Sequence record: OP172784
Length of the DNA stretch: 64,000 nt
Direction: 5' to 3' (one strand)
DNA from: Escherichia phage ECO07P1
Shown: piece after piece, positions 1-64,000 of the stretch
How the letters are laid out: each line of letters starts with the position of its first letter
Numbering within the stretch: position 1 is the stretch's first letter
Program-made: the position numbers and the translations under genes
Notes under the pieces: generated by a model
The model's input: the letters and a program-made list of their open reading frames with translations, nothing else
Databases searched by the model: none
What the model was told of the DNA's origin: nothing

Positions 1-516
1 TATAGCAGCAGACATCAGTACAATTTTAATATCCCTTTTAAACGGAATATCATTTCCAAACTGCTCGTACATAGTTGTATTAAAATGAGGTTGAAAATAT
101 GGAAGAATCTGTTCAACTATTTGAAACATATCGTCTTCGTAGCGAGTAAAGATACTCAATTCATAAATCATTTTAATAGGAGATGGATTATACTGCGATA
201 CTACAGAAGTTGCGCCTTTTTGCAGTAAATTCTGATTTAAAATGTTTGTTTTAAATGGAGCATTATAGCTAAAATCAACTAAATGTAAATTTATACGAGG
301 TAGAATAGTTTCAACTTTAGCTACATCTTCTTGCGAATTTATCGATGTCCATTTATTTAATTTCATCATGAAGTGTTCCTTTGATGCATACGTAATAGGA
401 ACACGTATAAACTTATCACCAGATTCTAACTGACGTTTGATTTGGATATTTGAAAACAAATCGCCCATCAAGGTAGCATATCGTCTAAAAGACGAATTAT
501 AAAAATAACCAAACAT
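1..516 (-). CDS. 15: tail sheath stabilizer/terminator gp15, N-terminal 172 codons (gene runs off window start)
   Basis: Minus-strand ORF from ATG (complement of 514-516, SD aggag) to position 1; N-terminus MFGYFYNSSFRRYATLMG matches remembered T4 gp15; follows gp14. Confidence 0.85.
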   Translation of the reverse strand, partial: MFGYFYNSSFRRYATLMGDLFSNIQIKRQLESGDKFIRVPITYASKEHFMMKLNKWTSINSQEDVAKVETILPRINLHLVDFSYNAPFKTNILNQNLLQKGATSVVSQYNPSPIKMIYELSIFTRYEDDMFQIVEQILPYFQPHFNTTMYEQFGNDIPFKRDIKIVLMSAAI

Positions 517-557
517 GATTTCTCCTAATCTGGGCTTTAATTAGTTTATAATATTTA

Positions 558-2259
<1,702 letters not shown>

Positions 2260-2271
2260 TTAAAATCCTTT

Positions 2272-2286
2272 GGGGCCTTGCGGCCC
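2272..2286 (-). other. intergenic GC hairpin (5-bp stem, GCAA loop on the minus transcript) between wac and gene 13
   Basis: gggcc-ttgc-ggccc palindrome in the 30-nt gap; no U-tract follows on the minus transcript. Confidence 0.3.
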
Positions 2287-2289
2287 ATG

Positions 2290-3753
2290 TTATGCTGGTG
2301 ATAAAAAGGTAGAAAGCAATACCCATTCGCCGTCTTTACGAACGTAAGCTTGGCCATCTTTTGGAGCTTCAGGAATATAACCTGCTTCTTGTAGAGCTTG
2401 AACATCACCTTGCAGAGAAGATATACTGCCTTTGGCTGTATTCACTTCTTGTGTAACTGATGCAATGTTGGTTTCGTTAGCTTTTATTGAATTGGTTAAT
2501 CCACGTTCTTCGACAGTTGAACCGTTTGGATTAGTTCCATTTACTAAAGTATTTAACGCTACAACTTGCCCTTTAATTCCTGTGCTGTTATTACCAATCT
2601 CTACTTGTAGGTTTTGAACATCATTATTCAAGCCTGAAACAGAAGTTTCAATTGTAGAAACTCGGTTTAAAAGAGACCCAGGAGGAGAAGGTTGTCCACC
2701 GCTAGAATCAGTTCCAACAATTTGGTTTAACCATGAAACATTCGCTCTTAAACCGGATGAAGTGTTTTCACCTACAATTCCGTTTAGAGCTTCGATTGAA
2801 GTTGTATTATCTTTAATTTGTCCTTTAATACTCGAAGGAATATCATCTGAACCGATAGAAGTTTCTATAGCGGTTAAACGCTGTTTAATACCTCCACTTT
2901 GATTTAGCTCTAAATTAATAGATGCAATATTATCAGTGTTTGTATTAACACTCGTGATAATCGAATTATTTCCTGGATATCCTATTGAGGTCTTAATAGC
3001 ACTAATGTCAGATTCAAATGTTGTCTGTTTAGTGTCAATTTCATTTAAACGACTATAAACGTTTTGTGAAAATGATGGCGGTTTCGGTCCAAGCTCTTCA
3101 CGAAGATTACCAACTTCAATAGTCAAAGAACCTACATCAGATTCAATAAATTTTGTTTCTAATTCGCTTAAACGTATTCCCTGTGAAGTAATGGCATCAG
3201 TATTATTAATAATGCGATGCTTCATTCCACTACTAGGATTTCCTACAACAGGAAGACCATTAATATCTTGACCTGCGTATTGTCCAAGTTCACGCTTTAT
3301 CCACAGTAAATCATTTCTGATTGTTCTGTATACAGAGTTGGCCTCAGAGTTAAATGGACCAATATCAGCAAGAATACTGTCAACCGTACTATTAGTTCCA
3401 TTTAATATTTCTGTATGTTCACTGGTTAGCGTTTTGAGGTCAGAAATATCCTTTTTATTGATACCTATTTGGGCCAAAGCTTCAATATCACCAGATACAT
3501 CTAAGATGCCCTGAATTGTTTTAATATCACTATTTGCGGTTTCTAAAGATGTTTTAAGTATTCCAATATTTTTATCAAGAACTTCAACATTTCTTAGTAC
3601 AGAAACTGTAGGTCTATTCATTGAACCTTCGCTTCCATACTGCGTGTCAGCTCCTAATATTTCTTCGCCGTTTTTAATCCAGGAAATGCGGCTCTGGCCC
3701 TCTGCAGGAGAGCCGTCAACGAATGGTAAGTCATTCAGTACAATATCTGTCAT
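2290..3753 (-). CDS. wac: fibritin (whisker antigen control)
   Basis: 487 aa; coiled-coil heptads; C-terminal foldon [27 protein letters not shown]. Confidence 0.95.
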
Positions 3754-5333
3754 TCTTTTACCTTAATTATGTAGTTTAAAGAAATGTTCCATGGACGTGT
3801 TTCATTTCCAATTAATTCAGGACGATTTAGTGTATATTTGGAATTTCGTTGTGATGCTGGGTCAATTTCATATCCGTCATTGGTGAAGTATGAATGGTTA
3901 TCCCAGTCAAGTCCTTTACGTGTACCAACAAAATTTGATCTACGAGTATTACCGAATGCCCCAGAATCATCAGCCTCACCAAATCCGCCAGCGTGTTTAT
4001 GATAAGACATCTGCTGTTTTTGTACTTCACCGACATATCCACCGGTACAACCTACACCTAATCTAGGCTTACCAAATTGGTCATTACCATTAACATTTGG
4101 ATTCGTTAAGTGAGAGCCACGACCAGAGCCACGAACAAAAAGACCACGCATGTCAGGCAATCCAGGATTTGATGAGCTTCCGCCATATCTTGTTCCAATT
4201 CTAGAAGCATATAATGGGCAATCTGACGCAGAAACAGTTCCACCATGACAGAAGCGCCAAGCATCACTAGGAAGACTATCTGCCGCCCACATCATAATAG
4301 CTCCGACAGGAATAGTTCTATCTATTTCATTCTGCGTTACAACACGCTTACCTTGAATATAACCACCGGTCATGTTAACTGTTCCGGTAATATTTGCTCC
4401 GCCTGAAGCTATTGTAAGCGTATTATTAATACGAAGTGTTCCATTAATCGTTTGACCACCTCTTTGGTGGATAACGTCAGCATTCCAAGCTAGTGCTGAT
4501 GAAGCATCACCTCCGCTCTGTGAACCGGCGGTTGTAGTTAATTTAACCACGCCTCTCATTGACGTTGTAGAACCACGACCATTAAGAGTTGCGCCAGTAA
4601 CCGCAACAGAAGCATTATTTGAGTTAACTTCTGATTGTGTTCCTAATTTAATTACGCCTTTATATTCTTCAGTAGCAGTAGAATTCATTAGCGTATAAGG
4701 AGAAATTGCATAGCCTTCTCTTAAGGTTCCTTGACGAACTTGAGCTACTGTCGCTAATTGAACAACGCCTTGGTCCGATTCGGTAGCTGTGGTTTCAGAA
4801 GGAGCGATTTGCGCAATTAGTTTAATAGCTAACTGCTGCGTTTTTAATGGAGTCATTGCAGTAGTATCATCTGCGCCAGCTAATGCTTGCGGTAGAGATG
4901 AAATTTTAATAACACCATTCGAGGATTCAGTTGAAACACGAGTTTCAAACGCATTATTAAGAGCAACAGTAAATTTAGCTGGAGTTATAGAAGATTCGTT
5001 ATTAACTCCGGCAATGGCTTCATCATTGGTTGAATATCTTGTTAATCCGTAAACAGTTTCAGTTGCATTTGGATAAGATAATCTTGTTGCCAACGTTGCT
5101 GGTGTAACTGCTTTGGTATTATTAGTTCCATCTATAACTTCCTGTTCAGTGGCAAGAAATAAAATTCCCTTTGTTGTTGACGATGCATCAGGAACTCCAT
5201 TTACGCCAGCAGGAGAAATGGCTGCTATAGCAGCCTGAACATCAGTAATCTCTGGTGGAAAATTCGTATCGGTAGGATCAAATTTTACATAACGAGATTC
5301 ATTAGAAACGTGTTGATATGTATTATTACTCAT
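3750..5333 (-). CDS. 12: short tail fiber gp12
   Basis: 527 aa; length and synteny as T4 gp12. Confidence 0.9.
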
Positions 5334-5989
5334 GCTGTTCTCTCAAAATGATAAAATACTGTAGGAGTATGCTGATTATCTAAAGTTACCGTTTGTGCGC
5401 CTAATAAATTCCATGTACCGTAGCCAGGTTTAGACTCAGAAATAATTTCCTGCGAAATAGTTATTCCATATGTAGAATATGTGCTTAATACATGTTTTTG
5501 ATTATCTAAATAAGTAACTTCTAATTTACTACCATCTGTTGGATGGTCTTTATATGAGTTGATAGCAGTAAATGACGCAATAGCTTCTTGAAGGGCAACA
5601 CGAACTTTGGCGACAAACTCAATAGCTGTCATTCCAGTTGTTGCTGAAACTGGAAGACCGAATACTAATACAGTAACAGGAGAACCAGGAGGAAGCGAAT
5701 CATCTGTTACAGTTCCCGAAAATGCCCAATAATCAGTTTGAGAAACACCCTCAGGAGAAACACCAGTTTTATTAGTAATAATTGTACCAACGTCTTTTAT
5801 AGAAAAATTATGAACATCATTAATAGCTGATTCTACGTTTGGTTCATAAAATCCTTTCGCTAATTGAGAAATTGTCACTGACCCAACTGATTGACGATTC
5901 ATTACATCGATGTCACCAGTTTTAGGTCTAAAACCAAGAAAATCGGCTAAGCGGGAAATAACTCCCGCTTTATTATTAAGTAAACTCAT
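5330..5989 (-). CDS. 11: baseplate wedge/short-fiber attachment protein gp11
   Basis: Start set at [10 protein letters not shown] (219 aa) overlapping the gp10 stop as TAATG; track ORF begins 18 nt upstream. Confidence 0.85.
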
Positions 5990-7797
5990 TATGCAATCCT
6001 TATCCAACGATAAACTGTAATATATGGTTGAATGTTAGTTATTGATGTTGGCGGAGTGTGAGTAGAGTTAGTAGATGCTTTAGCTTCACGGTATTTCGTG
6101 TAAACTGGACCGGATTCATCTGGATCGTATTGACATCCACCAACAATGACTGATCCATTTTCATCAACTATTAGAACTTCTTCATCTGTTTCAGTTGCAG
6201 GAAGATTAGCATTTTCCAATGTAACAGAAGTAGAACCGCCTGTTCCACCTGCAGTATGTGAAGGATTTCCACCCGAATCTAAATCGTTGTTATTTAGAGC
6301 AAAGTTAGGGTCCGAAATATCTTCATTCCATCCAACTAAAACTTTTCCTTGCCCAAATAATTTCCATGAGCCGAATCCCATATATGTAACAGGGTTATTT
6401 GGATTAACAGCGTTTTCATATATAGTTCCAATAGGATAAATCGTATCAAAGATATTTGAAACAGCATTAAATTCGCGTTGATAGGATTGAACTGCTTCTA
6501 CATTTGGCCAACCAATTTTATCGAAGTCTGTTAAATTTACATCACCTGAAATATCTACTCCCGGTCCTTGCGATACATAGAGATTATCAGTTTCATCAAT
6601 AATCTCATCTTTTGTTAATAATGTACCTAAATCATTATTAAACCAGGTGATATTGATAATGTCACCATGCTCAAATACTCTATCGAAATGTAAAATTTCC
6701 GGTATGCCGTTTTCGTCAGTTTCAACTGAATAGTCGGTATGAGACTGTTCCCAAGTTCCACCTAAAACAGAGCATTCTACTTCATCGTCTGAATCGGCAC
6801 CAACACAATGAAATAATGGCATTCCAACTGTTCCAGCCAATTCTTGTAAAATTCCATTAAAACGAACCTCAAGAGAATTAGGATTAATAGGTTCACCTGG
6901 AATTAATCCAAAAGCTGAAAATGGAATTGATTTCATTGTTGATAAATCAGTAACGTAAATGCTTCCTTCTAAAGAAGTTTTTGACGTTAATTTTGAATCT
7001 AACAGTCTAATTTGGCGTCTTGTATATGAACTTCTCCATTGTGATACACCATCCATAAATGTTTCAATTTGAACAGTGTCGCCAATATTACAAGGCTGTC
7101 TTAATCGAATATTAAATCCATCAAGAGGAACTAATTCGCCTTCATTTTCGCCCGGAGAGCCAAAATCACTGTTTTCACTAAATACATCGCCGTAATACAA
7201 TTCGTTACCACGATGTTTTACTCTGATGTTATTTACATTATAACTAGTTCCACGGAAAACATCTAAAAAGTCTGTTTGTCCTTGGACTTCGACTAAAAAT
7301 TCTTTACGAGCTACATTACTAATGTCTGAACTGGTAATTTTGTCAATTTGTTTATTTTTGACATATTCCCAACGTCCTGGGGCGCAATACACTAATTCCA
7401 AATCGCTGAATTGAACATTAATTTCAACTGGTACTGCAGAACCTTTAATCGTATCGCCGGAAGCAGCTACTAGCGTAACTGGGTTAACGTTCCATGTAGC
7501 AAATACGTCTCTAGCTCTAATTACTTTGTTGTAATCATTGACAGTTCCTTTTGGAAGATTTATAGTTACTCTTCCAGAAGAGGTATTAATAGCGTATGAT
7601 TTTCCCCATTCGGCTTTTAGTGTTTGGCCAGATGAAGCATCATAAGTTTTCCAGGCACCGGCTGAATATGGAACATCTCCATCACCGAGCTCGTAATAAA
7701 GCTCATCAAAGTTTTCATTTATTTTTATACCACCTTTACGCAGGTAGTCACCGGTACCATCATCAACAACATTACCGATATTAATATTTTGTTTCAT
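5989..7797 (-). CDS. 10: baseplate wedge protein gp10
   Basis: 602 aa; length and synteny. Confidence 0.9.
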
Positions 7798-8663
7798 TAT
7801 TGAGCCACCCCGATTTTCTGCGTAGCGATAACTTTAACTGCTGCTCTCATACCGACAGTTGAAGAACTTATAGTCGCCGTTACATAATTTTCTTTAATAC
7901 TAAATGCAATATTAGCGATTTCGTCTTCTTCGGTTTCATTCCCAACTCGCATGACAGCATATTCAGAAGAAATGACCTCTGAATTAACAGTATCCACAAG
8001 AATATTTATTTCTGCCGTTTTAATTTTTCTTCCATCTACTGATTGGCATGTAACTAACAATTTAGCCATGTTATATTCAGTACGATGAAATAGTGGAATA
8101 TCAACTGATCCGGATGTAGAAATATTCCATGTACCTTCAGCAGGTGATTCCTTTTGACCAAACATACTTTCAATAGAATAATTCCACACCGATGTAGAAT
8201 TATCAGATGAAATACAACGTAAAGTTACTTTACTATATGGGCTAGTTACTACTAAATTACCTGAAACACCTTTAATTGAATCAATGGCTTGAATTGTTAA
8301 AGGATTAGTAACTGATATTGATCCATTTGAGTTAATAAATTCAACACAATCACCAAGTTCGCCTCTTTCAATGATAACTTTAACACCTACAGTAGAGGTA
8401 TCAATATCATGTCTAGTGCCAACTTTCACTGGAGTTGCGTACTCTGCAATAGAGTGTTTTTGATAATATCCAGTAGCATGGATAATTTGACCATCTGCTC
8501 CAGTGCCATTTGCTACTGCCATTTTGCGCTGATCGCCAAACGCATTATAAATTGCGTTAAAATCACTATTAATTTTATTACCACCGTCGAATAAGATATC
8601 ACCAGTAGAAGCGTTACCAATTTCGCCGGTATCAATCAATTTCTTTGGTTCTTGAATGAACAT
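7797..8663 (-). CDS. 9: baseplate wedge protein gp9 (long tail fiber socket)
   Basis: 288 aa; length and synteny. Confidence 0.9.
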   Translation of the reverse strand: MFIQEPKKLIDTGEIGNASTGDILFDGGNKINSDFNAIYNAFGDQRKMAVANGTGADGQIIHATGYYQKHSIAEYATPVKVGTRHDIDTSTVGVKVIIERGELGDCVEFINSNGSISVTNPLTIQAIDSIKGVSGNLVVTSPYSKVTLRCISSDNSTSVWNYSIESMFGQKESPAEGTWNISTSGSVDIPLFHRTEYNMAKLLVTCQSVDGRKIKTAEINILVDTVNSEVISSEYAVMRVGNETEEDEIANIAFSIKENYVTATISSSTVGMRAAVKVIATQKIGVAQ

Positions 8664-8687
8664 AGCGGTTTCCTTATGAGTTTATAG

Positions 8688-8695
8688 TATTTATA
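8688..8695 (-). promoter_or_regulatory. late promoter TATAAATA for gene 9
   Basis: Exact TATAAATA on minus strand about 25 nt upstream of the gene 9 ATG. Confidence 0.55.
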
Positions 8696-8696
8696 A

Positions 8697-8721
8697 AGAA
8701 AAAGGGAGCCCATGGGCTCCC
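8697..8721 (-). terminator. hairpin plus U-tract after gene 8 (minus strand)
   Basis: gggagcc-catg-ggctccc stem-loop followed by TTTTTC on the minus strand. Confidence 0.5.
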
Positions 8722-8726
8722 TCAAT

Positions 8727-9731
8727 TTAAAATGTAAACAGAATATTGATTTCTTCTGTTTGATCCATTGCCATGATAATAGGTGGCCTATTTTCCATAT
8801 AAATCATTTCGCCCGAATGCCTCATTAAATCTTCCGGATCATAATAATCCTTTTCAGCTTTAACGTTTGGGTCATTTGGATGAGCTTTAGCTTCAAGAGG
8901 ATTCGTGATTATTGATATTTGTCTAAATCCTTTATTTCCTGGCAATGCAGCTTCAGGAAAATAAACTGAATCTAAATATGCTTTAAAACGGATAGTATTT
9001 GCCTTAACCCGATAAATTAATCCAAAATCATCTTGTTGCCAAGTGAGATTATCTTCATACCCCCATCTAGTCGGGTCTTCTTTTAATTCCTCAGGCCAAG
9101 GAACCACAATATATTCATTCGTGCATCTATTTATAGATACATCGGGCGGAATCTCAAAAAGATATTCCCATACATATCCGTCTCCAGGTTCAATTGTTCC
9201 TTCCGCGTCTCCTCGACCTTCAGGAGGAGTCATTGACCTAGCAGAAGGAGTCCATTTTCCACCTAACTTAAGGCATTCATCTTTATCAGTTAAAGATGCT
9301 ATTGAACACATTCCGGTATCAGGAACATCTAAACAACGATATACTAACCAGCCTGCGCCTGATTCGGTAGCATTGTAAGGAGCTGAGTTACACACTACAA
9401 TATCGTTAATTCTAAATGTGTATGGATCCGGATATCTAGTATCTCCCCAATCTCGACGAGGAATAACTGCATCAAGCATAGATGGAAGAACCTTCACGGT
9501 TCCCATCATATGAGTCCACATGTCAGTTACACCTAATACAGAATCGGTGGGATAAGGTGGGGCAAATCCCACCTCATTTTCATTTGATGACCATGGTTCT
9601 GATCTTCCAAATGTGATAAAGATAGTGTTTTTATCCGGACCACTTCCAATTGAATTATAAAAATTCAACATTTTTTCTGTTCTAAATTTTGAAGTAACTA
9701 TCGCACGATAGATAACACTTGAATCATTCAT
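8727..9731 (-). CDS. 8: baseplate wedge protein gp8
   Basis: 334 aa; length and synteny. Confidence 0.9.
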   Translation of the reverse strand: MNDSSVIYRAIVTSKFRTEKMLNFYNSIGSGPDKNTIFITFGRSEPWSSNENEVGFAPPYPTDSVLGVTDMWTHMMGTVKVLPSMLDAVIPRRDWGDTRYPDPYTFRINDIVVCNSAPYNATESGAGWLVYRCLDVPDTGMCSIASLTDKDECLKLGGKWTPSARSMTPPEGRGDAEGTIEPGDGYVWEYLFEIPPDVSINRCTNEYIVVPWPEELKEDPTRWGYEDNLTWQQDDFGLIYRVKANTIRFKAYLDSVYFPEAALPGNKGFRQISIITNPLEAKAHPNDPNVKAEKDYYDPEDLMRHSGEMIYMENRPPIIMAMDQTEEINILFTF

Positions 9732-12700
9732 CTATTTTAACCTGTGTTGGATTTTCAGGGTCTCTTGGATTTCCTATATTATCTTTTAGACGTTTATTAA
9801 CTAAATCTCTAAATTGTGCAAATGTTGTTCCAGATGCGTCAAATAGAGGACTCATTAATTTACGTCGTTCAGATGGCAATTGACCTTGAAATATTGAATT
9901 ATTATTTTCAGCATTATAGTCATCAGGAAGAGGATATTTTACACCAGCCATTGGGCCAGGTTCATAAATTGCTTCGCCTGTTACCGAATCATGCTCAATT
10001 TCACCGGTTGGAGTCAATTTAGCTACTCTATCAGCATATTCAGTAGGCAATCCAGAATCCCATTTATAGTTTTTGTATTTATTAATTATAGTCTCTGTGT
10101 GTTTAAGAGTTAAACCAACATTAATAAACATTGTTAAAAGAGTAATTGCTATAAATCCAAATCCTACCGGATGAACAAAACGAATAACGTCAGATTTCCA
10201 GCGGGAAGAAGGTAAATTGGATTTAATTTTCATTACATAATATGATCGACTTCTATTAATATAGTCTATATTATTTTGAAGCAAATCCTTTCCTTTAACC
10301 CCGCGAATAATTTCGCCTTCAAAACTAGGGAGTCTTTCTGCTTTAACTTCTTGACCGGCAATTAATCTTCCTAAAAGATTATGAATAGTTACAGTCCATT
10401 GCAATTTACCATTAGAATAGCTTCTTTCTATATAAGTAACATTACATCTTCCTGTAGCTGTATAAATTGTTTGTCCTACTAAGTCTTCAGTCAAAGAATC
10501 AGATTGAACGATTATATCATATTCAGTACCAGCCCCAGATTCAATTTCAATTTCAACTTCTTCATTATAAAGAACTTTAAAAAGAAATTTGTATGATGCT
10601 TCAATTCCTTTAGTGGAATAAAAATCATAGCTGCGTGATTCGAAAAATCTTGCAACAGCATCGCGTTTGTCAGCATTCAAATAAATGTTTCTTTTATATA
10701 TCTCTGACCACAAATATTCCCATGCATGCTCTTCTCGTGGATATTTGTTACGAATTAAATTTCGTAAATTGTTATACTGAGTTCCATATCCATCAGAGAG
10801 ATACTGAATATATGCTTCACAAAATGCCTCAAAATTCGAATCCTGTAACAAATAAGAATCAGGCATCATTGTGCCAATCAATGGTCTTAAATCAGGGTCA
10901 GCTAATCCACGCTCTTCTTCGGGCGACCAAGGAGTTTCATGCTCTTGGTTTTGTAAAAATGCTTTTAAAAATACTTCAGTTGGCTTCCAAATAATTTCGA
11001 CAGTGTCTCTAACACGATAGTTAAAATCATAGTAAGAAATTATTTCACCGGAGGCTTTATAGAAAAGCATCCCAGATGCATATTTTTTAAATCCAGTGAA
11101 TTTAACATTTGGCATTACTATAGTGCAATCGCCATCATCCCAGTATTCATGAACTAATCTATCTGGTGATGTTTCAGGAATATTTTCTATAACTTTAGTG
11201 TATTTTAAATCAGCATAAACTACTACAACCCTGTCAGAGTTGTTTATCCAACAGCGTGTGTTAGATTTTTTAGACCAGTTAAAGAATGGTTCAGCGTAGT
11301 ATTTCATCGGCTGAGGAGTAAAAGTTTCCCAATCAGACTTTTCATCTGCTATAAATGCCATCATATGATAATGCTTATCAGCTAACCATTCACGAGGAAA
11401 TTCATATTTAACAGCACCGATTAACTGATATTTTGCTGCAGTTTCAGGGTCATTAACAACATTATCACTTAAAAATTTAAAATTACTCGATGATAGAGAA
11501 ACTAATTTACCATCAGTTGACATATTCGCATACCCTGGTTGAATACGTCTTCTTTCTTCTTCAGTGTTGCCAAAAACTCTTTTCCATGTTTTTGTGTCAT
11601 GATTTAAAACATATATTCCTTTATCAGCAGAATCAATTATTTTTGATGTTCTAGGATTAGCATTTAATGTTTCAACTTCACCAATAATAAGAGCAAAAAC
11701 TTTATCACCGACAGAATCCATTTTATAGCATACTGCTTTAGGATTTCCAGTTATAGTCATAGTATCAGGTTCAAAAAGCCTTTCCGAATATGTCGGAGAT
11801 AATGGATCAGAATCTATAGGTGCATTACTCGTTTTTATGTATCTAACTTTATCTCTGGCGACAACGTAAATGTAATCATCGGTGCAAGTAATAGCTTCTG
11901 CAATACGGTATACATTAGCTGGTAAAGTCGCGTAAGTGGCAAAAATTTCTACATCAAATCCTAGATGTAATTGGTCACCGAGTTTAGCGAATGTTATATC
12001 CTGAGAACTAAATCTGACATCATCAGCTGACCATCTAACATCAGTCGATTTGCGGCCATAGAAAATCTTGTCGTATCCTAGAACGTATGTTGTGTTCGCA
12101 GATTGGTAATATACTGTCTTAGATAAAGGATATCCTACGCGGTCATTGAAGAGCTTTACAGCTTTCCAGGTTTGTCCTTTATCATTGGATACTTTAACTA
12201 CAGGTTGATAACGCTCAAAAAGATATAGAATCCCTTCTGATTCCATCAAATAAACTCGGTTAATATCCTTACATACTTGCTGAATAGAACCTTGTATTTC
12301 ATGATACTCATTTTCACCAATAATAAAATTACTTATTGATGAAACGTCAACATATGATGGGCTGAACTGAAATGATTCATTCATTAATGCAGCCATTATA
12401 GTGTCATTATTAAAATTAACATAATCAGAATTATTAAGAGTAAATTTTTCCTGAATGAATTTATTAGCTAATTGCATTTCAATCATGTTTTGAAATGTAT
12501 AAGCATTTGTAGCAAAAGTTTCAAACTCTTCGGTATAAATCCAATCAGACTGCTCAAAATCTTGTGCAGCTGTAGCTACTCTAATAACGTATGATGTCAA
12601 TGGGTCAGCATCATCAAAAAAGAAGCTGTTATTTGCAGTATATCCTAAGTTAATCCATCTGTATTGATTACTCGGGAGATTTTTCCCCGAGTTTGTTTTT

Positions 12701-12822
12701 GTCTCAGCGATTTCTACAAAATAGTAGAAATTAGCACCAACGTCATCCCAGCGTACTTGCACCTGATTTGCGGATAACTTGGAAATTCTGAGACTAGTGA
12801 CTGAAGGTGCTTTTACTGTCAT
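9724..12822 (-). CDS. 7: baseplate wedge protein gp7
   Basis: 1032 aa; length and synteny. Confidence 0.9.
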   Translation of the reverse strand: MTVKAPSVTSLRISKLSANQVQVRWDDVGANFYYFVEIAETKTNSGKNLPSNQYRWINLGYTANNSFFFDDADPLTSYVIRVATAAQDFEQSDWIYTEEFETFATNAYTFQNMIEMQLANKFIQEKFTLNNSDYVNFNNDTIMAALMNESFQFSPSYVDVSSISNFIIGENEYHEIQGSIQQVCKDINRVYLMESEGILYLFERYQPVVKVSNDKGQTWKAVKLFNDRVGYPLSKTVYYQSANTTYVLGYDKIFYGRKSTDVRWSADDVRFSSQDITFAKLGDQLHLGFDVEIFATYATLPANVYRIAEAITCTDDYIYVVARDKVRYIKTSNAPIDSDPLSPTYSERLFEPDTMTITGNPKAVCYKMDSVGDKVFALIIGEVETLNANPRTSKIIDSADKGIYVLNHDTKTWKRVFGNTEEERRRIQPGYANMSTDGKLVSLSSSNFKFLSDNVVNDPETAAKYQLIGAVKYEFPREWLADKHYHMMAFIADEKSDWETFTPQPMKYYAEPFFNWSKKSNTRCWINNSDRVVVVYADLKYTKVIENIPETSPDRLVHEYWDDGDCTIVMPNVKFTGFKKYASGMLFYKASGEIISYYDFNYRVRDTVEIIWKPTEVFLKAFLQNQEHETPWSPEEERGLADPDLRPLIGTMMPDSYLLQDSNFEAFCEAYIQYLSDGYGTQYNNLRNLIRNKYPREEHAWEYLWSEIYKRNIYLNADKRDAVARFFESRSYDFYSTKGIEASYKFLFKVLYNEEVEIEIESGAGTEYDIIVQSDSLTEDLVGQTIYTATGRCNVTYIERSYSNGKLQWTVTIHNLLGRLIAGQEVKAERLPSFEGEIIRGVKGKDLLQNNIDYINRSRSYYVMKIKSNLPSSRWKSDVIRFVHPVGFGFIAITLLTMFINVGLTLKHTETIINKYKNYKWDSGLPTEYADRVAKLTPTGEIEHDSVTGEAIYEPGPMAGVKYPLPDDYNAENNNSIFQGQLPSERRKLMSPLFDASGTTFAQFRDLVNKRLKDNIGNPRDPENPTQVKIDE

Positions 12823-14801
12823 TGTGATATAGGCTCCAAATCGATAGTTAAGTATTGTGGACGTAAGTCATTTTCAAATACAATCAGTGAACCATCGCGA
12901 GTAAAGATAACATCATCTGTTGGGTCAGAATATAATTCAATAGTCTGAACTTCAAATTTTTCAGATGTTAAATTAATTTTAGCGATATTCCAATAAATCA
13001 CATCAGCTGGATAATTTATTTCACCGATAACATAGTATTTGTCGCGTCCATCAGAATTTGCTAATTTGTTAAAATCGTTGCCTGTATACGGCTGAATATT
13101 TTCATTTTCTGTAACATCACCAGAAGCAAATGGACCAATAATAACTTTACCAATTCCTTTAGAATCTCGGTCTGTTGATACTATGCGAACGTCATATAAT
13201 ACATCTTCTTCTAAACCAGTATCAGGATTTACAACCTTTCGTCCAGAATTAAATGAAAACGTATTAGATTCCATAGAACGGTCTTTTATTTGATTATTGT
13301 ATTTAATACCTGCTTCAGGTGTTTTATAGAAGTTTTGTACTTCACGTACTATTTGAATTGTCGCCGATGAGCCAATGATAGAATGATCTGCATCATCTAC
13401 ATATGTCAACATCTTAGATTTAGCGAAAGATGAGTTAAAAATTTCTACATCTTCGGTATAATAACGATCAATTTTATCAATTATTTGACCTTCGAGCCAC
13501 TGTTCGGATTCTTGCAGCTTATTTAAAGCATATGTGACTTTTAAATTAGTCTTAATAAAAAGATAATTAGGAGAAATAATTGATGGCGTAATAGGAGCTA
13601 AATTATAGTCTTTGAGATAATTTTTAATATCTTCGCGTTGTACAGTAGTTAAATACAACCCTGATTTAGGTTTAGCAGCAATAAATGCATAACCAGGTTT
13701 AGTAGAATCAGTGAAAGTCTGAACTGCTTGAATAATAGAACCAAATCTCTCTGAAACGAATGTATCATAGTCAGTCGCAGTTACGCAGCGTTGCTGGGTT
13801 TCACGTTTAATAGTACCCAATTCGCGAATACGTTCAATATCTTCTGGGTCACCGCCGCCATCTGCCCCAACAAAATCTGGGTCATCGTTTGGATTTTCAT
13901 TAATGTTGATGACAGTTATATTTGTTAATGTATCTGCGTATGAAAATCCGACTGCGCCATTCGCATCGGCACCGTTAGTACTGATGTACTCAATAACAAT
14001 CGTAGAGTTCTGGGTAGGTTTAAGACCTCCAATGTAATTAGCGGTCAATGCTCCTTCTGCCGCATTAACAGAAATCTCACCTTCACCAAAATAAAATTCA
14101 GTATTTCCATCAATAGTTTCACGCATGTAGTAAATTGTTGATGTAGAACCAGCATGAACCATTGACTTTCTTGTCCAGTTAATCCATTCTGCTCCATCAA
14201 CATACAGCTTAACTTGGTTTCTATCTATATTTTTGTCATAAATGATAATAGGTGTTAATTTATCATAAATGATTTCAGTTCTTACTATACGTCCCTGGGC
14301 TAATTTTAAACGCGGAAAATATTGGTTATTTTTATCGCGAATAGCAATAACATCTTCGGTAGAGACAAAGTTATATGGATTAACAGAAGTATCTTTTGCA
14401 TATGCTAAAAAGCGAGTACCACGAGGAATAGTAATGTAATTTCTATTCAATGCATCTGTACACGTTAGCATAATTTCAGTTTGAGCAGCTGATTTTGAAG
14501 TAGGTAAATATCCATTATCTTGTGCAGCTTGAACTACTGAACTACGCAAATTAGCAGTACGCATAAAGCTTTCATACACGGCAGCATTACCAAACTGCTG
14601 AATGTATAATGTGTTATAAGCCAAAAGGTCACACAGAACGTTTAATCTTGAGCCTTCAAAATCATAATCCAAAAATTCATTTTGACCATTAAGCCATTCA
14701 ATGAGGTTTTGTTTTATTTCAGCAAATGTACCCCCGACGAATATCTCGGGAATAGCATTTGCTGTTCTTGTTAATTGATAATTTACAGGGGTATTTGCCA
14801 T
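12819..14801 (-). CDS. 6: baseplate wedge protein gp6
   Basis: 660 aa; length and synteny. Confidence 0.9.
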   Translation of the reverse strand: MANTPVNYQLTRTANAIPEIFVGGTFAEIKQNLIEWLNGQNEFLDYDFEGSRLNVLCDLLAYNTLYIQQFGNAAVYESFMRTANLRSSVVQAAQDNGYLPTSKSAAQTEIMLTCTDALNRNYITIPRGTRFLAYAKDTSVNPYNFVSTEDVIAIRDKNNQYFPRLKLAQGRIVRTEIIYDKLTPIIIYDKNIDRNQVKLYVDGAEWINWTRKSMVHAGSTSTIYYMRETIDGNTEFYFGEGEISVNAAEGALTANYIGGLKPTQNSTIVIEYISTNGADANGAVGFSYADTLTNITVININENPNDDPDFVGADGGGDPEDIERIRELGTIKRETQQRCVTATDYDTFVSERFGSIIQAVQTFTDSTKPGYAFIAAKPKSGLYLTTVQREDIKNYLKDYNLAPITPSIISPNYLFIKTNLKVTYALNKLQESEQWLEGQIIDKIDRYYTEDVEIFNSSFAKSKMLTYVDDADHSIIGSSATIQIVREVQNFYKTPEAGIKYNNQIKDRSMESNTFSFNSGRKVVNPDTGLEEDVLYDVRIVSTDRDSKGIGKVIIGPFASGDVTENENIQPYTGNDFNKLANSDGRDKYYVIGEINYPADVIYWNIAKINLTSEKFEVQTIELYSDPTDDVIFTRDGSLIVFENDLRPQYLTIDLEPISQ

Positions 14802-14809
14802 TTTAAATC

Positions 14810-15103
14810 CTATTTAATGAATACTTTAGATGATGCCTGAGCCACAGTATCACCGCATGATATTGGATCAGCCATTTGAACAGCTTTCTTTCCAGTGACA
14901 TATACCTTAGAAGTTCTAGGTTGTGTCACTCCGCCATGTGTTTCATATGGCTTTTTAATTTCTGTATGTTCTGTAATTGGATCACCTGCTACGAGAACAG
15001 CAATTCCTCCAGTGAATACTTTACTTTGTGTAGCATTCACAACTGTTGGAGGCCACGCTTCATGGCCGGCAGTAACACACTTATCATAGCTTAATCCTGA
15101 CAT
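14810..15103 (-). CDS. 5.4: PAAR-repeat spike tip protein gp5.4
   Basis: 97 aa; position immediately downstream of gene 5/5.1. Confidence 0.85.
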
Positions 15104-15661
15104 TTATGGCCTCTCATACACGTAGCTTCTCAATTTATTAGCCCAGCGACTCCAATTTCCAACTATAGTTTTTGTATAATTTTTAACAAGAGTTTTTCTT
15201 ATTGGAGCAGGAGGATCAGTTGGTTCAGTAGTATCAGAAGATGACCTAGAATTACTGCCAGAACCTCCAGATTCACCTTGTTCTTGGTAGTCATATATTA
15301 ATGTTACTTCGTAAGTGAATGTCTTCTGGAGGTTCTGAGGAGCTTTCCATAGATATAACTGAGTATTAGAATCAGTTGGAAGGTCTTCCCATGAAGCAGC
15401 GGTTTTAAATTCATTATCTAAACGATATTTCAACGCATCATTTCCAAATCCAAATACAGATTCATACGTTCCATATAAACGATTTTCTTCTACTAAAACC
15501 CCAGGAGTTTTTTCGTAACTAGTTATATTTATAGATACTAACGTTTCACCCGTTTCTAATTGAGCGGTAAAGGTGACGTCGATAGAAGAACCTTCCATGG
15601 ATTCTCCTAAATCAGCGCTCATTGGAAGTATATTAGCCAATGTCAATCCTCGATCCATCAA
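15104..15661 (-). CDS. 5.1: gene 5.1 protein
   Basis: 185-aa ORF between gene 5 and 5.4. Confidence 0.7.
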
Positions 15662-17360
15662 TTGTGTATTGACCAGATGAAATAGAACTCATAGATGCCA
15701 TTTTTTCTGTCCAATCACCACCAACGTCCCAATCAACTGTCCCAGCAACTTTCCAAGAAAGATTTCCATTTACTGTATTAGTTTGATTTCCTTCAACTAA
15801 AGTAGTAGCATCCCCTTTAACTGTAATGTCAGCATTACCTTCAACTACAATAGTAACATTACCTTTAACTAGGATAGTTCCATTACCTTCAACTGTCTTA
15901 GTTTCATCGCCACGCACAAATATTGTGTTGCTTCCATCTATTTGGTGAAGACGATTATCCATGTTGTAATAAATTTCTGATCCACCGACGTTAGTCTTTT
16001 TATCACCGGCTACCAAAAAATTACCATCGGCATTTGTTATATCATACAAATTATCAATAGTTTTTCTTGTTCTTCTTCCTGATGGTGATACTTCCTCATA
16101 CGTTCCAGTCGGATGAACTAATCTGTATCGTTCTTGCCCAGGGGTATCGTCAAATTCCTGAATATGACCGCTTTCAGTTTCCATTGTGTGAACATACGGA
16201 TATTCACCTTTATATGAAGAAACAGGTTCTTTGAATAAAATTCTTGAATCATTCGGAATAGGAGGGTCAGCCGGGTCAGAAGACTTTGCTACAGTAGCAG
16301 CCATTGCTGACAAAGACCTGGCTGGCGTTTTCACTTCAATACCGTATGATTCCAAATTCCCTGTAAGAATAATCATGGTAACACGGGATGCACGGCCTTT
16401 TGTTTGTTGATACCACAATGAATCACGGCCGGCTTTATATGCTTTTTCCCAATCTCCGGCTAACATAGCAGTTAACATTGTGTTAAATTTAGCTACGCCG
16501 CCAACGCCCATCTGAAATGCCATATTTTCTAATGCCATTTGACGAGAACGATTAACTGCTTTCCAAACTGGGCCAACTTTAGAATGTGATTTAATGTCAC
16601 GTTGCATATCAGCTAAATCACGTTCAAATAAAGTTACCGCTTCTTCCATTGTAATAGAACCTGGATTTCCGGTAATTTCACGTCCAACTTGTTTTGATAA
16701 AACTTTATTAATTTGGGTCATATCACGAACTGGCTGCTTCATGATAAGATGACCAATACCAATTGTCGGATATCCTTCAGTATCCCAATAAACTTTTAGT
16801 CTTAATCCTTCATCACGGCGAAGCATTTCAGCCATTGACATATTTGGATTATCATCAGTTGGAATCTCTGATAGCGGTCTATCATCGGGATTTATTGCAG
16901 TATCTAAATTACTGTCTTGGATAATGTTAGAAGACGAATCATATCCTACTTCTCCGCCTTGGTTTAATACGTTAGTATCATTTCCTAGACGTCTAGGATA
17001 CTGTCCAGTCGGGTCAGAAAATCCTTCAAGTCTATTAGGCTTTTCGCGAACTATTCCACCATACGTGCCAAGGACAATTCCGTTAGTTTTCCATTTGTCT
17101 AAAAAATGACCATAAACTCTAGTTCCTTCTACCGGACCAGTAACGGAGCCTCCAATTCCAGACATTGCTGCAGAAGTTATAGGTTGAATAACTGACATCC
17201 ATGGCAATTTATCGGTTGGAATACCCATTACGTCGCCTTGCGCTCTTTGGGGTGGATGCAGACCAACTACACGAACACGAACACGACCTAATTTTAATGG
17301 GTCCATTCTATCTTCAACAACACCAACAAACCAATTAAGGTTATTACTTATCATTTCCAT
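15633..17360 (-). CDS. 5: baseplate hub/cell-puncturing protein gp5 with lysozyme domain
   Basis: 575 aa; internal lysozyme-like segment resembling the gene e product. Confidence 0.95.
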   Translation of the reverse strand: MEMISNNLNWFVGVVEDRMDPLKLGRVRVRVVGLHPPQRAQGDVMGIPTDKLPWMSVIQPITSAAMSGIGGSVTGPVEGTRVYGHFLDKWKTNGIVLGTYGGIVREKPNRLEGFSDPTGQYPRRLGNDTNVLNQGGEVGYDSSSNIIQDSNLDTAINPDDRPLSEIPTDDNPNMSMAEMLRRDEGLRLKVYWDTEGYPTIGIGHLIMKQPVRDMTQINKVLSKQVGREITGNPGSITMEEAVTLFERDLADMQRDIKSHSKVGPVWKAVNRSRQMALENMAFQMGVGGVAKFNTMLTAMLAGDWEKAYKAGRDSLWYQQTKGRASRVTMIILTGNLESYGIEVKTPARSLSAMAATVAKSSDPADPPIPNDSRILFKEPVSSYKGEYPYVHTMETESGHIQEFDDTPGQERYRLVHPTGTYEEVSPSGRRTRKTIDNLYDITNADGNFLVAGDKKTNVGGSEIYYNMDNRLHQIDGSNTIFVRGDETKTVEGNGTILVKGNVTIVVEGNADITVKGDATTLVEGNQTNTVNGNLSWKVAGTVDWDVGGDWTEKMASMSSISSGQYTIDGSRIDIG

Positions 17361-17934
17361 AAGATTTCTCCATTATACGTATAAGGTCGTTCATAAATGA
17401 ATTGATGTCTGATTTTGCTATTATTTTTATTTGACGAAGTTTTTCATTTTCAAGAACAGCAGCTTCATACGTATCGACCGCAGCAAGTGCTCCTTCATAT
17501 TGAGGATATTTTCTGGCTTTATCGCCTTTGTCATACCAAACATATGGGTTATCATCATATGATATTAAATTATAAAATTTTTCACCGTTCTCATTCACAT
17601 GATATACTATTTGGTCTCCACCTATGTTTTTGTATTTTTGTATAGATGCTTGATAAGCAGCTTCTTGCGAAGTAATCCATCCATAATACGGATCATAATT
17701 ATCATTACACATCAATAAAACCCAATACAACTGCGGATTTCCATATATAGCATTTGCTAATTCTTCCGGGCGTGGTGAACCTTTAATATAATAAGTACGT
17801 AAGCGATATCCCGCAAGAGCGCGTTTGAAATAGTCTTTATAGTTTCTAAAAATATCTGTCATAGGAATAGTCGGCGCGTTTTTATTCACCGTTTTGGCCG
17901 CATATTCAATCGGATCAAAAAATGTAAAGAGCAT
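17344..17934 (-). CDS. 53: baseplate wedge protein gp53
   Basis: 196 aa; divergent from gene 4 as in T4. Confidence 0.9.
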   Translation of the reverse strand: MLFTFFDPIEYAAKTVNKNAPTIPMTDIFRNYKDYFKRALAGYRLRTYYIKGSPRPEELANAIYGNPQLYWVLLMCNDNYDPYYGWITSQEAAYQASIQKYKNIGGDQIVYHVNENGEKFYNLISYDDNPYVWYDKGDKARKYPQYEGALAAVDTYEAAVLENEKLRQIKIIAKSDINSFMNDLIRIMEKSYGNDK

Positions 17935-17947
17935 GGGCCCTCCTGTT

Positions 17948-17955
17948 TATAAATA
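17948..17955 (+). promoter_or_regulatory. late promoter TATAAATA for gene 4
   Basis: Plus-strand TATAAATA 27 nt upstream of the gene 4 ATG. Confidence 0.5.
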
Positions 17956-17962
17956 TATTATC

Positions 17963-17970
17963 TATTTATA
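17963..17970 (-). promoter_or_regulatory. late promoter TATAAATA for gene 53
   Basis: Minus-strand TATAAATA in the 47-bp divergent gap. Confidence 0.5.
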
Positions 17971-17981
17971 AGGAGAATCCA

Positions 17982-18434
17982 ATGGCATATTCTGGAAAAT
18001 GGGTTCCTAAAAATATATCAAAATATAGAGGTGACCCTAAAAAAATTACGTATAGATCAAATTGGGAAAAATTCTTTTTTGAATGGTTAGATAAAAATCC
18101 AGAAATTATTGCATGGGGTAGTGAAACAGCAGTAATTCCTTATTTTTGTAATGCAGAAGGGAAAAAACGTAGATACTTCATGGATATTTGGATGAAAGAT
18201 TCTTCTGGGCAAGAATTTTTTATTGAAATAAAACCTAAAAAAGAAACACAACCACCAGTTAAACCAGCACATCTAACAACTGCGGCGAAGAAAAGATTTA
18301 TGAATGAAATTTATACATATTCCGTTAATACCGACAAATGGAAAGCAGCACAATCTTTAGCTGAAAAGCGTGGAATAAAATTTAGAATTCTAACAGAAGA
18401 TGGATTACGAGCTCTTGGCTTTAAGGGGGCATAA
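17982..18434 (+). CDS. 4: head completion protein gp4
   Basis: 150 aa; length and synteny. Confidence 0.9.
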
Positions 18435-19258
18435 TGGCTATTTTTCAAATAATTAATGAAAGCACTCCCCAAGTTCCAAAGGTTAAGCAATCATTAAACG
18501 AAAAGAAATGGATTCAGATAGGTCTTGAATACAAAAAGGCCAAAGCAAAAGGAATGACAGGAAAGCAATTTGCTGAAGAAAGAGGAATCAAATACTCTAC
18601 GTTTACTTCGGCAATGTCAAAATATGCTTCAGGAATTAAAACAGCTGAAAAGATTCAAAATCTTGAATCAAAACCAATGAATAAACTCAATAAGCAAGAA
18701 AGACAACTGCTTATGATAAATTCATTCAGGCAAACGTTGCGTGATAAAATTCGTAATGAAGGTGCAGCAATTAATAATAAAACCAGAAAGTGGTTTGCTG
18801 AAACTATTAAGCAGGTAAAAGGACATAAAGTTGTTCGCCCGCAGCCGGGACGAATATATGCTTTTGCTTACGATGCTAAACACAAAGAAACTCTTCCTTA
18901 TTGGGATAAATTTCCTTTGATAATTTACCTTGGTTTAGGTAAACATAATTTAATGTACGGATTGAACTTGCACTATATTCCACCTAAAGCTCGTCAGCAA
19001 TTTCTAGAAGAGCTTTTAAAGCAATATTCAAATACACCTACTATTACTAATAAAACGAAATTAAAAATTGATTGGAGTCAAGTGAAAGGATTTAGGGGTG
19101 CAGACCAAATGATTAAGGCATATATACCTGGTAATATCATGGGTAGTCTTGTTGAAATCGCCCCGAAAGACTGGGCGAACGTTGTGTTAATGCCACTTCA
19201 GCAGTTCGTTTCAAAAGGAAAACGTTTCTCTGCAAACAAAGTCTGGTCAAATATCTAA
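18434..19258 (+). CDS. 2: DNA end protector protein gp2
   Basis: 274 aa; ATGG overlap with the gene 4 stop. Confidence 0.9.
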
Positions 19259-19364
19259 TTCTATTATCTTCCATTCTTTTCTATTGTTTGTTCTAATTGG
19301 AATTGAATGGAAGGGACTTAGACCCATTATACCACCAACACTTATAAAGCATTATGAGGAATAT

Positions 19365-19895
19365 ATGTCGCAAGCATTGCAACAAATTTTTAACCAAGCA
19401 AATACAACTAACTTTGTAGTATCAATACCGCATAGTAATACTACATCTGCTTTTACTTTAAATGCTCAGTCAGTTCCTATTCCGGGAATTAGGATACCTG
19501 TTACTGATACCGTGACTGGGCCGTTTGGACTAGGCCGAGCACAGCGTCCAGGAGTTACATTTGAGTACGATCCACTCATCGTGAGATTTATAGTTGATGA
19601 AGAGCTTAAGTCATGGATAGGAATGTATGAATGGATGCTAGGAACTAGTAACTATCTTACAGGCGAAAATACTGCCCAAAAAACAGGTCCTGAATACATT
19701 ACGCTTTACATTTTAGATAATAGTAAAACTGAAATCGTGATGTCAATAAATTTTTATAAGCCTTGGGTTTCTGACCTGTCTGAAGTAGAATTTAGCTACA
19801 CGGAAGATTCAGACCCAGCTTTAGTATGTACAGCAACGATTCCTTATACGTATTTTCAAGTAGAAAAAGATGGCAAAATTATAGCAGAAGTTTAA
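19365..19895 (+). CDS. 3: tail completion/sheath stabilizer gp3
   Basis: Start at MSQALQQIF (176 aa) with SD gagga; track ORF extends 27 codons upstream. Confidence 0.85.
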   Translation: MSQALQQIFNQANTTNFVVSIPHSNTTSAFTLNAQSVPIPGIRIPVTDTVTGPFGLGRAQRPGVTFEYDPLIVRFIVDEELKSWIGMYEWMLGTSNYLTGENTAQKTGPEYITLYILDNSKTEIVMSINFYKPWVSDLSEVEFSYTEDSDPALVCTATIPYTYFQVEKDGKIIAEV

Positions 19896-19944
19896 TGCTT
19901 CAGTTTCATGTGTTATAATCTTAACTAAATTTGAGGAGAAACAT

Positions 19945-20669
19945 ATGAAACTAATCTTTTTAAGTGGTGTAAAGCGTAGTGGAAAAGATACTACTGCAGA
20001 TTTTATCATGGAAAATTATTCTGCAGTTAAATATCAACTTGCTGGTCCTATTAAGGATGCATTGGCTTATGCATGGGGTGTATTTGCAGCAAACACTGAC
20101 TATCCTTGCTTAACTCGTAAAGAGTTTGAAGGAATTGACTATGATCGTGAGACTAATTTAAATCTGACTAAATTAGAAGTAATTACGATTATGGAACAAG
20201 CATTTTGCTATCTTAATGGTAAAAGCCCAATTAAAGGTGTGTTTGTTTTTGATGACGAAGGACAAGAATCAGTTAATTCCGTAGCATTTAACAAGATTAT
20301 TGACGTTATAAATAATATTGAAGATCAATGGTCAGTCCGTCGTCTGATGCAAGCCCTAGGTACGGATTTGATTGTTAATAACTTCGACCGCATGTATTGG
20401 GTAAAATTATTTGCTTTAGATTATCTTGATAAATTTAACTCAGGTTATGATTATTATATCGTTCCTGATACTCGTCAAGATCATGAAATGGATGCGGCTA
20501 GGGCGATGGGTGCTACAGTAATTCATGTAGTTCGTCCTGGTCAAAAATCCAATGATACTCATATTACAGAAGCTGGATTGCCAATTCGTGATGGCGATTT
20601 AGTAATTACAAACGATGGTTCTCTTGAAGAACTTTTTTCTAAAATTAAAAATACACTAAAGGTACTATA

Positions 20670-20670
<1 letters not shown>
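19945..20670 (+). CDS. 1: deoxynucleoside monophosphate kinase gp1
   Basis: 241 aa; P-loop GVKRSGKDT. Confidence 0.95.
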
Positions 20671-21367
<697 letters not shown>

Positions 21368-21379
21368 TTTCACAAAGTT

Positions 21380-21410
21380 GTTTACACGGGGTTTTAGTTG
21401 TGATACTATT
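21380..21410 (+). promoter_or_regulatory. early promoter (GTTTAC -35, extended -10)
   Basis: tcacaaagttGTTTAC, 17-18 bp spacer, tgTGATACTAT. Confidence 0.6.
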
Positions 21411-21445
21411 ACCCTATCAAAACAAATGAGTGATTGGAGAATAAA

Positions 21446-21718
21446 ATGAAAACATTTAAAGAATTTATCAATGAAGCTGCTTTTAACGAAAAAGTAAAAA
21501 TTAGCAAAGCTGTCAAGACTATGATTGATAACATCAATTACCTATATGGTATTGATTTAACTGACTATGTAACAGTTGGTAACAAACGTAACTATTTCGT
21601 GTTTGACATCTCTGAACTTGACCAGAATCAAATTAACAACATTGAGCGTTTTGCTAATGATAAGGGTCTTCGTCATGAGTCAGCGGGTTATAAAAAATAC
21701 GCAATTTATTTAAAATGA
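21446..21718 (+). CDS. internal protein with N-terminal capsid-targeting sequence (ipI locus, copy 1)
   Basis: N-terminus MKTFKEFINEA resembles the T4 CTS MKTYQEFIAE with L/I-x-E cleavage site; SD ggaga. Confidence 0.7.
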   Translation: MKTFKEFINEAAFNEKVKISKAVKTMIDNINYLYGIDLTDYVTVGNKRNYFVFDISELDQNQINNIERFANDKGLRHESAGYKKYAIYLK

Positions 21719-21750
21719 GTTTACTTTTAAATAGGGTTGTGGTACTATTA
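21719..21750 (+). promoter_or_regulatory. early promoter
   Basis: GTTTAC ... tgTGGTACTAT; -35 overlaps the upstream stop codon. Confidence 0.6.
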
Positions 21751-21778
21751 TCTCATCAAAATTAATTAGGAAAATAAA

Positions 21779-22087
21779 ATGAAAACATTTAAAGAATTTA
21801 TCAATGAAGCGGCTGCACCAAAGACATTCATTATTTATACTCAAGCGGGTCTTGATGATGAGTATGCGGAAGCAATTCTGAGGTCACTTGCTAAGAACGG
21901 TGTTGAAGTAATTGCTTCGGACTTTAAGAAAGGGGCTTCCGAGATGTTTATTTCTATAACTAAAGGATCTAAAGCTAAAATCAAATCATCATTCGGTGTT
22001 GCTCGTACCGATCAAATCGACAATCATGACTTTAAACAAACTGGTGCTAAACGACAGAATACAATTGCATCACGCGGAATAAAATAG
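21779..22087 (+). CDS. internal protein with CTS (ipI locus, copy 2)
   Basis: N-terminus MKTFKEFINEAAAPK; 102 aa. Confidence 0.7.
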   Translation: MKTFKEFINEAAAPKTFIIYTQAGLDDEYAEAILRSLAKNGVEVIASDFKKGASEMFISITKGSKAKIKSSFGVARTDQIDNHDFKQTGAKRQNTIASRGIK

Positions 22088-22099
22088 TTTATAAAAACC

Positions 22100-22130
22100 G
22101 TTTACTTTTAGATAGGGTAGTGATACTATT
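22100..22130 (+). promoter_or_regulatory. early promoter with inverted repeat bracketing the -10
   Basis: GTTTAC ... atagggt-aGTGATACTATT-accctat. Confidence 0.6.
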
Positions 22131-22157
22131 ACCCTATCAACTACTGAGGAGAATAAA

Positions 22158-22382
22158 ATGAAAACATGTAAAAAATTTATTGTAGAAGCTAAAAGACACG
22201 AAGACGAACTGCCTTTTGTTTCAAAAACCTTTGATGGAACATTGGCTGATTTTAAAAAAATTCCTAATGATAAACTTGCTAAATTGGTTGGTTCTATTAG
22301 TGAAAAAGATGGCAAGGTCACATTTTCTGCTCAAGGCGTTGCCAATCTCAAGAAACTTTTGAAAGCCGCTGGTGTTGAATAA
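22158..22382 (+). CDS. small protein with CTS-like N-terminus (ipI locus, copy 3)
   Basis: N-terminus MKTCKKFIVEA; 74 aa; SD gaggag. Confidence 0.6.
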   Translation: MKTCKKFIVEAKRHEDELPFVSKTFDGTLADFKKIPNDKLAKLVGSISEKDGKVTFSAQGVANLKKLLKAAGVE

Positions 22383-22385
22383 ATT

Positions 22386-22416
22386 GTTTACATAGGGTTT
22401 TAGTTGTGATACTATT
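22386..22416 (+). promoter_or_regulatory. early promoter with inverted repeat bracketing the -10
   Basis: GTTTAC ... atagggt ... GTGATACTATT accctat. Confidence 0.6.
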
Positions 22417-22443
22417 ACCCTATCAACTACTGAGGAGAATAAA

Positions 22444-22626
22444 ATGAAACGTTGTGAATTAATTCGAAATGTTGCTATTGCAATTTCTGCTTCTGCTTTT
22501 AGTTTTTCAATGTTTGTTGGATTTATATGCGGATTATTGACTACAGCAGAAAATGTTTTTTCACTTGTAGTAGCATTTTTAATTGGTTTAATTGCTATCG
22601 TTATGGATAAAATTTCTAAAGGTTAA
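22444..22626 (+). CDS. small hydrophobic membrane protein
   Basis: 60 aa, mostly hydrophobic; SD gaggag. Confidence 0.55.
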   Translation: MKRCELIRNVAIAISASAFSFSMFVGFICGLLTTAENVFSLVVAFLIGLIAIVMDKISKG

Positions 22627-22628
22627 TA

Positions 22629-22916
22629 ATGATTCTTTATGCGAAAGTATCGTCCGTTGAAAATGGATATAAATATGATCAAGATGCGGCTAAAGCCTTG
22701 ATTGATGATTATGGCATTTTAACATGTTTTGAAGTTGAAAAGGTTTACATTGACCGTTCATCTTCTCAAGTTAAATTAGTAAAGGAAGACCGTAAATTTA
22801 ATACAGTAAATTTTGATTTCTTTATTGAAACAGAAAAAGGTCCTCTTGAATATGATATTTTCAAGAATCCTTTGGGTCTTGAATGCATCGTAAACATGTA
22901 TTATCATAAATGGTAA
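22629..22916 (+). CDS. hypothetical protein
   Basis: 95 aa; ATGA-type overlap with upstream stop. Confidence 0.55.
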   Translation: MILYAKVSSVENGYKYDQDAAKALIDDYGILTCFEVEKVYIDRSSSQVKLVKEDRKFNTVNFDFFIETEKGPLEYDIFKNPLGLECIVNMYYHKW

Positions 22917-23013
22917 ATATGCTTTAAGAATTATTTGTTATTATTAACTCATATCACACTGATTAATACCCTCTATCATCAAGGGTTCTTGCTTGAGAGC
23001 CTTTGTTAATAAT

Positions 23014-23086
23014 TGGGAATTAGCCAAGTTGGTAAGGCACTGGATTTTGATTCCAGGATGCAAAGGTTCGAGTCCTTTATTCCCAG
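23014..23086 (+). tRNA. tRNA-Gln (anticodon UUG)
   Basis: Manual cloverleaf: acceptor tgggaat/attccca, anticodon loop ttTTGat, T-loop GTTCGAG. Confidence 0.85.
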
Positions 23087-23087
23087 C

Positions 23088-23174
23088 GCGAGAATGGTCA
23101 AATTGGTAAAGGCACAGCACTTAAAATGCTGCGGAATGATTTCCTTGTGGGTTCGAGTCCCACTTCTCGCACCA
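23088..23174 (+). tRNA. tRNA-Leu (anticodon UAA)
   Basis: Acceptor gcgagaa/ttctcgc, anticodon loop ctTAAaa, long variable arm, encoded CCA. Confidence 0.85.
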
Positions 23175-23179
23175 AATTT

Positions 23180-23253
<74 letters not shown>

Positions 23254-23263
23254 ATTTAATTTA

Positions 23264-23337
23264 CTCCGTGTAGCTCAGTTTGGTAGAGCGTCTGCTTTGG
23301 GAGCAGAATGTCGCAGGTTCAAATCCTGCCGCGGAGA
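23264..23337 (+). tRNA. tRNA-Pro (anticodon UGG)
   Basis: Anticodon stem tctgc/gcaga, loop ttTGGga; T-loop GTTCAAA. Confidence 0.8.
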
Positions 23338-23339
23338 CT

Positions 23340-23429
23340 GGAGGCGTGGCAGAGTGGTTTAATGCACCGGTCTTGAAAACCGGCAGTCGCTCCGGCGACT
23401 CATAGGTTCAAATCCTATCGCCTCCGCCA
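23340..23429 (+). tRNA. tRNA-Ser (anticodon UGA)
   Basis: Acceptor ggaggcg/cgcctcc, loop ctTGAaa, long variable arm, CCA. Confidence 0.85.
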
Positions 23430-23434
23430 GTTTT

Positions 23435-23510
23435 GCTGATTTAGCTTAGTAGGTAGAGCAACTCACTTGTAATGAGAAGGTCGGCGGTTCGATTCCGTCA
23501 ATCAGCACCA
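23435..23510 (+). tRNA. tRNA-Thr (anticodon UGU)
   Basis: Acceptor gctgatt/aatcagc, loop ctTGTaa, T-loop GTTCGAT, CCA. Confidence 0.8.
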
Positions 23511-23511
23511 A

Positions 23512-23586
23512 GGCCCTGTAGCTGGAAGGTTCAAGCAAGCGACTCATAATCGCCAGATGGTGGTTCAATTCCACCCAGGGCCACCA
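23512..23586 (+). tRNA. tRNA with CAU anticodon (Ile2-type or Met; T4 tRNA-Ile has CAU)
   Basis: Acceptor ggccctg/cagggcc, loop ctCATaa, T-arm ggtgg-ttcaatt-ccacc, CCA. Confidence 0.75.
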
Positions 23587-23599
23587 AATTAAGAATTAA

Positions 23600-23686
23600 G
23601 GGGAGTTATCCCGTAGAGGTAGCGGTGTGGACTGTAAATCCATTGTCATTGCGACTCGGGTGGTTCGACTCCATCACTCCCCACCA
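23600..23686 (+). tRNA. tRNA-Tyr (anticodon GUA)
   Basis: Acceptor ggggagt/actcccc, anticodon stem gtgga/tccat, loop ctGTAaa, long variable arm, CCA. Confidence 0.8.
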
Positions 23687-23690
23687 ATTT

Positions 23691-23765
23691 GGATGTGTAG
23701 CTCAATGGCAGAGCGATCGCCTGTTAAGCGATTGGTTATAGGTTCGAATCCTATCACGTCCGCCA
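23691..23765 (+). tRNA. tRNA-Asn (anticodon GUU)
   Basis: Anticodon stem atcgc/gcgat, loop ctGTTaa, T-arm atagg-ttcgaat-cctat, CCA. Confidence 0.8.
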
Positions 23766-23769
23766 AATC

Positions 23770-23845
23770 CGAGGCATAGCTCAGAAGGAAGAGCAAGGAC
23801 CTTCTAAGTCCTAGGTCGTAGGTTCGATCCCTACTGCCTCGACCA
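23770..23845 (+). tRNA. tRNA-Arg (anticodon UCU)
   Basis: Acceptor cgaggca/tgcctcg, anticodon stem aggac/gtcct, loop ctTCTaa, CCA. Confidence 0.85.
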
Positions 23846-23861
23846 ATTAAGTGAGGAAAAT

Positions 23862-24212
23862 ATGAAAGGTAATGTTTATTTAGTAGTTCATGATTTAACA
23901 TTCTATTTTAATCATAATGACACTGTTATTTCTGAACGCGTAATTAATTTGCTTTATCAGCACGCAGATTATGTTTATGTCGAAAACGAATACGGTCATT
24001 GGCAATTTCTCAAAAATCGTTCATTTGGTTTAGATGGTTACGAATACTTTGAACGTAAAGACCTTTTAGATAAAATTCCATTATCTACACAATATCAAAA
24101 TCACAAGTCTTTACATAAATGCCGTCCAATTCGAAATGTTGAATCTGCGTATGAAGCAATTGATTTGTGGCGTAAACGCCGTGAACAGATTGATGCTTTA
24201 AAAGAATATTAA
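23862..24212 (+). CDS. hypothetical protein
   Basis: 116-aa ORF right after the tRNA array; SD gaggaaaa. Confidence 0.6.
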   Translation: MKGNVYLVVHDLTFYFNHNDTVISERVINLLYQHADYVYVENEYGHWQFLKNRSFGLDGYEYFERKDLLDKIPLSTQYQNHKSLHKCRPIRNVESAYEAIDLWRKRREQIDALKEY

Positions 24213-24214
24213 GA

Positions 24215-24553
24215 AACCGGGTCGCTACCGGTAAGTCGTCGGACTGATGTTCCCTGGGTAAGGACTGGCATTAACAAATCTTTACGATTTGTTAATGTCC
24301 CCTTACATCACAGCAGAAACGGCGCACCGAATTATCGATTCGAGGAAATATCTTTGCCGTAAGCCGAGTAGCGTTTTTGACGGAACGTTCGGATATGGTC
24401 GAGATATGGCCTTTTAAAAATATTAAGTAGCGTCAACTGCTTAATAACCGGGTTCGAATCCCGGCGTTTCGTACAAACACTTGCCTTAGCAGGTGGAACC
24501 CCGACAAGGTTGCCGCAAGGCTTAGCCCCGACCGAAAGGTTGGGGCTTTTTAG
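24215..24553 (+). ncRNA. structured noncoding RNA region (position of T4 stable RNA species 1/2, rnaC/rnaD)
   Basis: About 340 nt, GC-richer, no ORF; several hairpins and a tRNA-like T-arm ccggg-ttcgaat-cccgg; ends in a terminator. Confidence 0.45.
24525..24553 (+). terminator. rho-independent terminator
   Basis: gccccgacc-gaaa-ggttggggc followed by TTTTT. Confidence 0.55.
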
Positions 24554-24641
24554 TTTGAATCACTCGGATAACGCTGTTACGGATAATAACAAAGTAATAA
24601 ATAATTAATAACCAACCGATAGATTATTTCAAGGATTTTAA

Positions 24642-25205
24642 ATGAAAACTTATGCCGAATTTTTAACCGAAGCAGCAAAATTACCATCTGAAGCAGAACT
24701 TACTAAAGTATTCTTCCAATTGGACCCAAAAGACCGTGGCGATTTTCTTAAGTGGAAAGCTAAAGCTATTGAAATGTATAACATTGATAATAGTTCTTTT
24801 ACGATGAGTCAAGAAAATAAATTCAATAAAGCATTTTTCAAAATTTCTAAGAAACTGGCATCTGGCGCTCAGGTTCCTAAATCTGCCTTAGCTACTCCTG
24901 AACGTGCGCCTGTTAAAATTTCTAAGAATATGTTCGACACTAAAAAATACGTTAATGCTTTGAATAAAGCTCTTGATGCATTGGATGATGCAAAGAAGGC
25001 AGCCCGTGATCTTCAAGACGTGTACATCGATTTTGATCGTAAAACTAAAGGTTCTATTTCAAATAGCGAACGCAATAGTGTAAGCGTTTATTCTGATAGC
25101 CTTGACGTTCTTGGCGATGCGTATACTGAAATTAAAAATCGTATTAACACCGCATCTAAACTAAAAGCTGCCGCAGAAGCTATAATAGCTAAACTAGATA
25201 AATAA
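24642..25205 (+). CDS. 187-aa protein with capsid-targeting sequence (candidate internal protein)
   Basis: N-terminus MKTYAEFLTEAA (CTS-like); lysine-rich helical remainder. Confidence 0.7.
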   Translation: MKTYAEFLTEAAKLPSEAELTKVFFQLDPKDRGDFLKWKAKAIEMYNIDNSSFTMSQENKFNKAFFKISKKLASGAQVPKSALATPERAPVKISKNMFDTKKYVNALNKALDALDDAKKAARDLQDVYIDFDRKTKGSISNSERNSVSVYSDSLDVLGDAYTEIKNRINTASKLKAAAEAIIAKLDK

Positions 25206-25213
25206 TTTTAAAT

Positions 25214-25238
25214 CCCTATCTAAATGATAGGGCTTTTT
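25214..25238 (+). terminator. rho-independent terminator
   Basis: ccctatc-taaat-gataggg then CTTTTT. Confidence 0.6.
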
Positions 25239-25372
25239 GGTATCTAGGCCTTTCTGGACCTCTCTAAGAATCATTTAGTTTCTACCCTTTATAATATATT
25301 ATCCTATCCTTTAATTGCCCCTCCCTGTCCTAGAATTCCCTAAAACTTTTTAAAAAATTTTTTCACAAAACT

Positions 25373-25403
25373 GTTTACATCCCCGTTCTTCCATGGTACT
25401 ATA
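25373..25403 (+). promoter_or_regulatory. early promoter with A/T UP element
   Basis: aaaaaattttttcacaaaactGTTTACA, 18-bp spacer, tGGTACTAT; cassette recurs at 41757. Confidence 0.6.
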
Positions 25404-25446
25404 CAACTATCAACTACTGATACAGAAAAACAACTTGGAGAATGAA

Positions 25447-25710
25447 ATGGATAATTACGGCGAACTGTTCAACTTCTTTATGAAATGCGTTTCAGAAGAT
25501 TTCGGTCGTACAGTGAATGATATTAAAGTCATCGGTCCTGACCATCCGATGTTTGAAACTTACGCAGTAATGGGTAATGAAGACGGTCAGTGGTATACTG
25601 TAAAAGTTGTGATTAATATGTTCACTGCTGAAGGTTATGTTAAACTGTCTTCTAAAGTTTACCACGATAACGATGAAATCGCAGAAGAATATTTCAATAA
25701 TATGAAATAA
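25447..25710 (+). CDS. hypothetical protein
   Basis: 87 aa from ATG with SD ggag; track ORF extends upstream into the promoter. Confidence 0.6.
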   Translation: MDNYGELFNFFMKCVSEDFGRTVNDIKVIGPDHPMFETYAVMGNEDGQWYTVKVVINMFTAEGYVKLSSKVYHDNDEIAEEYFNNMK

Positions 25711-25778
25711 GTGTGTACAAACACCAAGGATGGTGTTATTATAGACTTATCAAAACAATCACAGAAGCGGAGAAATAA

Positions 25779-25955
25779 ATGACTACTTTAACTATTTGGT
25801 TTGACGAAAATGAAGAAACATACTGTGTGAACATTGATGAAAGTCCAATGCCAGAATTTGAATCTTCAGATAAAAACTCGGTTGTATCTTGGGCTGAAGG
25901 TTATAAAGCAGCAAAAGGCGATGTTGAAATAGTTTACAAACTATCCGGAGTATAA
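25779..25955 (+). CDS. hypothetical small protein (58 aa)
   Basis: ORF below track threshold; SD ggag 7 nt upstream. Confidence 0.4.
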   Translation: MTTLTIWFDENEETYCVNIDESPMPEFESSDKNSVVSWAEGYKAAKGDVEIVYKLSGV

Positions 25956-25998
25956 TACTCTCATGGATTTTAAATCTTAATTAACCTAAGGAAATACT

Positions 25999-26592
25999 AT
26001 GAACACACTGAAGAAAATTGTTGATTTTATTCGCACTAAACTTGGTTCTGCAATGGCTAAAAATCTATCTGTTGAAGAACAGTATACTGCTGCAGCAGCA
26101 AAACTGCTTGATAAAATTAAAGACCTAAAAACTGCTTCTGTTAAATCTATTAATGAAGAAAAACGTATTCGTGAACTTATTGTTGAAAAGAATAAACAGG
26201 CTGAATCAAAAGAGCGTGAAATTCGCAAGCTTCTTTCCGAAGGTCAAGATGTAACAATGCATGCTAAACTTGGCTTGCTATATCGTCGAACAGCTGAACA
26301 GCTGACTACTAAAGCTGATGGGTATGCTGAAATGCGAATTGAAATCGCCAAGAAAGTAGTTGAGTTAGATGATGCTCGTCAAGAACTTGCAGTTAAATTG
26401 GAATATATCCGTGAAACTCGTGCGGCAAATGCCCTTGGAATTAGTACTGCTGATGATGTAGTTGAAATCGCAGCGCTAACTAAGGTTGATATTGAAGATA
26501 CTCTTGCTCGAGTTGAAACCTTTAACGGTAATATTTCCGGGGTTGAAACCACCTCTGCCGATGTCCAGGAATATATTAATTCTCTGAAATAA
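25999..26592 (+). CDS. alpha-helical coiled-coil protein, function unknown
   Basis: 197 aa, heptad-rich and charged. Confidence 0.65.
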
Positions 26593-26597
26593 TGATA

Positions 26598-26620
26598 AGG
26601 GGCTTCGGCCCCTATTACTT
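26598..26620 (+). terminator. terminator hairpin with GCTTCGGC loop
   Basis: aggggcttcggcccct then T-rich tail. Confidence 0.5.
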
Positions 26621-26633
26621 GGAGTAAATAGGA

Positions 26634-27242
26634 ATGAAAATGCAAAGTGATTTCAATTCAATGTTTGAAGAGTTCCAAAGACAGGTTGATGTTCCAGACC
26701 AATTACTAAATGCTCTTAAACGTATGGCAGAAGGACGTAATTATTATTGGGGGTCTTCATATGAAACTGATGAAAGTCTTTCTGGAAGATTTTCTAGAGG
26801 TAAAAAGTCTTTAATACGTCCTGGAATACTCATTAAAAGTATTGAATCAATTCATTCATTGACGTGTGATTTTGATGTTGAATTTACTGATTTCATTTCT
26901 CCTGAATGGACAGTTTGTTATTTAAATGACGATTATGATTATCTTGGCGTTTATAGTTTAAGTGACGCATGGTTTAAACGTAATTTACAAAAGTCAAATT
27001 TGTTCTATATTGATACTACGGTAAAATTTCAGGGAAAGAAATATTTCTTTACTCTTATAGTTGACTCTGAAACAAAATATGAAAATAAGCGTATTCTTAG
27101 TAAAAAGAATATCTTAACTATCGTTGATGATCTTTTTGATAAATTCGTGGAAAATCCTAATTTTGAAAGCGATTTATTATTAGAAAAATTTGTTAAGGAA
27201 TGTAGAGAATATGTCAAAGCCATCACTATACCTTCCAAGTAA
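26634..27242 (+). CDS. hypothetical protein sharing the C-terminal FVKECR motif with the downstream membrane-protein family
   Basis: 202 aa; ends EKFVKECREYVK overlapping the next gene start. Confidence 0.65.
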   Translation: MKMQSDFNSMFEEFQRQVDVPDQLLNALKRMAEGRNYYWGSSYETDESLSGRFSRGKKSLIRPGILIKSIESIHSLTCDFDVEFTDFISPEWTVCYLNDDYDYLGVYSLSDAWFKRNLQKSNLFYIDTTVKFQGKKYFFTLIVDSETKYENKRILSKKNILTIVDDLFDKFVENPNFESDLLLEKFVKECREYVKAITIPSK

Positions 27243-27603
27243 ACCTGTGAAGTATGAACTAAAGCGTCAGCTAATTCCTACTGATGTATTAATAGGTCCT
27301 GTGACAGCTATATCATTTGTAATTCTATTGATTGTTGGAATGGTTATAGACTTTATGACTGATATTGAATCTGGCGTAATATTTTTGTTAATATTAATTC
27401 TTCCATTAGTAGTTCCATTTTTATTGGTACCTGTAAATTGGGTAGGATATTGGTATCAAGGAAGGCATTATCGTAAACGTGTACGTGAATGGAAAGCTCA
27501 GTGTAAAAAGATTAAAAAGGAACACCAGCTTAAACTAAATATGTATGAATTTAATGAAATTATGAAATTTGTTAAGGAATCACGATGCAAAAGCCAAAAC
27601 TAA
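27211..27603 (+). CDS. two-TM membrane protein, family member 1
   Basis: 130 aa; two hydrophobic helices, basic tail; C-terminus EIMKFVKESRC. Confidence 0.65.
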   Translation: MSKPSLYLPSKPVKYELKRQLIPTDVLIGPVTAISFVILLIVGMVIDFMTDIESGVIFLLILILPLVVPFLLVPVNWVGYWYQGRHYRKRVREWKAQCKKIKKEHQLKLNMYEFNEIMKFVKESRCKSQN

Positions 27604-27959
27604 ATAAAGTCAAATATTCTTTTTCTGAGTCATTTTTAATTTTTGCTGTGGCGTTGGCTGCAGCTCTTGCTGGTAGTCTTATTGGATTAATGATTGACTG
27701 TATTATTTTAAACATCCGCAGTAACGTCAGCGGTATAGTAGATATAATAGAAGTTTGGAGTGAACTTCATTATACTATAGCAATTTCATTATTTTCATTC
27801 TTTAGTATCATTTTATATTTTCATTATGATAATTTTAAAATAAATTGGCAAAGAAAAAAGGATTACAAAATACAATTAAAAGAATATAATAACTACATGT
27901 CTTATATTGAAAATGAATCAATGGAAGAGTTTGTGAGTGATTGCAGGAAAATCAAATGA
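27585..27959 (+). CDS. two-TM membrane protein, family member 2
   Basis: 124 aa; C-terminus EEFVSDCRKIK; stop overlaps next start (ATGA). Confidence 0.65.
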   Translation: MQKPKLNKVKYSFSESFLIFAVALAAALAGSLIGLMIDCIILNIRSNVSGIVDIIEVWSELHYTIAISLFSFFSIILYFHYDNFKINWQRKKDYKIQLKEYNNYMSYIENESMEEFVSDCRKIK

Positions 27960-28444
27960 TTTTAAAAACTCGCTGGTATGATTTAGATGACGGGGATGAT
28001 GGCATTTCAGTTGATAGAGTTGACTGGAATGGCTGTTCCGAAGATATGAAAAATTTGCTGATTAGGGAGTTTAGAATGGGATATCAACCAGTTAAGCCAT
28101 CTACTGCAACAGATGATAAGTTTGTATGTATTCAAAATGGCCGCGCTAAGTTAACGAACGCTGATTGGTTCACAGATAAGAAGGTTATTCTGTGGTATAT
28201 CATTAGTTTTCCTGTGACATCATTTGTATTTTGCTTCTTTGGAGAAAGTCCAGTAGGCAGAACGGGAGATTGGATTCTTTTAACCATACTTGTTAATATT
28301 TTTACAGCAGCAATATTATCTGGGATATGGTACATGTTCATTGAAATGCCATGGCGGTTACGTAGGCAGCAAAAGATTTTTGATGAAAAGAAATATACTC
28401 AAAATTTAAATAACTTTATCACTGAATGCAGGAAATTAAAATGA
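27956..28444 (+). CDS. two-TM membrane protein, family member 3
   Basis: 162 aa from MILKTRWY; C-terminus NNFITECRKLK; ATGA overlap with nudE. Confidence 0.65.
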   Translation: MILKTRWYDLDDGDDGISVDRVDWNGCSEDMKNLLIREFRMGYQPVKPSTATDDKFVCIQNGRAKLTNADWFTDKKVILWYIISFPVTSFVFCFFGESPVGRTGDWILLTILVNIFTAAILSGIWYMFIEMPWRLRRQQKIFDEKKYTQNLNNFITECRKLK

Positions 28445-28881
28445 AAACATTATCAGCTGGTATTATCTTTATGACAGAAGATAAAGATTTATTTATGGGA
28501 CGAGTTACTGGTTCTCGTAAGCCCGGAATGATGGCACATCGCTGGGATATTCCAAAGGGCCGCGTAGAAAGTTTTGATTTGAATGCACTGGAAGCTGCAA
28601 AAAGAGAATGCTCAGAAGAGACTGGTTTTAGCAATTATAATCCAGACCTTCTAGAAGACCTAGGTGTATTTAAATATTCTAGTAATAAAGACTTACAGTT
28701 ATTTTATTATACGATTCCAGTAGAGCATGAGATGTTTAGAAATTGCCATTGCGAGTCTTATTTTGAAAATAAAGATGGCGTTATGATTCCAGAGATGGAT
28801 GCTTTTGCTCTTATTCCTCGTACTCAGTGGCAATATGTGATGGGTCCTTCACTTTACCGAATAATGAACAACCTCTTTTAA
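28441..28881 (+). CDS. nudE: Nudix hydrolase NudE
   Basis: Nudix box (RECSEETGF); immediately upstream of e as in T4. Confidence 0.85.
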   Translation: MKTLSAGIIFMTEDKDLFMGRVTGSRKPGMMAHRWDIPKGRVESFDLNALEAAKRECSEETGFSNYNPDLLEDLGVFKYSSNKDLQLFYYTIPVEHEMFRNCHCESYFENKDGVMIPEMDAFALIPRTQWQYVMGPSLYRIMNNLF

Positions 28882-29684
<803 letters not shown>

Positions 29685-29685
29685 T

Positions 29686-29716
29686 GTTTACTTCCTCCAA
29701 GGACTTTGATACTATA
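29686..29716 (+). promoter_or_regulatory. early promoter for denV
   Basis: GTTTAC, 18 bp, tGATACTAT; SD ggagg then ATG. Confidence 0.6.
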
Positions 29717-29742
29717 CATTCATCAACTACTTGGAGGAAATT

Positions 29743-30156
29743 ATGACTCGTATCAATTTAACACTTGTTTCTGAACTGACCGACCAACATCTTATGGCTG
29801 AGTATCGTGAATTACCACGCGTATTTGGTGCAGTCCGTAAACATGTTCAAAACGGTAAACGTGTAAAGGATTTTAAAATCTCTCCAACATTTATCTTAGG
29901 CACAGGTCACGTAACATTCTTTTACGACAAACTCGAATTTTTACGTTTACGTCAAATCGAGCTAATCGCTGAATGCTTGAAACGTGGTTTCAAAATCAAG
30001 GACACGACTGTCCAGGATATTTCCGACATCCCTGTCGAATTTCGTAATAATTATGTCCCGTCCGAAGCGTCCATTGCGATAAGTCAAGCTCGCTTAGATG
30101 AAAAAATTGCTCAACGCCCTACTTGGTACAAATACTATGGTAAATCAATTTACTAA
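29743..30156 (+). CDS. denV: endonuclease V (pyrimidine dimer DNA glycosylase)
   Basis: 137 aa; [31 protein letters not shown] matches remembered T4 endo V. Confidence 0.95.
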
Positions 30157-30162
30157 GGAAAA

Positions 30163-30421
30163 ATGAAAATGTATCAAGAATTTATCGCTGAAGCAGATGC
30201 CAAAGGCCCCAAATTTAAAGTTAAAGCTTTCGTTGGTGATGCGGAAGACTTTGGCTCATTAAAACGTAATGGGTATTTTTCCTAGGCGGCGATGGTAGAG
30301 AAATAAACACCTATGCAAAACGTAGTGAATTGCTTATGTTGCTGCAAGTCCTAAAGTAGATGTTGACGATATTGGATACGATTTTAACAACTTCGGAATT
30401 ATTTCTGGCGGTGAAGCTTAA
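30163..30421 (+). pseudogene. decayed CTS-type internal-protein gene (frame broken at least twice)
   Basis: ATG with SD aaggaaaa encodes MKMYQEFIAEADAKGPK..., stop after 40 codons; coding-like sequence continues in two other frames. Confidence 0.4.
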
Positions 30422-30424
30422 ACG

Positions 30425-30455
30425 GTTTACGCTTAAGTATTAATATGGTATAATT
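30425..30455 (+). promoter_or_regulatory. early promoter for ipIII
   Basis: GTTTAC, 18 bp, tGGTATAAT. Confidence 0.6.
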
Positions 30456-30484
30456 ACTCTATCAAAACAAACAAGGAAACAAAA

Positions 30485-31063
30485 ATGAAAACGTATAAAG
30501 AATTTATTGCTGAAGCTTCTGTGGAAAAGGCCAAAGGCATTAATAAGGACGAGTGGAACTATCGTGGTGGAAACGGCTTTGACCCTAAAACTGCTCCACT
30601 TGAACGATATCTAGCCACAAAAGCTTCTGACTTTAAAGCTTTCGCTTGGGAAGGACTTCGCTGGCGTACCGATCTAAATATTGAAGTTGATGGGCTTAAA
30701 TTTGGCCATATTCAAGATGTTGTTGCTAGTAACTTGGATGCAGCTTTTGTTAAAGCTGACGGTGACCTTCGTCGCTGGAATTTAAAACTATTCTCTAAAC
30801 AGAAAGGCCCGGTGTTTGTGCCTAAAGCTGGTAAATGGGTTATTGATAATAAATTAGCTAAGGCTGTCAACTACGCTGGTCTTGAATTCGCCAAGCACAA
30901 ATCATCATGGAAAGGTCTGGATGCAATGGCTTTCCGTAAAGAATTTGCTGATGTTATGGCTAAAGGCGGCTTTAAGGCAGAAATAGATACCTCTAAAGGT
31001 ACGTTTAAGGACGCTAATGTTCAGTACGCTTATGCCGTTGCTAACGCAGCCCGTGGTAATTAA
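30485..31063 (+). CDS. ipIII: internal protein III
   Basis: 192 aa; CTS MKTYKEFIAEA; size as T4 IPIII. Confidence 0.8.
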   Translation: MKTYKEFIAEASVEKAKGINKDEWNYRGGNGFDPKTAPLERYLATKASDFKAFAWEGLRWRTDLNIEVDGLKFGHIQDVVASNLDAAFVKADGDLRRWNLKLFSKQKGPVFVPKAGKWVIDNKLAKAVNYAGLEFAKHKSSWKGLDAMAFRKEFADVMAKGGFKAEIDTSKGTFKDANVQYAYAVANAARGN

Positions 31064-31104
31064 TAAGGCCGATACTTAGGCTTATTTACATTTAAAGGAA
31101 ACAT

Positions 31105-31407
31105 ATGAAAACATATCAAGAATTTATTACTGAAGCTCGAGTGAGTGCAGGTAAATTAGAATCCGCTATAAATAAAAAGGCCCATTCATTTCATGATTTG
31201 TCCGATAAAGACCGTAAGAAACTTATAAGCCTTTATATTGACAAAGAGCGTATTCTCGCTCTTCCTGGCGCTAATGAAGGTAAACAGGCCAAGCCTTTGA
31301 ATGCTGTCGAAAAGAAAATTGATAACTTTGCTTCTAAATTCGGTATGTCTATGGATGACCTTCAGCAAGCGGCTATCGAAGCAGCTAAAGTAATTAAAGG
31401 TAAATAA
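31105..31407 (+). CDS. ipII: internal protein II
   Basis: 100 aa; CTS MKTYQEFITEA; size as T4 IPII. Confidence 0.8.
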   Translation: MKTYQEFITEARVSAGKLESAINKKAHSFHDLSDKDRKKLISLYIDKERILALPGANEGKQAKPLNAVEKKIDNFASKFGMSMDDLQQAAIEAAKVIKGK

Positions 31408-31550
31408 CATGGGAACAACCTGGACCTCATGATTCTATGAGGGATTCCCGCCAACCTGTAATAAGGGTCGAGCCCAAGTGCGGTAATGGGTAAACACAGA
31501 AATGGACAATTCATGCGCCACGGAATGGCCCAACCTAAAAGAGAAACTAA

Positions 31551-32090
31551 ATGAGAACATTTTTAACTGGTCCTTATCTATCCCTGATGAATGCTTTTAC
31601 ACACCATTCTGATGCTAGAGTAGAAGAAATTTGTAAGAATGATTATGTCCCACCATTTGAAGACTTACTCAAACAGTATTGCACACTTCGACTAGATGGT
31701 GGACGTCAATCCGGTAAATCAACTGCAGTAACTAATTTTGCCGCTAATTGGTTGTATGATGGCGGAACAGTTATTGTTCTTTCTAATACTTCAGCTTACG
31801 CTAAAATTTCTGCAAATAACATTAAAAAGGAATTTTCGCGTTATTCTAATGATGATATACGTTTTCGTTTATTTACTGATTCTGTCCGTAGTTTTATCGG
31901 TAATAAAGGAAGCAAGTTCAGAGGTTTATCGCTTTCGCGGATTTTGTATATAATCGATGAGCCTGTTAAATCTCCTGATATGGATAAAATTTACGATATT
32001 CATATTGAAACTGTGCACCACTGTTGCAATAGTAAATGCTGCATTGGTGGTATTATTCGTCCACAGTTTTTCATAATCGGAATGCAATGA
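31551..32090 (+). CDS. P-loop NTPase-like protein
   Basis: 179 aa; Walker A-like GGRQSGKST and Walker B-like ILYIIDEP. Confidence 0.6.
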   Translation: MRTFLTGPYLSLMNAFTHHSDARVEEICKNDYVPPFEDLLKQYCTLRLDGGRQSGKSTAVTNFAANWLYDGGTVIVLSNTSAYAKISANNIKKEFSRYSNDDIRFRLFTDSVRSFIGNKGSKFRGLSLSRILYIIDEPVKSPDMDKIYDIHIETVHHCCNSKCCIGGIIRPQFFIIGMQ

Positions 32091-32269
32091 TGACAGACAC
32101 GCAACTTTTCGAATATCTTTATTTTTCGCCAAAAACTGTTAAAAATAAATTGGTGAATCATTTTGAAATTTTGGCAAATAACAACGTCTTGAGCGAATTT
32201 TATCCTAAGCAATACAAATTACAAAAAAGGCGTATTCAAAGGATGCAGAGTTTTGTGCACTGCTCCTAA
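32087..32269 (+). CDS. hypothetical small protein
   Basis: 60 aa from ATG overlapping upstream stop (ATGATGA); weak SD. Confidence 0.4.
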   Translation: MMTDTQLFEYLYFSPKTVKNKLVNHFEILANNNVLSEFYPKQYKLQKRRIQRMQSFVHCS

Positions 32270-32425
32270 TGCAAGATTAATGAATAAAATTCCATATTTT
32301 ACCATGGAATTTATTGATGGGCCTTTTAAAGGACTAATCACGCAGAGTTTAATGGCATATGATTCTGAGCCATTTTTAATTAAAGAACAATCTTGGATAA
32401 ATTTATTTTCTAATTGAGAGGTTAT

Positions 32426-32788
32426 ATGAAAGCATATCAAATTCTTGAAGGCACGCATAAAGGTACTATTTATTTTGAAGATGGTATTCAAGCACGAATT
32501 ATTGTCTCTAAAACTTTTAAAGAGGACTCTTTTGTAGACCCAGAAATTTTCTATGGTTTGCATGCCCGTGAAATTGAAATTGAAACACAACCTACAGTTA
32601 AAATTGAAGGTGGTCAACACCTGAACGTTAACGTTCTGCGTCGCGAAACTCTGGAAGATGCAGTTAAGCATCCGGAAAAATATCCGCAGCTAACCATCCG
32701 TGTATCCGGTTATGCAGTTCGCTTTAACTCTCTGACTCCGGAACAGCAGCGCGACGTTATCGCTCGTACCTTTACTGAGAGTCTGTAA
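32426..32788 (+). CDS. autonomous glycyl-radical cofactor (GrcA/YfiD-like; T4 Y06I-type)
   Basis: 120 aa; C-terminal about 59 aa ([60 protein letters not shown]) match remembered E. coli GrcA including the RVSGY glycyl-radical motif. Confidence 0.85.
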
Positions 32789-33009
32789 TGGCAAAGATAA
32801 TTATTGAAGGTTCTAAAGATGTGCTAAATGCTTTCGCCGAATGGTTTAGTAATTCAGGCGAACAGCAATTTAATGAAGCGTGGAATATGGGTGATATTGA
32901 TGGAATTTATCCTACGACAGAAATTTCTGTTCAAGGATATGGAATTCATGAGCCTATTCGTTTAGTTGAATATGATTTAGGTACTGGTGAGGAAGTAAAA
33001 TATGATTGA
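32788..33009 (+). CDS. hypothetical protein
   Basis: 73 aa; overlapping start/stop with neighbours. Confidence 0.55.
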   Translation: MAKIIIEGSKDVLNAFAEWFSNSGEQQFNEAWNMGDIDGIYPTTEISVQGYGIHEPIRLVEYDLGTGEEVKYD

Positions 33010-33268
33010 AGATATTAAGGGTTATAAGCCACATACTGAAGAGAAAATCGGTAAAGTGAATGCTATTAAAGACGCTGAAGTTCGTTTAGGACTTATCTTT
33101 GGTGCTTTATACGATGAATTCTGGGAAGCACTAGATAATTGTGAAGACTGTGAATTCGCGAAGAATTATGCTGAAAGCCTTGATCAGTTAACTATTGCTA
33201 AAACTAAACTCAAAGAAGCCAGTATGTGGGCTTGTCGTGCTGTGTTCCAACCAGAGGAAAAATACTAA
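33002..33268 (+). CDS. hypothetical small helical protein
   Basis: 88 aa; stop overlaps next start (TAATG). Confidence 0.55.
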
Positions 33269-33546
33269 TGGCTCAATTAAGCGCAGGGTTTGGTTATGAG
33301 TATTATACTGCCCCTCGTCGTGTATCTGTTGCTCCTAAGAAAATTCAAAGTCTTGATGACTTCCAGGAAGTAGTTCGTAACGCTTTCCAGGACTATGCAC
33401 GTTATCTTAAAGAAGATTCACAGGACTGTCTCGAAGAAGATGAAATTGCTTACTATGAGCAGCGTCTTGAACAGCTTAAAAACCTACATGAGGTTCGTGC
33501 AGAAGTTACAAAGTCTATGAATAAATTGATTAGATTTAAAGAATAA
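33268..33546 (+). CDS. hypothetical small helical protein
   Basis: 92 aa from MAQLSAGF; track ORF begins upstream. Confidence 0.55.
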
Positions 33547-33548
33547 CT

Positions 33549-33579
33549 GTTTACTTTTCCTCTTGACTGTGGTATAATT
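33549..33579 (+). promoter_or_regulatory. early promoter for regB
   Basis: GTTTAC, 18 bp, tGGTATAAT; SD gaggag. Confidence 0.6.
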
Positions 33580-33605
33580 TTTCTATCAGTTAAGAGGAGA
33601 ATAAC

Positions 33606-34067
33606 ATGACTATCAACACAGAAGTTTTTATCCGTCGAAATAAGCTCCGTCGTCACTTTGAGTCGGAGTTTCGTCAAATTAACAATGAGATTCGTGAGGC
33701 ATCAAAAGCAACAGGAGTCTCATCGTTTCATCTAAAATATTCTCAGCATCTTCTTGATCGTGCAATTCAGCGGGAGATTGATGAGACATATGTTTTTGAA
33801 TTATTCCACAAAATAAAAGACCATGTTTTAGAAGTTAATGAATTCCTGAGTATGCCTCCACGCCCTGATATTGACGAAGATTTTATTGATGGTGTTGAAT
33901 ATCGTCCTGGACGTTTAGAAATCACAGATGGAAATCTTTGGCTTGGATTTACAGTTTGTAAACCTAATGCGAAGTTCAAAGACCCGTCGCTTCAATGTAG
34001 GATGGCAATTATCAACAGTCGTCGTTTACCAGGAAAGGCTTCTAAAGCAGTAATTAAAACTCAATGA
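33606..34067 (+). CDS. regB: site-specific RNA endonuclease RegB
   Basis: 153 aa; size and synteny as T4 RegB. Confidence 0.8.
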   Translation: MTINTEVFIRRNKLRRHFESEFRQINNEIREASKATGVSSFHLKYSQHLLDRAIQREIDETYVFELFHKIKDHVLEVNEFLSMPPRPDIDEDFIDGVEYRPGRLEITDGNLWLGFTVCKPNAKFKDPSLQCRMAIINSRRLPGKASKAVIKTQ

Positions 34068-34074
34068 GGTAAGC

Positions 34075-34620
34075 ATGAGAAAAGCACTACTCGCTGGTCT
34101 ATTGGCCATTTCTATGATGGCACATAGCTCCGAGCATACTTTCAGTAATGTCCAACTCGATAACATGCGTTACGCGTATCAATTCGGGGAACAATTTTCT
34201 AAGGATGGAAAATATAAAACACATAAAAATATCCACAAGAGCGGATTAGGTCATATAATGGCTGCTATTTTATGGCAAGAAAGCTCTGCCGGAGTTAATT
34301 TAAAATCTAAACCAAAGCATCATGCCTATGGAATGTTCCAAAATTATTTGCCGACCATGCGAGCAAGAGTTAAGGAACTTGGTTATAATATGACCGATGC
34401 CGAAATAAAAAGAATGTTGAATAAACGGTCCAATTCAGCTTCCTGGGCGTACATTGAACTTTCTTATTGGTTAAATATACATAAGGGTGATATAAGAAAG
34501 GCAATATCCTCTTATAATTCGGGATGGAATGTTAAAGCAGGTTCTAAATATGCTTCTGAAGTCCTAGAAAAGGCTAACTACCTTAAAAATAATAAACTGT
34601 TGGAAATAGTAAATGACTAA
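34075..34620 (+). CDS. secreted lytic transglycosylase (SLT)-like protein
   Basis: 181 aa; signal peptide MRKALLAGLLAISMMAHS; SLT-like motifs WQESSAG and SYNSG. Confidence 0.65.
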   Translation: MRKALLAGLLAISMMAHSSEHTFSNVQLDNMRYAYQFGEQFSKDGKYKTHKNIHKSGLGHIMAAILWQESSAGVNLKSKPKHHAYGMFQNYLPTMRARVKELGYNMTDAEIKRMLNKRSNSASWAYIELSYWLNIHKGDIRKAISSYNSGWNVKAGSKYASEVLEKANYLKNNKLLEIVND

Positions 34621-34954
34621 AATTTTGGTTTTATGTGTAGGATTAATTTCATTTTCTGCGTTAGCAAATACATCATACACTGAAATTAGAGAGTATGCAA
34701 ACCGTACTGCCGCGGATTATTGTGGGAAAAATAAAGCATGCCAAGCTGAATTTGCACAGAAATTAATATATGCATATAAAGACGGAGAAAGAGATAAATC
34801 AAGCAGATATAAAAATGATACTTTATTAAAACGATATGCTAAAAAGTGGAATACTTTAGAATGTTCAGTTGCGGAGGAGAAAGATAAAGCCGCTTGTCAT
34901 TCAATGGTTGACCGTTTGGTAGATTCTTATAATCGAGGATTGAGTACTAGATGA
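34613..34954 (+). CDS. small secreted protein (at the position of T4 vs)
   Basis: 113 aa with signal-peptide-like N-terminus; several Cys. Confidence 0.55.
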   Translation: MTKILVLCVGLISFSALANTSYTEIREYANRTAADYCGKNKACQAEFAQKLIYAYKDGERDKSSRYKNDTLLKRYAKKWNTLECSVAEEKDKAACHSMVDRLVDSYNRGLSTR

Positions 34955-35430
34955 TTGTAAAATATATCAAGGGCGATATTGTCGCCCTATTTCTTCAAGG
35001 AAATATTATTGCGCACGGGTGCAATTGTTTTCATACTATGGGTTCAGGTGTAGCGGGTCAATTAGCAAGGGCCTATCCTAAAATTTTAGAAATAGATAAA
35101 ACCACTACCGAGTACGGTTCTCGTGATAAATTAGGCGATATGTCTATTGTTTTTAAGCATAGTCCTACGGGATTTGGTATATGCTATAACCTGTATACGC
35201 AATACGAACCGGGTCCTAATCTTGATTATGGTGCTTTAGTAAATTGCATGATAGAATTAAATCTACAGGCAGAAACCCTTTTGTTTAAACCAGTAATTTA
35301 CATTCCACGCATAGGTTGCGGTATTGCTGGAGGCGATTGGGATAAGGTTTCTAAATTAATCGACATGTTTACTCCTGATATTGATTTAATAGTGGTGGAT
35401 TATGAAAGCACATTACCCGCATCCGTTTGA
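34951..35430 (+). CDS. macro-domain (ADP-ribose binding/processing) protein
   Basis: 159 aa; KGDIV...AHGCNCFHTMGSGVAGQL and IPRIGCGIAGG resemble macro-domain motifs. Confidence 0.65.
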   Translation: MIVKYIKGDIVALFLQGNIIAHGCNCFHTMGSGVAGQLARAYPKILEIDKTTTEYGSRDKLGDMSIVFKHSPTGFGICYNLYTQYEPGPNLDYGALVNCMIELNLQAETLLFKPVIYIPRIGCGIAGGDWDKVSKLIDMFTPDIDLIVVDYESTLPASV

Positions 35431-35614
35431 CCCTAAAAATAAAGCGGAAATTATTCGTCAATGGGAACGCATTTGCCGTACTAAATGCCCAATTAATAGT
35501 CCACATGATGTAGATAAAGACTATATTGGAACATTCGTTGAATATACCTTTATTGATAAGAAAGGTCGTAAACAACATGTAGAAGAATATTGCTTAAAGG
35601 TTACATGGTTATGA
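35402..35614 (+). CDS. hypothetical protein
   Basis: 70-aa ORF, Cys-containing. Confidence 0.5.
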   Translation: MKAHYPHPFDPKNKAEIIRQWERICRTKCPINSPHDVDKDYIGTFVEYTFIDKKGRKQHVEEYCLKVTWL

Positions 35615-35796
35615 GTCTGAGTAAAGAACAAAAAGACAGACTGTTTTCTCTTATTCACGAAGTTATGGATAAAAATAGTGAATTGGAAAAAGTTTGCGAT
35701 GAATGCGGTCCTTTTAATACCGACGAATACGAAGAACTGTGTAAAGATTTCGACGATAAAGAACAAGAACTTATTGATTATATAAATTCCTTATGA
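35611..35796 (+). CDS. small helical protein, EQ-family paralog
   Basis: 61 aa from MSLSKEQKDRLFSLIHEV; ATGA overlap. Confidence 0.5.
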   Translation: MSLSKEQKDRLFSLIHEVMDKNSELEKVCDECGPFNTDEYEELCKDFDDKEQELIDYINSL

Positions 35797-35981
35797 TTAC
35801 TCGCGAACAAAAGAATGAAATACGATTTTTAATCAGCGAAATTACTAGTTTAGAACGAGATTTATCTTTTGAATTGGCTTCGGATTATGGAGATGCTGAA
35901 ACATACTACGAATTAGTAAAATCTATCGATAAAGCTGAAAATGATTTAGAAACATATTTAGAAAATTTAACTAAGGACTAA
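35793..35981 (+). CDS. small helical protein, EQ-family paralog
   Basis: 62 aa, MITREQKNEIRFLISEI; ATGA overlap. Confidence 0.5.
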   Translation: MITREQKNEIRFLISEITSLERDLSFELASDYGDAETYYELVKSIDKAENDLETYLENLTKD

Positions 35982-35982
35982 G

Positions 35983-36564
35983 ATGGCGAGTTTAATTTTT
36001 ACTTATGCAGCAATGAATGCTGGAAAATCTGCTTCTCTTTTGACTGCTGCGCATAATTATAAAGAACGTGGAATGAGTGTATTAGTTCTTAAGCCTGCTA
36101 TTGATACTCGCGATTCTGTCTGTGAAGTCGTTTCTCGCATTGGAATTAAGCAGGAAGCGAATATTATTACGGATGATATGGATATTTTTGAGTTCTATAA
36201 ATGGGCTGAAGCACAAAAAGATATTCATTGCGTATTTGTAGATGAAGCCCAATTTTTAAAAACTGAACAGGTGCATCAATTAAGTCGAATTGTTGATACA
36301 TATAATGTTCCTGTTATGGCTTATGGTCTAAGGACTGATTTCGCTGGAAAATTATTTGAAGGTTCTAAGGAACTTTTGGCGATTGCAGATAAACTTATTG
36401 AACTGAAGGCAGTTTGTCATTGCGGTAAAAAAGCGATTATGACAGCTCGATTAATGGAAGATGGAACACCAGTTAAAGAAGGTAATCAAATCTGTATTGG
36501 TGATGAAATTTATGTTTCTTTGTGTAGAAAACATTGGAACGAATTAACTAAAAAGCTCGGTTAG
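35983..36564 (+). CDS. tk: thymidine kinase
   Basis: 193 aa; P-loop AMNAGKSASLL; C-terminal Zn-binding Cys pairs. Confidence 0.95.
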   Translation: MASLIFTYAAMNAGKSASLLTAAHNYKERGMSVLVLKPAIDTRDSVCEVVSRIGIKQEANIITDDMDIFEFYKWAEAQKDIHCVFVDEAQFLKTEQVHQLSRIVDTYNVPVMAYGLRTDFAGKLFEGSKELLAIADKLIELKAVCHCGKKAIMTARLMEDGTPVKEGNQICIGDEIYVSLCRKHWNELTKKLG

Positions 36565-36573
36565 TGCAAAAGT

Positions 36574-36581
36574 TATAAATA
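36574..36581 (+). promoter_or_regulatory. candidate late promoter TATAAATA upstream of rI.-1/rI
   Basis: Exact TATAAATA about 25 nt upstream of the 36607 ATG. Confidence 0.4.
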
Positions 36582-36606
36582 GGTTTATCTAACTAAAGGG
36601 GTATAT

Positions 36607-36819
36607 ATGCTACAATTAACTGAAAAGCAACTTCGCAATCTTACTGTTCTTCAATTAGATGAAATTCGTAGGGAAGTTGGAAATATCATTTCAGCTTTGC
36701 GTCGAGAAGTATCGCTCAACCAATCTCCGGCAGACTATACTAGATTGCGAAATTTTGAAAAATACCTTGATAAAGTTAAGGCCGTACATCGGCATAAAGT
36801 AAATACAGGACAAAAATGA
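36607..36819 (+). CDS. rI.-1: hypothetical protein at the rI.-1 position
   Basis: 70-aa ORF directly upstream of rI. Confidence 0.6.
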
Positions 36820-36831
36820 TAGGAGGCCTTT

Positions 36832-37125
36832 ATGGCCTTAAAAGCAGCGGCACTATTCGCCATGCTAGGATTAGCGTTTGTTTTATCTCCGCCGATTGAA
36901 GCGAATGTCGATCCTCATTTTGATAAATTTATGGAATCTGGTATTAGACATGTTTATACGCTTTTTGAAAATAAAAGCGTAGAATCATCTAAACAGTTCT
37001 ATAGTTTCATGCGAACGACCTATAAAAATGACCCGTGTTCTTCTGATTTTGAATGTATAGAACGAGGCGCGGAGATGGCACAATCATACGCTAGAATTAT
37101 GAACATTAAATTGGAGACTGAATGA
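36832..37125 (+). CDS. rI: lysis inhibition regulator rI (periplasmic antiholin)
   Basis: 97 aa; MALKAAALFAMLGLAFVLSPPIEANVDPHFDKF matches remembered T4 RI. Confidence 0.9.
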   Translation: MALKAAALFAMLGLAFVLSPPIEANVDPHFDKFMESGIRHVYTLFENKSVESSKQFYSFMRTTYKNDPCSSDFECIERGAEMAQSYARIMNIKLETE

Positions 37126-37508
37126 AATTCAGCGACTTTTCACAAAGTGGAAAACCTTCAAAGGCAGATGAATACTTAGGTTTATTAATGGCTGCGCAAG
37201 CTTATTTTCATTCTGCGCATTTTGAAACTAAAAGTTATGCTAGACACAAAGCATACGATTTTATTTTTTCCGAGTTGCCAGATTTGATTGATAAATTTGG
37301 TGAGCAATATTTGGGGTATTCTGGTAGAAAATACACACCTTCAATTCCAGATGCTAGTAAACTTCCTACCGACACAATTAAAATGATTGATCGTATACTA
37401 GACCAATCTAACAGCATTTACAAAGAAATGCCTCCAGCCATTCAAAGCACGATAGATGATATTACTGGAATGTTTTATCAAAGTAAGTATCTTCTTTCCC
37501 TCGAATAA
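37122..37508 (+). CDS. rI.1: hypothetical protein at the rI.1 position
   Basis: 128 aa; ATGA overlap with rI. Confidence 0.65.
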
Positions 37509-37512
37509 CATT

Positions 37513-37536
37513 AGTCTCCTTCGGGAGACTTTTTTC
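37513..37536 (+). terminator. rho-independent terminator
   Basis: agtctcc-ttcg-ggagact then TTTTTT. Confidence 0.65.
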
Positions 37537-37545
37537 ATTTTACCG

Positions 37546-37576
37546 GTTTACTTTCCATTTGAGCTGTGATACTATA
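37546..37576 (+). promoter_or_regulatory. early promoter
   Basis: GTTTAC, 18 bp, tGTGATACTAT; SD gaggag. Confidence 0.6.
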
Positions 37577-37603
37577 CAACCATCGGATAAAGAGGAGAAC
37601 ATC

Positions 37604-37792
37604 ATGAAAATTGAAGCACTTAATCAAGAAGGAAATATCTACGTCATCATTAATGGTGATTTTTTCGTCGACATGGATGAAGTTACCAGTGAAGAGCTTG
37701 TAGAACTTCTTAAGAAACGTTATGATATGTGTGATGAAGCTGCAACTCATATGGCGTGTGCAATGTTCTCTCTTTCATATGTGGTGGAATAA
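37604..37792 (+). CDS. hypothetical small protein
   Basis: 62 aa from [10 protein letters not shown]. Confidence 0.55.
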
Positions 37793-37995
37793 TGATTAGT
37801 ATAGAACAAGCAGATAAAATTAAAGAATTGATAGCTTTAATTCGCAAAGCAGACGAGGAACTTAGTGACTTTGCTTGGTTTTCGGCAGGCATTGCAAATA
37901 AAGGCGCTGAAGAACTTGAAGCTAAAGTTGATAATGCTGTAGAAGCTTTAGATATGTTTCTTGATGAAATTATCGATCACAATACGAGAGTTTAA
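37792..37995 (+). CDS. small helical protein, EQ-family paralog
   Basis: 67 aa, [17 protein letters not shown]; TAATG overlap. Confidence 0.5.
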   Translation: MISIEQADKIKELIALIRKADEELSDFAWFSAGIANKGAEELEAKVDNAVEALDMFLDEIIDHNTRV

Positions 37996-37997
37996 GT

Positions 37998-38192
37998 ATG
38001 CTAACACGTGAACAGTTTGAAAAAATCATTAAATTAGCACGTGATATTGAAATAGATTCATACCAATTGGCAGTTGAGCATTGTGAAGGATATTCATACG
38101 ATGGTATAGAAGCGGCTAAAAAGGATTTGGATAAATCCAAAGCTAAGTTAGTTCAATATCTTGAAATGATTAGGTGGAATAATGAAAACTGA
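37998..38192 (+). CDS. small helical protein, EQ-family paralog
   Basis: 64 aa, MLTREQFEKIIKLARDI. Confidence 0.5.
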   Translation: MLTREQFEKIIKLARDIEIDSYQLAVEHCEGYSYDGIEAAKKDLDKSKAKLVQYLEMIRWNNEN

Positions 38193-38355
38193 AAAGCAGA
38201 TGTTTTTAATGAAGCTAATTGAAGAATATGCTAATGCAGTTTCTGACTACGATTATTCTTCTCGTGAAAGAGGTACAGCTTTCGCAAAGGAAGAAATGAA
38301 AATCATGGTTGATGCTCACACAAAACTCCAGAATTTTATTGAAAACGTCATTTAA
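38182..38355 (+). CDS. small helical protein (57 aa), EQ-family-like
   Basis: MKTEKQMFLMKLIEEY; junction ggtggaataATGa identical to that of the 37792 gene. Confidence 0.4.
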   Translation: MKTEKQMFLMKLIEEYANAVSDYDYSSRERGTAFAKEEMKIMVDAHTKLQNFIENVI

Positions 38356-38357
38356 CG

Positions 38358-38400
38358 GTTTATAAGTTGGCAAGGTTATGGTATAGTAATCTTGCCAACT
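38358..38400 (+). promoter_or_regulatory. early promoter with perfect 10-bp inverted repeat bracketing the -10
   Basis: GTTTAT, 18 bp, TATAGT; arms agttggcaag (38365-38374) and cttgccaact (38391-38400). Confidence 0.5.
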
Positions 38401-38415
38401 GCCAGGGAGAAGAGA

Positions 38416-38520
38416 ATGAAAGTTTTGTTTGTTGTGTATGTGATGATTCAATATTATCATCCGATGTTTACTTATAATCTGGTGAACAACATTATTGATA
38501 TTATTCAAAGGAGTATGTAA
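38416..38520 (+). CDS. possible 34-aa hydrophobic peptide
   Basis: ATG with SD gggagaagaga; MKVLFVVYVMIQYYHPMF... Confidence 0.3.
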   Translation: MKVLFVVYVMIQYYHPMFTYNLVNNIIDIIQRSM

Positions 38521-38522
38521 TT

Positions 38523-39080
38523 GTGAGTGAGTCGAAGAGAATCAATATGAAACGATTAGTATTAGAAGTTAGTCCGCTTTTTGGTGAATTGGCTATAGAA
38601 AAAGTAAATAACATGTATCGTTTGACGCAAGAAGACGATATGCTATATTTTACGCCTAGTGAAATCATTCATTTAACCCAAATTGAAAATCCTTATACTG
38701 ATAAAATTGTAAGCATTAATGATGAGCATAAAATTCATTTTTATTCTTTATGCCCAGGATTTAATATTGAAAGCGAGTCAATATGCTTATCAATTAATAA
38801 TTGGGATAATTTTATAACTTACATTAAATATTTTTATTATTCTAATGAAAGAAAACATAGTTTAAAATGGCTTAAAAATTGCAATGCTATTATTACTAAC
38901 GCTTGCGATCAGAATGATGAAACTGTTTTAAGTGTATCAAAATGTTATGAAGAAGGAGATGTCTTAACTATTCGTCAAATTGATGATTTTCGAGCGCATA
39001 TTGTCACATTTACCAAAGATGAAGCTATTGCGTTAAAGACTTATCTTGATTCTGTCATTCCAACTATGATTTCAAAGTGA
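38523..39080 (+). CDS. hypothetical protein, paralog A
   Basis: 185 aa, GTG start 10 nt after SD aaggag; C-terminus EAIALKTYLDSVIPTMISK. Confidence 0.6.
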   Translation: MSESKRINMKRLVLEVSPLFGELAIEKVNNMYRLTQEDDMLYFTPSEIIHLTQIENPYTDKIVSINDEHKIHFYSLCPGFNIESESICLSINNWDNFITYIKYFYYSNERKHSLKWLKNCNAIITNACDQNDETVLSVSKCYEEGDVLTIRQIDDFRAHIVTFTKDEAIALKTYLDSVIPTMISK

Positions 39081-39610
39081 GGAAATATGTGTTTATTTCA
39101 AGTGAAAGCGGTTTAATTCGTGTTGAATTTAAAAATGACATCTTCCTTATTCAAGGAGATGATATTATTAAAATGAGTTATGACGAAATCAAGAAAATTT
39201 GCCGTGCTCTTGAAAGTCATGGAAAAGTAAATGCTACTATCGATATAGGTGATTTATGGGTGACACTTTATGAAGTATCCGAAGGATTTAACATTGAAGA
39301 TGAAAACAACATCTTAGCTATTGATAAAAGAAGTGATTTGTTTGATGTGTTAAAAGTTTATGAACAGTCAAACGGTGGAAGAAAAGCTGCATTGATTTAT
39401 CAAAAACCACATTCATGTGGAACTGCTTCAATCATTTCAAATATTGAAGATGAAACTGATACTTATATGTGTGTTTTAAAGGCTGGCGGTGATCGTCATC
39501 CGGATTTTATTTCTATTCGTCAAAACAATGGAGAAATTTCATTATCAAAATCAGAAGCTGAAGCTATGATTAAGTATTTAACAACTGTTACACCTTCAAT
39601 GAAAGGATAG
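39077..39610 (+). CDS. hypothetical protein, paralog B
   Basis: 177 aa; C-terminus EAEAMIKYLTTVTPSMKG and GFNIEDEN resemble the upstream gene. Confidence 0.6.
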   Translation: MRKYVFISSESGLIRVEFKNDIFLIQGDDIIKMSYDEIKKICRALESHGKVNATIDIGDLWVTLYEVSEGFNIEDENNILAIDKRSDLFDVLKVYEQSNGGRKAALIYQKPHSCGTASIISNIEDETDTYMCVLKAGGDRHPDFISIRQNNGEISLSKSEAEAMIKYLTTVTPSMKG

Positions 39611-39612
39611 TT

Positions 39613-40074
39613 ATGATTATTAATGAAAGCTCTTGGCACTATAAATTATTCAAAATGTTTAATGATGAATGGAAACGACCTAAGACACTGTGCGCGTATT
39701 TTTGGTCTATTGTTATTCCTACATTTTTCGTTTCTTTTTTCGGATGTACTATACTCGCAGGTCTAACTATCATCTGCGCAGAAATTATGCAGAAATGGCT
39801 TATTTTTGGTAGTTTATGGACTCTTATTCCATCAGCATTTATACTTGCCATTTTGCTTGTTTTACTTATTATTGGTTCATTTGTTATTCCTGCACAACTG
39901 CGTGAAAAATATAAAGATTATAAATGGAAAAAGGATTATGCTTTACATGTAGAAAATATTGATAGGGCGTATAAAGGTTTACCTCCTATTCAACCCAAGA
40001 AATCTATTATCGTCGAATTTTTAAAAACGCGTAAAGCTAAAGTATGTCCTGTTATTGAATATAAGGCTGAATGA
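39613..40074 (+). CDS. membrane protein
   Basis: 153 aa; two long hydrophobic segments. Confidence 0.6.
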   Translation: MIINESSWHYKLFKMFNDEWKRPKTLCAYFWSIVIPTFFVSFFGCTILAGLTIICAEIMQKWLIFGSLWTLIPSAFILAILLVLLIIGSFVIPAQLREKYKDYKWKKDYALHVENIDRAYKGLPPIQPKKSIIVEFLKTRKAKVCPVIEYKAE

Positions 40075-41084
40075 TGAAAACTGTAGTTAAGTCTTATTTT
40101 GGTAGTCATCTTTATGGAACTTCTACTCCAGAATCTGATGTAGATTTTAAAGAAATCTTTGTTCCTCCTGCTCGCGATATTCTTATCGGAAATGTTAAAG
40201 AGCATATGAGTAAAAATACTAACAACACATCATCTAAAAACACTAAAGATGATATTGACCATGAACTATACAGTCTTAAGTATTTCTTTAAATTAGCAAC
40301 AGATGGTGAAACCGTAGCATTGGATATGCTCCACACTCCACCTGAACTGGTAGTTAAATCTGATTTGCCTGATGTATGGAAGTTTATTCAAGACAATCGT
40401 TCTCGTTTTTATACGACTAACATGAAATCCTATTTAGGATATGTCCGCAAGCAAGCTTCTAAATATGGTGTTAAGGGTTCTCGTTTGGCCGCATTACGTG
40501 ATGTATTGAAAGTAGTTAATCAAATCCCCGATCAGTGGGTTGATTACCGAGAAGATGGAACACAAGGACAACGTCGTACTAAAATTGCAGATATTAAGCA
40601 TCGTCTTCCAGAAAACGAGTTCTGCGAATGGGTATTCCATAATCATGAGAAAACGGGCCCGCAAACGTTCTATACTGTGTTGGGTCGTAAATATCAAACA
40701 ACGCTTTCTCTTATTGAGCTTAAGCAGTCTTTGAATAAACTTGATGCTGAATATGGTGAACGTGCTCGTAAAGCTGAAGCTAATGAGGGCATTGACTGGA
40801 AAGCACTGAGTCATGCTTGCCGAGGTGGACTCCAACTATTGGAAATTTACAAAACTGGTGACTTAGTCTATCCACTCCAAGACGCTCCATTTATTCTCGA
40901 CGTGAAGTTGGGTAAACATCCATTTAAAACTGTTCAAGAGTTTTTGGAAGATGTGGTCGATCAAGTAGAAGCAGCATCCATTGAAGCTTCTAAGAACGGT
41001 ATGCAGCAAAAAGTAGACATGGGTTTCTGGGATGACTTCCTTGAGAGGGTTTATCTTGAAAACCACCGAAGTTATTATAAATGA
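40071..41084 (+). CDS. Pol-beta-superfamily nucleotidyltransferase-like protein
   Basis: 337 aa; N-terminal G-S-x9-D-x-D motif (FGSHLYGTSTPESDVDF) and downstream acidic residue (ALDMLH). Confidence 0.65.
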   Translation: MMKTVVKSYFGSHLYGTSTPESDVDFKEIFVPPARDILIGNVKEHMSKNTNNTSSKNTKDDIDHELYSLKYFFKLATDGETVALDMLHTPPELVVKSDLPDVWKFIQDNRSRFYTTNMKSYLGYVRKQASKYGVKGSRLAALRDVLKVVNQIPDQWVDYREDGTQGQRRTKIADIKHRLPENEFCEWVFHNHEKTGPQTFYTVLGRKYQTTLSLIELKQSLNKLDAEYGERARKAEANEGIDWKALSHACRGGLQLLEIYKTGDLVYPLQDAPFILDVKLGKHPFKTVQEFLEDVVDQVEAASIEASKNGMQQKVDMGFWDDFLERVYLENHRSYYK

Positions 41085-41086
41085 TA

Positions 41087-41112
41087 GGGAGCCTTCGGGC
41101 TCCCTTTTTTGT
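41087..41112 (+). terminator. rho-independent terminator
   Basis: gggagcc-ttcg-ggctccc then TTTTTT. Confidence 0.65.
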
Positions 41113-41133
41113 TTAAAATGACGTCACAAAGTT

Positions 41134-41164
41134 GTTTACTTCTATCGCAAAGCATATTATAATA
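41134..41164 (+). promoter_or_regulatory. early promoter
   Basis: tcacaaagttGTTTAC, 18 bp, TATAAT. Confidence 0.55.
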
Positions 41165-41209
41165 TATGTGTAGTTAATTAATTGCTCTTTAAAAATTGAG
41201 GAGAATACA

Positions 41210-41695
41210 ATGCATATTTTAATGCAATGCCTTGGCAACAAAATTAATGATTTTAATCATAAGCGTGTTAATGATTACATTAAAGACAAACTTGAGATTA
41301 AAGACATACTTTTTAGAGGACTTACAATAGAGGAAGTGCTATCTTATAAGTTTGAAGTTAATAGGAGAATCAAATTTAAAAGAATAACTTCCTTTAGCAG
41401 TGAGTCTCATATAGCTGAAACGTTTGCTGCAGAACGCTATATGACTAATATTTTAGTAGTGTTAAAAAATGCAAACGTTTTTGACTATTCGACTGCTATG
41501 ATTGACATTTTAGAAAATTTAATCGCAATTGAAGAATCTGGCCAAACTGACGATGATAAGCTTAACAAGCTTTATGATAATCTTTGCATGGTAGATTATG
41601 AAAGAGAGTTTTTACTGCCAATTAATTCTGAGTTAATAGTTAAAAACATATATTTTGATAGCAAAAAGAACATGCATATAGTAGAAATGGAATAA
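41210..41695 (+). CDS. hypothetical protein
   Basis: 161 aa; SD gaggag. Confidence 0.6.
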   Translation: MHILMQCLGNKINDFNHKRVNDYIKDKLEIKDILFRGLTIEEVLSYKFEVNRRIKFKRITSFSSESHIAETFAAERYMTNILVVLKNANVFDYSTAMIDILENLIAIEESGQTDDDKLNKLYDNLCMVDYEREFLLPINSELIVKNIYFDSKKNMHIVEME

Positions 41696-41706
41696 ATCAA
41701 CACAAA

Positions 41707-41733
41707 GGGGACCCTAGAGGTCCCCTTTTTATT
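41707..41733 (+). terminator. rho-independent terminator
   Basis: ggggacc-ctaga-ggtcccc then TTTTTATTT. Confidence 0.65.
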
Positions 41734-41756
41734 TCAAAAAATTTTTTCACAAAACG

Positions 41757-41787
41757 GTTTACAAGCATAAAGCTTTATGGTACTATA
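41757..41787 (+). promoter_or_regulatory. early promoter (duplicate of the 25373 cassette)
   Basis: aaaaaattttttcacaaaacgGTTTACA, 18 bp, tGGTACTAT; 34-nt -10/leader identical to 25393-25426. Confidence 0.6.
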
Positions 41788-41823
41788 CAACTATCAACTA
41801 CTGATACAGATTTGGAGAATAAA

Positions 41824-42792
41824 ATGAAAACTGTAACTATCAATAAGGGTATCTACTTCGGTAAAGAAATCTCTGGAACTTTTGAGCTCTTAGGCGAATG
41901 GTTCCCAGATAATGCTCCGGTAGATGCACAAGGAGATGGTAAAGTTTTTGTTGAAATTGACGGTAAACGTCGCGGTGTTTGGGTTTACAAATCAGATATT
42001 TCATATGATGGTGTAAAAGTTGAAGAAGTTAAAGAATCATATGAAGATATGAAAACCCGCATTAATAAAAGATTTAATGTTATGGGAATGATGACGAATG
42101 GTATTATTAATGGAAATATTCGTTCATTAATTATCTCTGGCGCAGCAGGTATTGGTAAAACGTATTCTTTAGATAAAGCTTTAAATAAAGCAAATGATAA
42201 TGGATACATTGAATATAAAAGCATTAATGGTAAAATCTCTGGTATTGGTCTTTATGAGCAGCTTTGGAATAATCGTGAAGAGAACTCTGTCCTTTTGATT
42301 GATGATGTGGATGTTTTCTCTGATATGGACATTCTTAATCTTCTAAAAGCTGCTCTGGACACTGGAGAGACCCGTAAAGTCTGCTGGAGCACTGCATCTT
42401 CTTACTTAGAAGAAAAAGGCATTGACCGTGAGTTTGAATTTAAAGGAACGATTGTTTTTATCACAAACGTTGACATTGACCGCGAATTAGACCGTGGTAC
42501 TAAACTTGCTCCACACTTACAAGCATTGGTGTCCCGCTCAGTTTATTTGGATTTGGGTGTTCACACTAATGAAGAAATTATGGTCAGGGTTGAAGATGTT
42601 ATTCTTTCAACTGACATGATGCAAAAGCGCGGTCTTTCTGATGAAGAAACTTATAAAGCATTATCATGGATGAAAGTCAATGTTAATCGTTTACGCAATG
42701 TTTCACTGCGTACTGCTCTTTATCTTGCTGACTTTATTATGACCGACAAAAACGGTTGGGAAGAAATTGCTGAGGTTACTCTTCTGAAATAA
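41824..42792 (+). CDS. AAA+/P-loop ATPase
   Basis: 322 aa; Walker A GAAGIGKT, Walker B VLLIDDVD. Confidence 0.7.
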   Translation: MKTVTINKGIYFGKEISGTFELLGEWFPDNAPVDAQGDGKVFVEIDGKRRGVWVYKSDISYDGVKVEEVKESYEDMKTRINKRFNVMGMMTNGIINGNIRSLIISGAAGIGKTYSLDKALNKANDNGYIEYKSINGKISGIGLYEQLWNNREENSVLLIDDVDVFSDMDILNLLKAALDTGETRKVCWSTASSYLEEKGIDREFEFKGTIVFITNVDIDRELDRGTKLAPHLQALVSRSVYLDLGVHTNEEIMVRVEDVILSTDMMQKRGLSDEETYKALSWMKVNVNRLRNVSLRTALYLADFIMTDKNGWEEIAEVTLLK

Positions 42793-42893
42793 TTCATAAG
42801 AGGACTTCTATGACAAAAAGGCAGTTCAGAAATAGATTATATGGACTGCCATCAAAAAGATGACTAGAATTAAACTGGTGAATGGAGGTAGTG

Positions 42894-43196
42894 ATGTTAT
42901 ACTCAAAGGCTCGTGAAATTTACGAAACTAAGATTAAAGAAGCTGTATTTCAATTCGCAACGACAATGCGATGGACAAATGACTGGGAGTATTCAAAAAA
43001 TCATAAGAAGCCCATGGTGACAAGAAAGGCTCATATGTTAGTGTTAATAGACCGTGAGCAGATTAAAGCCCGAGAAGCCCTCCAGAATCATAAAAAGGCT
43101 GCCTTTGAATGGTTTATGGATAACACTGCTCCTGAGACTAAGAAAGCAGTGAGCGCATGGTTCAGTGGAAAAAATTGTGAAAGAAGTTTCTTTTAG
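42894..43196 (+). CDS. hypothetical protein
   Basis: 100 aa from second ATG (SD ggagg 8 nt upstream). Confidence 0.5.
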   Translation: MLYSKAREIYETKIKEAVFQFATTMRWTNDWEYSKNHKKPMVTRKAHMLVLIDREQIKAREALQNHKKAAFEWFMDNTAPETKKAVSAWFSGKNCERSFF

Positions 43197-43198
43197 TG

Positions 43199-43229
43199 GT
43201 TTACAAGACTGTTCCTCTGTGGTACTATA
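43199..43229 (+). promoter_or_regulatory. early promoter
   Basis: GTTTAC, 18 bp, tGTGGTACTATACAACTATCAACTAC leader; SD ggagg. Confidence 0.6.
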
Positions 43230-43256
43230 CAACTATCAACTACGGAGGAACAGAAA

Positions 43257-43784
43257 ATGAACGCTAAAGATATTTTCAACTTGGTAAATTACAATGATGG
43301 TAAATTTAAATCTGAAGCACAAAGCAAGTTCTTTAACGACATCTCAATCGGAGGTGAAATCACTGTTGATGGAGGACAAATTTACAAATCCCGTTGGAAT
43401 TGGATCGTTATTATTGATGAGATTGGTATTGTAGAAATTTACAAGAATACGAATAAAAATCGTACATTACATTGGTCTCGTGATACTAACGAACAGTACA
43501 AAAAGGATAAAGCATCTAAATTATCTCGTGTAACTCAAGAAGATATTGAGTTTATCAAGAAAGATATTTTAATGTATGATAACTTAATTGCTGAAGAACA
43601 AGCTGTTATTGATAAATTTGATGAGATTAAAGCTTCTCGTGAAATTCCTGATTTTATGAAAGAATCAGTAAATGAACGATACTCTCTCATTTCAGAGCGT
43701 ATTGAAACTTACAAAAAGCAAAGAGCTGAACGCCAAAATACTCTTCGGAAGTTTGAAGAACGGTTAAAGACGGTACTCGCATAA
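43257..43784 (+). CDS. hypothetical protein
   Basis: 175 aa; charged helical C-terminus. Confidence 0.6.
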   Translation: MNAKDIFNLVNYNDGKFKSEAQSKFFNDISIGGEITVDGGQIYKSRWNWIVIIDEIGIVEIYKNTNKNRTLHWSRDTNEQYKKDKASKLSRVTQEDIEFIKKDILMYDNLIAEEQAVIDKFDEIKASREIPDFMKESVNERYSLISERIETYKKQRAERQNTLRKFEERLKTVLA

Positions 43785-43839
43785 CCGCTTTATACCAAGG
43801 ATGGTATAATGGTTCTAAGCCCTTTTAATTGAGATTATT

Positions 43840-44247
43840 ATGAAACAGTTGATAATTAAAAGATTGAATTTATTGATATGTTGTTTATGTGTAGTAGTTG
43901 CATACGGTTATTACGCAATTAATGATTATATGCATTATAAAGATTATGATGTTACTGTAGTTAATACCATTACAGGAACACAAGGAAAAGGGTCTAGTTT
44001 ATCGTTTATTGCCGTATATGAACTTAAAGACGGTTATAGATTTAGTGAATATATTTCCCCAGAGATGTATTCTTCAATAGAAAAAGGTGATAATATTACT
44101 GTAAGTTTACGTCCTTTCGACGTAAAACAGACAATGTTTGATAATATTGTTTGGTTCTTTGGGATGGTATTAGTTCAATCCGTGTGTGGCGCTTATGTAG
44201 TCTGTTCAATCATATTCTGTGTATTTAGTAAAATTGAAATTGAGTGA
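43840..44247 (+). CDS. membrane protein
   Basis: 135 aa; N- and C-terminal hydrophobic helices. Confidence 0.55.
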   Translation: MKQLIIKRLNLLICCLCVVVAYGYYAINDYMHYKDYDVTVVNTITGTQGKGSSLSFIAVYELKDGYRFSEYISPEMYSSIEKGDNITVSLRPFDVKQTMFDNIVWFFGMVLVQSVCGAYVVCSIIFCVFSKIEIE

Positions 44248-44254
44248 GGAAAAT

Positions 44255-45145
44255 ATGTCAGTGGTAATTAATAATGTCAATGCAGTAATTAAATCTTTAG
44301 TTAATAAAAAAATGATGAATGAATGGACTGTATTTCGTCGTGGAGAGCCAGATAAATTTTTTCATAGATTTAACCCAACTTTGGATTTGAATGTTATCGA
44401 CAAAGATGTTCATGCAGAAATTTTAGATAAGTTTAAAGTTGATATTGGATTTGGATTAGAAAAACATTTACAGCGAACAAGCGGATCTGGAATGAGTTTA
44501 TCTAATCGCATTATGAAAGCCCTTAATAAAATTGGAGCATTGTCTCGTATTAATGCGAGTGAAATTCTTCGTAATTATAATAAAGGATATGACCTTTATG
44601 GTCGACTAATGCCGAAATTATCATTCGATCAAATGATTGCGGATTTGTGGGAAAATCAACGACGATTATTAGCATTAGGCGCTCGATTAGCTAAAGGTCT
44701 AGATAAACAAATGATTTTTAAGACCAATAATACAGAAGACCTTAAATGCTTTAAATTTAGTATTCGTGGAGATGATTATTACATCAGAGCTCACTCTACA
44801 GATTATGTCAATATGGGGCATCATCTCTGTTTAGCTTTTGAAGTTTTAAAAGAAGCTGGAACATTAGAATATTCATCTGGTGCTAAATGCCCTATTGGTT
44901 CAAGTTGTATTTTAATTTATCGCCCGGATGAATTCAGTTCAACTAAATTGCCTACAAAACCTGTACCGGTTCGTAGTAACGAAAAACATTCTGAACAAAT
45001 TGATTATTTTAATAAGCAGATTGAAGAGCTGAATATTTCTATTCAACAATATGACGATGAAATTTTCAGACTATCTGGATTGAGTAGTAAAGCTAAATCT
45101 GAGCGTGAAAAGTTAATTAAAATTGTTGATTTACTTAAATCTTAA
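44255..45145 (+). CDS. hypothetical protein with C-terminal coiled coil
   Basis: 296 aa from ATG with SD gaggaaa; last 45 aa heptad-rich. Confidence 0.6.
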   Translation: MSVVINNVNAVIKSLVNKKMMNEWTVFRRGEPDKFFHRFNPTLDLNVIDKDVHAEILDKFKVDIGFGLEKHLQRTSGSGMSLSNRIMKALNKIGALSRINASEILRNYNKGYDLYGRLMPKLSFDQMIADLWENQRRLLALGARLAKGLDKQMIFKTNNTEDLKCFKFSIRGDDYYIRAHSTDYVNMGHHLCLAFEVLKEAGTLEYSSGAKCPIGSSCILIYRPDEFSSTKLPTKPVPVRSNEKHSEQIDYFNKQIEELNISIQQYDDEIFRLSGLSSKAKSEREKLIKIVDLLKS

Positions 45146-45153
45146 GGAACACT

Positions 45154-46182
45154 ATGAAAACTCGTTCTCAAATTGAAGATATGGTTCGTAATGCCAGCTA
45201 TACTCGTGATGTTATGACATTTTTGTGTGAAAATAATTTAGACCCTGATAAAGTTAATCGTGTTATTCATCACTTTAAGTATACGAATAGCAGTGAATGG
45301 GTGCGTAATTTTAGTAAAGCAGGGTATATTACACAAATGACGGCTCGTGAGCAGCTCACCGATTTCTGTAAAACTATTGATTATAAAAATCCTCTATTTG
45401 TTCAAGGCGTTGGTCAAAGTAAGGTCGATTTATCATCTGGATTTTTTAATCCAAATCATTATCGTATTGAATGGAGATTTATTGCTCTGTTCCGTAAACA
45501 ATTAAAGCAAATTTTGTCTACTGCTAGTCGATTAAAAGGCTCTGATATTAACTTAAAGAACCTGAAATTTGATGGTTATACTCTTCAGATGGAAGTAAGA
45601 CCATTAAAAGAAAATAATAGAACTGCACGAATTAGCTTTAAACCTAATACAAAAAATTCTCTTTCAATTTGCGAATGCCTTAAATCACAGTTAACAGAAG
45701 CATTTAAGTATATGGATGTTGTTGCCGCTGTTCAGTCTAAGATTTTACCTCGTTTTGAGCGAAATTGGGAACATACAACAACGTATGAACTTGATATGAT
45801 CGTTTCATTTAAATACGATTTTTTGAGAAAGGACGAAGTCACGCAAGAGAAAAAGCAGGAAGTGCAAGATAACTTAAATTTAAATTTATCCAATTACTCA
45901 TCAAACGATCCTAAATTTTGGATGTATAGTTCAGGTAATAAGGATGCATGGAAATTCAATAAAGTGAATTTTCTTCCTGATGAAAATCCGAGTCTTAAAC
46001 CTGTTGAAAAATGGCATGCTGATGCGATTGAGAAGTCTCTTAAGGCAGTAGATGATGAACTCGTTAAAGCAACTAATGAAGTGTTAGAAGCTGAAAAGAT
46101 GCTAGAAAAAGCTCAAGAAAAAGTCAAAAATCTTACGAAGCAACGTTCTAAACTGAACAATGCACTAAATGCACTAAACTAG
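45154..46182 (+). CDS. hypothetical protein with C-terminal coiled coil
   Basis: 342 aa; C-terminus LEAEKMLEKAQEKVKNLTKQRSKLNNALN. Confidence 0.6.
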   Translation: MKTRSQIEDMVRNASYTRDVMTFLCENNLDPDKVNRVIHHFKYTNSSEWVRNFSKAGYITQMTAREQLTDFCKTIDYKNPLFVQGVGQSKVDLSSGFFNPNHYRIEWRFIALFRKQLKQILSTASRLKGSDINLKNLKFDGYTLQMEVRPLKENNRTARISFKPNTKNSLSICECLKSQLTEAFKYMDVVAAVQSKILPRFERNWEHTTTYELDMIVSFKYDFLRKDEVTQEKKQEVQDNLNLNLSNYSSNDPKFWMYSSGNKDAWKFNKVNFLPDENPSLKPVEKWHADAIEKSLKAVDDELVKATNEVLEAEKMLEKAQEKVKNLTKQRSKLNNALNALN

Positions 46183-46212
46183 TTTACTTTGCCACAAGGA
46201 TGTGGTATAATG
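46182..46212 (+). promoter_or_regulatory. early promoter
   Basis: GTTTAC overlapping upstream stop, 18 bp, tGGTATAAT; SD gaggag. Confidence 0.6.
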
Positions 46213-46239
46213 TTCTTACTTTCTACTGAGGAGATTAAT

Positions 46240-47166
46240 ATGACTCGTAAACATTATATTGATTATTTTGATAGTCTTATTACTAAACATCGTAATTATC
46301 AGATAGGACACAGAGCAGTAATCAATAATATTCTTCGTGATTTTTTAGACTATATTGGGTGGGAAAACCATATTTGTAAAGATACACAAAATGCATATTC
46401 ACATTCTCTTGGTTCTTTGCTAGAGTGGTTCAAACGTTCCCGATTACTATCTTCTGTGATAGCTCGTGATAACATTAAAAACTTTATGAAGCCGAGCTTT
46501 ATTAAATCTGAGACATCTATAACTGATTTGGTTGAATTTACTATTGTTAACGATGTTAAAAAGACCCGTTTGGCTGATTGGTTATCTACCATTCCTGAAA
46601 CTAAATTTGCTGATAAATTTGCTTGTCAATTCAATGACCAAGTGAATATGCTTTTTAAGCATGCTCGCAAACTATTTACCGCAGGCGATGATCGTACAAA
46701 TAAAGTTCATGTTAAAGATTGGGTTACTGCAGTATTCAAACCAACCGGTAATGGTAACGCATCATTATCAATTGATATCCAGGTTCCTTATTATTACTCA
46801 CGTAATCTCGGCACCATGACAGCTAGAGAAATTAATAAGCATAACAAAACTATTCGTTCGTTGTCTTATAAACTCTGCACGATGGTGGAGATGATGGACG
46901 TAGTGGAAATGTATGATGAAACCGAAGATAATAGTTCAATGTTATACAGTTCACGCATTTTAATTAAACTGAAGAATCCTAATACATATAAGCCAGTTGT
47001 AAAAGAACCTAAAGTAGAAAAGGTTGATAACTTGAGCGAAGAACGTGAATACCTCAAATCTCGACTAGTTGAAGTTGAAGCCCAGATTGCCGAACACACC
47101 AAATTGTTAAAAGCTCTTAATGCAAAAGCAAATGGTTTACGCAATGCTATTGAGGTATTGAAATGA
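46240..47166 (+). CDS. hypothetical protein with C-terminal coiled coil
   Basis: 308 aa from MTRKHYIDYF; C-terminus EEREYLKSRLVEVEAQIAEHTKLLKALN. Confidence 0.6.
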   Translation: MTRKHYIDYFDSLITKHRNYQIGHRAVINNILRDFLDYIGWENHICKDTQNAYSHSLGSLLEWFKRSRLLSSVIARDNIKNFMKPSFIKSETSITDLVEFTIVNDVKKTRLADWLSTIPETKFADKFACQFNDQVNMLFKHARKLFTAGDDRTNKVHVKDWVTAVFKPTGNGNASLSIDIQVPYYYSRNLGTMTAREINKHNKTIRSLSYKLCTMVEMMDVVEMYDETEDNSSMLYSSRILIKLKNPNTYKPVVKEPKVEKVDNLSEEREYLKSRLVEVEAQIAEHTKLLKALNAKANGLRNAIEVLK

Positions 47167-47480
47167 AAAAGCGTCTATTAGAAGATATTGCAGCTTCAAG
47201 TAATTCCAGTCTAATTAAAATTATTATGGCTGGTGAAGAAGACGATATGGAAATGCGTGGAAAGATTCATGGTTGCGATGATTTAGACTTTAAACCTCCA
47301 GCCTGGGATGCCATTATGGTTATGGTTGAACGCCGCGAAAGGGCTTCTAAGAATGTTCCGAACTGCCCAAAATGTGGTACTGAACAGGTTCAATTAATTC
47401 ATTGGCAGACTAGTAATCTTCGTTATAAATGTCGTCATTGCAAACACCGATTTAACCGAGAAGAAAATGACCAAGCGTAA
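47163..47480 (+). CDS. zinc-ribbon protein
   Basis: 105 aa; CPKCG...CRHCKH four-Cys ribbon. Confidence 0.6.
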
Positions 47481-47709
47481 AGAATATATGGAGATTGCTG
47501 AAAAGGCAGTCCGTGAATTAGCAATAGCGTATTATAATGAACATGGTAAATTTCCTGATAGATACAGCGTGCTTAAATCTGCTTTAACTCGTTCATATAA
47601 AAATATGCTATCAGAAGTAAGTGATATTATATACAAACATAAAGAACAAACGGGCCAAAGTCTTGATTACGACGAGACTTTTAAACAAGTACTAGGAATT
47701 AAGGAATAA
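47467..47709 (+). CDS. hypothetical protein
   Basis: 80-aa ORF. Confidence 0.5.
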
Positions 47710-47710
47710 T

Positions 47711-47974
47711 ATGTTTAAAGTATATGGTTATGATAGCAACATCCACAAATGTGTGTATTGCGATAATGCAAAACGTCTCTTGACTGTGAAGAAACAGCCG
47801 TTTGAATTTATCAACATTATGCCTGAAAAAGGTGTTTTTGATGATGAGAAAATTGCTGAGCTTCTGACGAAACTAGGTCGTGATACTCAAATCGGATTGA
47901 CGATGCCTCAGGTATTTGCTCCTGATGGAAGTCATATTGGTGGATTTGACCAATTGCGGGAATACTTTAAATGA
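47711..47974 (+). CDS. nrdC: glutaredoxin/thioredoxin NrdC
   Basis: 87 aa; CVYC active site; matches remembered T4 NrdC. Confidence 0.9.
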   Translation: MFKVYGYDSNIHKCVYCDNAKRLLTVKKQPFEFINIMPEKGVFDDEKIAELLTKLGRDTQIGLTMPQVFAPDGSHIGGFDQLREYFK

Positions 47975-48186
47975 TGCTTGAAGGAACTGATTATATCCAT
48001 GACTACCGCGGAAGCGCGGTATATGTGGGTGATGAGGTTGCAGTTTATTATGGATATGGAACTTTGATGACAGCAAAGGTTATTCAAATTAAAAATGGCC
48101 GCGCTAAACTCGAAGTTTATTATTCTAATGGTGAAAAGTCTATTTCTAAATGGAAATATGGCGATTGCATGGTCAAACTGGGGTAA
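47971..48186 (+). CDS. hypothetical protein
   Basis: 71-aa ORF; ATGA overlap with nrdC. Confidence 0.5.
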   Translation: MMLEGTDYIHDYRGSAVYVGDEVAVYYGYGTLMTAKVIQIKNGRAKLEVYYSNGEKSISKWKYGDCMVKLG

Positions 48187-48188
48187 AT

Positions 48189-48497
48189 ATGATTTACGAT
48201 GTTGATGCAGTTCTGAGTGAAATCATCGAAGACCATGATGCATTTTCAGAAAACTATGATTTCGATTTTTCGGATTATCTTAAACCTATCGAAATAGAAG
48301 ACTGGGTACAAGATGGCAAATGCCAATATCGGCAGTGTGTTTATTTTAGTCCAAAACATAACGTTCATGTGTCTGTAAATGAATCTCGCTCAGGTTCTTA
48401 CCATTCTGACTGGTATTATGCAGTTCCGACTGTTGAACTAGTTGAGCCCCGTGAACGTGTAGTAACTCAGACAATACGAGAATGGATTACGCTATAA
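48189..48497 (+). CDS. hypothetical protein
   Basis: 102 aa from MIYDVDAV. Confidence 0.5.
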   Translation: MIYDVDAVLSEIIEDHDAFSENYDFDFSDYLKPIEIEDWVQDGKCQYRQCVYFSPKHNVHVSVNESRSGSYHSDWYYAVPTVELVEPRERVVTQTIREWITL

Positions 48498-48620
48498 AAC
48501 CTTGGTGGGCGGCTAGATGGGAAACAGTAGAGCCAGAGCCGGAAGAACCGGTTTACACTGATGAAGAAACAGTATATAATGAACCAACGATAAATGACTT
48601 AATTGATATGGAGATGGGAC

Positions 48621-49067
48621 ATGATTACAGTAGATAAGTGGTTTAGAATTAATCGTGCTGATATAGGGCTGTGTAATTACTGGCCGGAACTTAGTGCAGG
48701 TACTGTCTTTAAAGTTCGTGAACTTGCAAAAGAATGTGAAGATGATATAGAACCTGATACTGGAATTATTGAAATTGAACTTTCTGGCGGAAAGGTTATT
48801 AACATTTACGATAAGCCAATTACGTATTGGTGCTTGTGGAATACTGAATCAGTAGAAAATGGCGAAATTGAAGAAATCGTAGAACGAGTTGATCAAGCTA
48901 TTCATAAACCTAAAGCCGCTTTTCAAGGTGAACGTATTTCATATGCATTAGCTAAATTAGCTGCACAAGAAAATAACGATGGTTATGAAGGAAATTTGAT
49001 GCAAGCTGCGGCAGAATATATTGAATGGCTTGAAACTCAAATTTCTTTTTCTGACCGAGCGTTTTAA
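48621..49067 (+). CDS. hypothetical protein (position of T4 pin/49.x genes)
   Basis: 148 aa from MITVDKWF; track ORF begins at a TTG upstream. Confidence 0.5.
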   Translation: MITVDKWFRINRADIGLCNYWPELSAGTVFKVRELAKECEDDIEPDTGIIEIELSGGKVINIYDKPITYWCLWNTESVENGEIEEIVERVDQAIHKPKAAFQGERISYALAKLAAQENNDGYEGNLMQAAAEYIEWLETQISFSDRAF

Positions 49068-49116
49068 TACTTGAAAATAATAAATACCCTTATCTATTCA
49101 AGGTAAGGGTTTTATT

Positions 49117-49590
49117 ATGTTATTGACTGGCAAATTGTACAAAGAAGAAAAACAAAAATTTTATGATGCACAAAACGGTAAATGCTTAATTTGCCAACGA
49201 GAACTAAATCCTGATGTTCAAGCTAATCACCTTGACCATGACCATGAATTAAATGGACCGAAAGCTGGAAAGGTGCGTGGATTGCTCTGTAATCTTTGCA
49301 ATGCTGCGGAAGGTCAAATGAAGCATAAATTTAATCGTTCTGGCTTAAAGGGACAAGGTGTTGATTATCTTGAATGGTTAGAAAATTTACTTACTTATTT
49401 AAAATCCGATTACACCCAAAATAATATTCACCCTAACTTTGTTGGAGATAAATCAAAGGAATTTTCTCGTTTAGGAAAAGAGGAAATGATGGCTGAGATG
49501 CTTCAAAGAGGATTTGAATATAATGAATCTGACACTAAAACACAATTAATAGCTTCATTTAAGAAGCAGCTTAGAAAGAGTTTAAAATGA
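49117..49590 (+). CDS. 49: Holliday-junction resolvase endonuclease VII
   Basis: 157 aa; MLLTGKLYKEEKQKFYDAQNGKCLICQ...HLDHDH matches remembered T4 gp49. Confidence 0.95.
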   Translation: MLLTGKLYKEEKQKFYDAQNGKCLICQRELNPDVQANHLDHDHELNGPKAGKVRGLLCNLCNAAEGQMKHKFNRSGLKGQGVDYLEWLENLLTYLKSDYTQNNIHPNFVGDKSKEFSRLGKEEMMAEMLQRGFEYNESDTKTQLIASFKKQLRKSLK

Positions 49591-51404
49591 CAATTGAAAA
49601 AGAAATTGAAGGATTGATTCATAAAACTAATAAAGACCTTTTAAACGAGAATGCTAATAAAGATTCTCGTGTTTTTCCAACTCAACGGGACCTTATGGCT
49701 GGTATTGTGTCTAAACACATTGCCAAAAATATGGTCCCGTCTTTTATTATGAAAGCGCATGAAAGCGGAATTATTCATTTCCATGATATTGATTATTCCC
49801 CTGCTCTTCCATTTACTAATTGCTGTTTAGTAGATTTAAAAGGAATGCTTGAGAACGGATTTAAGCTCGGTAATGCACAGATTGAAACTCCTAAATCAAT
49901 CGGTGTTGCTACTGCAATTATGGCACAAATTACTGCACAGGTTGCTTCCCATCAATACGGTGGAACGACTTTTGCGAATGTAGACAAAGTACTTTCTCCT
50001 TATGTTAAACGCACATATGCGAAACATATTGAGGACGCAGAAAAATGGCAAGTCGCTGATGCGTTGAATTATGCCCAATCTAAAACAGAAAAAGACGTAT
50101 ACGATGCATTCCAAGCTTATGAATATGAAGTAAATACTCTCTTTAGTTCAAACGGACAAACGCCTTTTGTAACAATTACATTTGGTACGGGAACTGACTG
50201 GACTGAACGAATGATTCAGAAAGCAATTCTGAAAAATCGTATTAAAGGTCTTGGTCGTGACGGGATAACTCCTATTTTCCCTAAACTTGTTATGTTCGTT
50301 GAAGAAGGTGTTAATCTTTATAAAGACGATCCGAACTATGATATTAAGCAGCTTGCTCTAGAGTGTGCAAGCAAAAGAATGTATCCTGACATCATTTCGG
50401 CTAAGAACAATAAAGCTATCACTGGTTCATCTATTCCTGTTTCTCCAATGGGTTGTCGTAGTTTCTTGGGCGTATGGAAAGATTCGACTGGTAATGAAAT
50501 TCTTGATGGACGTAATAATCTTGGTGTTGTAACACTGAATCTTCCTCGCATTGCGCTAGATTCTTATATTGGAACACAGTTCAATGAACAGAAATTTGTT
50601 GAGCTATTTAATGAACGAATGGATCTGTGTTTTGAAGCCTTGATGTGTAGAATTAGTTCCTTAAAAGGAGTTAAAGCAACTGTAGCTCCTATTCTTTACC
50701 AAGAAGGTGCATTCGGGGTTCGTCTTAAACCTGATGACGATATAATTGAGTTATTTAAAAACGGTAGAAGTTCAGTGTCCCTAGGATACATTGGTATTCA
50801 CGAATTGAATATTCTTGTCGGTCGTGATATTGGACAAGAAATTTTAACTAAAATGAATACTCGTCTTAAGCAGTGGACTGAAAGAACCGGATTTGCTTTT
50901 AGTTTGTATTCTACTCCTGCTGAAAACCTGTGCTATCGCTTCTGTAAACTTGATACCGAAAAATATGGAAGTGTAAAAGATGTTACTGATAAAGGCTGGT
51001 ACACTAACAGTTTCCACGTTTCAGTAGAAGAAAATATTACTCCATTTGAAAAGATTTCTCGCGAAGCCCCATATCATTTCATTGCAACAGGCGGTCACAT
51101 TTCTTATGTTGAACTTCCTGATATGAAAAATAACTTAAAAGGCCTTGAGGCTGTATGGGATTATGCTGCACAACATTTAGATTATTTTGGTGTTAATATG
51201 CCAGTAGATAAATGTTTTACGTGTGGAAGTACCCATGAAATGACTCCTACTGAAAACGGATTTGTTTGTTCTATTTGTGGAGAAACTGATCCTAAAAAGA
51301 TGAACACCATAAGAAGAACATGTGGCTATTTAGGAAATCCGAACGAGCGCGGATTTAATCTTGGCAAAAATAAAGAAATCATGCATAGGGTTAAACACCA
51401 ATGA
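49587..51404 (+). CDS. nrdD: anaerobic ribonucleoside-triphosphate reductase NrdD (no intron)
   Basis: 605 aa continuous ORF; C-terminal Cys cluster and glycyl-radical region. Confidence 0.9.
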   Translation: MTIEKEIEGLIHKTNKDLLNENANKDSRVFPTQRDLMAGIVSKHIAKNMVPSFIMKAHESGIIHFHDIDYSPALPFTNCCLVDLKGMLENGFKLGNAQIETPKSIGVATAIMAQITAQVASHQYGGTTFANVDKVLSPYVKRTYAKHIEDAEKWQVADALNYAQSKTEKDVYDAFQAYEYEVNTLFSSNGQTPFVTITFGTGTDWTERMIQKAILKNRIKGLGRDGITPIFPKLVMFVEEGVNLYKDDPNYDIKQLALECASKRMYPDIISAKNNKAITGSSIPVSPMGCRSFLGVWKDSTGNEILDGRNNLGVVTLNLPRIALDSYIGTQFNEQKFVELFNERMDLCFEALMCRISSLKGVKATVAPILYQEGAFGVRLKPDDDIIELFKNGRSSVSLGYIGIHELNILVGRDIGQEILTKMNTRLKQWTERTGFAFSLYSTPAENLCYRFCKLDTEKYGSVKDVTDKGWYTNSFHVSVEENITPFEKISREAPYHFIATGGHISYVELPDMKNNLKGLEAVWDYAAQHLDYFGVNMPVDKCFTCGSTHEMTPTENGFVCSICGETDPKKMNTIRRTCGYLGNPNERGFNLGKNKEIMHRVKHQ

Positions 51405-51871
51405 ATTATGATAGATTTTATCCTTGCGATTTTGTGAATGGCCCTGGATGCAGGGTCGTTCTTTTCGTTACAGGTTGTTTGCATAAATGCGAAGGGTGTT
51501 ATAATAAATCAACATGGAATGCTAGAAATGGCGTTCCATTCACTGGTAAAACACTAGAACAATTAATTGAATGTTTGAATAATGATTATATAGAAGGATT
51601 AACTATAACTGGAGGAGACCCTCTTTATCCTGATAACCGAGATGATGTTCATTGCATTGTTCAAACGGTAAAAAATCTTTATCCGAATAAAAGCATTTGG
51701 TTGTGGACAGGGTACAAGTTTGAAGATATTAAACAACTAGAAATGCTTAAATATGTTGATGTTATTATTGATGGGAAGTATGAGAAAAATCTTCCGACCA
51801 AAAAGCTGTGGCGAGGTTCAGATAATCAGCGACTTTGGTCAAATACCGATGGGGTGTGGAAACATGATTAA
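51401..51871 (+). CDS. nrdG: anaerobic RNR activating protein NrdG
   Basis: 156 aa; radical-SAM cluster CLHKCEGC. Confidence 0.9.
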   Translation: MNYDRFYPCDFVNGPGCRVVLFVTGCLHKCEGCYNKSTWNARNGVPFTGKTLEQLIECLNNDYIEGLTITGGDPLYPDNRDDVHCIVQTVKNLYPNKSIWLWTGYKFEDIKQLEMLKYVDVIIDGKYEKNLPTKKLWRGSDNQRLWSNTDGVWKHD

Positions 51872-51985
51872 ACTGAATTATATTATTGATACTATAAATG
51901 ATATGATTTTTCATTTTGGTCCAGAATTTTATTCGCAGTATAGTTTAGTACTTATCAATGCTTGGTTAATCAATTAAGGGTAAAT

Positions 51986-52201
51986 ATGTATAAATTTCGT
52001 AAAGGTTTAGCTGATTTTCTTACAACTGTAACGTTCTTTTTGTTTATGGCAGTTGGTGCTATTTTTCTTATTCCTTTTATTGCTATATTTTTCGTGATTA
52101 GCTTAATTTCTCCAGAAAAAGGCTTATCTTCTAGCGAGTTCAATGAGCGTCTGGATAAAATTACTAACAAACTGAATTCTGTTCTTGACAAAAAGGCTTA
52201 A
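51986..52201 (+). CDS. small membrane protein
   Basis: 71 aa from ATG with SD aaggg; central hydrophobic helix. Confidence 0.5.
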   Translation: MYKFRKGLADFLTTVTFFLFMAVGAIFLIPFIAIFFVISLISPEKGLSSSEFNERLDKITNKLNSVLDKKA

Positions 52202-52203
52202 TT

Positions 52204-52515
52204 ATGATTAGTTTTGAGCGGTATGTGGTAGAGAGTTGGAAGGGTTTTGATATGTTCGGTAATGACTATTATTTCTATGAATGTAGTCTAAATCCTAGTT
52301 TTTGGGCTGGACGAGAACGAGAACTCGAAGAAATTAATAACCGTGCTGAATTGTTAGGTGAATTACCTACGGTGTATTTTACCTTTGACGCATCTGGATT
52401 TGTTATCCAGGTTTATTTTCCTGAAGAAAATTCTGGCGATGATTCTGTTAACCCGCCATACTGGGCTTATCAAGGAATTATTTCTCGTGGAACAAAACTC
52501 GAACTTAAAGAATAA
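52204..52515 (+). CDS. hypothetical protein
   Basis: 103-aa ORF. Confidence 0.55.
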   Translation: MISFERYVVESWKGFDMFGNDYYFYECSLNPSFWAGRERELEEINNRAELLGELPTVYFTFDASGFVIQVYFPEENSGDDSVNPPYWAYQGIISRGTKLELKE

Positions 52516-52516
52516 G

Positions 52517-52810
52517 ATTGAAGTCTATGGAATTCCAGATGAAGTAGGTCGTTGTCCTGGATGTCAATCAGTTACAAAACTTCTAAAGGAGCTCAATGCT
52601 CCTTTTACTTTCTATAAAGTTCTTACAAATAATGGTAAGATTGAGTATGATCGCCCACTGATTGTATCTCTTGCTAAACGCGCTGGATTCACATCTCTTA
52701 ACATTCGTTATCCAGTCATTTTCATCAATGATTCTAGACAAAAGAACATTAAACACTTCAAAGAAACTCTCATTTCACTTGGATATGATAGAGATATCAT
52801 AGAAGACTAA
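52517..52810 (+). CDS. glutaredoxin/NrdH-like thioredoxin-fold protein (start codon uncertain)
   Basis: Domain begins KIEVYGIPDEVGRCPGCQ (CxxC); no in-frame ATG/GTG/TTG from the domain N-terminus to the stop; 52517 is an ATT codon. Confidence 0.5.
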   Translation: MEVYGIPDEVGRCPGCQSVTKLLKELNAPFTFYKVLTNNGKIEYDRPLIVSLAKRAGFTSLNIRYPVIFINDSRQKNIKHFKETLISLGYDRDIIED

Positions 52811-52812
52811 GA

Positions 52813-52836
52813 CGGGCCCTCTGGGCCTTTCTTTCT
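52813..52836 (+). terminator. rho-independent terminator
   Basis: gggccc-tct-gggcc then TTTCTTTCT. Confidence 0.55.
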
Positions 52837-52907
52837 CACATTCTGTATATTACCATTCTAACTATCATTCACTTCTTATCATTCCCTAAAATAATTTTCA
52901 CAAAGTT

Positions 52908-52939
52908 GTTTACAAGAAGTTCAAACTGTGGTATTATTA
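52908..52939 (+). promoter_or_regulatory. early promoter
   Basis: tcacaaagttGTTTAC, 19 bp, tGGTATTAT. Confidence 0.55.
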
Positions 52940-52967
52940 ACATATGAATTGCCTTTGAGGATTTGAT

Positions 52968-53144
52968 ATGGTTGATAAAGAGATTAAAAGGAAACAGTAT
53001 TATCGTGTTAACGGACATATTGTTATTGTTACAGCAGTAGATGATCTAGATGTTCATTATACTGTACTTAAATGGAACAAACACATGATTTGTGACCGTG
53101 CTGTATTTAGTTCAGTTGCTAAGGAAATTAAACTCCATGGGTAA
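52968..53144 (+). CDS. hypothetical small protein (58 aa)
   Basis: Below track threshold; SD gagga; stop overlaps next start. Confidence 0.4.
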   Translation: MVDKEIKRKQYYRVNGHIVIVTAVDDLDVHYTVLKWNKHMICDRAVFSSVAKEIKLHG

Positions 53145-53430
53145 AACGTATCGTCGTAAAGATTTAAAAGTGCGTGATTATGACTATTTCGGAAAGCGTA
53201 AAGCTCCTGATGGTGTAAGTCATAAAGATATGGTTGAAAACATTTTTCGCTCTGATAAATGGCGTAGAATGAAAGGCATTGATTCAGAAGTTAAAGATGA
53301 GCTAAACCGTCAATTGCGTAGTGAAGTAAGAAAGTTGAAAAAATCAGTTTACATTGACGATGATTTTGATTATAATACTTCTCAACGAGTTGCTAAACGT
53401 AAATCAAACGAGTGCTATCGTTACAGCTGA
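53137..53430 (+). CDS. small basic protein
   Basis: 97 aa from MGKTYRRKDLK; Lys/Arg-rich. Confidence 0.5.
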   Translation: MGKTYRRKDLKVRDYDYFGKRKAPDGVSHKDMVENIFRSDKWRRMKGIDSEVKDELNRQLRSEVRKLKKSVYIDDDFDYNTSQRVAKRKSNECYRYS

Positions 53431-53437
53431 GGAAAAT

Positions 53438-53638
53438 ATGAATCCTGAATCTAAATTATCGCAACGAATTGCCGAAGCTCGTCGTCAGTTCTTTGAAAAT
53501 ATGATAGCCCAGGGTATTGATGACGAAGTTTTTCTAAACTGGTTTTGGAATCACAAATATTCAAGTTGCTCAGGAGCAATATTAATATCAGCTGCAATGA
53601 TGTATGAAGGCTGGAAAGGTGCCAAACAGTTTAGCTAA
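53438..53638 (+). CDS. hypothetical small protein
   Basis: 66 aa from ATG with SD gaggaaa. Confidence 0.5.
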   Translation: MNPESKLSQRIAEARRQFFENMIAQGIDDEVFLNWFWNHKYSSCSGAILISAAMMYEGWKGAKQFS

Positions 53639-53647
53639 GGGCTTCGG

Positions 53648-53666
53648 CCCTTTTTGGATAATAAAA
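53648..53666 (+). terminator. rho-independent terminator (GCTTCGGC loop)
   Basis: agggcttcggccct then TTTTT. Confidence 0.65.
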
Positions 53667-53690
53667 TTTTAACGCAATTGAGGATAATGT

Positions 53691-54017
53691 ATGACTATTC
53701 AAATTAAAAACGCCATCAATTCTTATGCATATGATAAAGTAGTTTCTCTGCTAGAAAAAGGCGATATTGTAACTCCTCAAATTTTGGATAAATGGGAAAA
53801 AGAGCTTCATCAGACGATGAAACAGAATGATCAGAAGATTGGACGAAATACTGTCCGTGAATTGTTGGTTCAATATATCCTGTCAGAATTTGATGTTAAA
53901 GCTTTTGGTGTAGAATCTAAAGCTTATCAAAAACATGAAATTTCCGATAAAACTATTCGTCGTATGAAAAATCAACGCAAGAAAAAATTTGCTGACCTGA
54001 AAATTACTAAGGCATAA
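53691..54017 (+). CDS. hypothetical protein
   Basis: 108-aa ORF. Confidence 0.55.
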   Translation: MTIQIKNAINSYAYDKVVSLLEKGDIVTPQILDKWEKELHQTMKQNDQKIGRNTVRELLVQYILSEFDVKAFGVESKAYQKHEISDKTIRRMKNQRKKKFADLKITKA

Positions 54018-54019
54018 TT

Positions 54020-54235
54020 ATGAACGAAGCTCTTATTAACGATTTACGTCTTGCCGGATATGAAGTAAATATAAACGGCGTTGGTTTAACTCAAATTGAA
54101 GGAAATGGATTCATCCTTGAGTATGAATTTAGCCAATGGTGGTTATATGCTAATTATGGCGAATTAATTGAATATGTCGATCAATTTGATTCACTAGATG
54201 CAGCTCTCGAAGCGGCTAACTTAATGAATGCGTGA
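54020..54235 (+). CDS. hypothetical protein
   Basis: 71-aa ORF, acidic. Confidence 0.5.
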   Translation: MNEALINDLRLAGYEVNINGVGLTQIEGNGFILEYEFSQWWLYANYGELIEYVDQFDSLDAALEAANLMNA

Positions 54236-54251
54236 AATTGATTCATCCTCT

Positions 54252-54281
54252 ATGCTTTAAGATAGATCTTCAAATATTATG
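54252..54281 (+). promoter_or_regulatory. candidate MotA-dependent middle promoter for gene 55
   Basis: MotA-box-like aTGCTTtA near -30 and TATTAT -10. Confidence 0.4.
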
Positions 54282-54317
54282 ATATAATAGATCTATGAAT
54301 TGAGCTAAGAGGTGAAA

Positions 54318-54875
54318 ATGTCAGAAACTAAGCCTAAATATAATTACGTAAACAATAAAGAGCTTTTACAAGCTATTATTGATTGGAAAACAGAATTAGC
54401 AAATAATAAAGACCCAAATAAAGTAGTTCGTCAGAATGATACTATCGGATTGGCCATTATGCTTATTGCAGAAGGCTTATCTAAACGTTTCAACTTTTCA
54501 GGATACACCCAATCTTGGAAACAAGAAATGATTGCAGATGGTATAGAAGCTTCTATTAAGGGGCTTCATAATTTTGATGAAACGAAATATAAAAACCCAC
54601 ATGCGTATATAACTCAAGCTTGTTTTAATGCATTCGTCCAACGTATTAAAAAAGAACGTAAGGAAGTTGCAAAGAAATATAGTTACTTCGTTCACAATGT
54701 CTATGACAGTCGTGACGACGATATGGTTGCGTTAGTAGATGAAACTTTTATTCAAGACATCTACGATAAAATGACGCATTACGAAGAATCAACCTATAGA
54801 ACACCGGGGGCTGAAAAGAAAAGTGTTGTAGACGATTCTCCTAGTTTGGATTTTTTATATGAGGCTAACGATTAA
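54318..54875 (+). CDS. 55: late-transcription sigma factor gp55
   Basis: 185 aa from [17 protein letters not shown]; matches remembered T4 gp55. Confidence 0.95.
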
Positions 54876-55077
54876 CCTCTCCGGATTCTTGGAAGAAATA
54901 CCTGAAGTTGAAGCTATTCCCTATTTACTTAAAATGTATCTCAGGGAAGTTTTAGCTCTTGACATTGATATTGATCCAGAAAATCCGTATGATACCGCTT
55001 TTAAATCTAATGGTGTAGAATTAAACTATCGGTATCATTTAACAGATGATGATTTTTATTTTATATTAGAGAAATAA
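54859..55077 (+). CDS. hypothetical protein
   Basis: 72-aa ORF overlapping gene 55 end; no clear SD. Confidence 0.45.
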
Positions 55078-55078
55078 T

Positions 55079-55396
55079 ATGACTGATAAACCCGAAATTA
55101 ATGATGAAGTGGAAAAGCTTATTTCTTCTATTGAAGAAAAGAACCGTCTTGAAGCAGAAAGAAAAGCAAATAAGTTATTGTCTAAAAATAAACGCGAACT
55201 GAACCGTCTTTATAAACACGCTCAGATTGCAGCTGAAAACAATAATTTTGCTCAATACGAATATGCTATCAAGAAAAGTCGGGATATTCTAAAACAGCCA
55301 TATAACGATGAACTCATTAGTATTCTTTGGAAGACTACTAGATCGCAGATTGAGGATATGATTGATGCTTACACACGTAAAATTCAAGCGTCTTAA
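55079..55396 (+). CDS. hypothetical protein
   Basis: 105 aa; ATGA-type overlap. Confidence 0.55.
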   Translation: MTDKPEINDEVEKLISSIEEKNRLEAERKANKLLSKNKRELNRLYKHAQIAAENNNFAQYEYAIKKSRDILKQPYNDELISILWKTTRSQIEDMIDAYTRKIQAS

Positions 55397-55568
55397 AATT
55401 AATGCAGGATTTACTGAATCTTTGAACGGTCATCTTTGTGTGAAAATTTCTGAAAAAGAATACCATGATAGTTCAATTAAAGAAGTTAATCCTCCTATTG
55501 TAAGAGCAGACCCTAATATGAAAGTGTGGGTTGATTCTTATCAAGTCAAAAAATGGTGGCAACTGTGA
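55365..55568 (+). CDS. hypothetical protein
   Basis: 67 aa from ATG with SD gagga. Confidence 0.5.
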   Translation: MLTHVKFKRLKINAGFTESLNGHLCVKISEKEYHDSSIKEVNPPIVRADPNMKVWVDSYQVKKWWQL

Positions 55569-55571
55569 AAG

Positions 55572-55745
55572 ATGAACACCCAGACTTCTGAAATAGATTA
55601 TAATAAAATTCGTTCCTCTAAAGTAGAAATGATGAGACGCTTTAAAGAGTCTCATGATAAAGCTAAAGCAGAAGGAACTATAACGTATAAGCGCATAAAA
55701 TTTAGAAGCTCTAATGAGCCTCTGTATGGTGTATTATGCGGATAG
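55572..55745 (+). CDS. hypothetical small protein (57 aa)
   Basis: Below track threshold; weak SD; followed by hairpin. Confidence 0.3.
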   Translation: MNTQTSEIDYNKIRSSKVEMMRRFKESHDKAKAEGTITYKRIKFRSSNEPLYGVLCG

Positions 55746-55766
55746 GAGCTTCGGCTCCTATATTGC
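55743..55766 (+). terminator. terminator-like hairpin (GCTTCGGC loop)
   Basis: taggagcttcggctccta; weak T-tract. Confidence 0.45.
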
Positions 55767-55789
55767 TTTATAAATTTTTTTGTAAAATA
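55763..55789 (+). promoter_or_regulatory. MotA-dependent middle promoter for a-gt
   Basis: tTGCTTtA MotA box, 12 bp, TAAAAT. Confidence 0.5.
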
Positions 55790-55812
55790 AACCAAAACAA
55801 TGAGGATATTAA

Positions 55813-57015
55813 ATGAAAGTATGCATTTTTCTGGCTCGGGGTCTTGAAGGTTGCGGTGTAACTAAATTTTCTCTTGAGCAGCGTGATTGGTTTATTAAAA
55901 ATGGTCATGAAGTAACTTTGGTTTATGCTAAAGATAAATCATTTACTCGTACAAGTTCTCATGACCACAAATCATTTTCAATTCCAGTTATTTTAGCTAA
56001 AGAATACGATAAAACGCTTAAGCTGGTAAATGATTGTGATATTCTAGTTATCAATTCAGTTCCTGCTACTTCAGTCGAAGAAGACACAATTAATAACTAT
56101 AAAAAAATTATTGATAACATTAAACCTTCGGTTCGTGTTGTAGTTTATCAGCATGACCATTCTTCTCTTTCTTTGCGTCGAAATTTGGGATTAGAAGAAA
56201 CTGTTCGTCGAGCTGATGTTATTTTTAGCCATTCTGATAATGGCGATTTTAATAAAGTTCTGATGAAAGAGTGGTATCCAGAAACTGTTTCTCTGTTTGA
56301 TGATATTGAAGAAGCACCGACCGTATACAACTTTCAGCCTCCTATGGATATTGCGAAGGTTCGGTCAACTTATTGGAAAGATGTTTCTGAAATTAACATG
56401 AATATCAACCGTTGGATTGGTCGTACGACTACATGGAAAGGTTTTTATCAGATGTTTGATTTTCATGAAAAATTCTTAAAACCTGCTGGTAAATCCACTG
56501 TATTGGAAGGTCTTGAACGTTCCCCTGCTTTTATTGCAATTAAGGAAAAAGGTATTCCGTATGAATATTATGGTAATCGTGAGATTGATAAAATGAATCT
56601 CACGCCGAATCAACCGGCACAAATCCTAGATTGTTATATTAATAGCGAAATGCTTGAACGAATGAGTAAATCTGGCTTTGGATATCAGTTGAGTAAACTT
56701 AACCAGAAATACTTACAACGTTCACTCGAATATACTCATCTTGAATTAGGTGCTTGTGGTACAATTCCTGTTTTCTGGAAATCAACAGGTGATAATTTGA
56801 AATTCCGTGTTGATAATACTCCTTTGACCTCGCATGATAGCGGTATCATTTGGTTTGATGAAAATGACATGGAATCAACATTTGAGCGTATTAAAGAACT
56901 GTCATCTGACCGAGCTCTTTATGACCGTGAACGCGAAAAAGCTTATGAATTTTTGTATCAGCATCAAGATTCAAGCTTCTGCTTTAAAGAACAGTTTGAC
57001 ATTATTACAAAATAA
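55813..57015 (+). CDS. a-gt: DNA alpha-glucosyltransferase
   Basis: 400 aa; matches remembered T4 AGT. Confidence 0.95.
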   Translation: MKVCIFLARGLEGCGVTKFSLEQRDWFIKNGHEVTLVYAKDKSFTRTSSHDHKSFSIPVILAKEYDKTLKLVNDCDILVINSVPATSVEEDTINNYKKIIDNIKPSVRVVVYQHDHSSLSLRRNLGLEETVRRADVIFSHSDNGDFNKVLMKEWYPETVSLFDDIEEAPTVYNFQPPMDIAKVRSTYWKDVSEINMNINRWIGRTTTWKGFYQMFDFHEKFLKPAGKSTVLEGLERSPAFIAIKEKGIPYEYYGNREIDKMNLTPNQPAQILDCYINSEMLERMSKSGFGYQLSKLNQKYLQRSLEYTHLELGACGTIPVFWKSTGDNLKFRVDNTPLTSHDSGIIWFDENDMESTFERIKELSSDRALYDREREKAYEFLYQHQDSSFCFKEQFDIITK

Positions 57016-57037
57016 AGGGCTTCGGCCCTTTAGCTTT
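57015..57037 (+). terminator. rho-independent terminator (GCTTCGGC loop)
   Basis: aagggcttcggccctt then tagcttt. Confidence 0.55.
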
Positions 57038-57054
57038 ATACGGAGTTTGATATA

Positions 57055-57195
57055 ATGATATTTCTTGGATATGTGATACTTTTTCTTGCATTTTATCTAT
57101 TCACCAAAGCATGCTGGATTGGGTTCTTTAGCACTCCAGATGGGTTTATTTCAATAATTTTATTTTGCATTTCAATGACGGTTCTTGATATATGA
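57055..57195 (+). CDS. possible 46-aa hydrophobic peptide
   Basis: ATG with SD ggag; MIFLGYVILFLAFYLF...; stop overlaps gene 47 start (ATGA). Confidence 0.35.
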   Translation: MIFLGYVILFLAFYLFTKACWIGFFSTPDGFISIILFCISMTVLDI

Positions 57196-58211
57196 AAATT
57201 TTAAATTTAGGTGATTGGCATTTAGGTGTTAAAGCCGATGATGAGTGGGTTCAATCAATCCAGTTGGATGGAATTAAGCAGGCGATAGAATATTCTAAGA
57301 AAAATGGAATTACTACATGGATTCAATACGGTGATATTTTTGATGTGCGAAAAGCAATCACGCATAAAACTATGGAGTTCGCACGTGAAATAGTTCAAAT
57401 GCTTGATGATGCTGGTATTACCCTACATACTGTTGTAGGAAACCATGATATGCACTTTAAAAATACTTTAACTCCAAATGCTTCTACTGAGCTTTTAGCT
57501 AAATATCCTAATGTTAAAGTATATGATAAGCCTACTACAGTAGATTTTGACGGATGTTTGATTGATTTAATTCCTTGGATGTGTGAAGAAAATACTGGTG
57601 AAATTCTTGAACACATCAAAACTTCATCTGCTTCTTTTTGTGTTGGTCACTGGGAACTGAATGGATTTTATTTTTATAAAGGAATGAAATCTCACGGTCT
57701 TGAACCTGATTTCCTTAAGACTTATAAAGAAGTGTGGTCTGGTCACTTCCATACTATCTCTGAGGCTGCTAACGTCAGATATATTGGGACACCATGGACA
57801 CTAACTGCAGGTGACGAGAATGACCCTCGTGGGTTCTGGATGTTTGATACAGAAACAGAACGAATGGAATTTATTCCAAACAACACTACCTGGCATCGTC
57901 GAATTCAATATCCATTTAAAGGAAAAATTGACTATAAAGATTTTACAAATCTGTCAGTACGTGTTATAGTAACTGAGGTAGACAAAAATCTGACAAAGTT
58001 CGAATCTGAACTAGAAAAAGTTGTGCATTCATTACGAGTTGTGTCAAAGATTGATAACTCTGTCGAGTCAGATGATAGTGAAGAAGTTGAAGTTCAATCT
58101 CTTCAGACGTTGATGGAAGAATACATTAATGCAATTCCAGACATCACTGATTCTGACCGTGAAGCACTTATTCAATATGCAAATCAGTTATATGTAGAGG
58201 CAACACAATGA
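57192..58211 (+). CDS. 47: recombination endonuclease subunit gp47 (Mre11-like)
   Basis: 339 aa; phosphoesterase motifs (GDWH, GNHD). Confidence 0.95.
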   Translation: MKILNLGDWHLGVKADDEWVQSIQLDGIKQAIEYSKKNGITTWIQYGDIFDVRKAITHKTMEFAREIVQMLDDAGITLHTVVGNHDMHFKNTLTPNASTELLAKYPNVKVYDKPTTVDFDGCLIDLIPWMCEENTGEILEHIKTSSASFCVGHWELNGFYFYKGMKSHGLEPDFLKTYKEVWSGHFHTISEAANVRYIGTPWTLTAGDENDPRGFWMFDTETERMEFIPNNTTWHRRIQYPFKGKIDYKDFTNLSVRVIVTEVDKNLTKFESELEKVVHSLRVVSKIDNSVESDDSEEVEVQSLQTLMEEYINAIPDITDSDREALIQYANQLYVEATQ

Positions 58212-58471
58212 CTTTTGATGAATTTAAAAATGTTATGATGAGTCAGCATTTTGAATGTGAAGTAAAAGATGATATTGGGCATAAAGAAATTATTGAATAT
58301 TGGTTTGAACCGCTAGAGGTTGAAGATAATTGTATTAAAAAGGTCACGGTCTGCACTGACTGGGCTGTATCTTTTAACTTCAACATTTTAGATAATGACA
58401 CACCTAAATCATTACAAGATATGGCTGTATCTTGTATTAAGGATGCATACTGTGAAGTTTTCGACATTTGA
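58208..58471 (+). CDS. hypothetical protein
   Basis: 87 aa; ATGA overlap with gene 47. Confidence 0.5.
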   Translation: MTFDEFKNVMMSQHFECEVKDDIGHKEIIEYWFEPLEVEDNCIKKVTVCTDWAVSFNFNILDNDTPKSLQDMAVSCIKDAYCEVFDI

Positions 58472-58658
58472 CATTAACGATGAATTCATAGCAAATATTG
58501 ATTACACCGAAGAAGATTCTAGATATGTTGGAATAATTTATATCACATCAAAAGCAGCACAAGGTGTTGTTTGCATGGCTGAATTTGATGAATACTTTTT
58601 AGATTATGATGATATGATAGAATGGTCTAAAAGATACATTAAAAGGAATCTTTTGTGA
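58443..58658 (+). CDS. hypothetical protein (start uncertain; GTG at 58452 also possible)
   Basis: ORF between 47 and 46. Confidence 0.45.
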   Translation: MHTVKFSTFDINDEFIANIDYTEEDSRYVGIIYITSKAAQGVVCMAEFDEYFLDYDDMIEWSKRYIKRNLL

Positions 58659-60337
58659 AGAATTTTAAACTAAATCGAGTTAGGTATCAAAATATAATGT
58701 CAGTAGGTGGAAATCCTATTGACATTCAACTAGATAAGGTTCAAAAAACTCTTATTACTGGACGAAATGGCGGTGGTAAGTCTACTATGCTAGAAGCCAT
58801 CACATTTGGGCTTTTTGGCAAGCCATTTCGTGATGTAAAGAAAGGTCAATTAATAAACAGCACAAATAAAAAAGAACTTTTAGTTGAACTGTGGATGGAA
58901 TATGATGAGAAAAAGTACTATATCAAAAGAGGACAAAAACCAAACGTTTTCGAAATCACCGTTAACGGTACACGTCTTAATGAATCTGCCAGCAGTAAAG
59001 ATTTCCAAGCAGAATTTGAACAGCTTATCGGAATGTCATATGCCAGTTTCAAGCAGATTGTTGTCCTTGGTACAGCAGGGTATACCCCTTTCATGGGTTT
59101 GTCGACCCCTGCGCGAAGAAAGCTTGTGGAAGACCTGCTTGAGGTAGGAACATTAGCTGAAATGGATAAGCTTAATAAAGCACTAATACGTGAATTAAAT
59201 TCACAAAACCAAGTGCTTGATGTTAAAAAAGATAGTATTATCCAGCAAATTAAAATATATAATGATAACGTTGAACGCCAGAAAAAATTAACTGGTGATA
59301 ACCTTACTCGTCTACAGAATATGTATGATGATTTGGCGAAGGAAGCTAGAACGTTAAAATCGGAAATAGAAGAAGCTAATGAAAGATTAGTTAATATTGT
59401 TTTAGATGAAGACCCGACTGATGCATTTAATAAAATCGGTCAAGAAGCATTTTTAATTAAATCAAAAATTGACTCATATAATAAAGTCATTAATATGTAT
59501 CACGAAGGTGGATTATGTCCAACCTGTTTGTCACAATTAAGTTCCGGTGATAAAGTTGTTTCTAAAATTAAAGATAAAGTTTCTGAATGTACGCATTCAT
59601 TTGAACAGCTTTCAACACATCGTGATAATTTAAAAGTTCTTGTTGACGAATACCGAGATAATATTAAAACCCAGCAGACGTTGGCGAATGATATTCGCAA
59701 TAAAAAGCAATCTCTAATCACGACGGTAGATAAAGCTAAAAAAGTTAAAGCGGCTATAGAAAAAGCATCATCTGAGTTTATTGACCATGCTGATGAAATA
59801 GCACTGCTTCAAGAAGAACTTGATAAAATTGTTAAGACAAAAACTAATTTAGTAATGGAAAAATACCATAGAGGAATTTTGACTGATATGCTCAAAGATT
59901 CTGGTATTAAAGGTGCTATTATTAAAAAGTACATTCCATTATTTAATAAGCAAATTAACCATTATCTTAAAATAATGGAAGCGGATTATGTGTTTACATT
60001 AGATGAAGAATTTAATGAGACAATTAAATCCCGTGGTCGTGAAGATTTTAGTTATGCTTCATTTAGTCAAGGTGAAAAAGCACGAATTGATATTGCTCTT
60101 TTATTTACTTGGCGTGATATTGCTGAAAAAGTTTCAGGTGTTAAAATAAACACACTAATTCTCGATGAAGTTTTTGATTCAGCAACTGATGTTGAAGGTG
60201 TAAAAGCTATTTCAACTATTTTAGATAGTTTAAAAAATACTAATGTTTTTGTTATTTCACACAGAGACCATGACCCGCAAGCATATGGTCAGCATCTTCA
60301 AATGAAGAAAGTTGGTCGATTTACTGTAATGGTTTAA
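58655..60337 (+). CDS. 46: recombination endonuclease subunit gp46 (Rad50/SbcC-like)
   Basis: 560 aa, GTG start; Walker A GRNGGGKST, zinc hook CPTC. Confidence 0.95.
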   Translation: MKNFKLNRVRYQNIMSVGGNPIDIQLDKVQKTLITGRNGGGKSTMLEAITFGLFGKPFRDVKKGQLINSTNKKELLVELWMEYDEKKYYIKRGQKPNVFEITVNGTRLNESASSKDFQAEFEQLIGMSYASFKQIVVLGTAGYTPFMGLSTPARRKLVEDLLEVGTLAEMDKLNKALIRELNSQNQVLDVKKDSIIQQIKIYNDNVERQKKLTGDNLTRLQNMYDDLAKEARTLKSEIEEANERLVNIVLDEDPTDAFNKIGQEAFLIKSKIDSYNKVINMYHEGGLCPTCLSQLSSGDKVVSKIKDKVSECTHSFEQLSTHRDNLKVLVDEYRDNIKTQQTLANDIRNKKQSLITTVDKAKKVKAAIEKASSEFIDHADEIALLQEELDKIVKTKTNLVMEKYHRGILTDMLKDSGIKGAIIKKYIPLFNKQINHYLKIMEADYVFTLDEEFNETIKSRGREDFSYASFSQGEKARIDIALLFTWRDIAEKVSGVKINTLILDEVFDSATDVEGVKAISTILDSLKNTNVFVISHRDHDPQAYGQHLQMKKVGRFTVMV

Positions 60338-60350
60338 TTTATAAGAGATT

Positions 60351-60376
60351 ATGCTTTAATTTATTAGAGTATAATC
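60351..60376 (+). promoter_or_regulatory. MotA-dependent middle promoter
   Basis: aTGCTTtA, 12 bp, TATAAT. Confidence 0.5.
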
Positions 60377-60392
60377 TCTATGGAGGAAAAAC

Positions 60393-60581
60393 ATGGAATA
60401 TTCAACTGGACAGCATCTATTAACTATTCCTGAAATAAAACGATATATTCTGAGAAATAATTTTTCTAATGAAGAGCATATAGTTACTGAATCTATGCTT
60501 AAGAATGCATTTAAATCAGAATATACGAAAATAATGTCCAACAGAAATGAAGCTTGGACTGTTACTGATTATTATGACTAA
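60393..60581 (+). CDS. hypothetical protein
   Basis: 62 aa; SD ggagg. Confidence 0.55.
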   Translation: MEYSTGQHLLTIPEIKRYILRNNFSNEEHIVTESMLKNAFKSEYTKIMSNRNEAWTVTDYYD

Positions 60582-60590
60582 AGGTGTATT

Positions 60591-60980
60591 ATGACTAAAA
60601 TTACTGTGAATTATACTGTTGATGTAAAAGATATTCAGCCAAAACACGTGCGTTCTGAATCAAATCCACAAAACCAAAATAAAATTCGTCGAGCATGGGT
60701 TTTGTCTCTTTCTGATAACGCAATGGAAGTTATTCAGAGCAAAATTAAATCTGCACCTGCTCGTCATGCGTATTATGAAGCTATCGATCGTGAAGTGAGT
60801 GATAAATGGATTGAACTGATGCGCAAACATACGGCAGAATCTCTAAATGCTGGTGCTAAATTTATTATGACTTCATGTGGTGAACGCCTTGAAGATGGTT
60901 ATTGCGGTAATGCAGATGAACGTCTAATTGTTGCTGCTCAAATTGTTGCGGAAACAATTGCTGCTGATTTTAATCGTTAA
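60591..60980 (+). CDS. rpbA: RNA polymerase binding protein RpbA
   Basis: 129 aa; size and synteny. Confidence 0.85.
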
Positions 60981-61007
60981 TTGCTTTATTAAATTAGTTA
61001 TAAAATT
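60981..61007 (+). promoter_or_regulatory. MotA-dependent middle promoter for gene 45
   Basis: tTGCTTtA MotA box and TATAAAAT -10. Confidence 0.55.
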
Positions 61008-61035
61008 AAATCTCATTTGAATTGAAGGAAATTAC

Positions 61036-61722
61036 ATGAAACTGTCTAAAGATACTACTGCTCTGCTCAAAAATTTCGCTACTATTAACTCTGGTATTAT
61101 GCTTAAATCTGGTCAATTTATTATGACTCGCGCGGTTAATGGTACAACTTATGCGGAAGCAAATATTTCTGACACTATTGATTTTGATGTAGCGATTTAC
61201 GATTTGAACGGTTTTCTTGGTATTCTGTCTCTCGTTAATGATGATGCAGAAATTTCCCAGTCAGAAGATGGTAATATTAAAATTGCTGATGCCCGTTCAA
61301 CAATTTTTTGGCCAGCAGCCGATCCGAGTACAGTAGTTGCTCCTAATAAACCAATTCCATTCCCGGTAGCATCTGTTGTTACTGAAATTAAAGCTGAAGA
61401 CCTTCAACAGCTGTTGCGTGTATCTCGTGGTCTGCAGATTGATACAATTGCTATCACAGTAAAAGAAGGTAAAATCGTAATTAATGGTTTTAATAAAGTG
61501 GAAGATTCTGCTTTGACCCGTGTTAAATATTCTTTGACTCTTGGTGATTATGATGGTGAAAATACATTTAATTTCATTATCAATATGGCAAATATGAAAA
61601 TGCAACCAGGAAATTATAAACTTCTGCTCTGGGCAAAAGGTAAACAAGGTGCTGCTAAATTTGAAGGTGAACATGCGAATTATGTAGTAGCTCTTGAAGC
61701 TGATTCTACCCACGATTTTTAA
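61036..61722 (+). CDS. 45: sliding clamp gp45
   Basis: 228 aa; size and synteny. Confidence 0.95.
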   Translation: MKLSKDTTALLKNFATINSGIMLKSGQFIMTRAVNGTTYAEANISDTIDFDVAIYDLNGFLGILSLVNDDAEISQSEDGNIKIADARSTIFWPAADPSTVVAPNKPIPFPVASVVTEIKAEDLQQLLRVSRGLQIDTIAITVKEGKIVINGFNKVEDSALTRVKYSLTLGDYDGENTFNFIINMANMKMQPGNYKLLLWAKGKQGAAKFEGEHANYVVALEADSTHDF

Positions 61723-61724
61723 TA

Positions 61725-61745
61725 AAGGGCTTCGGCCCTTTATAA
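61725..61745 (+). terminator. terminator hairpin (GCTTCGGC loop)
   Basis: aagggcttcggccctt, identical to the hairpin at 57015. Confidence 0.55.
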
Positions 61746-61773
61746 TTTACACTAAAACTTGAATGAGGAAATT

Positions 61774-62733
61774 ATGATTACTGTAAATGAAAAAGAACAC
61801 ATTCTTGAACAGAAATATCGTCCATCTACTATCGATGAATGTATTCTTCCCGCCTTTGATAAAGAAACCTTTAAATCTATTACAAGTAAAGGTAAGATTC
61901 CACATATTATTCTTCATTCTCCTTCTCCAGGAACAGGTAAAACAACTGTAGCAAAAGCATTGTGTCATGATGTAAATGCTGATATGATGTTTGTGAATGG
62001 GTCAGATTGTAAAATTGATTTCGTTCGTGGTCCTTTGACTAATTTTGCTAGTGCAGCTTCATTTGATGGTCGTCAAAAAGTAATCGTTATTGATGAATTT
62101 GACCGTTCAGGGTTAGCAGAGTCTCAGCGACATCTTCGTTCCTTTATGGAAGCTTATAGTTCAAACTGTAGTATTATTATTACTGCTAACAATATTGATG
62201 GTATTATTAAACCGCTTCAGTCACGCTGCCGAGTTATTACGTTCGGTCAACCGACCGATGAAGATAAAATTGAAATGATGAAGCAGATGATTCGTCGATT
62301 GACTGAAATCTGTAAGCATGAAGGAATTGCTATAGCTGATATGAAAGTTGTAGCAGCTTTGGTTAAAAAGAATTTTCCTGATTTTCGTAAAACTATTGGT
62401 GAGCTCGATAGTTATTCATCTAAAGGTGTTTTGGATGCTGGTATTTTATCACTGGTTACTAACGATCGTGGTGCTATTGATGATGTTCTTGAGTCTCTCA
62501 AAAATAAAGATGTTAAACAACTCAGAGCTTTAGCACCAAAATATGCGGCTGATTATTCGTGGTTCGTTGGTAAACTTGCCGAAGAAATTTATACACGCGT
62601 AACTCCGCAAAGTATTATTCGTATGTATGAAATTGTTGGTGAAAATAACCAGTATCATGGAATTGCGGCTAATACGGAATTACATTTAGCATATCTTTTC
62701 ATTCAATTGGCATGCGAAATGCAGTGGAAGTGA
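61774..62733 (+). CDS. 44: clamp loader large subunit gp44
   Basis: 319 aa from [13 protein letters not shown]; Walker [10 protein letters not shown]. Confidence 0.95.
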
Positions 62734-62734
62734 T

Positions 62735-63298
62735 ATGAGCTTATTTGAAGATGATATTCAATTAAACGAACACCAAGTTGCTTGGTATTCAAAAGATTGG
62801 ACAGCTGTCCAATCTGCTGCTGATTCTTTTAAAGAAAAAGCTGAAAATGAATTTTTTGAAATAATTGGAGCTATTAATAATAAAACTAATTGCTCTATTG
62901 CTCAAAAAGATTATTCAAAATACATGGTTGAGAATGCATTATCACAATTTCCTGAGTGCATGCCAGCTGTATATGCTATGAATTTAATTGGATCAGGCTT
63001 AAGTGATGAAGCTCATTTTAATTATCTAATGGCTGCAGTTCCTCGTGGTAAAAGATATGGTAAATGGGCAAAACTAGTTGAAGATTCCACCGAAGTATTG
63101 ATTATTAAGTTACTTGCTAAGCGGTATCAAGTTAATACAAATGATGCAATTAACTATAAATCAATTCTTACTAAAAATGGAAAACTACCTTTAGTATTAA
63201 AAGAACTTAAAGGATTAGTCACGGATGATTTTTTGAAAGAAGTGACTAAGAACGTAAAAGAACAGAAACAACTCAAAAAACTAGCATTGGAATGGTAA
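62735..63298 (+). CDS. 62: clamp loader small subunit gp62
   Basis: 187 aa; size and synteny. Confidence 0.9.
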
Positions 63299-63299
63299 A

Positions 63300-63668
63300 A
63301 TGATTGAAATTACTCTTAAAAAACCTGAAGATTTTCTGAAAGTAAAAGAAACTTTGACTCGCATGGGAATTGCTAATAATAAAGATAAAGTTCTGTATCA
63401 GTCCTGTCATATTCTTCAGAAAAAAGGACTATACTATATCGTTCATTTTAAAGAAATGCTTCGTATGGATGGCCGTCAGGTTGAAATGACAGAAGAAGAT
63501 GAAGTTCGTCGTGATTCGATTGCATGGCTGTTAGAAGATTGGGGACTGATTGAAATCGCTCCCAGTCAAAGAACTTTTATGAAAGATTTAACTAATAACT
63601 TCCGAGTTATTTCTTTTAAACAAAAACATGAATGGAAACTCGTTCCTAAATATACGATTGGTAATTAA
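63300..63668 (+). CDS. regA: translational repressor RegA
   Basis: 122 aa; size and synteny. Confidence 0.9.
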   Translation: MIEITLKKPEDFLKVKETLTRMGIANNKDKVLYQSCHILQKKGLYYIVHFKEMLRMDGRQVEMTEEDEVRRDSIAWLLEDWGLIEIAPSQRTFMKDLTNNFRVISFKQKHEWKLVPKYTIGN

Positions 63669-63670
63669 GC

Positions 63671-63693
63671 AAGGGGCTTCGGCCCCTTATTTG
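63671..63693 (+). terminator. terminator hairpin (GCTTCGGC loop)
   Basis: aaggggcttcggcccctt then atttgg. Confidence 0.5.
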
Positions 63694-63746
63694 GAGTATA
63701 ATATATCAAGAGCCTAATAACTCGGGCTATAAACTAAGGAATATCT

Positions 63747-64000
63747 ATGAAAGAATTTTATATCTCTATCGAAACAGTCGGAAATAACATTGTTGAACGT
63801 TATATTGATGAAAACGGAAAGGAACGTACTCGTGAAGTAGAATATCTTCCAACTATGTTTAGGCATTGTAAGGAAGAGTCAAAATACAAAGACATCTATG
63901 GTAAAAACTGCGCTCCTCAAAAATTTCCATCAATGAAAGATGCTCGAGATTGGATGAAGCGAATGGAAGACATCGGTCTCGAAGCTCTCGGTATGAACGA
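63747..64000 (+). CDS. 43: DNA polymerase gp43, N-terminal 84 codons (continues past window end)
   Basis: ATG with SD aagga; MKEFYISIETVGNNIVERYIDENGKERTREVEY resembles T4-family gp43 N-terminus. Confidence 0.9.
   Translation, partial: MKEFYISIETVGNNIVERYIDENGKERTREVEYLPTMFRHCKEESKYKDIYGKNCAPQKFPSMKDARDWMKRMEDIGLEALGMN

Follow-up and report, generated by a model that had tools for sequence, protein, structure and literature searches.

The closest described counterparts of the genes reported here are those of phage T4, which has already been stated to encode both Acb1 and Acb2 (PMC10312549). Acb1 (T4 57B; PDB 7T26/7T27) is an enzyme that degrades CBASS signals and complements Acb2, which is a binding sponge; Acb1 degrades cyclic oligonucleotides, reportedly over a narrower spectrum than the one bound by Acb2 (PMC10312549). 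The Acb2 of T4 is the protein Vs.4, which binds 3'3'-cGAMP with a KD of ~30 nM and forms a hexamer with three ligands, the bases stacking on Y8 and F82 and the polar contacts being made by H11, K23 and R79 (PMC10097602). Mutations at L29, A66, A73, A77, T12 and S74 abolish inhibition of the CBASS effector CapV, and where the mutated residue belongs to the hexamer interface, the hexamer is disrupted as well (PMC10097602). Further, Y8A and F82C are loss-of-function alleles of Acb2 (PMC12657218). T4-Acb2 binds cyclic dinucleotides and not cA3 or cAAG, a restriction for which Y37, A57, L60, D61, T64 and T68 are held responsible (PMC10312549). T4 Acb2 is also necessary and sufficient to trigger Panoptes, a defence set off when a decoy nucleotide is lost (PMC12657218).

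The neighbouring T4 gene vs.3 lets the phage escape type IV Thoeris and is both necessary and sufficient for the block, as its deletion sensitises T4 and its expression rescues T6 (PMC13243611). Its product, named TadIV-1, binds N7-cADPR with a KD of ~216 nM and releases the ligand intact (PMC13243611). TadIV-1 is a homodimer in which each protomer consists of two antiparallel helices (PDB 9WIW) and for which a flexible N-terminal region is required, R17, R18 and K24 being important in the T4 protein; the binding mode has been derived from co-folding models and mutagenesis, and ligand-bound density was never obtained (PMC13243611). Two groups of homologs are distinguished, an active one of long proteins (~90 aa, >80) and an inactive one of short proteins (~70 aa) (PMC13243611). 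Phage T2 carries a functional homolog and is sensitive nevertheless, which has been taken to mean that expression level matters (PMC13243611), and presence of the gene thus does not guarantee the phenotype. Sequestration of N7-cADPR and inhibition of type IV Thoeris are also known from Tad2_71, a Tad2 homolog (PMC12393519), which belongs to an unrelated protein family, has a broader ligand range and is a functional analogue of TadIV-1 rather than a relative.

Layout and genomic setting of the vs.5 to regB region

The DNA analysed here is a window of 64,000 nucleotides from Escherichia phage ECO07P1 (sequence record OP172784), in which two small ORFs directly precede regB (Table 1). The initial annotation had placed two small helical genes upstream of regB, in the slot of T4 vs.3 and vs.4, and had considered that one of them might be the ortholog of Vs.4/Acb2. 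The coordinates hold, with both genes on the + strand, as does the identity of the adjoining regB, and both names of the slot apply, the 88-aa ORF being Vs.4 and the 92-aa ORF being Vs.3, a predicted sponge for a different signal, N7-cADPR. The description of both products as helical also agrees with what is known, since Acb2 has been described as a helical hairpin and the 9WIW structure shows TadIV-1 as a pair of antiparallel helices; the 92-aa product, when modelled (see below), also came out helical, at low confidence.

Table 1 Features of the vs.5 to regB region and the distant acb1 gene, with positions in the window.
Feature	Position	Strand	Remarks
57B / acb1	20912-21367	+	cyclic-oligonucleotide phosphodiesterase, 151 aa; PF23474; PDB 7T26
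vs.5	32788-33009	+	73 aa, acidic; stop codon 33007-33009; PHROG 1986, unknown function
Shine-Dalgarno-like GAGGAAG of vs.4	32989-32995	+	read from sequence
vs.4 / acb2 CDS	33002-33268	+	ATG start, 88 aa, TAA 33266-33268 (read from sequence); predicted cyclic-dinucleotide sponge; PDB 7UQ2, PF24729, PHROG 717
Codon 34 of vs.4	33101-33103	+	encodes G
Shine-Dalgarno-like AGAGGAA of vs.3	33253-33259	+	8 nt upstream of ATG; from sequence
TAATG stop/start overlap of vs.4 and vs.3	33266-33270	+	one base shared; from sequence
vs.3 / tadIV-1 CDS	33268-33546	+	ATG start, 92 aa, TAA 33544-33546 (read from sequence); predicted N7-cADPR sponge, long form; T4 Vs.3, PDB 9WIW, PHROG 2037
Sigma-70-like promoter, TTTACT-17 nt-TATAAT, upstream TG	33550-33578	+	consensus scan, 10/12; consensus match only
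GGAG within the regB Shine-Dalgarno	33596-33599	+
regB endoribonuclease	33606-34067	+	Pfam REGB_T4 (PF10715), E 1.5e-68

The 1.7 kb surrounding the vs.4/vs.3 pair show 97.5-98.1% nucleotide identity to many Tequatrovirus (T4-like) genomes, and the gene order vs.8, vs.7, vs.6, vs.5, vs.4, vs.3, regB, vs.1, vs, tk.4 ... tk is the one annotated in T4 GT7 and further T4-like phages. The shorter series vs.5-vs.4-vs.3-regB, continuing with vs.1 and vs, is kept across four genera, namely Tequatrovirus, Gaprivervirus (VR20), Dhakavirus (QL01) and Kanagawavirus (Kosakonia phage 305), in whose records the coding sequences are annotated as adjoining or overlapping and vs.4 and vs.3 have their boundary base in common. 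The start codon of vs.4 lies inside the end of vs.5, giving an 8-nt overlap that is likewise annotated in phages 236Ecol005PP and P8. Together with the TAATG overlap between vs.4 and vs.3, this suggests that vs.5, vs.4 and vs.3 are translated in a coupled manner from one transcript. The promoter-like site is situated between vs.3 and regB, where the run of genes from vs.8 to vs.3 ends. As a separate observation, the Shine-Dalgarno sequence of regB includes GGAG, which the T4 GT7 annotation gives as the motif cleaved by RegB, whereas GGAA stands in the Shine-Dalgarno-like sequences upstream of vs.4 and vs.3.

Both ORFs (protein accessions WAX12956.1 for Vs.4 and WAX12957.1 for Vs.3) are genuine genes rather than products of chance, given their matches to solved structures (E 1.7e-56 to PDB 7UQ2 for the 88-aa product and E 6.9e-38 to PDB 9WIW for the 92-aa product) and the number of phage records with tblastn homologs, which amounts to 1231 for Vs.4/Acb2 and 651 for Vs.3/TadIV-1 in a searched collection of 50,697 records that does not include ECO07P1. 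NCBIfam is without a model for Vs.3, Vs.4 or Vs.5. Gene identity, synteny and the conservation of every published functional residue are observed directly, and we are highly confident in reading the region as T4 vs.4 plus vs.3 in a Tequatrovirus genome, with both products predicted from their sequences to sequester immune second messengers.

The 88-aa product and its residue 34

Of the two ORFs, the 88-aa one is orthologous to Vs.4/Acb2. It occupies the same slot as the T4 gene, and its product is identical to the crystallised T4 Vs.4 (7UQ2) at 87 of the 88 residues, the one substitution being D34G, so that the possibility that neither ORF would resemble Vs.4 does not apply. In addition, the protein passes the Pfam family PF24729 (Acb2_Tad1_hairpin) with 67.4 bits against a cut-off of 27 (E 1.3e-18) and falls in PHROG 717 (E 1.6e-31), which is the group from which Jenson et al. 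took their Vs.4 homologs (PMC10097602). In the records of syntenic phages, the gene is labelled 'anti-CBASS protein 2'. A much more remote member of the same Pfam family is the Acb2 of PaMx33 (PDB 8H2J, 8IXZ; PMC10312549), in which the tyrosine of the N-terminal 'KGY' and the lysine of helix 1 align with those of the present protein at an overall similarity of E ~0.14 (phmmer) and a reported identity of 24%.

All residues in contact with cGAMP (Y8, F82, H11, K23, R79 and S74) are present and invariant relative to T4, the residues of the hexamer interface (L29, F33, A66, A73 and A77) are all kept, and T12 and L60 are likewise present. The six positions held responsible for ligand specificity, Y37, A57, L60, D61, T64 and T68, are also identical to those of T4-Acb2, and as these are unchanged, the sponge is expected to be restricted to cyclic dinucleotides. 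Given the 99% identity to a tested protein, the product would probably assemble into a hexamer with three cyclic dinucleotides and inhibit CBASS in vivo.

When Vs.4 is aligned with its counterparts in T4 and 236Ecol005PP, position 34 is the sole variable column. The residue is G in ECO07P1, D in 7UQ2, N in T4 GT7 and K or D in more distant homologs, and the residues flanking it are invariant among the Acb2 homologs compared. The G34 allele is rare: the exact protein occurs in 0 of the 1231 homolog-carrying phage records of the collection described above, where the best match reaches 98.9%, and it was otherwise found in one 1.8-kb Logan contig. This scarcity, and the location of G34 next to F33, whose replacement by alanine gives an approximately 50:50 mix of hexamer and non-hexamer (PMC10097602), could be read as a sign that the substitution weakens the hexamer and leaves the phage with an acb2 gene of weak anti-CBASS activity. 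We consider this very unlikely, as D, N, K and G are all tolerated at position 34 across homologs with invariant neighbours, the ORF is intact with all tested functional residues retained, and at least one further isolate or contig has the same allele. Variation at this one position amid invariant flanks makes G34, even though it lies beside F33, a neutral-looking polymorphism. The alleles present here, that is G34 in Acb2 together with E64 and T81 in TadIV-1 (see below), would on the strength of their near-identity be expected to behave like the tested T4 proteins.

The 92-aa product, its name and its start

The 92-aa ORF occupies the slot of T4 vs.3, and its product, assigned to PHROG 2037, is 98% identical to Vs.3 of T4 GT7. 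The one strong match to a solved structure is TadIV-1 of UPEC07 (9WIW), with ~75% identity. By these similarities the ORF is vs.3, and its product is TadIV-1, a predicted N7-cADPR sponge of the long form, as it aligns over the full length with the long homologs. R17, R18 and K24/K25 (T4 numbering) are present, as are the conserved helix residues K48, E49 and H74, which correspond to K57, E58 and H83 of UPEC07. Relative to T4 GT7, T is replaced by E at position 64, as in UPEC07, and S by T at position 81, and both positions are variable. The UPEC07 type, found also in VR20, differs from the present protein by a 9-residue loop insertion. The near-identity to tested proteins makes it probable that Vs.3 of ECO07P1 would homodimerise, bind N7-cADPR and block type IV Thoeris.

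A two-helix fold is implied by the identity to 9WIW. A single-sequence AF2 model, of low confidence (mean pLDDT 68.5, pTM 0.37), places helices at residues 29-50 and 57-91. Foldseek comparison of this low-confidence model with the PDB gave no match at E <= 0.001 (best E 1.9); the library used ends on 2026-04-08, five days before the 9WIW paper, which may explain the absence of that structure. As helical hairpin sponges, the two small proteins were also considered as tandem paralogs, which was not supported, with BLASTP giving no alignment of Vs.3 with Vs.4 and hhalign a probability of 2.2% (from shallow profiles of 5-6 sequences).

The short TadIV-1 homologs (69 aa) of QL01 and Kosakonia phage 305 resemble Vs.3 of ECO07P1 in the predicted two-helix core and in their position between vs.4 and regB, but they are without residues 2-24, the N-terminal loop, whereas the protein described here has this extension. 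These short proteins are reported to be inactive against type IV Thoeris (PMC13243611). In both phages the short gene abuts the stop codon of an intact acb2 and lies upstream of regB, and its retention in that slot makes it seem maintained, perhaps for another target.

Two questions concerning the identity of the 92-aa product arise from public records, one being whether it is an endoribonuclease related to RegB and not a signal sponge. The molecule name of PDB 9WIW is 'Endoribonuclease', and GenBank homologs carry labels such as 'endoribonuclease RegB T4-bacteriophage encoded' and 'putative endoribonuclease' (e.g. PV390659.2, OL615012.1). Against these names, the paper in which 9WIW was deposited presents the protein as the sponge TadIV-1 and describes the fold as a bare two-helix hairpin dimer for which no catalytic site is given (PMC13243611), and R17A/R18A/K24A mutants lose the anti-Thoeris effect, as reported for T4. 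The Pfam search of Vs.3 returned no match to REGB_T4 (PF10715) or a nuclease family, its sole match being a sub-threshold one to Tex_N at 19 bits, and the genuine regB lies next door with the unambiguous Pfam score given in Table 1. We therefore reject the name as an annotation artefact and give a nuclease identity next to no credence; the label looks like one that has spread from the adjoining regB. The other question is whether the product is instead a 106-aa protein starting from the GTG at 33226, as would follow from a mechanical ORF list, in which 33226-33546 is the longest ORF, and as is annotated in one GenBank record (P0023). With such an extension, 43 nt would be shared with vs.4, whereas a separate Shine-Dalgarno-like sequence precedes the ATG at 33268, Vs.3 homologs begin with MAQ or MSQ, and in other genera the equivalent methionine lies right at the vs.4 stop. 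T4 Vs.3 is, moreover, annotated as 92 aa and has been expressed and found active at that length (PMC13243611). The Shine-Dalgarno-like sequence, the methionine of the homologs and the 92-aa T4 protein make the ATG at 33268 the better start, and the longer product is highly improbable.

Acb1, the proposed mode of action and neighbouring genes

The initial annotation had also supposed that the phage may carry the genes of both anti-CBASS proteins of T4, and this is borne out, as acb2 is accompanied by acb1, ~12 kb away from the vs.4/vs.3 pair. The ORF annotated as 57B is confirmed as a full-length member of the Acb1 family, with 202.7 bits against Pfam PF23474 (cut-off 27, E 2.6e-60) and E 4.1e-62 against the Acb1 structure 7T26. 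Its translation includes two H-x-T motifs, H43-S-T and H112-I-T, which we take to be the catalytic ones of 2H-phosphoesterases.

With Vs.4 being Acb2 and Vs.3 being TadIV-1, the adjoining genes form a pair that would counter two different signalling defences. In the proposed sequence of events, infection would be followed by the synthesis of cyclic dinucleotides such as cGAMP by host CD-NTases and of N7-cADPR by the TIR protein of type IV Thoeris. Hexamers of Acb2 would each take up three molecules of 3'3'-cGAMP, one per dimer interface, and by this binding would keep cyclic dinucleotides from CBASS effectors such as CapV. In TadIV-1, N7-cADPR would be bound by the N-terminal loop (R17, R18 and K24) of one protomer and helix alpha1 of the other, and with the signal sequestered in this way type IV Thoeris would not activate its caspase-like effector. 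Both sponges would bind their signals without degrading them, so that signal levels stay below the threshold of the effectors. Carrying acb1, acb2 and tadIV-1, the phage should get past type IV Thoeris as well as CBASS systems that signal through cyclic dinucleotides, and the same gene set predicts sensitivity to decoy systems of the Panoptes type, by which Acb2 is sensed.

The presence of Acb1, Acb2 and TadIV-1 in T4-like phages is already published and is nothing new here; the value of the result lies in the annotation, and not the discovery, of three published counter-defence genes. Public records often call these genes 'hypothetical' or mislabel Vs.3, and correct labels help in host-range prediction and in the screening of phages for therapy.

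The cassette of vs.5, vs.4 and vs.3, which at least four genera of Tevenvirinae retain, consists of overlapping and probably co-translated genes, two of whose three products are sponges for different immune signals, judging by the tested T4 proteins. The remaining product, the 73-aa Vs.5, has no match in Pfam, NCBIfam, the PDB or the literature. Its gene is kept in the same position in the four genera and is annotated as similar to T4 Vs.5 in VR20. That Vs.5 is another inhibitor of signalling defences or a partner of the sponges is a speculation that we regard as unlikely.

Several further features of the surrounding DNA were noted. In the vs.7 homolog (32087-32417), a run of six A (A6, 32223-32228) stands in place of the A5 in T4 GT7 and phage 236Ecol005PP, and through the extra A the gene is broken up into an ORF at 32036-32269 and a second one, in another frame, at 32253-32417. 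Either the gene is a true pseudogene or the additional base is a sequencing error in the homopolymer. The gene order within 28918-31407 differs from that of T4 GT7, where denV lies after ipII. In ECO07P1, a small internal-protein-like ORF (within 29388-29684) comes after the lysozyme gene e (28918-29406), and next are denV (within 29731-30156) and then two internal-protein-like genes at 30485-31063 and 31105-31407. Three ORFs within this stretch have in common an N-terminal MKTY-EF motif, similar to the sequence by which the internal proteins of T4 are targeted to the capsid. Closer to the sponge pair, Vs.6 (32426-32788) is an autonomous glycyl-radical cofactor of the GrcA-like type (Pfam Gly_radical, 2.2e-18). 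Also near the pair is Tk.4 (34951-35430), which has a Pfam Macro domain (1.3e-07) and, to go by this domain, might act on ADP-ribose or ADP-ribosylated targets.

What the first reader, a model, noticed from the sequence alone, without database searches (positions are those of the whole stretch)
34951..35430. Macro-domain protein next to tk
Motifs KGDIV...AHGCNCFHTMGSGVAGQL and IPRIGCGIAGG resemble the ADP-ribose-binding pocket of macro domains. In a phage this could reverse ADP-ribosylation, either host defence marks or the phage's own Alt/Mod modifications, or degrade ADP-ribose-derived immune signals.
Basis: partly seen in the sequence, partly recalled or inferred. Interest (0 to 1): 0.5.

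Follow-up and report, generated by a model that had tools for sequence, protein, structure and literature searches.

The report
T4-type phage macrodomain Tk.4 (AdfM)
This is the T4-like phage gene tk.4, a small macrodomain enzyme recently shown in phage T4 to protect the phage from the bacterial DarTG2 defence that ADP-ribosylates DNA; it is a known gene, present here as a divergent allele that has been swapped between phage genera.

Summary

The window is a Tequatrovirus. The gene sits where T4 has tk.4, between vs and tk.3; tk lies about 550 bp downstream. A 2025 preprint renamed T4 tk.4 adfM: it was the only transposon-screen hit under DarTG2, and a clean knockout sensitised T4. No evidence here supports the Alt/Mod or immune-signal options.

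Details added here:
- Position 84, where DarG and TARG1 have the catalytic Lys, is Gln, as in SCO6735, which removes ADP-ribose from thymidine in DNA.
- The protein is only 58% identical to T4 Tk.4, although flanking proteins are 95-99% identical.
- Its closest relative outside the genus (92%) is in a Dhakavirus whose flanks are 46-69% identical, so the gene moves as a cassette.
- A conserved hairpin covers codons 7-13.

The function of this allele is inferred, not tested. Verdict: already known, low to moderate interest.

The parts
34951..35430 (+). tk.4 / adfM orthologue: 159-aa stand-alone macrodomain protein
35023..35025 (+). Codon for Asn25, the conserved macrodomain Asn, equivalent to SCO6735 Asn27
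   Evidence: Invariant in the 64-sequence family alignment. Mapped to SCO6735 N27 through BT1257. PMC9411070 reports that mutating this Asn abolished SCO6735 activity and greatly reduced DarG turnover; PhiKZ AdfM N23A has reduced activity.
35200..35202 (+). Codon for Gln84, at the position of the catalytic Lys of TARG1 (K84) and DarG (K80) and of Gln85 in SCO6735
   Evidence: Profile alignment puts NLYTQ opposite TARG1 LITKK and BT1257 NMIGQ. BT1257 Q aligns with SCO6735 chain residue 105, which is native Q85. Q85A abolishes SCO6735 activity (PMC9411070). Q84 is invariant in the family.
35311..35340 (+). Phosphate-binding loop IGCGIAGGDW (residues 121-130); Gly124 is equivalent to SCO6735 Gly128
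   Evidence: G122, G124 and W130 are invariant. Aligned with TARG1, BT1257 and SCO6735 IGCGL..W. SCO6735 G128E reduces activity.
34986..35405 (+). Divergent core of the allele (cassette) relative to T4
   Evidence: In 60-nt bins, identity to T4 is 100% up to 34985, 40-80% for 34986-35405 and at least 93% from 35466. Flanking proteins are 95-99% identical against 57% for Tk.4. The same allele, at 92% protein identity, is in Dhakavirus IME281, whose flanks are 46-69% identical.
34970..34988 (+). Conserved 8-bp hairpin AGGGCGAT-ATT-GTCGCCCT inside codons 7-13, followed by a T-rich tract
   Evidence: Found by the terminator-like scan and present in both the MFE and centroid folds. Identical in T4, T2, Mosigvirus and Dhakavirus; compensatory variants occur in other phages. 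Stem synonymous sites are frozen while loop and post-stem third positions vary. The whole-set covariation test is only modest.
34613..34954 (+). vs (valyl-tRNA synthetase modifier) orthologue; its stop overlaps the tk.4 start (ATGA)
   Evidence: ORF. 95% identical to T4 Vs. Annotated as vs in T4 and T2.
35402..35614 (+). tk.3 (DUF7202); its first 29 nt overlap the 3' tail of this tk.4 allele
   Evidence: Pfam DUF7202 E=1.9e-38, matched over 1-70 of 70 positions. In T4 the overlap is only 4 nt. Tk.4 residues 156-159 have pLDDT below 50.
   Evidence: Pfam TK E=6.3e-61. 99% identical to T4 Tk.

Best explanation
The ORF is the orthologue of phage T4 tk.4, recently renamed adfM (anti-DarT factor, macrodomain). 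It is a stand-alone ALC1-like macrodomain from the TARG1 / DarG / SCO6735 class. It lies in what the T4 record calls the early region, just downstream of vs, whose stop codon overlaps its start. Its most likely job is to act as an orphan antitoxin mimic. When a host DarTG2 system ADP-ribosylates thymidines in single-stranded phage DNA, the macrodomain binds the ADP-ribose and hydrolyses the thymidine-ADP-ribose bond, so replication can continue. The active site is the Gln type (Asn25, Gln84, Gly124) found in SCO6735, not the Lys type of DarG and TARG1. Shown here: macrodomain membership, predicted fold, orthology by synteny, conservation of the residues needed in SCO6735, and allele mosaicism. 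Taken from papers: the T4 knockout phenotype under DarTG2, and the SCO6735, DarG and PhiKZ AdfM biochemistry. Inferred: that this 58%-identical allele has the same activity and role.
For: - Orthology: synteny regB-vs.1-vs-tk.4-tk.3-tk.2-tk.1-tk matches T4 and T2, with 58% identity and no gaps to T4 Tk.4.
- Experiment on the orthologue: T4 tk.4 was the only significant HIDEN-SEQ hit under DarTG2 and its knockout sensitises T4. T2 and T4 lacking adfN, and T4 also lacking adfA, stay DarTG2-resistant, which pointed to another factor.
- Active site: Asn25, Gln84 and Gly124 correspond to the SCO6735 residues N27, Q85 and G128, whose mutation abolishes or reduces removal of ADP-ribose from thymidine in DNA. 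All three are invariant in 64 family members.
- Precedent: an independent phage macrodomain, PhiKZ gp104, removes DarT2 marks from DNA in vitro.
Against: - No enzymatic assay exists for T4 Tk.4; the preprint says hydrolysis 'seems likely'.
- This allele is only 58% identical to the tested protein and has itself not been tested.
- The catalytic Lys of DarG and TARG1 is absent.
- The SCO6735 lysines that position DNA (K34, K89) and its longer mobile loop are not conserved here.
- The same class includes Poa1p, an ADP-ribose-1''-phosphate phosphatase, and TARG1, which acts on proteins. Other or additional substrates are therefore not excluded.
- SCO6735, DarG and TARG1 also inhibit DarT by direct binding, so part of the protection might not be hydrolytic.
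Confidence: 0.78

Rival explanations
1. It is an ADP-ribose-1''-phosphate (Appr1p) phosphatase or general ADP-ribose-metabolite hydrolase, as the long-standing 'A1pp phosphatase' annotation says. It would clean up by-products of RNA repair or NAD metabolism rather than countering a defence system.
Against: The annotation derives from a domain name (smart00506 A1pp), not from an assay. The only phenotype reported for tk.4 is specific to DarTG2. The His is shared by the whole class, including TARG1 and BT1257, so it does not discriminate. From my own knowledge: T4 RNA repair (Pnk and Rnl1) does not generate Appr1p.
Confidence: 0.08
2. It reverses protein or RNA ADP-ribosylation. The marks could be those written by the phage's own Alt, ModA and ModB enzymes, or host marks such as those of the CmdTAC mRNA ADP-ribosyltransferase.
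For: TARG1 and SCO6735, both in the same class, also act on ADP-ribosylated proteins.
Against: Alt and Mod modify arginine, a linkage removed by ARH/DraG-type enzymes rather than macrodomains (my own knowledge, not tested here). DarG, the antitoxin of the system T4 Tk.4 counters, acts only on DNA, unlike SCO6735. CmdTAC defends robustly against T-even phages although they carry tk.4 (abstract of PMC11618068), so tk.4 does not neutralise it. No alt or mod gene lies in the tk.4 neighbourhood (33.2-37.1 kb) that I examined.
Confidence: 0.06
3. It degrades or sequesters ADP-ribose-derived immune signals, such as the cyclic ADPR isomers or His-ADPR of Thoeris, or otherwise acts on small molecules of NAD-based immunity.
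Confidence: 0.04
4. It protects mainly by binding and inhibiting DarT2 directly ('interaction-inhibition') rather than by hydrolysis. Allele diversity would then track different DarT2 variants.
For: Catalytically dead SCO6735, DarG and TARG1 still inhibit DarT in vitro. The alleles differ on the β-hairpin (residues 63-79), the 105-115 segment and the C-terminal helix and strand, while the ADP-ribose pocket is conserved. The allele is exchanged between genera as a cassette.
Against: The strict invariance of the catalytic-site residues N25, Q84 and G124 across the family argues that catalysis is selected. The protein lacks the C-terminal DarT-binding domain of DarG: it is 159 aa against a 338-position NCBIfam model, and scores 27.7 bits against a cut-off of 250.
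Confidence: 0.04

Closest known systems
Phage T4 Tk.4 = AdfM (anti-DarT factor macrodomain), bioRxiv 10.1101/2025.11.20.689424
   Same: Same locus (vs | tk.4 | tk.3 ... tk) and nearly the same length (159 against 155 aa). 58% identity without gaps. Identical N-terminus and ADP-ribose loops (residues 1-14, 20-38, 80-84). Same Gln-type active site.
   Different: 42% of residues differ, concentrated in residues 51-79, 105-115 and 126-155. There is a four-residue longer C-terminal tail that overlaps tk.3 by 29 nt. This allele has not been tested against DarTG2.
Streptomyces coelicolor SCO6735 (PDB 5E3B) and Bacteroides BT1257 (2FG1/2AFC), Gln-type ALC1-like macrodomains
   Different: Only about 26-29% identity. 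Tk.4 lacks the six-residue-longer mobile loop and the Lys34 and Lys89 DNA-positioning residues of SCO6735. The context is cellular rather than phage.
DarG antitoxin of DarTG2 (Mtb 5M3I, T. aquaticus 5M31, Thermosipho 7OMU)
   Different: There is no C-terminal DarT-binding domain and no adjacent darT. Gln replaces the catalytic Lys80. The score is far below the NCBIfam DarG cut-off (27.7 against 250 bits). It is an orphan mimic, not a DarG.
PhiKZ gp104 AdfM (Cell Rep 2026, PMC13309987)
   Same: A phage-encoded stand-alone macrodomain that counters DarTG2. Removal of DarT2 marks from DNA was shown in vitro, and a conserved Asn is needed.
   Different: Only distantly related (33.6 bits to the Tk.4 family profile). 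It carries a PTK motif that I read as the Lys-type site (the automatic alignment was ambiguous). It is imported into the phage nucleus. It looks like an independent acquisition that shares the name.
Human TARG1/OARD1 (4J5S)
   Same: Top Foldseek hit (E=1e-9, TM 0.72-0.84). TARG1 also cleaves thymidine-linked ADP-ribose on DNA.
   Different: The Lys84/Asp125 dyad of TARG1 is Gln84/Ala126 here.

Membership tests
Macro domain (Pfam PF01661) | Score above the curated gathering threshold | tested here: met
   32 bits against a cut-off of 22, E=1.3e-7, profile positions 2-117 of 118.
Macro domain (Pfam PF01661) | Three-layer alpha/beta macrodomain fold | tested here: met
ALC1-like class (TARG1 / DarG / SCO6735 / Poa1p) | Closest structural and sequence neighbours belong to this class rather than to MacroD-like, PARG-like or viral macrodomains | tested here: met
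DarG antitoxin (NCBIfam NF048014, DarTG2) | Full-length match above the equivalog cut-off, including the C-terminal DarT-binding domain | tested here: not met
   27.7 bits against a cut-off of 250. Only profile positions 2-142 of 338 are matched, and the protein is 159 aa.
DarG antitoxin (NCBIfam NF048014, DarTG2) | Encoded next to a darT toxin gene | tested here: not met
   The neighbours are vs and tk.3 (DUF7202). There is no ART-like ORF in the neighbourhood.
DarG antitoxin (NCBIfam NF048014, DarTG2) | Catalytic lysine (K80 in T. aquaticus and Mtb DarG; K84 in TARG1) | tested here: not met
   Gln84 occupies the column aligned with TARG1 K84. PMC9411070 equates TARG1 K84, DarG K80 and SCO6735 Q85.
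SCO6735/BT1257 subclass (Gln-type DNA ADP-ribosyl-thymidine hydrolases) | Gln at the catalytic position, plus the conserved Asn27 and Gly128 equivalents | tested here: met
   Q84, N25 and G124 map onto SCO6735 Q85, N27 and G128 through BT1257. All three are invariant in alignment A1.
SCO6735/BT1257 subclass (Gln-type DNA ADP-ribosyl-thymidine hydrolases) | Elongated mobile loop with extra lysines (stated to be characteristic of the subclass in PMC9411070) | tested here: not met
   BT1257 has six extra residues after the Gln relative to the Tk.4 profile. There is no Lys in Tk.4 residues 85-92.
AdfM of T-even phages (T4 Tk.4) | Orthology: same genomic position and significant full-length similarity | tested here: met
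   Synteny with T4 and T2. BLASTP 58% identity, E=1e-70, 155 of 155 residues aligned.
AdfM of T-even phages (T4 Tk.4) | Loss of the gene sensitises the phage to DarTG2 | not testable with these tools
   Shown only for T4. Testing this allele needs phage genetics.
AdfM of T-even phages (T4 Tk.4) | Removes ADP-ribose from DarT2-modified DNA | not testable with these tools
   Shown in vitro for PhiKZ gp104 and for SCO6735, DarG and TARG1, but not yet for any Tk.4.
Poa1p-type ADP-ribose-1''-phosphate phosphatase | Residues probed in Poa1p (His23, Ser30, Phe152) | tested here: inconclusive
   His22 aligns with Poa1p His23, and Thr29 appears to align with Ser30. The His is common to the whole class, and the C-terminal part aligns poorly.
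MacroD/YmdB-type O-acetyl-ADP-ribose deacetylase | Match to the equivalog models, with closest structural neighbours of MacroD type | tested here: not met

The most novel reading that the evidence does not exclude
tk.4/adfM is not one gene with drift but a set of deeply diverged alleles that are swapped as gene-sized cassettes between Tevenvirinae genera. The window's allele is 92% identical to that of a Dhakavirus whose flanks are only 46-69% identical, yet only 57-58% identical to the allele of T4, whose flanks are 95-99% identical. The most novel reading that my evidence leaves open has two parts. First, the alleles may differ in function, for example in which DarT2 variants they neutralise or bind, or in evading a host factor that senses the macrodomain. 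Second, the nucleotide-conserved hairpin at codons 7-13 may be both a regulatory element (attenuator or mRNA stabiliser) and the 5' crossover point of the cassette.
Probability: 0.2. Interest if true: 0.5.

Novelty: already known. Interest (0 to 1): 0.25.

Why it matters
The finding recovers from raw sequence a phage counter-defence gene whose role was assigned only in late 2025. This supports the idea that stand-alone macrodomains in phages are antitoxin mimics against DNA ADP-ribosylation. It adds three modest points:
- T-even AdfM has the SCO6735-like Gln active site, not the DarG Lys site. That matters for mechanism and for any inhibitor or mutant design.
- The window's allele is the more common one in sequenced Tequatrovirus records (312 records at 90% or more, against 224 for the T4 type). 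The experimentally studied T4 protein therefore does not represent most of these phages.
- The allele moves between genera as a cassette. I read this as consistent with an arms-race gene.

None of this changes the basic picture.

Tried and rejected
- A direct MAFFT alignment of the window protein with T4 Tk.4, BT1257, TARG1 and PhiKZ gp104 misaligned the central region. I replaced it with hmmalign to the family profile and with HMMER alignments against PDB chains.
- Even with hmmalign, the PhiKZ gp104 PTK motif landed two columns away from Gln84. I therefore do not claim a residue-level equivalence for that protein.
- The sigma-70 promoter scan found no more sites than shuffled sequence (15 against 16.5 ± 3.8), so I make no promoter claim from it. 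The 1986 T4 record annotates a potential promoter and RBS just upstream of the T4 orthologue, but I did not test this.
- Rfam had no match within 33000-37500 at E of 1 or less, so the hairpin belongs to no described RNA family.
- The covariation test of the hairpin over all 35 codon-aligned homologues was only modest: 73.6% of cells paired, no shuffle reached the observed pairing, and 10 of 500 reached the covariation score. About half of the homologues lack the hairpin. I therefore report it as a feature of one subset, not of the family.
- I considered filing the protein as a DarG and rejected that. It fails the length, domain, neighbour and catalytic-Lys criteria.
- I did not use the large representative-protein search or a second structure prediction, because the answer did not depend on them.

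Full report
**Observation.** Window 34951..35430 (+) is an ATG-initiated ORF of 159 aa. Its start overlaps the stop of the upstream ORF by ATGA. The 1986 T4 record annotates a potential ribosome-binding site at the corresponding place; in the window this is an AGGA 12-15 nt upstream of the start. The gene is near tk but not adjacent to it. Three small ORFs lie between: 35402-35614 (DUF7202), 35590-35796 and 35793-35981 (both DUF7438). tk itself is at 35983-36564.

**Is it a macrodomain?** Yes.
- Pfam Macro (PF01661) scores 32 bits against a curated cut-off of 22, over almost the whole profile.
- PHROG 335 matches at E=1e-71.
- Single-sequence search of PDB chains finds BT1257, Poa1p, SCO6735, M. 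tuberculosis DarG and TARG1.
- A profile of 64 homologues raises these hits to E=3e-19 down to 2e-6, and every hit is a macrodomain of the ALC1-like class.
- AlphaFold2 with that alignment gives pLDDT 93.6 and pTM 0.88, with only the last four residues disordered.
- Foldseek against the PDB puts TARG1, Poa1p, BT1257, DarG and SCO6735 on top.

**What genome and what gene?** The 3.7 kb around the ORF is 96-98.6% identical to hundreds of Tequatrovirus (T4-like) records. The gene order regB, vs.1 (SLT domain), vs, this ORF, tk.3, tk.2, tk.1, tk, rI.1, rI is that of T4 and T2, where the gene in this position is tk.4. That gene is annotated 'phosphatase; contains A1pp phosphatase motif'. The A1pp/macro match of tk.4 orthologues was already noted in 2006 (PMC1524935). 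GenBank records annotate the gene variously as phosphatase, macro domain protein, RNase III inhibitor or hypothetical.

**What is known about its function?**
- The HIDEN-SEQ preprint of November 2025 (10.1101/2025.11.20.689424) infected a DarTG2-expressing host with a T4 transposon library. It found tk.4 as the single significant hit.
- A clean knockout sensitised T4 to DarTG2. The authors named the gene adfM and proposed that it removes ADP-ribose from DNA.
- Earlier work had shown that T2 and T4 lacking adfN, and T4 also lacking adfA, remain DarTG2-resistant. That predicted a further factor (PMC11825919).
- DarT2 ADP-ribosylates thymidine in ssDNA at TNTC motifs.
- Independently, PhiKZ gp104, a distantly related phage macrodomain also named AdfM, removes DarT2 marks from an oligonucleotide in vitro. 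A conserved Asn is needed for full activity (PMC13309987).
- SCO6735, TARG1 and DarG all remove thymidine-linked ADP-ribose (PMC9411070).

**Active site.**
- In the profile alignments the invariant Tk.4 motif N80-L-Y-T-Q84 lies opposite TARG1 Y-L-I-T-K84 and BT1257 N-M-I-G-Q.
- BT1257 aligns without ambiguity to SCO6735. Counting the tagged 5E3B chain gives N27, K34, Q85 and G128 exactly as numbered in the paper.
- Hence window Asn25 corresponds to SCO6735 Asn27, Gln84 to Gln85 (the position of DarG K80 and TARG1 K84), and Gly124 to Gly128.
- In SCO6735, Q85A and the Asn27 mutant abolish activity and G128E reduces it.
- All three residues are invariant in the 64-member family alignment, as are H22, G23, C26, G33, P119, G122 and W130.
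- TARG1 Asp125 corresponds to Ala126.
- Tk.4 is therefore a Gln-type enzyme like SCO6735 and BT1257. It lacks their six-residue-longer mobile loop and the SCO6735 lysines K34 and K89.
- T4 Tk.4 shares all of these features.

**Why it is not a DarG.** It scores 27.7 bits against a cut-off of 250 on the NCBIfam DarG equivalog and covers only the macrodomain third of the model. The PADLOC DarG model hits it in the same partial way. It has no C-terminal DarT-binding domain and no neighbouring toxin gene, and Gln replaces the catalytic Lys. It works like an orphan antitoxin macrodomain, but it is not a member of the DarG family.

**A divergent, mobile allele.**
- The protein is only 58% identical to T4 Tk.4, although the surrounding DNA is about 93% identical to T4.
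- In 60-nt bins, identity to T4 is 100% up to 34985, falls to 40-80% between 34986 and 35405, and returns to 93% or more from 35466.
- Between the window and T4, RegB, Vs.1, Vs and Tk are 95-99% identical, but Tk.4 is 57% (global alignment).
- T4 Tk.4 is 85% identical to the Mosigvirus Bas47 protein. The window protein is 71% identical to that of Dhakavirus VR5.
- Dhakavirus IME281 carries the window-type allele at 92% protein identity (84-90% at nucleotide level). Its RegB, Vs and Tk are only 46-69% identical to the window's.
- IME281 and VR5, both Dhakavirus, are 95-97% identical in those flanking proteins but 72% in Tk.4.
- So alleles of tk.4 are exchanged between genera as gene-sized cassettes.
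- In the phage collection the window-type allele (90% identity or more) is in 312 records and the T4-type in 224.
- The differences between the two alleles lie mainly in residues 51-79, 105-115 and 126-155. The ADP-ribose loops (20-38, 80-84, 119-125) are conserved.
- This allele runs four codons longer than T4's and overlaps tk.3 by 29 nt instead of 4.

**Rival functions.**
- The 'A1pp phosphatase' label comes from a domain name and has no assay behind it. Poa1p is a close structural relative, so that activity is not excluded.
- Reversal of Alt/Mod marks is unlikely, because those are arginine-linked (my own knowledge, not tested here).
- CmdTAC still defends robustly against T-even phages that carry tk.4.
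- Direct inhibition of DarT2 by binding is possible as a secondary mode, because dead SCO6735, DarG and TARG1 mutants do this in vitro.

**Side observation: a hairpin in the coding sequence.**
- Codons 7-13 (KGDIVAL) form an 8-bp hairpin, AGGGCGAT-ATT-GTCGCCCT, followed by a T-rich tract (34970-34988).
- It is identical in Tequatrovirus, Mosigvirus and Dhakavirus alleles, although neighbouring codons differ.
- Among 13 distinct sequences encoding KGDIVAL, the third positions of the Gly8, Val11 and Ala12 codons never vary. The loop codon is ATT, ATC or ATA, and the first base after the stem takes all four values.
- Variants keep eight pairs through changes on both sides. AAGGCGAC...GTCGCCTT occurs in L029 and L036. 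AGGGAGAT...ATCTCCCT occurs in phage A6-1 and in L049.
- About half of the more distant homologues lack the hairpin, and the whole-set covariation statistic is modest. No Rfam family matches.
- Divergence between alleles begins immediately 3' of this hairpin.
- Its function is unknown. An attenuator, an mRNA-stabilising element or a recombination joint are all guesses.

**Verdict.** The gene is the known tk.4/adfM, here as an untested but common allele. Novelty: already known. Interest: low to moderate.

Noticed in passing
window 34970-34988 (+): There is an 8-bp GC-rich hairpin (AGGGCGAT-ATT-GTCGCCCT) plus a T-rich tail inside codons 7-13 of tk.4. It is nucleotide-identical across Tequatrovirus, Mosigvirus and Dhakavirus. 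Stem synonymous sites are frozen while loop and post-stem sites vary, and compensatory stem variants occur in L029, L036, L007 (phage A6-1) and L049. It is absent from about half of the more distant homologues, and Rfam has no match.
   Followed up: partly
window 34986-35405; L087 (Dhakavirus IME281) 1801-2280; L004 (Dhakavirus VR5) 1501-1956: tk.4 behaves as a gene-sized cassette exchanged between Tevenvirinae genera. The window allele is 92% identical to IME281 (flanks 46-69%) and 57% to T4 (flanks 95-99%). IME281 and VR5 share 95-97% identical flanks but differ in Tk.4 (72%).
   Followed up: yes
window 35402-35430: The 3' end of this tk.4 allele overlaps the start of tk.3 by 29 nt in a different frame; T4 has a 4-nt ATGA overlap. 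The extra C-terminal residues (156-159) are predicted to be disordered.
   Followed up: partly
window 23014-23845 (+): The window has a cluster of ten tRNA genes: Gln, Leu, Gly, Pro, Ser, Thr, Met (CAT), Tyr, Asn and Arg. From memory, T4 has eight, so Tyr and Asn would be extra; I did not check this against T4.
   Followed up: no
L001 (phage T2) 3668-4050: T2 carries two additional small ORFs (T2_115 and T2_114) between tk.3 and tk.2. They are absent from T4 and from the window, which is further evidence that the tk.4-tk interval is plastic.
   Followed up: no
protein P0002: Some GenBank annotations (Shigella phages SHFML-11 and SHFML-26) call a 130-aa version of this protein that starts at Met30. 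That version would remove strand 1 and the invariant His22 and Asn25, so it is probably a start-codon miscall.
   Followed up: no
hit H74 (Vibrio phage VF16, LC811684.1, 19927-20340): In this Vibrio phage a Tk.4 homologue lies under or next to a gene annotated ribose-phosphate pyrophosphokinase. This could be a link to NAD/ADP-ribose salvage rather than to DarTG counter-defence in that lineage.
   Followed up: no
L004 (Dhakavirus VR5) 2135-2872: A putative intron-like homing endonuclease gene sits between tk.2 and tk in VR5. Mobile endonucleases in this interval could drive the local gene conversion seen at tk.4.
   Followed up: no

What the first reader, a model, noticed from the sequence alone, without database searches (positions are those of the whole stretch)
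35611..38355. Multi-copy family of ~60-aa helical proteins with an N-terminal x-x-E-Q motif, in two clusters flanking tk and rI
At least five short genes (35611, 35793, 37792, 37998, 38182) begin with related N-termini ([85 protein letters not shown]) and are joined by ATGA/TAATG overlaps. Two junctions share the 13-mer ggtggaataatga. A small-protein family expanded by local duplication is typical of early host-takeover or anti-defence genes.
Basis: seen in the sequence. Interest (0 to 1): 0.4.

Follow-up and report, generated by a model that had tools for sequence, protein, structure and literature searches.

The report
T4 Tk.1/Tk.2/MobD small-protein paralogs (DUF7438)
Five small neighbouring genes in this T4-like phage really are old copies of one gene family, already catalogued as Pfam DUF7438 (T4 genes tk.2, tk.1, mobD.4, mobD.3, mobD.2a). 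They encode acidic two-helix hairpin proteins that are made early in infection, can be lost without harm in the lab, and have no known function.

Summary
The window is a Tequatrovirus (T4-like) genome. The five ORFs are tk.2, tk.1, mobD.4, mobD.3 and mobD.2a. All five match Pfam PF24219 (DUF7438) at E 3e-19 to 6e-14, and shuffled controls are beaten clearly for four of them. mobD.2a is weak within the window alone, but it is secured by the Pfam model and by the same predicted fold. No sixth member is in the window, and rI.1 is not one.

AlphaFold2 gives a confident helical hairpin (pLDDT 90 and 95). The conserved [ST]-x-E-Q sits just before helix 1 starts, so I read it as a helix N-cap. The shared 13-mer is a Shine-Dalgarno sequence plus start codon, not a duplication scar.

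The duplications are old: there is no DNA similarity between copies, and orthologues of each copy occur in other T4-like genera. Copy number within 6 kb of tk ranges from 0 to 5 across 40 related loci. dN/dS is 0.07-0.28.

Published T4 data show early RNA and detected protein for four orthologues, and no fitness cost on knock-down or transposon insertion. The anti-defence or host-takeover role remains untested. The family is already catalogued, so novelty and interest are low.

The parts
35611..35796 (+). tk.2, 61 aa, DUF7438 member. An alternative in-frame ATG lies at 35605 (MVMSLSK...).
   Evidence: Pfam PF24219 at 2.7e-19. AF2 hairpin with helices 5-32 and 37-60, pLDDT 90. Named from RB32/T4. 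ATGA overlap with tk.3. Alternative start seen.
35793..35981 (+). tk.1, 62 aa, DUF7438 member, immediately upstream of tk (1-nt gap)
   Evidence: Pfam 5.7e-14. Leave-one-out z 17.3. ATGA overlap with tk.2.
35983..36564 (+). tk, thymidine kinase. Context anchor between the two clusters; not a family member.
   Evidence: Annotation of relatives. Used as the anchor for 40 related loci.
37513..37530 (.). Terminator-like hairpin after rI.-1. It separates the tk-rI unit from the mobD.5-mobD.2a unit.
   Evidence: Consensus scan: 7-pair stem followed by a T run on the + strand.
37547..37576 (+). Promoter-like site (GTTTAC, then 16-18 nt, then GATACT/TACTAT) upstream of mobD.5
   Evidence: Read from the sequence; not listed by the sigma-70 consensus scan. 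In T4 a mobD.5 promoter was mapped by primer extension 3 min after infection (PMC1702504). Assigning it to this site is inference.
37604..37792 (+). mobD.5, 62 aa, first gene of the second operon. Not a family member (phrog_3024).
37783..37795 (+). 13-mer GGTGGAATAATGA. It combines a Shine-Dalgarno-like GGTGGA, the mobD.5 stop (TAA) and the mobD.4 start (ATG).
37792..37995 (+). mobD.4, 67 aa, DUF7438 member (long-loop allele)
   Evidence: Pfam 3.4e-16. Variability among 44 orthologues is concentrated in the loop. The T4 allele is 60 aa.
37998..38192 (+). mobD.3, 64 aa, DUF7438 member
   Evidence: Pfam 1.5e-17. The loop VEHCEGYSY is invariant in the 11 database orthologues aligned. In more distant genera only C-E-G-Y-S-Y is kept.
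38173..38185 (+). Second copy of the 13-mer, inside the 3' end of mobD.3. It provides the SD and start codon of mobD.2a.
38182..38355 (+). mobD.2a, 57 aa, the most divergent DUF7438 member (phrog_2758). Full length here; truncated to 38 aa in the T4 reference record.
   Evidence: Pfam 4.4e-15. AF2 hairpin with helices 4-30 and 36-55, pLDDT 95. T4 truncation.

Best explanation
SHOWN:
- The five genes are ancient paralogs of one phage-specific family (Pfam DUF7438; PHROGs 653, 2758 and 4859). They correspond to T4 tk.2, tk.1, mobD.4, mobD.3 and mobD.2a.
- Each encodes a protein of about 60 aa with pI 4.2-5.2, predicted with high confidence to be a single antiparallel helical hairpin.
- They sit in two tightly packed gene strings, tk.3-tk.2-tk.1-tk and mobD.5-mobD.4-mobD.3-mobD.2a, whose neighbours overlap or abut.
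- They are under purifying selection.
- In T4 four of them are detected as proteins early or in mid-infection, and each is individually dispensable in laboratory hosts.

INFERRED mechanism:
- The tight spacing suggests translational coupling within each string.
- The T/S of the [ST]-x-E-Q N-terminus is the N-cap of helix 1.
- The almost invariant residues are E5, Q6, I/L10, L13, L52, Y/F55, L56 and L59 (tk.1 numbering). All lie at the open end of the hairpin, where the two termini pack together. There they form a hydrophobic patch wider than a two-helix core needs.
- The loop end differs between paralogs. It is also the most variable part within the mobD.4 lineage.
- I therefore propose that these are small protein-binding modules. 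They self-associate, or dock to a common partner, through the conserved open end, probably forming Rop-like four-helix-bundle dimers. They present paralog-specific loop ends to different host or phage proteins.
- On this view they are accessory, condition-dependent modulators of the infected cell, acting in host takeover or counter-defence.
- Their net negative charge argues against direct nucleic-acid binding.
For: - Family membership.
- Better than shuffles.
- Exactly five members in the window.
- Fold.
- Helix 1 starts directly after S4 (tk.2) and T3 (mobD.2a).
- Conserved and hydrophobic columns across 70 unique members.
- Acidity.
- Loop-focused variability in mobD.4.
- dN/dS 0.07-0.28.
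- Gene junctions.
- T4 orthologues show early RNA and detected protein: PMC9697503 supplement.
- Promoter: PMC1702504.
- Dispensability: the viable nrdC.11-mobD.3 deletion in PMC9825161, 'Not Fit' in CRISPRi-ART, 'Non-essential' in HIDEN-SEQ.
- Patchy presence across T4-like phages, as expected of an accessory gene: 0-5 copies near tk and allele replacement at the tk-upstream slot.
- The family is narrow, with only 33 cluster representatives at E<=1e-3 among 1.84 billion proteins.
Against: - No partner, oligomeric state or phenotype is known.
- The T4 screens show no fitness effect: CRISPRi-ART knock-downs for all five genes, and the one HIDEN-SEQ comparison read for tk.1, tk.2, mobD.2a, mobD.3 and mobD.4 (q = 1.0). 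An anti-defence role therefore has no positive support. Redundancy between paralogs could mask an effect, but that is an excuse rather than evidence.
- mobD.3 keeps its loop invariant, the opposite pattern to mobD.4.
Confidence: 0.4

Rival explanations
1. Accessory subunits or adaptors of phage nucleotide metabolism. A family member sits directly upstream of thymidine kinase, close enough for translational coupling, so the hairpins might tether or regulate TK or the dNTP-synthesising enzymes.
For: A member lies 160-200 nt upstream of the tk start in the window, RB32, T4, the Edwardsiella phages PEi20/PEi26 and many IMG/VR loci. The gap between tk.1 and tk is 1 nt.
Against: - 15 of 40 tk-anchored loci have no detectable member within 6 kb, not even a marginal hit, yet keep tk.
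- Three of the five copies lie in a separate transcription unit behind a terminator.
- The gene in the tk-upstream slot is swapped between unrelated subtypes among phages whose TK is 99-100% identical.
- tk itself and all five genes are dispensable.
Confidence: 0.12
2. Rop-like nucleic-acid-binding regulators. The hairpins dimerise into four-helix bundles that bind RNA or DNA structures and tune early gene expression.
Against: - No sequence relationship: no Pfam Rop hit at E<=1, and 5-14% identity.
- Net charge is -2 to -11 and there is no conserved basic column.
- The hairpin fold is matched by more than 1000 unrelated chains.
Confidence: 0.05
3. The peptides themselves are unimportant. The ORFs are kept as translated spacers that deliver ribosomes to downstream genes such as tk.
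For: Overlapping stop/start codons and weak Shine-Dalgarno sequences upstream of tk.1. No knock-down phenotype.
Against: - dN/dS of 0.07-0.28 shows selection on the amino-acid sequence.
- The family profile is conserved across genera at 20-30% identity, with a confident common fold.
- The proteins are detected by mass spectrometry in T4 infection.
- mobD.2a is the last gene of its string and has nothing coupled behind it.
Confidence: 0.05
4. The resemblance is compositional, from shared amphipathic-helix bias and a common N-terminus, and not true homology.
For: Some pairs are not significant on their own. mobD.3/mobD.2a gives z -0.1, and tk.2/mobD.4 gives z 1.8. The leave-one-out score for mobD.2a is only z 2.3.
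Against: - Composition-matched shuffles never reach the observed score for four members.
- An independent curated Pfam model scores all five at 2-3 times its threshold.
- Helical neighbours of the same size (rI.1, mobD.5) score like shuffles.
- Intermediate sequences from other phages link the subtypes.
Confidence: 0.02

Closest known systems
Pfam PF24219 (DUF7438) / PHROG 653, 2758, 4859: T4 Tk.1, Tk.2, MobD.4, MobD.3, MobD.2a
   Same: The window genes are these genes. They give full-length matches above threshold, sit in the same order as in T4 and RB32, and the region is 95-98% identical in DNA to hundreds of Tequatrovirus records.
   Different: Nothing essential.
- mobD.2a is full length here (57 aa) but 38 aa in the T4 reference record.
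- mobD.4 is the 67-aa long-loop allele, against 60 aa in T4.
- The window lacks the two extra ORFs that RB32 carries between tk.3 and tk.2.
ColE1 Rop/Rom (63-aa helical hairpin, dimeric four-helix bundle, binds RNA kissing complexes)
   Different: There is no sequence similarity. The phage family is strongly acidic and has no conserved basic surface. Its oligomeric state is unknown, and the fold match is not specific.
Small acidic early phage proteins that inhibit host proteins (e.g. T4 AsiA or Arn, T7 Gp5.9 and Ocr; recalled from general knowledge)
   Same: Small, acidic, expressed early, non-essential in laboratory strains, and located in a variable accessory region of the genome.
   Different: No sequence or specific structural relationship was found. 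No target or phenotype is known for DUF7438. This is an analogy only.

Membership tests
Pfam PF24219 DUF7438 | Whole-protein score above the curated gathering threshold (25 bits) | tested here: met
   69.7, 52.7, 59.8, 64.1 and 56.2 bits for tk.2, tk.1, mobD.4, mobD.3 and mobD.2a. All 27 diverse members of alignment A3 also match.
Pfam PF24219 DUF7438 | A single domain spanning essentially the whole protein of about 57-67 aa | tested here: met
   Matches cover profile positions 1-57 (1-56 for mobD.2a) of 57, and residues 1-3 to 55-61 of each protein.
Pfam PF24219 DUF7438 | Common fold among members (not a formal Pfam criterion; used here as a consistency check) | tested here: met
   AF2 gives the same two-helix hairpin for tk.2 and for the most divergent member, mobD.2a (pLDDT 90 and 95).
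PHROG 653 (with sister PHROGs 2758 and 4859) | Significant profile match | tested here: met
   tk.2, tk.1, mobD.4 and mobD.3 match phrog_653 at 7e-21 to 2e-25. mobD.2a matches phrog_2758 at 1.3e-34. Cross-hits to phrog_4859.
Helicase loader (label of phrog_4859 and of some GenBank records; T4 gp59-type loaders) | Sequence relationship to a characterised helicase-loader family | tested here: not met
   The Pfam scans of the five window proteins at E<=1 and of 27 family members at E<=0.001 list no family annotated as a helicase loader. The label sits on 59-aa RB69-type Tk.1 proteins, which RB69's own record calls 'Tk.1 conserved hypothetical protein'. The name has no visible experimental basis.
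MobD homing endonuclease, and 'molybdopterin-guanine dinucleotide biosynthesis protein MobD' (names attached to some members in NCBI) | An HNH nuclease domain, or a molybdopterin-cofactor biosynthesis domain | tested here: not met
   Only DUF7438 is found in these proteins. 'mobD.x' merely denotes position next to the T4 mobD gene. The molybdopterin name is a gene-symbol mix-up. The window has no mobD gene at all.
Rop/Rom family | Sequence match to the Rop profile | tested here: not met
   No Pfam hit at E<=1. Identity in structural alignments is 5-14%.
Rop/Rom family | Homodimeric antiparallel four-helix bundle | not testable with these tools
Anti-defence or host-takeover protein (functional class) | A demonstrated target or a defence-dependent phenotype | not testable with these tools
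   Published T4 screens report no effect for these genes: CRISPRi-ART 'Not Fit', HIDEN-SEQ 'Non-essential', and q = 1.0 in the one comparison read. No paper assigns a function.

The most novel reading that the evidence does not exclude
The five hairpins are a combinatorial set. They homo- and heterodimerise through the conserved open end into four-helix bundles whose two loop ends carry different specificities. That would give the phage a panel of small decoys or inhibitors against host defence or stress proteins. Redundancy between paralogs would explain why single knock-downs and single insertions show no phenotype. The allele swapping and loop hypervariability (mobD.4, and the tk-upstream slot) would be the footprint of an arms race.
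Probability: 0.1. Interest if true: 0.55.

Novelty: already known. Interest (0 to 1): 0.2.

Why it matters
The direct value is limited. The family, its members and their paralogy are already recorded in Pfam and PHROGs. The genes are near-identical to those of hundreds of sequenced T4-like phages.

What remains open is the function. Several features make DUF7438 a reasonable but not exceptional candidate for a multi-gene deletion and interaction study in T4:
- It is a five-copy family under purifying selection.
- It is expressed early.
- Its copy number varies among T4-like phages, and alleles are replaced at the tk-upstream slot.

The analysis also corrects two misleading database names ('helicase loader' and 'molybdopterin-guanine dinucleotide biosynthesis protein MobD').

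Tried and rejected
- rI.1 as a sixth member. It has a TEKQ N-terminus, a Smith-Waterman z of 3.3 against tk.1, and an exact 12-mer shared with mobD.2a. I rejected it. It is basic (pI 10.2), belongs to a different Pfam/PHROG family, scores like shuffles in the leave-one-out HMMs, and never enters an HMM iterated to convergence.
- The two extra RB32 ORFs between tk.3 and tk.2 as members. No HMM hit.
- Tk.2/Tk.1 hybrid proteins in the databases (P0019, P0073) as proof of unequal crossing-over. The UFV-AREG1 hybrid is absent from the current version of that record, which has two separate genes. It is probably an old assembly artefact, so I did not use it.
- The idea that L013-L015 (contigs of about 121 kb) were T5-like phages carrying the cassette. 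I dropped it because the P0105 subtype maps to RB69-like and other T4-like phages.
- The search for related loci with the family alignment failed for lack of a conserved stretch. I used TK as the anchor instead.
- The first literature search on 'tk.1'/'tk.2' returned only noise.
- The non-T4-like contig L005, which carries a 117-aa DUF7438 protein, has no relative in the phage collection.
Full report
**Identity of the region.** The 3.2-kb stretch is 95-98% identical to several hundred Tequatrovirus (T4-like) genomes. In the T4 nomenclature used in the RB32 and T4 records, the gene order on the + strand is vs.1, vs, tk.4, tk.3, tk.2, tk.1, tk, rI.1, rI, rI.-1, mobD.5, mobD.4, mobD.3, mobD.2a, then two mobD.1-like genes. 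The five ORFs of the finding are:
- tk.2, 35611-35796
- tk.1, 35793-35981
- mobD.4, 37792-37995
- mobD.3, 37998-38192
- mobD.2a, 38182-38355

**Is the similarity real?** Yes.
- All five match one curated model, Pfam PF24219 (DUF7438). The matches run end to end at 52.7-69.7 bits, against a 25-bit threshold.
- Four fall in phrog_653 and mobD.2a in phrog_2758.
- Against 1000 composition-preserving shuffles, four pairs are significant. These are tk.2/tk.1, tk.2/mobD.3 and tk.1/mobD.3 (z 6.4-7.6, 0/1000 shuffles) and tk.1/mobD.4 (z 5.0, 1/1000).
- In a leave-one-out test that uses only the window's own paralogs, four genes beat all 500 shuffles (z 5.1-17.3). mobD.2a is marginal (z 2.3, 2/500). Its membership rests on the independent Pfam model (4.4e-15) and on its predicted fold.
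- The helical neighbours of similar size (rI.1, mobD.5, tk.3) score like shuffles.
- HMMs built from 5, about 90 and 27 sequences, and one iterated to convergence over the window plus 47 related loci, find exactly five members in the 64-kb window.

**Structure and the N-terminal motif.** AlphaFold2 predicts a single antiparallel helical hairpin for tk.2 (helices 5-32 and 37-60, pLDDT 90) and for the most divergent paralog, mobD.2a (helices 4-30 and 36-55, pLDDT 95).
- In both models helix 1 begins immediately after the conserved Ser/Thr. From this I infer that [ST]-x-E-Q is a helix N-cap followed by favourable N-terminal helix residues.
- Across 70 unique members, the nearly invariant positions (tk.1 numbering) are E5, Q6, I/L10, L13, I/L17, L52, Y/F55, L/I56 and L/I59. 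Small Ala residues occupy the central core positions 20 and 48.
- Apart from position 17, the strongly conserved residues cluster at the open end of the hairpin, where the termini meet. Extra hydrophobic positions (11, 14, 56) widen the apolar stripe there.
- The loop end differs between paralogs.
- The proteins are acidic, with pI 4.2-5.2 and net charge -2 to -11.

**Gene packing and the 13-mer.**
- Junctions are ATGA overlaps at tk.3/tk.2 and tk.2/tk.1, and TAATG at mobD.5/mobD.4. There is a 2-nt gap at mobD.4/mobD.3, an 11-nt overlap at mobD.3/mobD.2a, and a 1-nt gap at tk.1/tk.
- The 13-mer GGTGGAATAATGA occurs only at 37783 and 38173 (0.08 expected).
- At both sites it holds the same register relative to the downstream start: GGTGGA, then ATA, then ATG.
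- Relative to the upstream gene the register differs. At one site it spans the stop codon of mobD.5; at the other it lies inside mobD.3 codons.
- Similar GGTGAATAATGA or GGCAAATAATGA starts precede family members in other genera.
- It is therefore a Shine-Dalgarno plus start-codon element, not a duplication scar.
- Otherwise the paralogs share no DNA repeat.
- A terminator-like hairpin (37513-37530) and a promoter-like site precede mobD.5. In T4 a mobD.5 promoter was mapped by primer extension (PMC1702504).

**Evolution.**
- The family is narrow. An exhaustive HMM search of 1.84 billion cluster representatives finds only 33 at E<=1e-3. Those I could place are in T4-like phages of enterobacteria, including the Edwardsiella phages PEi20/PEi26. 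One 117-aa protein sits on an unplaced 9.9-kb contig.
- I fetched forty loci using TK as the anchor (47-100% TK identity). They carry 0 to 5 recognisable members within 6 kb of tk, all on the tk strand and in the same two positions, upstream of tk and downstream of rI.-1.
- Each window paralog has orthologues in more distant loci. One example is the mobD.3 type, which keeps its C-E-G-Y-S-Y loop. The duplications therefore predate those genera.
- Phages whose TK is 99-100% identical to the window's can carry a single, about 55%-identical tk.2 allele and no tk.1. One of them carries a further, sixth-type copy after mobD.2a.

Record counts in the phage collection:

| Query | Records |
|---|---|
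| TK at >=95% identity | 501 |
| tk.2 at >=80% identity | 168 |
| tk.2 match below 60% identity (divergent tk.2-like sequences) | 573 |
| tk.1 | 194 |
| mobD.4 | 504 |
| mobD.3 | 585 |
| mobD.2a | 491 |

- In the T4 reference record mobD.2a is truncated to 38 aa and mobD.4 is a 60-aa short-loop allele.
- Among close relatives dN/dS is 0.07-0.28. The highest value is in mobD.4, whose variability is concentrated in the loop.
- A Tk.2/Tk.1 hybrid protein in UniRef (UFV-AREG1) is absent from the current version of that record. I did not use it as evidence of recombination.

**Experimental knowledge from T4.**
- A time-resolved omics study classifies mobD.3 and mobD.4 as early RNA and early protein, and tk.1 and tk.2 as early RNA and middle protein. 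mobD.2a has early RNA and no protein class (PMC9697503 supplement).
- A viable genome-reduced T4 lacks nrdC.11 through mobD.3 (PMC9825161).
- CRISPRi-ART knock-downs of all five are 'Not Fit', meaning no fitness effect (PMC11879866 supplement).
- HIDEN-SEQ transposon insertions are tolerated in all five. The one comparison I read shows no significant change (bioRxiv 10.1101/2025.11.20.689424 supplement).
- No paper in the searchable library assigns a function.
- The labels 'helicase loader' (phrog_4859 and some GenBank records) and 'molybdopterin-guanine dinucleotide biosynthesis protein MobD' are annotation artefacts.

**Interpretation.** Shown: these are five ancient paralogs of a catalogued phage family of small acidic hairpin proteins. 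They are under purifying selection, and their T4 orthologues are expressed early and individually dispensable. Inferred, with confidence about 0.4: they are protein-binding modules. They would associate with themselves or a common partner through the conserved open end, probably as four-helix bundles, and use paralog-specific loop ends on different targets. On this view they serve as condition-dependent accessory factors.

The rivals are less likely:
- TK or dNTP-complex adaptors. Synteny favours this, but 15 of 40 tk loci lack any detectable member.
- Rop-like nucleic-acid binders. The acidity of the proteins argues against it.
- Mere translated spacers. dN/dS and protein detection argue against it.
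- Chance similarity. This was tested and rejected.

**Verdict.** However, the family is already known as DUF7438 / T4 tk.1, tk.2, mobD.2a-4. The functional suggestion remains untested, and the available genome-wide screens give it no support. Interest is low.

Noticed in passing
window 38523-39080 and 39077-39610: A second local duplication. Two adjacent mobD.1-like genes (185 and 177 aa) are 28% identical over their full length (E 2e-11). RB32 annotates the second as 'similar to mobD.1'.
   Followed up: partly
window 39613-40074: The MobD HNH homing-endonuclease gene of T4 is absent. A 153-aa ORF that looks hydrophobic and membrane-spanning (by eye, not tested) sits between the mobD.1-like genes and nrdC.11. 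RB32 has the same arrangement, with RB32ORF096c annotated 'replaces mobD'.
   Followed up: no
window 23014-23845: A cluster of 10 tRNA genes: Gln, Leu, Gly, Pro, Ser, Thr, Met(CAT), Tyr, Asn and Arg. From memory, T4 itself carries 8, so Tyr and Asn appear to be extra.
   Followed up: no
window 35695-35706 (tk.2 residues C29-D-E-C32): tk.2 carries a CxxC motif at the end of helix 1, next to the hairpin apex. It is kept in T4-type tk.2 alleles (CDEC, CNEC, CSEC) but absent from the divergent tk.2 allele (YDEYGPL) of closely related phages. A metal or disulfide role is therefore not general to the family.
   Followed up: partly
window 35605 vs 35611: The tk.2 start is ambiguous. An in-frame ATG six bases upstream (MVMSLSK...) has better spacing to the AAAGG Shine-Dalgarno sequence. 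The annotated ATG makes the ATGA overlap with tk.3. Some database entries use the longer form (63 aa).
   Followed up: partly
window 36618-36629 and 38187-38198: rI.1 and mobD.2a share the exact 12-mer AACTGAAAAGCA, encoding T-E-K-Q near both N-termini. Even so, rI.1 is basic (pI 10.2), belongs to another family (PF26904) and is not a detectable relative. The match is probably chance.
   Followed up: yes
L001 (RB32) 1706-2088; same place in T4_ev240, RB33 and others: Many close relatives carry an insertion of about 373 bp with two extra small ORFs between tk.3 and tk.2. The window lacks it. Neither ORF is a DUF7438 member.
   Followed up: partly
L048 (T4 AF158101) 2050-2166: In the T4 reference record mobD.2a is only 38 aa, a truncated copy of the 57-aa gene present in the window. 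The T4 stock used for HIDEN-SEQ lists a 174-nt mobD.2a. The truncation may therefore be specific to one stock or one sequence record.
   Followed up: partly
database records (P0007, P0041, P0075, P0092; H68, H71, H74): DUF7438 proteins are mislabelled in public records. NCBI calls some 'molybdopterin-guanine dinucleotide biosynthesis protein MobD'. phrog_4859 and several phage records call them 'helicase loader'.
   Followed up: yes
P0019 vs L049 (UFV-AREG1 KX009778.4) 712-1082: UniRef holds a Tk.2/Tk.1 hybrid protein from UFV-AREG1, but the current version of the record has two separate genes. The hybrid looks like an earlier assembly collapse of the two paralogs.
   Followed up: yes
L005 7203-7556: A 117-aa protein with an N-terminal DUF7438 hairpin and a C-terminal extension of about 60 aa sits on a 9.9-kb metagenomic contig. 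The contig has no relative in the phage collection. This is the only hint that the family exists outside T4-like phages.
   Followed up: partly

Follow-up and report, generated by a model that had tools for sequence, protein, structure and literature searches.

Phage gene nrdC.11 encodes a predicted RlaP-family nucleotidyltransferase with cellular relatives in RNA-repair operons

What enzyme does the gene between rI and the nrdC.x genes of a T4-type phage encode, and on which substrate would it act? The question is raised by an open reading frame of Escherichia phage ECO07P1 (OP172784), located in a stretch of 64,000 nucleotides referred to here as the window. An earlier note, made from the sequence alone, had read its product as a nucleotidyltransferase (NTase) of the Pol-beta fold that might modify host targets or interfere with nucleotide-based immune signalling. 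RefSeq and the literature already record a Pol-beta NTase for this locus; what is added here is the RNA-repair operon context of the cellular relatives of its clade.

The nrdC.11 gene and its setting

The window is a segment of a Tequatrovirus (T4-type) genome, and the open reading frame at 40071-41084 on the plus strand is the orthologue of T4 gene nrdC.11, its product sharing 96% identity (323/336) with T4 NrdC.11 (NP_049709) over the full length. Its length of 337 residues and its place between rI and the nrdC.x genes agree with the earlier note, which did not identify the gene as nrdC.11. The closest match to the product among phage records reaches 99.4% identity. The T4 protein carries the RefSeq product name 'nucleotidyltransferase' and, as another label, 'uncharacterized 38.9 kDa protein in the nrdC-mobD intergenic region'; the label 'thioredoxin', given to nrdC.11 in many database records, is wrong. 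Nolan et al. 2006 matched a COG3541 nucleotidyltransferase domain to nrdC.11 orthologues (PMC1524935), and the December 2025 preprint of Carruthers, Fatma & Huang counts T4NrdC.11 in the RlaP family and assigns it to SSN cluster 5, 'of unknown function', separate from cluster 1a with the assayed Pseudomonas RlaPs (PMC12776372). A literature search found no experimental work on NrdC.11 itself and no known deletion phenotype; the T4 segment nrdC.11-mobD.3 can be deleted in the laboratory (PMC9825161).

The length of 337 residues is counted from the first ATG, which overlaps the stop of the membrane-protein gene upstream in the letters ATGA, while T4's annotation uses the second ATG, at 40074 on the plus strand, giving 336 residues. 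A putative Shine-Dalgarno-like AAGG (40063-40066, plus strand), picked out by eye in the sequence, lies 4 nt upstream of the first ATG and 7 nt upstream of the second. Beginning 2 nt past the stop codon, a terminator-like GC-rich hairpin with a T-run (41086-41105, plus strand; 8 bp, 6 of them GC), found by consensus match, separates nrdC.11 from the next cassette. The dN/dS values of nrdC.11 are 0.09 and 0.11 against orthologues with 77% and 67% nucleotide identity, respectively; it is therefore a functional, constrained gene under strong purifying selection. At least 1,525 phage records, or sequenced phage genomes, carry it.

The order of genes on the plus strand is tk (35983-36564), rI.1, rI (36832-37125), rI.-1, small mobD.x ORFs and two y05I/MobD.1-like genes, continuing with a gene for a 153-aa membrane protein, nrdC.11, a 161-aa ORF, nrdC.10 and nrdC.9. 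T4 likewise has nrdC.11 between its rI/mobD block and nrdC.10, but the upstream neighbour there is a MobD homing endonuclease instead of the membrane protein, and the 161-aa ORF, an ADP-ribosyltransferase cassette between nrdC.11 and nrdC.10, sets ECO07P1 apart from T4. Additionally, 10 phage tRNAs are encoded in the window.

Two genes downstream of nrdC.11, nrdC.10 (41812-42792, plus strand) encodes a P-loop ATPase. The earlier note had described an AAA+ ATPase at this place and hinted at a partnership with the NTase; the position and the P-loop hold, but the AAA+ assignment is not established, as all AAA/STAND Pfam matches of NrdC.10 fall under the curated cutoffs. A comparison of NrdC.10 with the PDB returns no similar entry, and one with the MoxR-type AAA ATPase encoded in the cellular repair operon returns no similarity (E 8.6). 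NrdC.10 is encoded within 10 kb of an NrdC.11-clade gene in 35 of 78 phage loci, as against none of 80 cellular loci, and between the two genes of the window stand two terminator-like hairpins and the inserted cassette. On these grounds NrdC.10 is rejected as a functional partner; given its distribution, and being unrelated to the repair-operon ATPase, it is a syntenic neighbour in T-even-like phages.

Family, catalytic residues and predicted fold

NrdC.11 matches the Pfam family RlaP (PF10127) with 42.7 bits against a curated gathering cutoff of 23 (E 7e-11), the match spanning only residues 8-135, which correspond to profile positions 24-142 of 249. Pfam describes this family as 'RNA repair pathway DNA polymerase beta family', and it was called RlaP because its members are linked to RNA ligases (Burroughs & Aravind 2016, as cited in PMC12776372). 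In PHROGs, phrog_388 'nucleotidyltransferase' matches with an E value of 8e-135, and NCBIfam and PADLOC give no match. An exhaustive HMMER search with NrdC.11 against 1.84 billion representatives retrieves 3,393 clusters at E<=1e-3, of which 819 reach E<=1e-30, with the 310-350 aa architecture persisting among relatives to about 35% identity. Matches of this strength are well outside what chance would give. Conservation is judged from an alignment of 50 diverse relatives at 34-55% identity, all 50 of which match PF10127 above its cutoff and no other Pfam family. The assignment of NrdC.11 to the RlaP family of nucleotidyltransferases is thereby supported at the level of sequence, its activity being predicted.

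Residues G11, S12, G16, S22, D23, D25, N57, D63, Y132, R231, K244, H248, R251 and P268 are invariant in the 50 relatives. The N-terminal string reported earlier, FGSHLYGTSTPESDVDF, is confirmed together with the signature it contains; the spacing, given then as x(9), is x(10), in the form G11-S12-x(10)-D23-x-D25. Reportedly, signature spacings of x9-13 occur in the Pol-beta superfamily, a range that is attributed to Aravind & Koonin 1999 and Kuchta et al. 2009, and x10 is therefore still acceptable. G11-S12 (40101-40106, plus strand) makes up the hG[GS] motif at the junction of strand 1 and the helix in the model. The predicted metal-binding DxD, D23-V24-D25 (40137-40145, plus strand), stands at the start of strand 2 and aligns with SDYDVR of canonical RlaP. 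The 'later acidic residue' that had been noticed corresponds to D63 (40257-40259, plus strand), the predicted third catalytic carboxylate.

Profile-profile comparison (hhalign) with a set of 12 canonical RlaPs of 255 aa aligns residues 4-96 of NrdC.11 with a probability of 94.5% and an E value of 7e-8. It pairs GS with GS, DxD with DxD, D63 with the invariant D75 and D85 with E97 (canonical RlaP second in each pair), the canonical counterparts of the catalytic residues being a S30/G31-type GS, D42/D44 and D75. The invariant GS, DxD and D63, taken with this pairing, indicate that the full predicted Pol-beta catalytic apparatus is conserved in NrdC.11.

In the AlphaFold model (pLDDT 93.5), NrdC.11 has a Pol-beta NTase core, a second, helical domain and a beta-rich insert. 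The core comprises residues 1-115 (40071-40415, plus strand), is delimited by the model, where pLDDT is mostly >95, by Pfam and by hhalign, and contains modelled strands at residues 3-10, 24-31, 45-49 and 62-68 with helices between them, D63 lying in the last strand. A long connecting helix, residues 119-150 (40425-40520, plus strand), follows in the model and is the best conserved region of the protein (0.55), with Y132 invariant and Y124, Q128, K131, G136 and R138 near-invariant. The beta-rich insert, residues about 151-212 (40521-40706, plus strand; from model strands and hhalign), has modelled strands at 155-159, 165-169, 185-190, 198-203 and 206-209 and is the least conserved part, with a value of 0.26 against 0.47-0.55 elsewhere. 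Canonical 255-aa RlaPs have no counterpart of this insert of about 60 aa, and NrdC.11 is about 80 residues longer than they are; the insert possibly serves substrate recognition.

The C-terminal helical domain, residues 213-337 (40707-41081, plus strand), ends in a helix at 317-336 and holds the invariant R231, K244, H248, R251 and P268. Within its string 'DWKAxSHAxR', the motif K244-x3-H248-x2-R251 (40800-40823, plus strand), recognised from conservation and an extended hhalign comparison, is predicted to contact the NTP or the RNA. With the insert removed, the alignment extends to full length and pairs this motif with K152-x3-Y156-x2-R159 of canonical RlaP, so that K-x3-[HY]-x2-R occupies an equivalent position in both proteins; the motif pairing is sensible and comes without a gain in score. 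When the C-terminal domain alone is aligned with canonical RlaP, hhalign gives a non-significant E value of 0.15 in the wrong register. The C-terminal two-thirds of the two proteins cannot be aligned with statistical support, homology of their C-terminal parts is unsupported by sequence, and homology demonstrable in this way covers only the N-terminal 95-130 residues. The NrdC.11 model, with its NTase core, helical domain, terminal helix and extra insert, may correspond in part to the published description of the PfRlaP crystal structure, in which an NTase domain is joined to a helical domain whose last helix packs back (PMC12776372).

The credible structural neighbours of the model are all nucleotidyltransferases, none of them close, and shorter phage NTases in the BFVD comparison align structurally for the greater part of their length (TMt 0.6-0.9). 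Neither NrdC.11 nor its family profile retrieves an entry when used as a sequence query against the PDB. Family membership by HMM, residue conservation, the confident model and its exclusively NTase neighbours bear out the earlier claim of a Pol-beta-fold NTase with its catalytic residues; the predicted fold is no other than an NTase fold, and relatives that keep the catalytic residues do not look inactive. A minimal NTase of the MNT-HEPN type, about 100-150 aa long with a HEPN RNase partner and an Rx4-6H motif, was considered as well and rejected, as NrdC.11 does not correspond to this description.

Gene neighbourhoods of cellular and phage relatives

The neighbourhoods of the NrdC.11 clade were compared at 78 viral and 80 cellular loci, in which ORFs were called and the neighbours searched. 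Within 10 kb, at least 25 of the 80 cellular loci have one or more of canonical RlaP, RtcB, Pnkp and Ro60, a lower bound given that many of the cellular contigs are short. By gene, canonical RlaP is found at this distance in 14 cellular loci, RtcB in 8, the Pnkp ligase domain in 7 and Ro60 in 5, and the apparent enrichment of repair genes in these counts is judged from their being at most single-copy in multi-megabase genomes rather than against random windows. RlaP is also the commonest Pfam family among the 150 immediate neighbours at the cellular loci. In 12 of the 14 loci with canonical RlaP, its gene is the next one downstream on the same strand; the stop and start codons of the pair often overlap.

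The fullest array is seen in Nitrosospira, where a divergent RtcR gene faces the series Ro60, RtcB, RtcA, NrdC.11-like protein, canonical RlaP, Hen1 and an AAA_5 ATPase, followed after further genes by Pnkp. RtcB/Pnkp RNA-repair operons thus host canonical RlaP and cellular NrdC.11-clade genes alike, and the NrdC.11-like gene stands alongside canonical RlaP rather than in its place. This pairing suggests that the long and the canonical RlaPs of cells are non-redundant and perhaps different in activity. A few of the loci classed as cellular (L080, L081) look phage-derived.

RtcB is found near an NrdC.11-clade gene in 1 of the 78 phage loci, and no T4-type RNA ligase occurs among 134 neighbours in the distant phages, where the genes around the clade member vary and NAMPT/NAD-salvage genes are met five times. 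Among the neighbours of nrdC.11 in the ECO07P1 window there is no ligase or Pnkp. In T4-type phages, pseT, rnlA and rnlB are encoded elsewhere in the genome, outside the window.

A possible role in tRNA repair and its alternatives

Experimental data on the family come from two Pseudomonas enzymes, PfRlaP of P. fluorescens and PaRlaP of P. aeruginosa, which add 1-2 NMPs to an RNA 3'-OH. Any NTP serves them as substrate, as does dATP; they show a preference for Mn2+ and for the 5' half of a nicked-tRNA mimic, and they leave DNA and protein unlabelled (PMC12776372). They partly restore aminoacylation to a tRNA missing one nucleotide of its anticodon loop; the repair role rests on in vitro data and is termed 'potential' by the authors (PMC12776372). 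According to Iyer et al. 2021, RlaP is the NTase met most often in jumbo phages, and its distribution follows that of the RNA ligases; they predict that, ahead of ligation, RlaP replaces nucleotides lost to enzymes such as RloC (PMC7824862).

NrdC.11 shares with these enzymes its Pfam family and the aligned GS, DxD and third Asp. Considering this likeness and the cellular operons together, we hold with moderate confidence, somewhat above even, that NrdC.11 is a metal-dependent, template-independent RNA 3'-terminal nucleotidyltransferase that would replace trimmed tRNA nucleotides before repair by the phage Pnkp and RNA ligase. D23, D25 and D63 would hold two divalent metal ions, probably Mn2+, and the enzyme would use NTPs to extend a broken RNA at its 3'-OH by one or a few NMPs. 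tRNA halves trimmed by host anticodon nucleases, as in RloC-type wobble-base excision, would be refilled in this manner, after which phage Pnkp and RNA ligase 1 would heal and seal them to a functional tRNA. The RNA substrate and the addition of nucleotides are carried over to NrdC.11 by analogy with the two Pseudomonas RlaPs, and we likewise infer the tRNA-repair role and the cooperation with Pnkp and Rnl1. The functions listed earlier comprised nucleotidylation of proteins, RNAs or small molecules and the making of cyclic nucleotides; RNA is now favoured, and cyclic nucleotides find no support. Since long and canonical RlaPs are paired in cells, NrdC.11 may differ in specificity from the assayed RlaPs, and this possible difference is the main limit on confidence in the repair reading.

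The T4 pathway of Pnkp and RNA ligase 1 is the case with which RNA repair was first recognised as phage counter-defence. Wobble excision by RloC has been proposed to defeat phage tRNA repair, and the question of whether such nucleases do overcome the T4 pathway dates from 2008 (PMC2610378). Should NrdC.11 put excised nucleotides back ahead of ligation, the repair system of T4-type phages would comprise three enzymes, and RloC-type defences would not be the trump card that has been proposed. The value of the nrdC.11 finding lies in pointing to this testable prediction rather than in a discovery.

NrdC.11 could also act on RNA 3' ends for another purpose, either tailing host or phage transcripts for decay or stabilisation or keeping up the CCA ends of phage tRNAs, which is possible yet rather unlikely. 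With any NTP, the RlaPs that were assayed label numerous E. coli RNAs, rRNA and full-length tRNA among them (PMC12776372), the window holds phage tRNAs as conceivable substrates, and phage nrdC.11 has no operonic tie to ligases. NrdC.11 matches no CCA-adding or poly(A) polymerase family (PF01743 class) in Pfam or NCBIfam, however, and such enzymes are absent from its top fold matches. In T4, tRNAs are matured with the help of the host CCA enzyme, on which the process depends, and this counts against a phage CCA activity, and the placing of the cellular clade in operons with ligase, Pnkp, Hen1 and RtcA argues for the repair of breaks and not for tailing.

Nucleotidylylation of a protein or small molecule, in the manner of KNTase/ANT, DrrA or GlnE and with a host target as the object of modification, appears improbable. 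The likeness to such enzymes is at fold level only (7-16% identity, TM <=0.33); kanamycin nucleotidyltransferase/ANT(4') and the 'nucleotidyltransferase-like protein' 3c18 share 7-10% identity with NrdC.11 at TM <=0.33, have small molecules as substrates and give no sequence-family match to it. RlaP is the sole family matched by sequence, proteins stay unlabelled by canonical RlaPs, and the cellular context is one of RNA repair.

More improbable still is that NrdC.11 makes, or counterfeits, a nucleotide signal like that of HalB or the CD-NTases to subvert host defence, the interference with immune signalling that the earlier note had raised. HalB of Hailong (PDB 9dbh/9dbj), whose product is oligo-dA, a defence signal, has 16% identity to NrdC.11, but the family profile detects neither HalB nor any other PDB sequence, and NrdC.11 has no HalA partner. 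CD-NTase/SMODS models yield no match in Pfam or PADLOC, and the credible fold matches of the model include no cGAS, DncV or OAS. The cellular relatives have RNA-repair genes beside them, with neither HalA-like channels nor Cap effectors as neighbours, and additions by canonical RlaPs end after 1-2 nucleotides. That NrdC.11 is a catalytically dead or structural remnant, for which nothing beyond its laboratory dispensability was found, is scarcely credible against catalytic residues that are invariant across relatives of 34-55% identity, a dN/dS of about 0.1 and a gene kept in at least 1,525 phage records.

Paired nucleotidyltransferases in bacterial RNA-repair operons

In bacteria, the NrdC.11-like long form of RlaP typically has a canonical 255-aa RlaP immediately downstream of it on the same strand, an arrangement found in locus L112, which serves as the exemplar (L112:5558-18629), and in 11 other cellular loci, examples being L084, L097, L110, L127, L130, L133, L140, L147, and L149. 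The two-nucleotidyltransferase tandem is located within RNA-repair operons encoding RtcR, Ro60, RtcB, RtcA, Hen1, and Pnkp, and this co-residence of long and canonical forms implies different jobs for the two paralogues.

If NrdC.11 acts on tRNAs, the tRNA genes of the phage itself form a relevant background. ECO07P1 carries a cluster of 10 on the plus strand (23014-23845), comprising Gln, Leu, Gly, Pro, Ser, Thr, Met/Ile-CAT, Tyr, Asn, and Arg. T4 itself has eight tRNA genes, and the Tyr and Asn tRNAs of ECO07P1 would therefore be extras.

Genes flanking nrdC.11

Directly upstream of nrdC.11, on the same strand, lies a gene for a 153-aa predicted membrane protein (39613-40074, phrog_944), and the stop codon of this gene overlaps the start of nrdC.11. 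T4, by contrast, has the MobD HNH homing endonuclease at this position. The membrane protein has a homologue alongside nrdC.11 in 40 of the 78 phage loci. Further 5', two tandem y05I/MobD.1-like paralogues (PF24449 + PF24448) occupy 38523-39610, also on the plus strand.

Downstream, ECO07P1 differs from T4 in having a 161-aa ORF (41210-41695, plus strand) between nrdC.11 and nrdC.10. The ORF exhibits R-S-ExE ADP-ribosyltransferase motifs (LFRG, TSFSS, and YEREF), matches phrog_832, 'RNA polymerase ADP-ribosylase', at 1.8e-23, and is annotated in phage EP01 as 'NAD--protein ADP-ribosyltransferase'. With a promoter-like site at 41135-41163 and a terminator-like hairpin at 41704-41728, it resembles a self-contained cassette of promoter, gene, and terminator. 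Relatives at >90% identity occur in ~43 phage records, and those at <60% identity in 177, mostly from Klebsiella T4-like phages.

The nrdC.10 gene (41812-42792, plus strand, phrog_1250) encodes a 326-aa P-loop NTPase with a Walker A motif, GAAGIGKT, and a Walker B-like motif, LLIDDVD. All AAA/STAND Pfam matches of the product fell under cutoffs, and sequence comparison found no relative in the PDB. Among the loci examined, nrdC.10 is present only in T-even-like phages.

Distant phage loci and database records

At distant phage loci such as L057-L059 and L065, which come from large phages including KVP40-like ones, NAD-salvage genes lie ~1.5-4 kb downstream of the nrdC.11 homologue. Among these neighbours are a NadR-like cytidylyltransferase-NUDIX protein and, in five loci, NAMPT (PF04095 + PF18127). 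The salvage genes show no evident functional tie to the nrdC.11 homologue.

Many GenBank and UniRef records label nrdC.11 orthologues 'thioredoxin', including the T2 cluster representative and those of phages Killian and vB_EcoM_Nami, and one record carries the label 'HNH homing endonuclease'. Both labels appear to be annotation errors that spread either from the name nrdC.x or from an adjoining gene. In addition, nrdC.11 of the T4 RefSeq record NC_000866.4 (L001:9436-10446) contains an ambiguous base, with the resulting codon GTN giving an X at residue 101 of the NrdC.11 translation.
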